Origin: Octopus bimaculoides
Taxonomy: Eukaryota
Assembly (NCBI RefSeq): GCF_001194135.2
Contig: NC_068996.1
Location: 1,558,074-1,593,271 of the forward strand
Length of the DNA: 35,198 nt
Direction of reading: 5' to 3'
Of the stretch, positions 1 to 35,198 are shown in pieces. Numbering within the stretch: position 1 is the stretch's first letter; each line of letters opens with the position of its first letter. The position numbers and the translations under genes are program-made. The notes under the pieces are model-generated. The model was given only the letters and a program-made list of their open reading frames with translations, did no database searches and had not been told where the DNA came from.

Positions 1-167
<167 letters not shown>

Positions 168-360
168 CTTCAAAATTTTGGCACAAGACCAGCAATTTCA
201 AGGAGAAGGTATGAATAGATTAAATCACCACAGTTTACGACTAGTACTTATGGTATCGACAACGGAAACAGAAAGAGTAAAGTCGACCTAGGTAGAGTTT
301 GAACTCGGAACGTAAGTAAGCATTTTGTCTGACATGCTAAGTTTTCTACTAGATCACTCC
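168..360 (-). mobile_element. SINE family A (tRNA-type head, Deu/Nin-like central domain, (ATT)n tail), diverged copy
   Basis: Reverse complement aligns by eye to copies at 16182, 17217, 17436 and 29995 (ttagcatg..aaatgctt..acgttccgagttcaaa..ggtcgacttt..gtcgata..aagtactag). Confidence 0.8.
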
Positions 361-1213
361 ATTAATGCAATAATAATAATGATAACAACAAAAACAACAG
401 CAACAAAGAGGACGACGATGATTATGATTGGCTAAAATGTTCAAACAATAATTACGTAATGATTCAACGATTAATTATGGCGAATAATTATTAAATTTAG
501 GCGTGTTTGTCTGGCACATATGTTGTAAGCAGCTTAGATATAAGAAAAATTTCAACTTTAATACCTTCATGCCTATTAGGTATAAAAAGTGTTGAAGCCT
601 CGAATCAGAATAAATTCTTCCACAAGTCAGTATTTACTCATTAAATAAGATATTCAACACAAATATAATATAATTCGAATTTTTCCATAAGTGTTCTTCC
701 TCAACTTCATTCCATGAGCGCTAGTTTATAGCATTTCACATATTTGTACGTGATACGATTCTGCCAAAGTTGCATGGAAAAATGCACTTCTCTACTTGAC
801 TACACGAGAAGCTACAGTTCCTCGTGTAGACAAGTAGTGAACTACAGCTACCGAAACATATTCTGACCACATAAGTGAAACAGAGATTATAAAATGAGGG
901 ACCTTGACATATCTGTCCTTATGATGCATCACAACTTTTTGTAAAGCATCTTATCCCACGAGGCACCGATGCAAGATGGGTCGAATAATAAAGAATCTCA
1001 TGAATTCCATTTTCTCTCTGACCTGTTTTATAAACTCTACGGACATGAATTCCTGAATTAAATCCAGTGCTATTTGCCCCCACACTGTTGATGACATGAG
1101 GTAACCAAATAACCAAACGAGCAGGCTTTTAGCGGCATATTACAAGGTGTTAATGTAAATTGTAAACTATTATATATATTTACATATATGAATACGCGTG
1201 CGCACCGATGGAA

Positions 1214-1395
1214 ACACACACACACACGCATACATACATATATATGCATTCATGTATACACAAGCATATATACATACATACACACATACATACATAAGTA
1301 CTTACGTAGATGCATACATACATACATACATAATACATACATACATACATACATAATACATACATAATACATACATACATACATACATACATACA

Positions 1396-1428
<33 letters not shown>

Positions 1429-1460
1429 GCATACATACATATGTATGGATATATATGTGT
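1214..1460. repeat. (CA)n/(TACA)n microsatellite
   Basis: Direct reading; source of the MYVC/IHTY-type ORFs. Confidence 0.95.
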
Positions 1461-1461
1461 G

Positions 1462-1795
1462 CCTGCTTTCCATTTTTGTTGTCGTTTCTTTTAATGTTGG
1501 CTGATTCTCAACCAATACGACAATGTCATCGGCAAAATCCAAGTGTTTCACTACGCACAGTCAAACATCTTTTTGAAGTCAATGAAGTTCATTATTAGTG
1601 GTCTTAGGTATTCCATGCATTATTCTACGATGCTGGGCAGTGTGAATATTCACTCGCAGGACGATCTGTTGGATTGACATCCGGCTTGTTTTGTCAGCTT
1701 TACATCTAGCACAACCTTCAACCGGAACACTGCTCAGCAACACTGAGCACAGCACTTTTCCCGGCTTTGACAATAGTCTTATTCGCCTCTAAGTA
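1462..1795 (-). mobile_element. RTE-clade LINE reverse transcriptase fragment, inverted relative to its 3' half, with an internal deletion
   Basis: Minus-strand translation gives RG-IRLLSKPGKVLCSVLL, then MNFIDFKKMFDC, then a jump to KHLDFADDIVVLVENQPTL (RT motifs up to the F/YADD box). Confidence 0.85.
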
Positions 1796-1799
1796 GAAA

Positions 1800-2471
1800 C
1801 TGTACCAGTGAAATTTGAACTAGTTGAAGTAGTTACAAGAACCATTTGAAGTAGTTACAAGAACCATTTGAAGTAGTTACAAGTTTCACATATCTGGGAA
1901 GCATAGTGACAAACAACGGAGATGCAGAGACAGATTTAAGCTGCAGAATTGGCAAGGCAACAGCAGTATTTAGAAGATGATAACACTTAGGTATAGCAAT
2001 AGCATGAGTATAGAGCTGAAGATTCCTCTGTACAACACAACAATGCTGTCAATAGCGATCTATGCATGAAACCTGGAAGATGGCAGAAAAAATCGCCCAC
2101 CAATTCGAGATATTTCATCAGTGGTGCCTCAGAAAGGTCTTAAGAATCACTGATCGAGACAGTGAGAAATGAAACTATTCTCGAAACAGAAACAGTAAGG
2201 CTCCTGCATGCAATTGTAACCGAACGACGAATGAGGATGACTGGACGCATACTAAGACTGCCAAGGGAGAGGCTTGCCAAAACAGCCATGGGTTGGATAC
2301 CGCTGGAAGGTAAGAGAAAAAGAATCTGGCCAAGACATGGCATAGTACCTTCAAAGAAGGCCTACGCATACCGAACGTCACCTGATACAAAGCTTACCGG
2401 TTGGCCAGAGACAGATAATTGGTGATCACTGATTGCTCGATGTGCCGGTCAAAGACACCAACGGACCTGAC
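1800..2471 (+). mobile_element. RTE-clade LINE 3' segment (RT domain 7, thumb, C-terminus), pseudogenised
   Basis: EPFEVVTSFTYLGSIVTNNGDAETDLSCRIGKATAVFRR..ETWKMAEK..WCLRKVLRI..VRNETIL..RRMRMTGRILRLPRERLAKTAMGWIPLEGKRK; stops and frameshifts present; ends in a (GAA)n tail. Confidence 0.9.
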
Positions 2472-2556
2472 GAAGAAGAAGAAGAAGAAGAAGAAGAAGA
2501 AGAAGAAGAAGAAGAAGAAGAAGAAGAAGAAGAAGAAGAAGAAGAAGAAGAAGAAG

Positions 2557-2588
<32 letters not shown>

Positions 2589-2589
2589 G

Positions 2590-2621
<32 letters not shown>

Positions 2622-2625
2622 GAAG
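2472..2625 (+). repeat. (GAA)n tail of the RTE element
   Basis: Run starts immediately after the last RTE codons. Confidence 0.9.
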
Positions 2626-3617
2626 GTACATACATACATGCATACATATACAAACATATAAGCATATATAGAGGCATATATGTATGAATGTATGCATGTA
2701 TTTGTTTATATGTCGTGATGAAAACACTATAGTACCGAAGATCTAATTCCTTTTATTAGGAAGTTGCTTCATATGTTTGTATGAGTGTATTGCAGCTTGT
2801 TTGGAATAGTTAATTTTTAAAATCTATCGACAACGTCTGTGGAATATAAATCCTTCATTGTTTCATATTTCGGAAATTTGTGAATCTGTATTTTTTCCCA
2901 ACTGACATCTTTAAAACACAAAAATATATAAATTTCTTGTGATCTATAATAATTTACATAGATACACTAACACGTAAATCTCTAAACGATTAATTTTAAT
3001 TATTAAGCTATAGACACCGGGGAGACGTAGCATCACCCAAAATATTCCAAGAAATCTCTGAAGAAAATAACGAAGTACGCAGTATCTACACAAGAATAGC
3101 TGAAGAAAAAGAATTTTTCCAGCTCTCTGTTACGCAAACAATTAAGAATACAGCGTTCACGATGCAGACTAACATACTGATGTAATTATTAATGTTTTCT
3201 TCAAAAGAAATGTCTTTTCGCTTTTCACACGAGAATTTATATTTGCAATAAAATGGTGAAGCCATTGCTTTTTCTTTAAGAACCACCTGCTATATAACAA
3301 CGTTTGGAAGCTAATTGATACTAAGAAATATATACATAATCTGGCCTAGGTCTATAGATTGTATTGTCATCCAGTTGTCCCACCATACTATGCCCAAAAA
3401 TTTAAGAGAGACCTAGAAAATGTTTCAGTATTAAAATGAAACCGCAAGATCAATTAAAATAGATCTCAAATTAATGCATCAACACTGATTCTAGAGATAA
3501 GTACATAATATAGAAAATGAAATATATCATGGTTTATAGTTATTTCAAGGATGCAAATATATTCATGTGCTTACACATAGCACAAAATAAGTATACAATA
3601 GAATGAAACACAGATCA

Positions 3618-3948
3618 ACAACATTTATTCTAGAAAATTACTATTTTTAAATTTCACAACGTGAGATATTCAGCAACAGTACCTTGTAGTAAAGATTGTT
3701 TGCCAACATAACAGGCAGTCCTGATTTAGGACGAATGTTGCTGTAATTTAACCCCAGAAGACATTGTCTCCGGCTGGCTATACGACATTATCTGTGTCCT
3801 TATACTTTTGAATAAGTATAAGGACACAGACCGTGTCGTATAGCCAGCTGGAGACAATGTCTTCTGGAGTTAAATTACAGCAACATTCGTCCTAAATCAG
3901 GACTGCCTGTTATGTTGGCAAACAATCTTTACTACAACATTTATTCTA
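3618..3948. mobile_element. Fold-back insertion (family F): 254-bp near-perfect palindrome (3684-3937) plus about 50 bp one-sided extension, flanked by a 15-bp direct repeat
   Basis: Arms of about 124 bp with about 5 mismatches; 6-nt loop TTGAAT at 3808-3813; ACAACATTTATTCTA at 3618-3632 and 3934-3948. Confidence 0.85.
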
Positions 3949-4625
3949 TTAAGTCACAATACTGCGCAATGCAGAAGGAAATACAACTGAAGAACTATGG
4001 GCAATCAGCATACCACACATAAAATTAATTACGAATCATACATAAAAATAATCAAATGAACATAAAATTAACTTCAGCTAGGATTATAGAAAAGTGCACC
4101 ACCTTAACTTATAAAAAGATATTGATAAAATCTTTAAAAAATAAATAAAAGTTTCTTATAATAAAAGCATAGCATGTCAATCTGGTAAAAGTTACTGAAG
4201 ATCAATTTGATATCGAAAATCTGTTGCAACAAACGTGAAAGTTGCTCGACTCCAACTGTTATGTTAGCCATGCATGCACGATATTCTCTTGCTAACTCGC
4301 CATTGATATGAAAGTTGAAAATATACACTGCTCCAAGAAGCACAAAAGAAAGCTAGATATAAAATTATTAATGCACGTCGAAATACTATAGAATGTCTAA
4401 GAAAAAACAACTAATGAAAGCAAGACACTTAAGAGAGCTGAATGCTAAAATACACAAACAACATATTGTTACTAGCTGAGACTAGATACTCCAATTCCAG
4501 CATGCGTCTGTATGAGTATATGAGTCAGCCGTAATTTAACACTCCGTTGAATCTTTGTTCTCATTTTCACTGCGAACAGAATTACGACTAAAATATAAAA
4601 TAAGTTAAACTTAAGTTTTTATTTG

Positions 4626-4975
4626 GGCGTAGCGTGGCCAAGTGGTAAGAAGCTTGCTTCCCATCCACATAGTTCTGGGATCAGTCCCACTGCGTGGCAC
4701 CTTGGGCAAGTGTTTTCTACAATAGCTTCGGGCCGACCAAAGCCTTCTGAGATGATTTGATAAACGGAAAGAATCCCGTGGTATTTAAAGGTATATATTT
4801 CTATCTGTGTGTGTATCTGTCCCTCCACCATCACTTGACAACCGATGTTGGTGTATTTATACCTCCATAACAGGTATACAAAGAATAAGTCCTGGGGTCA
4901 ATTTGTTCGACTATAGGCGAAGCTTCCGCATGCCGCACTCAAATTACTTAAACAAGTAAAATAATAAAATAAAAA
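4626..4975 (+). mobile_element. SINE family B (tRNA-type head, CORE-like CCTTGGGCAAGTG motif, internal microsatellite, A-rich tail)
   Basis: Aligns by eye with copies at 8580, 8817, 10592 and 24853. Confidence 0.85.
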
Positions 4976-5698
4976 ATAGGTCTTCCCAAACCCTTAATAA
5001 TTAAACTTTTATAAAAATTGACAACAAATTGCGTACCTAATAGAGTGTGAAACCAACAGAGAAGAGAAAAGTAATGAAAATATTATTATATGTAAAACCA
5101 ATCTGGCCGGTGCTAGGAGGTGCAGGACGCAATTAGAGAATTGTTAGTGGGGCCCTCTACTCAACAAAAGCTAAAGATCGAGATTTTAAGCTTTGTGTAG
5201 TAAGCCAGTCCCTGCCCAAAAAGCGTGAGGCACTTGCGGCTCCTTCATTAGCCACAATGATATAATATAGTAATGATATATTAATAGCTCATCATATCGT
5301 CCTCTCCTTGAGCGTCTGCGCGGGGTCTTCTGTTAGCGCAGTGTCCAGTTCGGATAAATCAGTCTAATTGGCTTAAAACCTGTCTTGAAACCATCATATT
5401 CGCTATTATTGGAAAAGACAAATTTATCATTTAAAATATACAACATATTTATGATATCAACAAATTCGCAATATTTAAGAAAGATAACACCGCATAATTT
5501 AATCGTGATTAATATGTATATGGACGTGAACGTTTAATGTTTGACATGCACATAACTCACTGTTGTTCATGTTGTTAGAGGAGAGGAGTGCGTTTACGTG
5601 CAAGAGAATGTGAGCATATATTTGTATAAAGTTTTATGCATATGTATTTTGTGCATAATGACATATGTGTATGCATATATATGTATGTGTGTCTGTGA

Positions 5699-5706
5699 GA
5701 GAGAGA

Positions 5707-5784
<78 letters not shown>

Positions 5785-5790
5785 ATTATA
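5699..5790. repeat. (GA)n/(TA)n microsatellite
   Basis: Direct reading. Confidence 0.95.
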
Positions 5791-6188
5791 TACCGGCACT
5801 TATGCAGATAAACAAAATAGATATAACAGCTTCGGTGTTCGATAAGCAAAATAAATATATATGTATACACGTATTTAGAAAGAAAGCAAGGGCTTAAGAT
5901 TTTGAAATGATGAATATTTAAGTATAAATGTATACATATTTATATATTTATTGATCAAATCAACTCAAAGGTGTTTTATTTAATTTATTTCTCCGCTTTA
6001 TTTCGTCCATATACGCTCATCTGGATTCTTCTTATAGCCACACTTTACGTCGCATAATTGCTCCAGCGTAAAGTCATCTAGTCTAAATTCGAATATCATT
6101 TCAGCGCTACGAAGTGTTTCCTATACTGAGAATTTCTGGATCTCATCTGTTGACTACATATATATATATATATATATATACATATATA

Positions 6189-6455
6189 CTGGCACTCCGT
6201 CGCATACGACGAGGGAGGTTCCAGAGTTGATCGGATCAACGGAAGAGCTTGCTTGTGAAATTAACATGTAAGCGGCTGAGCACTCCACAGACACGCGTAC
6301 CCCTGCACATACTTCTCAGGGAGATTCAGCGTTACACAGAGTTTGACATGGCTGCCCCTTGAAATACAGGTACTACTCATTTTTACCAGCTGAGTGAACA
6401 GGAGTACTGTGTCATAAAGTGTCTTGCTCAAGGACACAACACGCCACCGGGAATC
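6189..6455 (-). mobile_element. SINE family C, 5'-truncated within the B box
   Basis: Minus strand: GATTCCCGG..GTGTCCTTGAGCAAGACACTT (CORE-like)..CACTCAGCTGGTAAAAATGAGT..GACGGAGTGCCAG, followed by (TA)n. Confidence 0.7.
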
Positions 6456-6890
6456 ATTCATTTACATATGGATGAGAAACAAGAAATGAAGAAAATGAAG
6501 AAAAAAGGAAATATGAAGAAAAGAAAAAGAAGGAAAGGAGAAATTGACATACAGACTTCAGTTTATTCAAAGATATTGAAAACAATATATGAAATTCTTA
6601 TCCCTACAGCCGTTTCCATATCCAATTGATTCAATTAGAGAAATTAAATTAAATCAAAAATTTTCATATTGGTTAACTGGTTAATTGGGTATTTCATCAG
6701 GGGAGAATTTCTAGGAAGGAGTTACATTCCAACGTATTTTTCGACCCTTGATAGACTCAAATGTGTGCGTTTTGGTAAGGTATGCATTAACAAAAAAACA
6801 TCGTAAGTATATACACACATATAAACAAATGTGTGCGTGTGTATTTGTAATCCATAATAGTTGTAGTTAGGGTGAAGTAGATATTATATA

Positions 6891-7314
6891 TATATATAAA
6901 AGAGACCACTAAGTGGACTGCTAATGTGCTAGAAGAAGATCACCGAATAGCTCTCAAAGAAAAAAAATAGCGAAGCAAAAACATACAGGCGAGACTAGTG
7001 AAAATTATAGAAATAAATACAAAGTTATCCGTAGACCAGGTTTCGAAATCAATACTTTCTTACCGAAAATATCTGTTTCTCTTCAGTACGGACTGCCAAA
7101 GAAATATAATTCCCAGAATCATGTACTAGTTGTTCCCAACGAGTAAAGAAAGTATTGATTTCGAAATCTGGTCTACGGATAACTTTGTATTTATTTCTGT
7201 AATTTTCACTAGTCTCGCCCGTATGTGTTTGCTTCGCTAATTTTTTTTCTTTGAGAGCTATTCGGTGATCTTCTACCACATCAGCAGTCCAATTAGTGGT
7301 CTCTTTTATATATA
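6891..7314. mobile_element. Head-to-head inverted insertion (arms 6891-7063 and 7143-7314, 79-bp spacer) carrying a hammerhead; probable Penelope-like/retrozyme terminal repeat
   Basis: Arms of about 173 bp, roughly 93% identical by eye, both ending in (TA)n; hammerhead spans the spacer and left arm. Confidence 0.8.
7027..7093 (-). ncRNA. Type-I hammerhead ribozyme, canonical core, GUC cleavage triplet
   Basis: Minus strand: stem I GTCCGTA (7093-7087)/TACGGAT (7033-7027); core CTGAAGA (7086-7080); stem II GAAA-CA-GATATTTTC-[GGTAA]-GAAAGTATT-GA-TTTC; GAAA (7044-7041); helix III ACCTGGT; C17 at 7034. Confidence 0.85.
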
Positions 7315-7380
7315 CATATATAATAATCCATTTGAGATCTCAGGTAATTTTTTTCTAAATCTCCTGATTCTTTTAATTAT

Positions 7381-7497
7381 ATATATATATATATATATAC
7401 AGAGAGAGAGAGAGAGAGAGGGAGAGATTGAAAGAGAGAAGGAGAGAGAAATAAGTAGAGAGAGAGAGAGAGAGAGAGAGAAACAGAGAGGAAAAGA
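7381..7497. repeat. (TA)n/(GA)n compound microsatellite
   Basis: Direct reading. Confidence 0.9.
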
Positions 7498-7959
7498 GAG
7501 TGGTAAGATTCATCATGCAAATGTGCGTGCTTTTGTTAAAATATGGAAGTCAACAAAACATATGACGTGTCAAAAACTGCTAATTAATTATCATGTTATA
7601 GTATTGCGTCATCCATATGTGTGTGCAATTTATGGTCAATACAACTATGTAAAGAAAGGAAAACTTAAATGCAACCAAATACAATTGATAACATTTTATA
7701 TATAAAAACTAAAATTACTAAAGTTATAAATTAGTTATAGAATCAATGAGTTTTAGATCTATCTTGATTTAATAAATTATATTATAAAATATCAACTACA
7801 TATTCATAAGAAACGTACATAATCGAATTTATAGCAAACCACAATGATATAGTTACGTTTGTAGAAAACTTAATATACATCTTTACCATTTAATTAATAT
7901 TTTATCTCAATATTATGTCTAAGTCTTTTAAATGTTTATATTTAGAGATGCTAGTTTCT

Positions 7960-8273
7960 TTCCTCTTTTCGCCCTTTCAAAGCCTAGCCAGGCACATGGG
8001 CCCGGTTTCCCGGTTTCTATGGCTTATGCCCCCCCCCCACAGCTGGACGGGACACCAGTCCATCGCAGCGTTACTCAAGAGACAGGAAGAAAGAGTGAGA
8101 GAAAGTTGGGGCCAAAGTGTACAACAGGGGTCACCACCACCCCCTGCCGGAGCCTCGTGGAGCTTTAGGCGTTTTCGCTCAATAAACATACACAACGCCT
8201 GGTCTGGAAATCGAAACCACGATCCTCCGACTGCGAGTCCGCTGCCCTAACCACTGGGCCATTGCGCCTCCAC
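7960..8273 (-). mobile_element. SINE family E (tRNA-derived head), apparently full length
   Basis: Minus strand: A box TGGCCCAGTGG, B box GGTTTCGATTTCC, and a 3' GCTGCGATGGACTGGTGTCCCGTCCAG..AGAAACCGG motif seen in several metazoan SINE superfamilies. Confidence 0.8.
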
Positions 8274-8296
8274 ATAGATGCTGGTATGATAAGAAA

Positions 8297-8579
8297 NNNN
8301 NNNNNNNNNNNNNNNNNNNNNNNNNNNNNNNNNNNNNNNNNNNNNNNNNNNNNNNNNNNNNNNNNNNNNNNNNNNNNNNNNNNNNNNNNNNNNNNNNNNN
8401 NNNNNNNNNNNNNNNNNNNNNNNNNNNNNNNNNNNNNNNNNNNNNNNNNNNNNNNNNNNNNNNNNNNNNNNNNNNNNNNNNNNNNNNNNNNNNNNNNNNN
8501 NNNNNNNNNNNNNNNNNNNNNNNNNNNNNNNNNNNNNNNNNNNNNNNNNNNNNNNNNNNNNNNNNNNNNNNNNNNNNNN
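8297..8579. other. Assembly gap (further gaps at 9544-9754, 12741-12950, 14213-14262, 24187-24547)
   Basis: N runs; the last four are bordered by TA-rich microsatellite. Confidence 1.
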
Positions 8580-8743
8580 ACGACGGGGTTCTTTCAGTTT
8601 CCATTTACCCAATCCACTGACAAGACTTTGGTCGGCCCAAGGCCATAGTAGAAGACACTTGCCCAAGGTGCCACACAGTGGGACTGAACCTGGAACCATA
8701 TTGTTGGTAAGCAAGCTACTTACAACACAACCATGCCTGCACC
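8580..8743 (-). mobile_element. SINE family B, 5' half (remainder lost in the gap)
   Basis: Reverse complement matches the head of the 8817 and 24853 copies. Confidence 0.85.
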
Positions 8744-8816
8744 TAATTAATTTCTAATAATAATATATCCGATGGCATACATATACATATATCTATGTGT
8801 GTGGGGGTTGCTGATG

Positions 8817-9214
8817 GTGTGTATGGCTGTGTCGTAAGAAGCTTGCCTCCCAACCACATGGTTTCGGGTTCAATCCCACTGTGTTGCACCTTAGGCAAGT
8901 GTTTTCTACTATAGCCTCGGGCCGACCAAAGCCTTGTGAGTGGATTTAGTAGACGGAAACTGAAAGAAGCCCGTCGTATATATATATGTATGCATATATA
9001 TATATGTATGTATGCATTTGTTATTTGTCTGTGTTTGTCTCTCCACCATCACTTGACAACCGATGTTGGTGTGTTTACATCTCCGTCACTTAGCGGTTCG
9101 GCAAAATAAGTAGTATGCTTACAAAGAATAAGTTCTAGGGTCGATCTGTTCGAATAAAGGCGGTTCTCCAGTATGGCCGCAGTCAAATGACTGAAACAAG
9201 TAAAAGAATAAAAG
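8817..9214 (+). mobile_element. SINE family B, full length
   Basis: ggctgtgtcgtaagaagcttg..ggttcaatcccactg..accttaggcaagtg..gacggaaactgaaagaagcccgtcg-(TA)n-..gtcaaatgactgaaacaagtaaaagaataaaag. Confidence 0.9.
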
Positions 9215-9221
9215 ATTATAC

Positions 9222-10030
<809 letters not shown>

Positions 10031-10591
10031 AGCTAGCTGTTGAAACGACTGTCTAGAGCTACTCTTTGTTCATTTCACCATGCCTACCTGTCAAATTTCA
10101 ACGTCTACAATTAGAGAAAATGTTGTCTCTGCGTACAATATCCAGATATGAAATAGTTCAAAGTGAGATGTACGTAGCATTTGTTTCCATTTTTGATTAA
10201 TATATTGTAGGTACATACAATGTTTGTCCTAAAATAATACATACAGTGTTTGTCTTAAAATAATTCTTAATTCAGTAGAGATTCTATTGTTACAGTTACT
10301 GATTTCTTATTAGTTAAACAATGCTAGCTGGTATTGTATAAGATATGGATACAGTGGCCAAGCCTGTGTGCAGAGAATTTCTTGATTAGTGCCATATTAT
10401 TTACACACAAAAATTCTCATTGTCATTAATTTTATTATAAGCTATAACAGGGTTGCTTTTTTTTTTTTTAACTACGTGAATAATTCCCCATTTGGAATAC
10501 AGTATTGGAATCAGTCGCTCTTATATTACTAAGGTGATTCTTAAAACAATTATCAATATTTCGCTTAGGCATATTATAGTAGTATGCTTAA

Positions 10592-10770
10592 GGAGCAGGC
10601 GTGGCTGTGTGGGAAGAAGCTTGCCTCCTAATCACATGGTTAAGAGCTGTGTGACAGGTAGGGTAAGTGTCTTTTATTATATACCCTCGGACTGGCCAAT
10701 GCCTTCTGAGTGGATTTGGTGGATGGAAAGAAGCCTGAAAGAAGCCCATCGTATGTGTGCGTGTGTGTGT
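10592..10770 (+). mobile_element. SINE family B, 5' half, diverged
   Basis: ggagcaggcgtggctgtgtgggaagaagcttg..gagtggatttggtggatggaaa..gaaagaagcccatcgtatgtg. Confidence 0.8.
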
Positions 10771-10776
10771 TAGCAT

Positions 10777-11007
10777 CAGGAAGATATATCCTCCAGCTGG
10801 CTAACGAAACACAGTCTGTGTCCGATTAGTATTTGCAAGGGGAGGTCATGGCTCTCATCTCTAGCCTTACGTGATACACACAGAGTCGAGTTTCGGGGTG
10901 ATTACCCATCCTAGCTAGTGATGAAAGGTTATTCCACTAGGAAATTACTAGGGGCTATAAACAACAGTAGCACTGTCCTATATAGGACGCCACACTTAGT
11001 TGGCAAA
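10777..11007. mobile_element. Second copy of family F with an internal inversion
   Basis: 10777-10823 matches the inner half of the 3684 arm in the same orientation; 10948-11007 matches the outer half in reverse orientation (roughly 65-70% identity by eye). Confidence 0.65.
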
Positions 11008-12684
11008 TATATGTTACGATTCTGTGCCGCTACTGTTTATATCTCGCTCAGAGATTTAATATAAGCTACCTCTCTCTTTTACGAGATCAGCGACAGTTTG
11101 TCGCTAGAAAAGTATATAGTATACATATATATATTTGTCAGTAATAAATAACAATAATATCTACATATATCAATTCAATGCACAAGCGAAAGTGCTAGTT
11201 ATTGTTTCATGCTTTTATGATACTTTAACTAAGCATGTTATCTCCTATCTTGGCAATTGTTCTTACTCAAATATCAAAATTAACGGAAATTTAGCAAGAA
11301 ATAGCGGATACCATAGAAAATTAAAATATTACATTAACATTAAGAATATCTTCTATGTGAGTTCTGATGAAGCAGGTCTATGTTCATAAGTAATTCTAGC
11401 CTCCACCATACATTACATTTTGTGGTTTCTTATTTTGCTTGAAACACTAATTCCAATTAAATTTATTTGTCGGTTCCAATACTACATTGTAAGATATCAT
11501 TCGAGGAAAAATGGCCGATTGGTTTGTGATCCAGATGAATACATAATAGCATCTCTTCACTGAAGTAAATTAGTCTATTAATACAAATTATAAAAGTTGT
11601 CAATCAGCCAAATAGAAAAATACCTTTAGTTTAGGGGGAAAAGAAATGTTTTAAGCTTGAAATAATCGAAATTACACAGCCACTCCACGATGACTACAAA
11701 ACGCAAGTCAATGTTGCGGTAAGAAAAATAATACACTCACTAATGTTAGCTTTGATAAATAAAACTAAAATACATATCACGAATATAAATATATTTACAT
11801 CGCTATGCTTAAGTTAAAATAACAGTAAAATACTTAATTTGAATACTACTGAAGCAATGTGTTACTTGTCTATGTTCGAGTCACAATCAATTATATTACA
11901 TTGTTTCTACTTTAGTTGAACATATTCAAATACAAAATGACGAGAAAGGGTTAAATTATTTTTGAGACCAGAAACCAAAATTAATGGCAGTTGATAGAAG
12001 TATTAAGAGAGCTGACCTCAGTAACCTGAGAAAGAAGAGAAAAGGGCCAAGAATTTATGGAGTAAATTGATCATCTGAGAATCACTGTCGTAGAAATAGG
12101 GTGACAATGTGAGGTCAATGCTTTAAAGCCAAAAATCAATGAAAGTATTTTTAGCGTTAACTATGCGATTCAAAATATGAACCAAATCTGTCGACCCAAA
12201 TTTTTAAGAATTTGTTCTTAAAAGGGCCAACGACATCAAACAATAAATATTTTGAGGATATAATGAACTTAACTTTTGATCTGTTTATTTTTCTTGATGG
12301 AAAGAAATATTTTTTCCATTATGAGGCTTAAATGTAATATACTTTATTTCACATTTATGAGTCTTCTGTTAATGTATTATTTTTGTTATTTATTTTCTTT
12401 AGACTTCTTTTGCGTCATTGTAGCTCATATTTTTTAACATACATTTATATATTTATAAATTAATATTCACTTTGAAAATAAACACTCGCACCGAACATAT
12501 AATAGGGAAAGCGTTTCTAAAACAACACTGGGAAAAAAAAGGGAAACAAGAAGGATTTCCAAAACTTGTCAGTACATGCTATCATGATGATGCAAGGACA
12601 TAGCCAAATTGCAAAATACACTTACTGTCGTATTTGTATACATTATATGCAGAAATATAAAATACTTGCTTAAGGTTTCATTGT

Positions 12685-12699
12685 GTGTGTGTATATACT

Positions 12700-12740
<41 letters not shown>

Positions 12741-12971
12741 NNNNNNNNNNNNNNNNNNNNNNNNNNNNNNNNNNNNNNNNNNNNNNNNNNNNNNNNNNNN
12801 NNNNNNNNNNNNNNNNNNNNNNNNNNNNNNNNNNNNNNNNNNNNNNNNNNNNNNNNNNNNNNNNNNNNNNNNNNNNNNNNNNNNNNNNNNNNNNNNNNNN
12901 NNNNNNNNNNNNNNNNNNNNNNNNNNNNNNNNNNNNNNNNNNNNNNNNNNGTTTCTGTGTGTGTGTGCGTG

Positions 12972-13060
<89 letters not shown>

Positions 13061-13220
13061 GGATGGATAGAATTACCCACATAAAAAACATACATTCATT
13101 TACACACACACACACATATATATATATATACGTATACACAGACACACACATATATATACATACATGCATACACACATTCATACATACATACATACATACA
13201 TACATACATACATACATACC
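12685..13220. repeat. Microsatellite cluster (TA)n, (GA)n, (GATA)n, (CA)n, (TACA)n around a gap
   Basis: Direct reading. Confidence 0.9.
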
Positions 13221-14089
13221 CACAGACAAACTGAGACAGAAAACTGAAATAGTCATTTTTGATTTTCGGACTGAATTACTAATAATAACTCAGAGTAAGT
13301 AATGTGAAGTTTCATTTCCTAAAGCGTATATATTTCGACATTATGCATTTAGCATTGAAATATTTCTTTTCTCTTGCACAATGGTGTATTTCCACACCCG
13401 TCTACACACGCGCGCACTCATATATAAATACTTACTCATATACACATGTATTTGTTTGTAAATGATTTTTTTTTCTTTTTCGTGTGTGAATATGTGTGAA
13501 TGTTTTCTAGTCATCAGACATTTAATTGAACCTTTTTGCTCATAACATACGTGAATTAAGTGTAATCTGGCAGGGTGATGTTTTGTTGACCTCTTACACA
13601 ACAAACCAAACAACAATCTGTCTTCGAGTATCACATGAAAAATGTAAATAGCAATAAAAAGCCAGTCATTACAAGAATACATCAGATTTTTCAATTATCA
13701 TTTGCCTTCAATTATTCCAACCATTTGCCGCTATTTTTGTCATACCGCACACAAATATTTCTAGTAAATTTCTTTAGAGTTTTCGATCTCGTTAACTTTA
13801 TTTCCTTTTTATGACGTTTTTATTGTTGTTACTTTGTTTACTTCAGCATCTTAAAATATCTACATCTTATCGTCGATATATATTTTTGTTTGCATATTTA
13901 TGCACATGTACACACGCACCCACGCATACAGATATACATATATACATCTGAATATTTTTTCGCATTTAGAATTTACTCAGCTGCAAATATTCTTTCATTT
14001 TTTTTTCTTATGCCTCAAAAGTCTCTAAGCACTTAAACATATACATACACTTACATATACGAGCACATAAACGCATATTCATTTATCTG

Positions 14090-14165
14090 TCTCTGTCTCT
14101 CTGTCTCTCTGTGTTTCTCTCCCTCTCTCTCTCTATATATATATATATATGTATGTATGTATGTA

Positions 14166-14212
<47 letters not shown>

Positions 14213-14328
14213 NNNNNNNNNNNNNNNNNNNNNNNNNNNNNNNNNNNNNNNNNNNNNNNNNNATATATACATGTGTGTGTGTGTGTGTGTGTGTTTGCGT
14301 GTGTGTGTGTGTGTGTGTGTGCGTTTCT

Positions 14329-14375
<47 letters not shown>

Positions 14376-14554
14376 TAAACAATCTTACGTATACTTGTGT
14401 GAACGTGTGTATAACTCAATATGTACGTATGCACATATTGAGTTATACATTCATATGTGAATCTCTGTAGGTGTATATGTATTGTTGTACATGTATTATG
14501 CATTTGTCAATTTACTGGCAATTTTTACATTCTGGGTTGTACGTTCCTCTGTGT

Positions 14555-14601
<47 letters not shown>

Positions 14602-14635
14602 CGTGCGCGCGCGCGTGTGTGTTCGTCTGTGTGTG
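14090..14635. repeat. Microsatellite cluster (CT)n, (TA)n, (TG)n around a gap
   Basis: Direct reading. Confidence 0.85.
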
Positions 14636-16181
14636 CCACTGAAATTATTCTCTTATCTTTCTCACCTTATATCTATCTGTGACTCTTTCCCATCCCGTGT
14701 CTTTTTTAAACGTTATATGCAGACACACACACACACGCACACACACAGATGCCCATACACATACACGCATAGATACATACATGCATATTTACCAACGCAC
14801 ATAAAGTGATACATAGCACACGTGTGTGTGTGTGTACAAAGGGAGGGAGAGGTAGATGAAGAGCAGCATGCAGCCAGAAGAGGAAGCAGAGTGATGCCTG
14901 TGTGAGTTATATCTGTATGTGTATATATGTTTGTGTCCTGTTACACAAATTACCAAAACTCACAGAAGTAACAACATAGATAGAATCGTTATTCGCCATT
15001 TCTCCGGGAGTCTTAACCACAAAACCCCACCATCCTCTTCCTGTTTTTCTTTTCTCTTCCCCCCCCCTTTCTCTCTCACTCTTTCTATATGTCTGTCTAT
15101 TTGTTTGCGTGTTTTTATTTCCACTTTTTCGTTTTCATGTTCCCAATCTCGCCGTCAAATACTTAGCGTATTTTTGTCAGAAAAACGATGTAGTTTGAAA
15201 AGGAAATGTTTATATTTTTATTTACCAACCATTTATTCCTCTTCGAACTGTAGACATTACTACTATGGCAGCCAAGTGCAACGAACAATAAATAATAACA
15301 AGACAATAACAACAAAGAAATAAGACAAAAACAATATGACGATGACGATGACAATAAAGAGAGAGAGAGACAAAACTACTGCAGCCAAATCAAAATTATA
15401 TATAAATAAAAGAACTAAAAATATTTTTAAAAGATGAATCGACGAATGAAATAAAACATTTAAATAAAATATTGATACATACGGAAAAAAAACCCATTTA
15501 AAAACAAGTAATAACCCACAATAAATGTTATAAAAAAAAACAACATAAGAGAAATCACAACTACAACATCAACAAAAACAAAACAGCATCAATATTTTTT
15601 TCTGTTCTTATTTAAAAAATATTTTTTTATCATTGAAATGTTATTGGTGTCGCCTGTTAAGTTATATATCTGTCAACCTCCGTCGCTTTTTACTTCGCGT
15701 GTCCCCTTTATAAACAAAACTCCACCTTCTACGGAAATGTCTCTCTCTGTCTATATTTCGGTTTGTCTCTCTTCTTCATCTATATATTTGTATATTTTTA
15801 TATGTTGATATTTTTGCATATTTAAAAAAAGAAATAACGACGTTATCTACGTTTGTATTCGTGTCTACATTGTATGTAGTCATTTGTCCCCTGGCATGGT
15901 TTTCGCAATCATCCGTTTTTTAGTTACTAGCACGATCCCTCTGTGCAGTGTTCCCTCTGTGGCTGTGTGCTTTTATCCGCTAAATACACATACATACATA
16001 CATACATACGTGTGTGTGTCCGCGCGACGGCGTCACATACTCTCATTTACATGATGATATTTTTATTGGTCTTACAGTGTTTCCGTTTCTCTTCAGAAAT
16101 CCATCCTTCTCTTTTTTAGAGCAATGACTAACCACACATGATCTACTAACCATCCCTATCTATATTATCATTATTATCGAA

Positions 16182-16365
16182 GGTGGTGAGCTGGCAGAAT
16201 CGTTAGCATGCCGGGCGAAATGCTTAACGGTATTTCTCCCGTTGCTACGTTCTGAGCTCAAATTCTGCCGTGGTCGACTCTGCATTTCATCCTTTCGGAA
16301 TCGATGAATGAAATACCAGTTGAATACTGGCACCGATGTGACCGACTGTACCTATAGTAGAAATT
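16182..16365 (+). mobile_element. SINE family A
   Basis: GGTGGTGAGCTGGCAGAATCGTTAGC..GAGCTCAAATTC..GTCGACTCTGCATTTCATCCTTTCGG..; (ATT)n on both sides. Confidence 0.88.
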
Positions 16366-16384
16366 ATTATTATGATTATTATTA

Positions 16385-16467
16385 TTCAGGTCACTGCCAG
16401 GAATTGAGCTCGGAATCTTGGGGTTAGTAACCCACGCTCTTAACCACTACGCCATATGCCCGTGGGC
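16385..16467 (-). mobile_element. Inverted copy of the tRNA-like head of element D
   Basis: Reverse complement of 16474-16556; about 10 differences in the 75-bp outer arm. Confidence 0.85.
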
Positions 16468-16473
16468 TAACGT

Positions 16474-16740
16474 GCCTACGTGCATATGGCGTAGTGGTTA
16501 AGTGCGCTGCCTACTAACCCCAAGATTCTGAGTTCGATTCCAAGCAGTGACCTGAACACTAATAATAATAACAATAATAATAACAACAACATCGAAAAAT
16601 ACCTTAGGACTGAGAACCCAGGTTCGAAATTTCCCCAAGAAACTTGAAGACGGCTGGAGCGTATATCAGCCGAAACGTTGTGTTAACAACAAACAAGATG
16701 AGGACAAATATCCGTCGAATGTAAATAATGTAAAAAGATG
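16474..16740 (+). mobile_element. Element D: tRNA-like Pol III head + (AAT/AAC)n linker + hammerhead-bearing 3' part (SINE/retrozyme-like)
   Basis: A box TGGCGTAGTGG (16487), B box GAGTTCGATTCC (16530), CTACTAA loop; hammerhead fold at 16639-16684. Confidence 0.7.
16639..16684 (+). ncRNA. Minimal type-I hammerhead ribozyme motif, probably a decayed copy (U at position 3)
   Basis: Stem I GAAAC/GTGTT (one mismatch); core TTGAAGA; extra C; stem II GGCTG/CAGCC; GAAA; palindromic helix III AACGTT; GUU triplet. Confidence 0.7.
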
Positions 16741-16865
16741 TAAATATTAAGCTTTTTGTAGAAAGGATTATTATTATTATTGTTGTTATAATTATGATTA
16801 TTGTTGTTGTTGTTGGCATTATTATTATTATTATTTTTGTTGGTATTATTATTATTATTATTATT

Positions 16866-17166
16866 ATTCAGTAGTTTTATTTTTATAACGTGCTTTCACT
16901 TCACTACCGAGCGCAGCTCTGTGCGCCTTGGGTATGTGCTGTGGTTTGCTGTGGTGCTCTTATGTTTACTGTATTGAAAGTGTTTTGCGTAGAATGTGTG
17001 AAGTACCCAGTAGTGCAATTTTCTGTATGTTATATATATTTGTAAGTCCTGGTGTTTTTGTTATGTATTTGTCTGAATATTTTTTTATTATACCTAAGGC
17101 ACCTACTATGATAGGAATTGTTTCTGTTTTTAGATTCCACATTCGAGTTATCTCTATTTCCAGGTC

Positions 17167-17169
<3 letters not shown>
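16866..17169 (-). mobile_element. R4/Dong-clade LINE, 5'-truncated 3' end (restriction-like endonuclease C-terminus + 3' UTR + (AAT)n tail)
   Basis: KDLEIEITRMWNLKTETIPIIVGALGIIKK..IQKIALLGTSHILRKTLSIQ*; 3' UTR stem GGCGCA/TGCGCT; (TAA)n tracts on both sides. Confidence 0.88.
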
Positions 17170-17216
<47 letters not shown>

Positions 17217-17421
17217 GGCGGCGAGCTGGCAGAATCGTTGGCGTGACAGGCAAAAACATTTACCGGATTTTCGTCCGTCCTTACGTTCTGAGTTCGAAAG
17301 ACCGCCGAGGTCGACTTTGTCATTCCTGACTTGAAAAAATAAGCACCAGTTATGCAGTGGGGTCGATGTAATCGACTTACCCCTCCACCAAATATCAGGC
17401 CTTGTGTCTATAGTAGAAAGG
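17217..17421 (+). mobile_element. SINE family A
   Basis: GGCGGCGAGCTGGCAGAATCGTT..GAGTTCGAAAG..GGGGTCGATGTAATCGACTT..GTAGAAAGGATT. Confidence 0.88.
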
Positions 17422-17435
17422 ATTATCAATATTAA

Positions 17436-17646
17436 GGCGAGTAGCTGGCAAGATCGTTAGCGCACCGGCAAATGCTCAGCAGTATTTTGTCTGTCTTTAC
17501 TCTTTTAGTTCAAATTCCGCCGAGGTTGACTTTACTTTTAAATCGTTTCGTGGTGGATAAATCAACTACAAGTGAAACACTGGGATCGATGTAATCGACT
17601 TGTCCCCCGCCTCCAAAATTTCACACCTTGTGCCTTTAGTAGAAAA
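17436..17646 (+). mobile_element. SINE family A (tandem second copy)
   Basis: Same motifs; starts in the ATT tail of the previous copy. Confidence 0.85.
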
Positions 17647-17699
17647 TATTATTATAATTATAGTTGTGGTTGTTGTTGTTCCTGTTGTTGCTAGTCTTT

Positions 17700-19690
17700 C
17701 GTTCGTTCTAACGGAATGAACGCTTTTGTTTACTCAAAAGTCTTTTGCCTTTGATTTTGTCTCCAAATGTTGTTTATTGATTATTTTGTTACAAAACGGT
17801 TGTCGAAACCACCACCTTGCATACGTTACGGCTGGTCTTGCCGTTTGTGCCCCTTTAGGAGCTCAAATCCGAAGAGAAACTATTCTTTTGTTTCGAAAAA
17901 AATTAATTCCATAAACAAACATGGCGAAGACAGTGTTGCTGAAATACATGAAAGAGGAAGTAAGAGGTAGCTCTGATAGAGAGGAGCAAGACGCGGTAGT
18001 GCCCTTTTTTTTATACACAAATAAGAGGGAAGGCGAGGACCCACAAAGCTCAGCAGACCAAATTACCTCTAAAACAACGAACAGCAGCAGCAGAAGATCC
18101 AGTGACATCACAGCACAAAGAATTAATTTAAATTACTTAGTTGAAATCCTCGCGATAAATTGGACTATATTAAAGTCATCAATCAGCACTAGAAACAACA
18201 GGTCAACGAACACGTTTGCAATTTACTCTGCCAACGAATAACATTAGGAAAGCAGAAAAAAAAACAAAAGCAACTTCAATCATTCTATTGTGAATAACAA
18301 CGATAAGAACAGCAAAAACAAAAATACATTCGCAGCTACAGCTTCGAAAAGCACAGAGCTATTTAAGATGGACATCCTCCGGAACGACATTTTTCTAGTT
18401 GGAGCAAGTAAATTGATAAGGCTGAACACAGCCATCCACAACACCCTCCTGAGTTGTTGGCAGAAGCCCCCCCCCCAAAAAAAAAAGACTGTTATATATA
18501 TAGGTGTTTCTTAGCACAAAGCGGCCGGAGACGTCTAGTCAGGTAGATGTGAAAGGTGTACTGAAAGACATAATGCCCGATATTCGACATGTCTTCAGGG
18601 CGAAACAGTTTGCGGGGTTTTCGGTGCTCTTCAAGTCTGAAGCTCTGGCCGCCAACTCAGTGGTTCCCTGTCGGAGCGACATATATATATATATATATAT
18701 ATATATAAGTACCCCACCCATCGTATTGAAGGAGGAAAATTGTGTGCATACAGATCGCAGAAATTCCACGTTGGAGGTAAATTTATAGTGAATAGTTTTG
18801 GAAAGGAAACGGGACCGTCGCGAAAATTGGTCTGGGATTATTCTGGTGATGCTACTATACATTAAACCAGACGCGAACTATAAGATCTCAGACTTCATTC
18901 ACCTTCGAGGAAGGGACGAGCTACACTACAGTTGAGCGTATGTAGCGAGACAGGCCACAAGAACATTTTCTGTTCCCTACAGAAGACAAGGAGTCACGGA
19001 AGCCTCTTATTGCCCACACCGGGTTCGAAAAACCTCAATAATCAGACCAGCAACGAACATCAAAAAGCAGCTTCAGCACCGGAAACAATGGCATCATCAA
19101 TAACAGGTACAGCAAAGTCAGTAAACGTCGCAAGATCACCAACATCAACAACACTAACAAGACCAACAACACCAACAACACTAACAACACGAACAACAGA
19201 TGTACCACCACCACACCCTTGCACAGCCAAATAATAATAAAATTGACACACACAACATCCAGGGCTTTCCCAATGAAGCTCTCCCACTCACTCTCTCCGT
19301 TTACTCCAAACCCAAATACTTTCATAGACACACTCTGATTCCACAGACACAGATTCGTCTGAAACACGCAGTTAACATGAGGGAGAAGCTAGAAACAAAT
19401 TAACAGAAAACAAAAAAACGAAAAGAAATCACAATAAAACATCATGTTCCACATCAATACAAGTACCTAAAAACAATAACTCGCTCATAGCAGCCATAGA
19501 AACACCACTGGCATCACCAATTTCTACATCACCGCCATCACAGCCAGGTCTTCCAACATGACCACCACTGCAACAACCCATGTAAACTCTCAACAACAAT
19601 AACAATCCACACAAACACAAAATGTCGTAGTAGTGAGAAAGACCAACAAACAATTGATGGCCCTCGTAGCATGAAGGCCAGGCTGTTAGC
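17700..19690 (+). mobile_element. Probable 5' UTR and decayed ORF1 of an L1/Tx1-like LINE
   Basis: AAACATGGCG start at 17921; degenerate zinc knuckle (L)SVCSETGHKNIFC at 18932-18973; Thr/Pro/Ser-rich tail; runs directly into Tx1-type RT; interrupted by microsatellites and stops. The 5' boundary and assignment of 17921-18500 are uncertain. Confidence 0.6.
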
Positions 19691-20425
19691 CAAGAGGCTG
19701 GCATTTGTCGTCGATAAGCTGGCATTTTTCGCGCAAATACATGCTATCCCCAATAGGTATCTCGACAACAATCTTCCCCTCACTATATAGGAAGGGTAAG
19801 GGAGGAATCCGGCATGGATGGACCATCGTTCGTATGGTCCATCAATGATACCCACTCTCTTCCCCTCTGCATGTGCTAGCTCGGGAACTATTACTAAGGA
19901 AGTTACATCTTTCAAGGAGCATCCCGCGTGATCTAGTATGCGGAAGGTTCGTATCGGCTTATATAGTAATAGTGTCGAACAGCTCGGAAATCGAAGTGAT
20001 CGGCATTGACTTAAGGGTGTACGAAGCAGTGACAGAAGCAAAGATTAATCATTACAACTCGGTGGGCCTGCAGCACGGTACCTGGAGAGGCAGGTCAATG
20101 CCAACCGAGCGCGTCGTAAGGCGCTTGACGGAAGGACCGGTTAAATTGCTCGGGGTCTGGTTTGGTCCGGATCTCCAAGCGGACAAGAACTGATGGGAGG
20201 TGTCGAGCAGGGTGGTCAGTCTCACCCAGAAATGAGTAGAAAGGAATCTATGCCTGAAGGATCGGGTAGTGAAGGGAATGCGTACATGACTTCCGTCATC
20301 TATTACCGCCTGACCGTTGTCCCCTGCCCTGCTTCGTGGTTGATTAAGCTGGATCGCTGGCTCTACCATTTTCTGTGAAAAAGGCGAGTTCCATTCATCA
20401 GACGCTCCATCTGATGTCAACAGCA
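19690..20425 (+). mobile_element. L1/Tx1-like ORF2 fragment 1 (RT and thumb), pseudogenised; endonuclease missing
   Basis: AQIHAIPNRYLDNNL..LLLRKL..VSAY(ADD lost)IVIVS..YEAVTEAKIN..SVGLQHGTWRG..GPVKLLGVWFGPDLQ..YYRLTVVPCP..FL*KRRVPFIRRSI. Confidence 0.9.
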
Positions 20426-20444
20426 TATGGACAGCAAATGGTTG

Positions 20445-21770
20445 TTTGCTCTAAAAAGGGTAATTAGAGTATAATCAGTTAGGTTTAGTAAGGTATTAGT
20501 GATGGAAAGAAATAAAATAAAAGAGAGCTTAGAAACTTAGAAGAGGCGTTACAGAAAGGAATTGCAACCGACATGCTGGCCACGGGATTGGCTCTGGAAC
20601 AATTCTTCAACGCTAAACACGATGATTGCATTGTCAGAGCCATGTTGCGTGTTTTAAGAAACGAGGTAACTAAAGCCGCTCGGTGGGCCCGAGTGGCATA
20701 GGCTCAACGTGACAGCAAATCCTTTATTCAGTCTTTGGTTGAACGAAATTGGGGACACGGTGCCCGAGCCCAAGGAGATGTGTTCGACATTTCAGCAGCA
20801 CTTCACCCAATTGTTTGAGATGAATGGCAGTCCAGAACGCAGCACGGACTTCAATGCTTAATTCGATAGCATGCCACGACTTTCGGCAAGCGAGTGAAGT
20901 GTTGCTAAATGCCAATAACAGCTACGGAAATACGGGATACGATTATGGGTTTAACGGGGGTGGAGGAATCAGCTGGTTTGAATGGTCTGGTTTATGAGCT
21001 TTACTTTTATATGCCAGACTTGTTTGATTGCCTTTTAACAGATATCTGCCACAACTGGCAACAGAACGGGAGAATTCCCAATTCTGTAAGTTGAAAAGAA
21101 GTGGGACTGCTGAAAAAGGACCCAAACAAAGGAGATCAAGTAGAAACATTTTAGCCCATAACACTGCTGATCACAGACATCAAAATTTTGGACAAGGTGC
21201 TCGAAAAACTTTGGCGCTTCTAGTTGAAGAACTCAATGGTGATGCACAAACGTGATCCATCCCAAGCAGATCCATCCACAGCAACCTCCACTGCATACGA
21301 TACATCATAGACAAGATGGGTAACCAAGCTGGCATGGGCTCTGATAATTTTGGATCAGTGTAAATACATCACCAATACTTCACGGCTGTTCTCACGGTGG
21401 CCGGTCTTGGGCCTGTTTTCGGTGGCTGGATCGCTGCAGTGTACGACATATGCACGGTAGTTCGGGTGAATGGTTATCTATCGGAATCATTCAGTATCAT
21501 GCTGTCCTTTCTCGTCACTACTGCGGAGATTGGAGGCGTTGAGAGGCATCCCACACGAACTAGAATGTGGGAGAACTGTATTGGCATCTGCAGACAACTT
21601 CACAGTCAAAGTGTCGAATGGTAGACACATAGACCTAGTTGGTCCTGTTCTAAAAGAATAACAGGCGTTGACAGAAGCAAAAATTAACCAAGAAATGACT
21701 GTGGGCCTGCAGCTCTGCTCATAGAGATGTAGGTTCTTACCATACCACTTCGTGTCATCGGGCGTTCACA
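20445..21770 (+). mobile_element. L1/Tx1-like ORF2 fragment 2 (post-endonuclease linker to RT domain 7), pseudogenised
   Basis: KWLFALKRVIR..PITATEIRD..SAGLNGLVYELY..WQQNGRIP..PITLLITDIKIL..SIPSRSIHSNLH..GLGPVFGGWIAAVY..VRVNGYLSESF..LASADNFTV..EAKINQE. Confidence 0.9.
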
Positions 21771-22800
21771 GTCCTCTGTCAGTCAGGCACTGACAGAGGC
21801 GGGGGTATTGTTTTCATTGGTGATGGTTTGTTTGTCTGTGGACAAGATATCCCAAGAACCGCTGGATGGATTCAAATGAAATTTTCAGGGAAGTTTGCCC
21901 TCGTGACTGGCACGAACACAGTAGATTTTGCGATCGACCCAGTATAGGACAAGGATTCTGGATTATTTGTTATATTTACTTTACATGAAGTATTACAATC
22001 TTACGTTGACTTTCAAGTCTTTCTCTGATTATCTTATGATTTCCATGTAAGTTACGGTGGCGTTGCTGTTTCCAAAGTTTTATTATCGATTCTCCTTTAT
22101 TAATTTTACTCGCATCTCTGTCTTAGTAGAAACTGACAGATATAGAAATCAAACTACAAAATCAAACGGCAGTATTACCTTTCAGAAATTAAATAACACT
22201 AACATATTGAGTAACAATAATAAATTTAATTTATCCTCGACAATTTTTAGTTTTACCAATTTTGAATATATTGCTCCTGTTTAAAACTTCTTGCCTATTT
22301 CACAATTACATTTCTAGCTCTGCCTTGAAGGATGCTTTACTTCTTGGACTCACGTTTTTGTGCGCAACAATGTTGTTAAACCTCCATTAACAGCACTGTA
22401 AGCAGGTGCTTTCCGTTTTCTTTCACGCACAGATAAATATCTAGCTACAGACCTTAGTAGTCGTAAAGACACTATATCAGTGGATAGCCTAAAAAAGGCC
22501 TACATGGAGAAAACTTCCCTGTTCCCACTGCAGACGAGACACACAACATTACAAACTCGGTCCGTACACATGACTATCTATGGGATCGATCAGGTACCGA
22601 ACATGGATTCTAGATTATTTTTCGGTTTTTGTTTTTTAAATAAATTTTGAGAGCGATCGGGTTCATTTTTAGTATACTCGTTTGTGAGAGCAGTCGAGTT
22701 TATTTCAGATATTCTCATTTTAAAAATCACCTCCGGCTAATCGTTAGGAGGACGCTGGTTTTGCCTTGGCAGAGATTTGCGCTCTCTGAGTGCTCTTGTT
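21771..22800 (+). mobile_element. Helentron-associated non-autonomous element (HINE/DINE-1-like) with about 600 bp of extra internal DNA
   Basis: 5' hairpin CCTCTGTCAGT/ACTGACAGAGG, GTTT repeat, body homologous to 31281-31663, 3' CCTTGGCAGAGA, stem-loop GCGCTC-TCT-GAGTGC (22779-22793), T-rich end. Confidence 0.7.
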
Positions 22801-23054
22801 AATTATTATTCCATAATGTTATAAATGGAAAACTGCGATAGATTTTTTGACATTTCACTCAGAGAAAAACATTAATGTTGTTAAAAAAAAAGCATAAAGT
22901 GAATATACGTTTTCACTTGGAAGCCCTTAACAAAAAGTAACAGGTATGCAAAATATATTTCATCTAAACTCAAATTGTTGGGGAAAATCAGCGTTTGCTT
23001 TGTATAATGTTGAATATCTTGGAATGTGGCAGGAACAATATATTTAATTTGTGG

Positions 23055-23096
23055 AACTTCACGACAATGGTGATTTTAACTTCACGACAATGGTGA
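23055..23096. repeat. Short tandem duplication (19-bp unit, period 23)
   Basis: AACTTCACGACAATGGTGA occurs twice. Confidence 0.9.
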
Positions 23097-23616
23097 ATCT
23101 AGATATTTCTGAAGGGTTTAAGCGTAATCGGTTGGTTTACAATTTATAAAAAAGTAAGTGCAATTAAAACGGAAAGTAAATACTCGGGTATTTTACAAAC
23201 GTTCAAACATAATTTTTAAAACTCAGCAAAATACCGAAAGATAAATAAGGCGCAAGGAAATTACATGAACATTTCTTAAAGTTGAGTCACGCTATTTTAG
23301 CAGGCCTTTGGAAGTCACGAAAGCTGCGTGCTACCTAAAAAATAACTCACAAAAGATACTATGAAATGTGTGTGGTTTTAAAATGAAAAATTATATTAAT
23401 TCCGGTTCTTGTTATCGCTTATTTGAACTCAGTCTAAATGCAACTGATACCTACATAAATAATCTCCAATCTTCATCCAACTCCAAAACGATTAGAATAT
23501 AGTAGGGGAAAAAACAATTGCATGGGTCTCAAACGATTTCAGGTCTTGCTGATTGCGAATAAGCCCTCGTAACAGTTCAAGCATCAGAACTCGAAAGATG
23601 TGGCTCACTAATGCAT

Positions 23617-23656
23617 ATCATCATCATCATCATCATTATCATCATCATCATCATCC

Positions 23657-23696
<40 letters not shown>
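23617..23696. repeat. (CAT)n microsatellite
   Basis: Direct reading. Confidence 0.95.
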
Positions 23697-24565
23697 TTAT
23701 AAATATATGATAATCATAAGTATATATATACACATAGGATATTTATATATTTAGGAGTGTGAGCACATGTATATGCACAAACAGCACATGGGCACGTAAA
23801 CACACAGACACACGTACGCATATTCACGCAGACGGAATCTTAAAGATGATAAATTCATTGGAATATGATCGGGTTACTTAAAATTTTGAACTTAAAGTAA
23901 GAAACGAATGTCAATAAGTTACATGCAATTTTGTCAGTCCGAAAATATACATATACATATATATAATAATATTAGGGACAAAATCCAAAATTACAGGTAA
24001 AAAACTCAATTAAAATCAATTTATAAAAAATTAAAATTAAATTGAGCCTTATAGATAAAGTATATATAAAATATATAGTTTTAGGGAAAATAACCAATTT
24101 TCAAGAACTCATCGATGAAAATCCACTATCACATATAGAAAAATTAATAATTAAAATTAATAATTAATAATTAATATATATACATANNNNNNNNNNNNNN
24201 NNNNNNNNNNNNNNNNNNNNNNNNNNNNNNNNNNNNNNNNNNNNNNNNNNNNNNNNNNNNNNNNNNNNNNNNNNNNNNNNNNNNNNNNNNNNNNNNNNNN
24301 NNNNNNNNNNNNNNNNNNNNNNNNNNNNNNNNNNNNNNNNNNNNNNNNNNNNNNNNNNNNNNNNNNNNNNNNNNNNNNNNNNNNNNNNNNNNNNNNNNNN
24401 NNNNNNNNNNNNNNNNNNNNNNNNNNNNNNNNNNNNNNNNNNNNNNNNNNNNNNNNNNNNNNNNNNNNNNNNNNNNNNNNNNNNNNNNNNNNNNNNNNNN
24501 NNNNNNNNNNNNNNNNNNNNNNNNNNNNNNNNNNNNNNNNNNNNNNNGTATATACAATTGCAGCA

Positions 24566-24767
24566 TGGAAGATGTTTATAAGCCATTTAAGAAACACACA
24601 AAAACCGTTAGATTCACTCCCAAAATTCCGTGCTGCATCACGTGATGCAGCACGGAATATTGTCAGTGAACAGGTCGCGGTCTCAAAGCGACGAAAATAT
24701 TTTGACAAATTAAATTTAAATCTTACGGTTTTTCTGTGTTTCTTAAATGGCTTATGAATACCTTCCA
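24566..24767. mobile_element. Fold-back insertion with outer inverted arms, perfect 34-bp central palindrome and hammerhead-variant in the longer arm
   Basis: Outer arms 24566-24614 and 24719-24767; ATTCCGTGCTGCATCAC|GTGATGCAGCACGGAAT at 24625-24658; the left arm lacks the segment equivalent to about 24661-24718. Confidence 0.8.
24660..24708 (+). ncRNA. Minimal type-I hammerhead fold with G3/C8 core (GTGAACA)
   Basis: Stem I TTGTCA/TGACAA; core GTGAACA (24666-24672); extra G; stem II GTCGC/GCGAC; GAAA (24693-24696); palindromic helix III AATATT; UUU triplet. Confidence 0.72.
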
Positions 24768-24852
24768 CTCTGGAATTGTTTTCGTTCTAGCACACGATCT
24801 CAGATCAGGTCACTTGCTATGCATGTGCATCCCTCTCTTTCCCTCTCTGTAT

Positions 24853-25260
24853 ACTCTTACTCTTTACTCTTATACTTGTTTCAGTCATTTGACTACGGTC
24901 ATGCTGTAGCACCGCCTTTAGTCGAGAAAATTGACCCCAGAACTTATTCTTTGTAAGCCTAGTACTTATTCTATCGGTCTCTTTTTGCCGAACCGCTAAG
25001 TTACGGGGACGTAAACACACCAGCATCGGCTGTCAAACAATGGTGGGGGGAAAAACACAGACACATAAACACACACACATATATATATACATATATACGA
25101 CGGGCTTCTTTCAGTTTCTGTCTACCAAATCCACAGACAAGGCTTTGGTCGGCCCAAGGCTATAGTAGAAGACACTTGCCCAAGGTGCCACGCAGTGGGA
25201 CTGACACCAGAACCATGTGGTTGGTAAGCAAGCTACTTACCACACAGCAACTCCTGCGCC
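24853..25260 (-). mobile_element. SINE family B, full length
   Basis: Reverse complement begins GGCGCAGGAGTTGCTGTGTGGTAAGTAGCTTG and aligns with 8817-9214. Confidence 0.9.
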
Positions 25261-25583
25261 TATATATATATATATATATATATTTATGTATGCATGTATA
25301 TAATATATATATTATATACATATAAGCCTACATGCAAACGTATGTGTGAATATATTCTCTGGTTTATATCGTATAATAACCACTGGCTTGTCAGGAACAA
25401 TGTGAGGTTTGTCGTTTAGAGTTATATAGAGAACGAAGTCATCAAGCTCATATCATGATTGTCTTTTTATAACTGCGTAAACAATAAGCCATAGGTAGTT
25501 TCTCATTAACGATTGGGCTAGGAAAATACATACACTGCCGGGTTTATAGTTACAACTTGATGTTTGTATGTACGTATGCATGT

Positions 25584-25726
<143 letters not shown>

Positions 25727-28518
25727 CACTCACAATTATGACGTATAACTATTAAATGAATAAATGTTTATTATACGGCTAACTATTTTCAACAACACCT
25801 GCAATTTTCTGACTTCATGTTATTGCAAATCACTCCAAGAAGATAGAAGTGGGTTTGGAATCTTATTTAAACCGCTGGATTATGTTTTATTTTCTTGCTT
25901 ACTTTTTCACTTTTGCTTCTACATACATTTCTTTGTTCATTTACATTTTACTTTTGCCTAATTAGGAGTCATTAGTTTAAATAGATATTTTTTTACCAGC
26001 TCGAAATATTCTGAGTATTAGATAACATAGAGCTGTAGCCATGATATTTCTTAATGTTTTCTTGTTTTGCTCTTGTCTTCTTTCTTTTCTTTTATTTACT
26101 TATTCATTTCTCGCTTATACTCTTTAGAGTGATAGCTTATCTTTTTACACATATTAGAGAGAAAGCTGGTCCAAAATTTTATACTTACATATACATTCAT
26201 ACATACATATAATCAGGCATGCACACATACACATGCATATTCACACATACATATATATATACACACACACAATCTTTATTTATTTAGTCATATGTGTGAT
26301 CAAATTTTTCTTTACAATAAACTAAGAAATAAACAAAGGAAAAGTTAGATAAAGCATACAATTTGGAAGAAAAAAATTAAATCATGGTATCTGAACAAAG
26401 TGCATACCATCCTGAAAAATAATAATATAAGGGGTATATCACATTGACAAAACATGCATCTATGCCACTCTGATGCATATGAAAATCTTCATTTTTCTTT
26501 CTTTTTTCCAGTGTATCTCAGTAATCTTCAACTAAGTCACAATACAACATTTATGAGAATAAATGTATTTTTATGTCGATCATATCAACTCTATATTTAA
26601 CTGAAAAAATGTAAAATCAATCTTGATACCCCGATATTCAAATTCAAATGCTTTTAACTAGGTACTGCATGCTATTTTGTGAGTCCCACTAATAGGTGAG
26701 GAGAAAAAATTAAATGGAAACCTTTAGCTTTTTATTAGAAACTAAAAATTGCTTAGCTGATTACTGTGTGATCCCTGTCGGTGAGCTATATTTATATATC
26801 AATTTCTTTTGAAATGTACTCAAACATTCTCATGGAGTGATTGAAATAATGGTTATCTATAAACACTTTTGCCAGCTCGGTTTCATTTTGTTTCATAGAT
26901 GAAATTTGGGGTCGTTTACGTAGCTCACATCAGATAATATATATGTGAGTGCTCTAAACAACGCCACAATTTTCATCGATGATGTATTCACGTACAAGAT
27001 GTGAACTACCTAAGCGGCAAAAACTTTACCACAGAAGAAAACGTAAGCTTGTAATTGGTGCACCAGCTAGAACAAAACTTCTGAGAATGAGTCTATTGCG
27101 AGAGCGCATTATTCTCATAAAACGACCGTGAGTATCTTGTCTTAACGAACCTATCTTTTGTGCCATGTTGCTATGGAAGGGTAGCTACGTAAAAGCTTTT
27201 AGTATTACTATGAGAAGAAAGTTGAAAAATGCAATGATAACATTGACCATAGTTCTATTAAATCAGGAATATCTGTGTTAAACAACAGCGAGGACAATCT
27301 GCTTTTGTGATTTTCCACCGTGTGATATTTAATGACAACTAAGCATACTTGACTCGAAATATGCCAGCTAAATCGATCGTCCATAACTTCATACACAAAT
27401 TATTAAACTAAGTCCTTGGTTTGGCTGTTTTCAGCACTTGTTTGTCAGTAATGTAGAGTGTTTAGTATCTATAATGAAATTCGAATCATCGACTCTCGAA
27501 GCTTCGTTAATGTATTAAATTTCAAGAGTCAAGATTAAAATTGAATTTATTTGTAATCTTATAGGCAATGCGCTAATTAGTTTACCTCTTAGAAAATTTA
27601 CGAGGCACACCAAAGATATGAATTAACTGTGTCAGAATATGTTTCAGGCTTTTTCGGAATATATTTTGCAGAATAACTTCAAAAGGATTCGTGTTAAGAA
27701 GTTACAATTTACGATTTCAGTATATTACAAAAAATGTTTACTTCGGATATGTTGAAGAAAATTCGACATAGTTATATGTTGCATATGCACTCTTAATTAC
27801 TATTTAAAAATCAACATGAACATATAAATAATTTCAGCTAACAAGTACCAAGAATTAAGGAGTGAAATCTCATTAATATTGATCAACCATGATCGAACAA
27901 ACATAAAAATATTCTATATTTGCTCTTACATATCTTACATTTAAAATCATATTATCTAATATATCCTGTCGCGCGTAAAATTACACGATGTGATTTCATC
28001 CTTATGTCAGTTGTCATTTATTTTCTACATTCAAATATCATCGAGAAGCTCCCTAGAATTATGACGCCAAAATTGCATTGAATCCATGAATAGAAACTTC
28101 AACGACAACCTCTAGGGTGTCTTGTCATTCTCGTTTCCAACAAAACACGATCGCTGACATATCAAGAGATTTGATATCCCTAATAAGAACTCACCAATCT
28201 CTTCTACCCAGACATACAACTCCTCTCTCGGTCTTTTCAACTGTGCTATTCCCATTTCCAAGTAGAGCTAGTTGTTTCTATGCCATATCCATTTGGGTAC
28301 ATCTGCCTCACTTGTTTGTCTGTCATGCGTCAACCAACTTTTGTTTCACAAGGCTTGCAATAATACGTCTAGTCAATACTCCTCAGATTGTCGGTTGTCT
28401 ATAATCCCTATGCTGCTCATACTTTGCATAAATTTGTCTATTTGTATCAATACAGATGTAACATTGAAGTATAAATCACACTGGGTTTACTGTTTCGGGG
28501 GACAGGAAAAGATATAGC

Positions 28519-28595
28519 GGGCAAAATGTTAGTTATTTTGGAACCGTACATTTTAAAGTTTAAATCCCGCCAAAGTAGCTATTCATTCTTCTAAG
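28519..28595 (+). mobile_element. Possible highly diverged SINE A fragment
   Basis: gcgggcaaaatgttag..aagtttaaatcccgccaaagtagct..ttcattcttc weakly parallels the family A head. Confidence 0.35.
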
Positions 28596-29021
28596 GTTTG
28601 TAAAATTCCAGTCTCTGACAGCGGCCTCGTGAAGATGTTGAAAGATTAACTGTATTTCTTCATGATTTTAAAATTTCCACTTCGACTTTCGTCACACTTG
28701 TAAAATAATCTGTCACCTCCGATCCGTATTATTTTCCTACTATCCCGAAATCCATCCAGCACATATCACGATACAACTAGCCGTGTAGTAAGCAGTGCTA
28801 TCTCAGAATAAACGCCTCATTTGAGGCAGCAGAAAATTACTTTCCTATTAAGTTTTATGTTTATATTAAGTTGGTTTAATATTTGTCATGAATTTACGAC
28901 ATTGTTGGTCATACAATACTCCCATAGCAGAACCAGAATACATGCCAAAATAACAGTGAGATTTCTTCTGCTTTCATCCCATATCCAGCTTACTGAGGTG
29001 CGACTAAACGACTGTTTAGTG

Positions 29022-29043
29022 TATGTATACACACACACACACG

Positions 29044-29109
<66 letters not shown>

Positions 29110-29140
29110 TGTATGTACGTATGCATATATATGCATGTAT
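29022..29140. repeat. (CA)n/(TA)n/(TATG)n compound microsatellite
   Basis: Direct reading. Confidence 0.9.
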
Positions 29141-29994
29141 AGAAACTAATGTAGAGAAACAATGAGGAAACGTAAAAGGTCAACATAAAAAATGAAATGC
29201 AATTTAAGGCAAAATGATGCTGACTACCTCAATTTTAGATACAAAAAGAAGTAATTTCATGAAATACCGAAAATGCAGATATATAGAGAAATGCATATCA
29301 TTTTGCCGGGGCTCTATGGACCCTATATCAAGATTCTAGAAGCGACAGATTTAGGGTGTGCTAGTATGTCAGAAGAAGAACGAAACGTCTCATGAACGGT
29401 GCAACAGAATGATTTTGCATATGTGGCTCAGAAAGGAATTTAACTTTGACTCTGCTGTATTTATTTCCAATAATGAAGTCAATATCACTCTAAATTCCGC
29501 TCAAGCACATTTTTGTTCGAGCATGACGGTGATGTTTTGTGTGTGGGGGAGAGGGGAAATATTTCCATTCGTCTTCTTACCCAACACACTCCGGATTTTT
29601 TGTTCAAAGATGTCTGCTGGAGCAACGAATACACAAAAGATCTCTGAATGCTCCAACTGCTCTCATTGTGGACATAACGAATAGCAGTAATGGCAGCAAC
29701 AACAATCGACAAGCTGAACAAAATATCACATAAGTAAAAGAACAATAATAACAAGAAGCGTTTCGATTTTGTTTTCAAAATGGATGTGTTGTTCTGCTTA
29801 TCTCAGTTTGCTGCTTTTCATCCAGAAATATCAATTTTATATTTTTGATATGTCTTGCAGATGAACAAGTCGCCTTTGACTCGCGTCTGCTGTTGCTGCT
29901 GGACCCGAGAGCGAGAGAAGATGAGGTGTTTGTGGTGGGAGAAGCATTAACGGTCATAGTCCTGTTGTGGTTTGTATTATTCATAGTCGTCAAA

Positions 29995-30140
29995 GGCGGT
30001 GGGCTGGCAAAACGCTGAACGTCCTGATTGCAAGTTCCACTAATATCGACTTTGCCTTCTATCCTTTCGGGGTAGATGAAGTAAGTACCAGTTGAAAAGC
30101 AATGGGGTTGATGCAATCGACTTACTCCCTTCCCCGGAAG
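29995..30140 (+). mobile_element. SINE family A, diverged and internally deleted
   Basis: GGCGGTGGGCTGGCAAAA..TCGACTTTGCCTTCTATCCTTTCGGGGT..AAGTACCAGTTG..GGGGTTGATGCAATCGACTTAC. Confidence 0.8.
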
Positions 30141-30934
30141 CCAGTGAATGCAGTAGCTGCAATGTTGTTGATGATATCAGTGGAAGAGGTGTTAGATTTA
30201 CCACTTGTTGTTCTAATAGCAACGAAGACGTTGTTGTTTTAGTTCAAGCTGATCATCATGCACTTGTTGTTTTAGTTACTGTTGCTGTATTTTTATCACC
30301 TTGGGATAAACAACTTGGGAAAACCTTGCTCTTGCAACTGTTGCTGCTATTTTGGGGGGCCTTTTCTCTTTATTTTCCTTCCCGCTACTATTGGTGATAT
30401 CTTTATTGGCACTAAATATTATTTTTTGTTATCATCATTTAGCTTTGTTTAGACGTCATGGCAAAGACATTGTTAAGTGTCAATTGTAACCGCAAAAGCG
30501 CTTGACTTTGTAAAAGAGAAAACAGCTCTTATTTTTATCTGCAGCACTCTTTAAAATCATACTTACACGCTTGTTTTGTTGCATAAAATGTTGTAAAACG
30601 AATAAGGATGATTTCATTTGTTTTTTATTACAAATGCATAGATTTGAAAAAGTTCAAAGTTCATCGTGTTCTTTCATTAAATATATAGACGTAGAAGAAG
30701 CAGATGCACTCCTCTTCACAATAGTTGAAGGATCCAGCAAACGGTTACCAAAAAGGGGAACAAAATAAGTAGATAAATTTAAGGTAATCTTGAAACGCCT
30801 CAAGGGAGTGTATGTTCCTGTTCTAAAGTAAAAACTATAATAATGATCTCTGCTTAATAATAGCCGATATAAAAGGTCGTTGGCTCGTTGGTTGGTTTGT
30901 TGATTAATTCTTTTAGTCACGTTTTACATCACAC

Positions 30935-31039
<105 letters not shown>

Positions 31040-31280
31040 AAACGAGAGACGCAGAAAAAGTTAATATGTGAAGAGTAGGAAGAGTGCATATGCGAGAATT
31101 GGTGACAGGCATAAGTAAAGGAATGAATGCTACAAACTCACACACACAAACACACACACATACATATAGGCACGCACGAACGCACATTTACAGAGAAAGT
31201 ATCACACATAAAGACAGACAGGGAAAGAAATGACACAGAAGTTATTGATGGAAAGTTATGCAAATGACAAAATATGTCTT

Positions 31281-31663
31281 ATTACCTGCGCCTTAGCGGT
31301 GGCGAGGATACGGTTTTTCAGTCGTGTTTGTTTGTTTGTTTCTTTCTTTCTTTGTCACAAGAAAATATCACAAGAACCGCTGGATAGATTCAGATGAAAC
31401 TTTCAGGAATGTTTGGCCTCCTTACTGGCACGAACTGATTAGATTTTGGGATCGATCCGGTACCGGACAAAGACTCTGGATTATTTTTACCGGCTTTTTT
31501 ACGTAATTTTTGAGAGCGGTCGGGTTCATTTTAGTATTCTCGTTTGTGAGAGCAGTCGAGTTTATTTCAGATATTCTCATTTTAAAAATCATCTCTGGCT
31601 AATCGTTGAGAGGACGTTGGTGTTGCCTTGGCGAAGGATTGCGCTCTCTGAGTGCTCTTGCTT
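31281..31663 (+). mobile_element. Helentron-associated non-autonomous element (HINE/DINE-1-like), compact copy
   Basis: 5' CCTGCGCC..GGCGAGG hairpin, (GTTT)n/(CTTT)n repeat, 3' CCTTGGCGAAGG, stem-loop GCGCTC-TCT-GAGTGC (31641-31655), TT flanks. Confidence 0.75.
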
Positions 31664-31843
31664 AATTTTATTTCAAGGTCATAAATAGTTTTCCTTTGAA
31701 AATTAGCATTCATTTGATCATTTTGTGCTATCAACAAGAAATTTGATAAATGTTAAATTATAATAAGTATATGTATGCGTTAATTCCTGGTATATTATAG
31801 CGGATGCTAAAAATGTACCCTCCAGTGTTACCCGTCATATGAC

Positions 31844-31866
31844 TAGTAATAGCAACAACAGCCACT

Positions 31867-31933
<67 letters not shown>

Positions 31934-31997
31934 CAGCAGCAGCAACAGCAGCAGCAGCAACAGCAACAACAATAATAATAGTAATAATGATAATAAT
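31844..31997. repeat. Graded trinucleotide array (GTA)n-(GCA)n-(ACA)n-(ATA)n
   Basis: Direct reading. Confidence 0.9.
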
Positions 31998-32626
31998 CCT
32001 GATGCAGTAGCAGGCAGTGGCTCTCATGGCTTCTGATCTTAATTGATTGGAAGTGTTATCAGGTACATTGTTTTGTCTTGCTATAAAAGATGGGCTACAG
32101 CAAATATTCTGCTCAATAGCACAGATTTGCTTGTCAGTCGTTTTACTTTAACCAGTTGAGTATGTCCCTTAGTGGAATGTCATAATGGAGTTAGAACGGA
32201 GAGCTACAAATACCTGAAGGTAATTGAAGGTGACGGAATCAAACATTCAGTGATGAAGGAAAGGATCAGAAGAGAATGTTACCGCAGGGTGAGAGCAATA
32301 CTGAAGACATATGTGCATCTCTGATGACGAGCAAAAGTAGTGGGGGAGCATCATAGCCATGTGTTGAGAGGAATTATTTAGAGTTTGAATAATTCACCTC
32401 TGGAAACATGGGTGTTTCGTTCAACATCCTTAAATACCCTTATTCAAGGACCATTTGAGCGGGCCCCACCTGCAAGGTCATGCGCTGTTTTTCTTGTAAT
32501 GAGATTACCATATCGCGCTCATATGGTTGTGATGCATGTGAGTGGTGTACCCTTATCAGACGGGTTGTCATGACGTGTATAGTTTACCTCAGTGTCACTT
32601 TGATGGAATTCTCTGTTCTCACACTC
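31998..32626 (-). mobile_element. Unclassified non-coding retroposon-like segment (family H) ending GCATCAGG-(ATT)n on the minus strand
   Basis: Higher-GC block bracketed by ATT/AAT tracts; no ORF; resembles an octopus interspersed repeat from memory only. Confidence 0.4.
32176..32302 (+). mobile_element. Short internal R4/Dong RT fragment embedded in family H
   Basis: Paralogous to 32962-33090 (ESYKYLKVIEGDGIKHSVMKERIRRECYRRVRAIL), roughly 85% identity by eye. Confidence 0.8.

Positions 32627-32703
<77 letters not shown>
32627..32703. repeat. (AAT)n microsatellite at the 5' junction of the Dong-like LINE
   Basis: Direct reading. Confidence 0.95.
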
Positions 32704-32708
<5 letters not shown>

Positions 32709-32715
32709 TAATAGT

Positions 32716-33295
32716 AATAATGCTCAATGAAGCACAGTAGGATTATAAAATCTTTGATGAAAATATAAATTATCTCATGCCATTTACATGGATGATTTAA
32801 AGCTATTTGCAAAAAATGACCAACAACTACAGAACTTACTAGCGATTGTTAAACAATCCGGTGATGACATCAGGATGCAATTTGACCTCAGTAAATGTGC
32901 AAAAGCAAACTTTATCAGACGAAAAATCAGAGAAACACCCAACATTAAACTTGACCAGCATAATGTCATAAAGAGTTAGAACCAGCGAGAGCTACAGATA
33001 CCTAGGGGTATTTGAAGGTGATGGGACAAAATATTCACTGATGAGGTAAAGGATCAGAAGAGAATGTTATCGCAGGGTGAGAGCAATACTCACGGCAGAA
33101 CTGAGTGCAAGAAACAGGGTCAAAGTGATCAATACTTTAGCCATACCAGTCGTGACTTACAGTTTCAATATCTTTAACTGGTCAATTACTGAAATACGTA
33201 ATCTTGACAGAAAAATACGAAAATTGTTGACAAAATTCACCGCTCTAAGGCAAATGCAGAACGACTTAATCTTCCAAGAAAAGAGGCCCTATCGG
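32716..33295 (+). mobile_element. R4/Dong-clade LINE RT fragment (YMDD box to thumb), pseudogenised
   Basis: YMDDLKLFAKNDQQLQ (32785)..FDLSKCAK..YRYLGV..CYRRVRAILTAELSARNRVKVINTLAIPVVTYSF..LDRKIRKLLT. Confidence 0.9.
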
Positions 33296-33369
33296 TAAGC
33301 ACACATAACTTCAGTGTTATGAACAGATCCATTTCTGAGAGAAAGATAGTTGGAGCAAAAGTCTGAAAG

Positions 33370-34365
33370 CTGAGGACAATGCACCGTATGCATCACCCCA
33401 AAACAAACATAGACCGAATATACTATCTGAGTAAATAAAGCGGTCGTGTATTAATACAATCTTAATTCTTATAAAAAATTGCAACCATTTTCTGCCAATC
33501 TGCAAAACTCTAACATCTGTATGTCTAAAGCCAGTCCTAAAACGCGAAAATATATCCTGAAGAAACGTAGCTAGAAGAACTAATACCGAAACAAAATGTG
33601 TCCCCCAACTGATATAGCAAATCAAAATTTAAAATACATAGCCAAACTAATACCCAAACAAAATGCGTCCCCCAACTGATATAGCAAATCAAATTTTAAA
33701 ATATATAGCCAAACTAACCAGCTTCCAATATATTTAGGAGAAATTAGAAAAAAAACCCACATTGTAGTAAATACCTGAAAATCACCAGGTACCCTGACAT
33801 AGATGAAGCATGTATCCATCAATGGCTGATATAATCTTGTCTCAAATCAGAAAACGAGGGGTGTATCATTGCTGCACTGGGTCAGTCCCTTCCAACTGTT
33901 CTGAAAATTGAAAATCCAGAATCAATCGACGACATTGTCTCTGGATGGAGCCGTCTGACTCACAGAATACATGTTAAGATATGAAATGAGGGCATATCAG
34001 TACATGCACTGGGCAATATGCAGTACATGCAATCTCCAGCGAAGAGAGCACAAGTATCTGGACTGATCGGGAAATACAGGCTAACATATCTGATATCATT
34101 GCGAAAAATTATGTTTAAATGATTTGTCTTTGCATCGATGCTGCTGCCTCAACTGACAAAAACACATCTATGAAAGCGTTTGATACACCGAGCACACGTA
34201 AGGACTTAGACATACAATTTAGAAGAATCAAGAACATTACCTATTTTTATTGGAGCATTTGAAATGATATCAGAATGAGGAAACAAATATGCAGACCAAA
34301 TTCCAGGCAACACCAAAATAATAATTGCAAAATATCATACATAAGGGTGTTTCGCATATTTTAAT
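33370..34365 (+). mobile_element. Older R4/Dong-clade LINE C-terminal region (remnants of CCHC and restriction-like endonuclease)
   Basis: MHRMHHPKTNIDRIY..IHQWL..LKSENEGCIIAALGQSLPT..PESIDDIVSG..YMHWAIC..KDLDIQFRR..FIGAFEMI; heavily degraded. Confidence 0.65.
33578..33717. repeat. 67-bp tandem duplication inside the LINE remnant
   Basis: AACTAATACC(G/C)AAACAAAATG(T/C)GTCCCCCAACTGATATAGCAAATC.. repeated at period 67 with about 4 differences. Confidence 0.9.
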
Positions 34366-34446
34366 TTAATTCCTCTCTATATGGAATTCAGATTTATTTT
34401 TCCCCACAGTTACCAGTTATTTAAATTGCAATGCACATCACTAGTT

Positions 34447-34840
34447 CCTTTGAAAGGGCCAGGTACCGCTTGCCAAACGATCCATTTTCTGTCAGCACCC
34501 GTTGCATGGAGGACAGTGCAAGTCGTGGCTGAGGATGCACAGGCATGCGCTGCAGCTGCAACATCTCCAGCGATACTTTAATTCAAAGCAGGTGTGGTCG
34601 TCGTTGGTTGAACGCGCTTTTCCGCAGCTCGTCTCCTTGTCGGAGCTACGGTCCTGAATCAGGTGTAGACCGAGACAAGATGGTTGGTACCAGAGTGTTC
34701 AAGCGCTCACAGCCCTCGGCCGGTCGGACGATGTGATCGGTGGTAGTTCCACCTTGGAGTTCTATAGGGAATTAATGGAGGACAAGAGCGACAACGTACT
34801 AGGAGAGGTCCTGGGAGTCGAGCGGCATCAACTGGTGATC
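34447..34840 (+). mobile_element. L1/Tx1-like ORF2 C-terminal fragment
   Basis: KG-QVPLAKRSIFCQHPLHGG..RHALQLQHLQRY..QVWSSLVERAFPQL..STLEFYRELME..LGEVLG. Confidence 0.8.
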
Positions 34841-34925
34841 TCATGTCAAGATAAACAGCGCATTATTTTTAATTATTATTATTATCATCATCATCATCAT
34901 CATTATTATTATTATCATTCAGTAG

Positions 34926-34995
<70 letters not shown>

Positions 34996-35001
<6 letters not shown>

Positions 35002-35198
35002 TAGTTTTATTTCTATAACGTGCTTTCACTTCACTACCGAGCGCAGCTCTGTGCGCCTTGGGTATGTGCTGTGGTTTGCTGTGGTGCTCTTATGTTTACT
35101 GTATTGAAAGTGTTTTGCGTAGGATGTGTGCAGTACCCAGTAGTGCAATTTTCTGTATGTTATATATATTTGTAAGTCCCGGTGTTTTTGTTATGTAT
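34996..35198 (-). mobile_element. R4/Dong-clade LINE 3' end (cut by the window edge) with (AAT)n tail at 34870-34995
   Basis: 4 substitutions in about 203 bp versus the corresponding part of the 16866 copy. Confidence 0.92.

What the first reader, a model, noticed from the sequence alone, without database searches (positions are those of the whole stretch)
6891..7314. Canonical hammerhead ribozyme hidden in a head-to-head inverted insertion
Seen: the minus strand of 7093-7027 folds into a complete type-I hammerhead: 7-bp stem I, intact CUGAAGA and GAAA cores, long stem II (4 bp + 2x2 internal loop + 9 bp + GGUAA loop), near-palindromic helix III ACCUGGU, and a GUC triplet with predicted cleavage between 7034 and 7033. 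The inverted partner (7143-7314, plus) begins in the stem II loop, so it holds only the 3' half (TTTC-GAAA-TCTG-GTC-TACGGAT). Established: type-I hammerheads with tiny palindromic helix III occur in Penelope-like element terminal repeats and retrozymes and often cleave as dimers. Inference: this is an unannotated ribozyme-bearing PLE/retrozyme family, and this copy may still self-cleave.
Basis: partly seen in the sequence, partly recalled or inferred. Interest (0 to 1): 0.85.

Follow-up and report, generated by a model that had tools for sequence, protein, structure and literature searches.

The report
Hammerhead motif in inverted retroelement relic
A 410-bp inverted-repeat insertion in an octopus-like genome carries one complete hammerhead ribozyme motif, and it looks like an old broken tail of a Penelope-like retrotransposon, which is a known and fairly ordinary kind of element.

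Summary
Minus strand 7093-7027 has every invariant hammerhead core base: CUGAAGA, GAAA, A15.1/U16.1 and C17. It also has a 7-bp helix I, a G10.1-C11.1 helix II extended to 4+9 bp, and a minimal quasi-palindromic helix III (ACCUGGU). My descriptor finds no other candidate in the window. Motifs this good arise about 1.3e-3 times per window in 500 Mb of simulated sequence, or about 70 per 2-Gb genome.

Two copies co-fold into the classic double hammerhead. Rfam gives only a sub-threshold hammerhead hit (16 bits).

The host element (6898-7307) is two inverted copies with their ends facing outwards, inside a (TA)n tract. The longer copy holds the whole motif on its sense strand, about 130 nt from its 3' end. 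This matches published Penelope-like element (PLE) insertion architecture.

It is not a tandem retrozyme. No RT or GIY-YIG ORF is present.

I found no other copy in any collection I could reach, so family conservation and covariation remain untested. A foldback MITE (a small non-coding DNA transposon with long inverted ends) carrying a chance motif is not excluded.

A transcript of the whole repeat would form a 164-bp hairpin that blocks the ribozyme fold (+45 kcal/mol). This copy is therefore probably a relic. Shared repeats place the window in an octopod.

The parts
6898..7145 (-). Longer copy of the element. Sense strand is inferred to be minus, with the 3' end at about 6898 facing outwards and the 5' truncation or junction at 7145. 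It contains the complete hammerhead motif.
   Evidence: Inverted-repeat boundaries. The unique 84 nt at 7062-7145 are contiguous with the left arm. Folded alone, helices I and II have pair probabilities of about 0.8-0.96 (the helix I pair next to the core 0.42).
7027..7093 (-). Type-I hammerhead motif. Helix I 5' strand 7093-7087; CUGAAGA 7086-7080; helix II hairpin 7079-7045; GAA 7044-7042; helix III ACCUGGU 7041-7035; C17 at 7034; predicted cleavage between 7034 and 7033; helix I 3' strand 7033-7027.
   Evidence: Direct reading; descriptor scan; MFE structure; sub-threshold Rfam alignment in the same register; double-hammerhead cofold.
7146..7307 (+). Shorter inverted copy. It starts inside the helix II loop, so it has only the 3' half of the motif (7146-7180: distal helix II 3' strand, UUUC, GAAA, UCUGGUC, UACGGAU).
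   Evidence: Arm alignment, 95% identity. The single difference inside the hammerhead half is C15.2 to U, which still pairs with G16.2.
7062..7145 (.). Unique centre between the arms. It carries the 5' half of the hammerhead (helix I 5' strand, CUGAAGA, helix II 5' strand).
   Evidence: No reverse-complement partner. No similarity elsewhere in the window.
6880..6897 (.). Left (TA)n-rich flank: target microsatellite. The target-site duplication cannot be resolved.
   Evidence: direct repeat D2 and inverted repeats I4-I12 are TA runs.
7308..7325 (.). Right (TA)n-rich flank.

Best explanation
The element at 6898-7307 is an old, non-coding, head-to-head pair of 5'-truncated copies of a hammerhead-bearing retroelement tail. 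It is most likely the 3' or pLTR (pseudo-LTR terminal repeat) part of a Penelope-like element, or of a non-autonomous derivative of one.

Inferred history: it inserted into a (TA)n microsatellite. Both cut target strands primed reverse transcription on element RNA, so the two copies have identical 3' ends facing outwards and different 5' truncation points that meet at 7145/7146.

Shown here: the longer minus-strand copy reaches far enough upstream to keep a whole type-I hammerhead. The shorter copy keeps only the 3' half.

Inferred function in the active parent element: the ribozyme would cut 3' of C17 (between 7034 and 7033). It would do so as a dimer whose two ACCUGGU segments pair to build a stable helix III, processing multimeric or read-through transcripts.

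Inferred state at this locus: the motif is probably a non-functional relic. The arms have diverged 5%, there is no partner copy on the same strand, and a transcript spanning both arms folds into a 164-bp hairpin that locks up the 3' half of the ribozyme. Such a hairpin would more likely feed small-RNA pathways.
For: 1. The motif is complete and in the correct order.
2. It is the only candidate in the window. Chance expectation is 1.3e-3 per window, and about 1.5e-5 for an 820-position element on both strands. None of 9 simulated matches had G10.1-C11.1.
3. Helices I and II are the MFE of the 67-mer, with z = -2.44.
4. RNAcofold of two copies gives the double hammerhead with an intermolecular helix III, -40.9 against 2 x -17.6 kcal/mol.
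6. The architecture matches published PLE features:
- an inverted 5'-truncated copy adjacent to the main copy;
- (TA)n preferred targets;
- hammerheads near the 3' ends (PMC8557442);
- hammerheads with a small palindromic helix III, a larger-than-usual helix II and a conserved G10.1-C11.1;
- paired motifs 100-700 bp apart on opposite strands (PMC4209133);
- a PLE protein that cleaves AT-rich DNA and extends both strands (PMC11167929).
7. The motif lies on the strand whose 3' end faces outwards, as a 5'-truncated retro-copy requires. This is a one-in-two check.
8. Repeats in the window match Octopus vulgaris chromosome DNA at 87-90%. PLEs of the Naiad clade are reported in Octopus species.
Against: - No second copy of the element was found, so family conservation and covariation are untested.
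- No RT or GIY-YIG ORF is nearby.
- No Rfam hammerhead model reaches its gathering score, and Hammerhead_1 does not appear even at E <= 10.
- Helix II, with a 35-nt hairpin, is much longer than in described metazoan type-I hammerheads.
- The unpaired base between A9 and G10.1 that is typical of PLE minimal hammerheads is absent.
- The one-sided 30-40-bp 'tail' often seen at PLE ends is not visible.
- Long terminal inverted repeats flanked by TA also fit a Tc1/mariner-type foldback MITE.
- The octopod PLE clade documented in the papers I read (Naiad) is said to lack canonical hammerheads.
- About 70 chance motifs of this quality are expected per 2-Gb genome.
Confidence: 0.6

Rival explanations
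1. The element is a foldback MITE, a non-autonomous DNA transposon with about 164-bp terminal inverted repeats and a TA target-site duplication. The hammerhead-like motif straddling one arm and the loop is then a coincidence with no ribozyme ancestry.
For: - The element is 410 bp, non-coding, has long near-perfect inverted ends and TA on both sides.
- It folds into one long hairpin (-277 kcal/mol).
- MITEs are far more common than PLE fragments (general knowledge).
- No Rfam hammerhead model reaches threshold.
- About 70 chance motifs per 2-Gb genome are expected.
Against: - The chance of a motif this good inside one 410-bp element is about 1.5e-5, and lower still with G10.1-C11.1.
- The motif also has a quasi-palindromic helix III that yields the double hammerhead on cofolding.
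- It sits on the strand expected for an outward-facing retro-copy.
- The TA 'duplication' is uninformative inside a TA microsatellite.
Confidence: 0.22
2. The element belongs to a family of inverted-repeat elements, of whatever transposition class, that genuinely carries a hammerhead captured from a PLE tail or a retrozyme. The fixed two-armed structure would be part of the family design rather than an accident of one insertion.
For: The motif evidence is the same as for the best explanation. The symmetric outer ends lack the one-sided tail described for PLE insertions.
Against: - No such family is described in the papers read.
- The hairpin would suppress the ribozyme fold by +45.5 kcal/mol, which makes a selected combination implausible.
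- No copies are available to test it.
Confidence: 0.1
3. The element is an active non-LTR retrozyme locus that is transcribed, self-cleaves and circularises.
For: It has a type-I hammerhead with a weak helix III, as in metazoan retrozymes (PMC7229834).
Against: - Retrozymes are tandem direct repeats of about 170-400 nt, each with a hammerhead.
- Here there is one complete motif, no direct repeat of the unit, and an inverted partner instead.
- The arms have decayed by 5%.
Confidence: 0.03

Closest known systems
Hammerhead ribozymes of Penelope-like elements, in pLTRs and truncated copies (Cervera & de la Pena 2014, PMC4209133)
   Same: Both are type I, with an intact CUGANGA / GAAA / UH core and a G10.1-C11.1 pair. 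Helix II is larger than canonical and helix III is tiny and palindromic, implying dimer-dependent cleavage. Motifs mostly occur in truncated non-coding copies, sometimes as two motifs 100-700 bp apart on opposite strands.
   Different: Here helix I is longer (7 bp against 4-5). Helix II is far longer (4+9 bp, a 35-nt hairpin, against 6-8 bp). There is no unpaired base between A9 and G10.1. The partner copy holds only half a motif. No link to an RT/GIY-YIG ORF has been shown.
PLE insertion architecture: inverted 5'-truncated copy, (TA)n target, 3' hammerhead (Craig et al. 2021, PMC8557442; PAc biochemistry, PMC11167929)
   Same: The element has head-to-head copies with identical outward ends, sits in a TA microsatellite, and carries the motif about 130 nt from the 3' end on the sense strand. 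Extension of both target strands by a PLE protein offers a mechanism for the inverted pair.
   Different: Both copies are very short (248 and 162 nt), with no ORF, no pLTR tandem and no one-sided 30-40-bp tail. The (TA)n bias and the Octopus records are described for Naiads, which are reported to lack canonical hammerheads.
Metazoan non-LTR retrozymes and amphibian or Schistosoma satellite hammerheads (PMC7229834)
   Same: Both have a type-I hammerhead with a 1-2-bp helix III and a small loop, active as dimers. Both are non-coding and AT-rich.
   Different: Retrozymes are tandem direct repeats expressed as circular RNAs, with a 4-bp helix II capped by a loop that contacts loop 1. This locus is an inverted pair with a single complete motif and an extended helix II.
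Foldback or long-TIR MITEs
   Same: Both are about 400 bp, non-coding, with long inverted arms and TA flanks, and both form a hairpin.
   Different: MITEs are not known to carry hammerheads. Here the motif spans the arm/centre boundary and is oriented as in a retro-copy.

Membership tests
Hammerhead ribozyme, type I | Invariant core C3 U4 G5 A6 N7 G8 A9, G12 A13 A14, A15.1-U16.1 and H17, in type-I order | tested here: met
   CUGAAGA, GAAA, U16.1 and C17 are all present in order on minus 7086-7034.
Hammerhead ribozyme, type I | Three helices around the core, with helix II closed by G10.1-C11.1 | tested here: met
   Helix I is 7 bp and helix II 4+9 bp in the MFE structure. Helix III is only 2 bp as a monomer, which costs +2.8 kcal/mol, but forms a 6-bp helix with a U.U mismatch between two copies.
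Hammerhead ribozyme, type I | Score at or above the gathering threshold of an Rfam hammerhead covariance model (an operational criterion) | tested here: not met
   No hit at gathering on the whole window and none at E <= 10 on 601 nt. On 81 nt, RAGATH-1-hammerhead scored 16.1 bits against 56.3, E = 0.87. Hammerhead_1, _3, _II, HH9 and HH10 were not listed.
Hammerhead ribozyme, type I | Core conservation and compensatory changes in the helices across homologous copies | not testable with these tools
   No second full copy exists in the window, in viral, metagenome or prokaryote collections, in the protein collections, or in the one 20-kb Octopus vulgaris locus. The two arms share only the 3' half, with one difference (C15.2 to U) that keeps pairing.
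Hammerhead ribozyme, type I | Site-specific self-cleavage 3' of position 17 | not testable with these tools
   This needs in vitro transcription or RNA-end mapping.
Penelope-like element (truncated copy or pLTR tail) | RT plus GIY-YIG ORF in the element or in full-length family members | tested here: inconclusive
   No such ORF is in or near the element, but 5'-truncated copies are not expected to have one. Full-length relatives could not be searched.
Penelope-like element (truncated copy or pLTR tail) | An adjacent inverted 5'-truncated copy forming inverted repeats | tested here: met
   Arms 6898-7061 and 7146-7307 are 95% identical, share the same outer ends and have unequal inner ends. The feature is described in PMC8557442.
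Penelope-like element (truncated copy or pLTR tail) | Hammerhead on the sense strand near the 3' end or in the pLTR | tested here: met
   The motif's 3' end at 7027 lies 129 nt from the outward end at 6898, on the same strand. That this end is a retro-copy 3' end is an inference.
Penelope-like element (truncated copy or pLTR tail) | Insertion bias for AT-rich or (TA)n microsatellite targets | tested here: met
   TA runs lie at 6880-6897 and 7308-7325. The bias is described.
Non-LTR retrozyme | Tandem direct repeats, each unit with a type-I hammerhead | tested here: not met
   There is no direct repeat of the unit and only one complete motif.
MITE (Tc1/mariner-type or foldback) | Terminal inverted repeats with a defined target-site duplication | tested here: inconclusive
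   Inverted ends are present, but TA on both sides cannot be told apart from the surrounding TA microsatellite.
MITE (Tc1/mariner-type or foldback) | Many copies of uniform structure whose ends match an autonomous DNA transposon | not testable with these tools
   No reachable collection holds the source genome.

The most novel reading that the evidence does not exclude
The motif is the working ribozyme of an undescribed octopod PLE lineage that targets (TA)n. That lineage could be Naiad-type, a clade reported to lack canonical hammerheads but to have some 'half-core' cases with core halves 35-50 nt apart. In that reading a 35-nt extended helix II with an internal loop replaces the usual short helix II and loop 2. 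This would be a new structural variant of the type-I hammerhead.
Probability: 0.1. Interest if true: 0.5.

Novelty: new member of a known kind. Interest (0 to 1): 0.25.

Why it matters
If confirmed, this adds one more hammerhead-bearing retroelement remnant, this time in a cephalopod-type genome, to the thousands already catalogued in metazoans. It is useful for repeat annotation, and as a possible example of a type-I hammerhead with an unusually long helix II. It does not open a new question by itself. The broader lesson is methodological: a complete hammerhead core inside a head-to-head insertion in a TA microsatellite is a good signature of a PLE-derived fragment, even where Rfam models are silent.

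Tried and rejected
- Rfam at gathering threshold on the whole window: nothing. At E <= 10 on 601 nt: only noise such as miRNA and sRNA models.
- Other copies in the window: blastn with word size 9 found only TA repeats. nhmmer with the long copy against the masked window and the Octopus vulgaris locus found nothing.
- Collection scans. The 3' half of the hammerhead in viral contigs gave 0 hits. A gapped pattern for the full hammerhead gave 0 in metagenome contigs and 0 in prokaryote genomes. An arm 20-mer gave 0 in metagenomes. An arm 21-mer in prokaryote genomes gave one hit, L001, which is a GC-rich bacterial coding sequence with no other similarity, so a chance match.
- Protein route to spurious ORFs across element copies: the 76-aa ORF gave no candidates. 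The 85-aa ORF against 1.84 billion representatives gave 0 hits.
- Sampling the same genome through repeat-encoded proteins. The LINE RT fragment hit only proteins 41-70% identical, from unrelated ENA assemblies; L002 has no shared SINE. The SINE-derived ORF gave a single Octopus vulgaris protein and one 20-kb locus, with no copy of the element.
- SINE or tRNA origin of the element: no tRNA-like gene found.
- Coding potential: Pfam found nothing for the element ORF.
- Supplementary sequence files of the two key PLE papers are not held. Lunse et al. is not held.
- Retrozyme reading: rejected for lack of tandem units.

Full report
**1. What is in the sequence**

The minus strand of 7093-7027 reads GUCCGUA CUGAAGA GAAACAGAUAUUUUCGGUAAGAAAGUAUUGAUUUC GAAA CCUGGUC UACGGAU.

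In hammerhead numbering:
- Helix I is 7 bp with an outer G.U pair (7093-7087 with 7033-7027).
- The core C3-A9 is CUGAAGA. Position 7 is the variable one.
- Helix II opens with G10.1(7079)-C11.1(7045). It runs 4 bp, a 2x2 internal loop, 9 bp and the loop GGUAA.
- G12 A13 A14 follow.
- Helix III is A15.1 and U16.1 around CCUGG.
- C17 is base 7034, and the scissile bond lies between 7034 and 7033.

RNAfold of the 67-mer returns helices I and II as the minimum-energy structure (-17.6 kcal/mol, z = -2.44, no shuffle as good).

**2. The host element**

The motif sits in a 410-bp element (about 6898-7307) made of two inverted arms, 6898-7061 and 7146-7307. The arms are 95% identical (8 substitutions, 2 indels) and enclose an 84-nt unique centre.

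The arm boundary falls in the helix II loop. The left arm plus the centre therefore carry the whole motif, and the right arm carries only the 3' half. The single difference in that half (C15.2 to U) still pairs with G16.2.

Both outer ends read ...GGUCUCUUUU and abut TA runs, so no target-site duplication can be defined.

**3. Is it more than chance?**

I wrote a type-I descriptor: helix I, CUGANGA, an optional bulge, a helix II hairpin of up to 70 nt, GAAA, up to 12 nt, UH, then helix I. At relaxed settings (helix I >=4 bp, helix II >=3 bp) it finds only this site on either strand of the 35-kb window.

In 500 Mb of first-order Markov sequence with the window's composition:
- Sites with helix I >=7 and helix II >=4 occurred 9 times.
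- That is 1.3e-3 per window, about 1.5e-5 per 410-bp element, and about 70 per 2-Gb genome.
- None of the 9 had G10.1-C11.1.

The motif is therefore unlikely to be chance at this place. Since a genome-wide scan would still meet a few dozen chance motifs, this alone is not proof.

**4. Rfam**

No family reaches its gathering score anywhere in the window. No hammerhead model appears at E <= 10 on 601 nt.

When only 81 nt are searched, the best match of all 4227 families is RAGATH-1-hammerhead. The score is only 16.1 bits against a threshold of 56.3 (E = 0.87).

In that alignment the 35-nt helix II and the minimal helix III are treated as a large insertion and a deletion. I infer that this is why the score is low. 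Operationally, the Rfam membership criterion is not met.

**5. Folding behaviour**

- As a monomer, a 2-bp helix III costs energy (-14.0 against -16.8 kcal/mol without it).
- Two copies co-fold into the classic double hammerhead. It has an intermolecular ACC.GGU/ACC.GGU helix III and swapped helix I strands (-40.9 against 2 x -17.6 kcal/mol). This is the behaviour described for newt, Schistosoma and PLE hammerheads.
- In the longer copy alone (7145 to 6898), helices I and II have pair probabilities of about 0.8-0.96, apart from 0.42 for the helix I pair next to the core.
- In a transcript of the whole element the arms form a hairpin of about 164 bp (-276.8 kcal/mol, z = -33). Helix I probability is then 0.00, and enforcing the hammerhead costs +45.5 kcal/mol.

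**6. What the element most likely is**

The published anatomy of Penelope-like element (PLE) insertions fits point by point:
- (TA)n is a preferred target.
- Hammerhead motifs lie near the 3' ends or in the pLTRs (pseudo-LTR terminal repeats) (PMC8557442).
- PLE hammerheads have a larger helix II, a conserved G10.1-C11.1 and a small palindromic helix III.
- Most occur in truncated copies, sometimes as two motifs 100-700 bp apart on opposite strands (PMC4209133).
- A purified PLE protein cleaves AT-rich DNA and extends both strands (PMC11167929). That gives a mechanism for two outward-facing copies.

Here the motif lies on the strand whose 3' end faces outwards, 129 nt from that end. I therefore read the element as a head-to-head pair of 5'-truncated tails of a hammerhead-bearing PLE or a non-autonomous PLE derivative. 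The link between animal retrozymes and pLTRs is argued in bioRxiv 10.64898/2026.07.22.740005.

**7. What does not fit or is untested**

- There is no RT or GIY-YIG ORF in or near the element.
- There is no one-sided tail and no tandem unit, so it is not a retrozyme.
- Helix II is much longer than in described animal hammerheads.
- The unpaired base before G10.1, typical of PLE minimal hammerheads, is missing.
- Long inverted ends flanked by TA equally describe a foldback MITE.

The decisive test is the structure and conservation of other genomic copies, and I could not run it. No relative was found in:
- the window itself;
- viral, metagenome or prokaryote contigs;
- the protein collections, queried with ORFs spanning the element.

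**8. Where the window comes from**

The window is a draft eukaryote assembly. It has five N gaps, many microsatellites and about 33% GC.

A tRNA-derived-looking repeat at about 7990-8276, together with another repeat family, matches an Octopus vulgaris chromosome (GCA_951406725.2, OX597820.1) at 87-90% identity. The window is therefore octopod.

PLEs of the Naiad clade are recorded in Octopus species and favour (TA)n. However, they are said to lack canonical hammerheads, apart from some cases with core halves 35-50 nt apart. In this motif the spacing between the core halves is 35 nt. This is a lead only.

**9. Verdict**

PLE-type is likely, retrozyme is not, the existence of a family is unproven, and self-cleavage of this copy is unlikely.
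- My estimates are about 0.6 for a PLE-type relic, 0.22 for a MITE with a chance motif, 0.1 for an inverted-repeat family that truly carries a hammerhead, and 0.03 for an active retrozyme.
- It is a new member of a known kind, of modest interest.

Noticed in passing
window 7990-8276 (-); also about 8580-9220, 24858-25266, 4634-4968 and 10591-10754: Interspersed repeats. One begins GGCGCAATGGCCCAGTGGTTAGGGCAGCGGACTCGC, which looks like a tRNA-derived SINE head. They match several places in a 20-kb Octopus vulgaris chromosome locus (L003) at 73-90% identity, so the window is from an octopod genome.
   Followed up: partly
window 32744-33295 (+): Frameshifted non-LTR retrotransposon RT fragment (YMDDLKLF motif). 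The Pfam RVT_1 hit is below the curated cut-off. The best database relatives are only 41-70% identical.
   Followed up: partly
window 1183-1560 (-): Short RT-like ORF piece (HLDFADDIVVL) that runs into a (CATA)n microsatellite. It is probably another LINE remnant.
   Followed up: no
window 16889-17326 and 35019-35198: Two copies of the same repeat: 60-aa antisense ORFs that differ by one residue. The sense strand encodes a conserved retroelement C-terminal peptide (IPIIVGALG...ALLGTSHILRK).
   Followed up: no
window 19400-21950: The GC-richest part of the window (0.43-0.46), with many overlapping frameshifted ORFs. Some resemble the N-terminal region of a LINE ORF2. Pfam found no hit.
   Followed up: partly
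window 8297-8579, 9544-9754, 12741-12950, 14213-14262, 24187-24547: Runs of N (assembly gaps), mostly next to microsatellites. The neighbourhood is a short-read draft, and repeat structures here may be collapsed.
   Followed up: no
window 33578-33717: A 67-bp unit repeated 2.1 times at 94% identity.
   Followed up: no
L001 2030-2050: A 21-mer of the element arm occurs in a Lachnospiraceae MAG contig, inside GC-rich bacterial coding sequence. About 0.3 such matches are expected by chance in that collection, so it is unrelated.
   Followed up: yes
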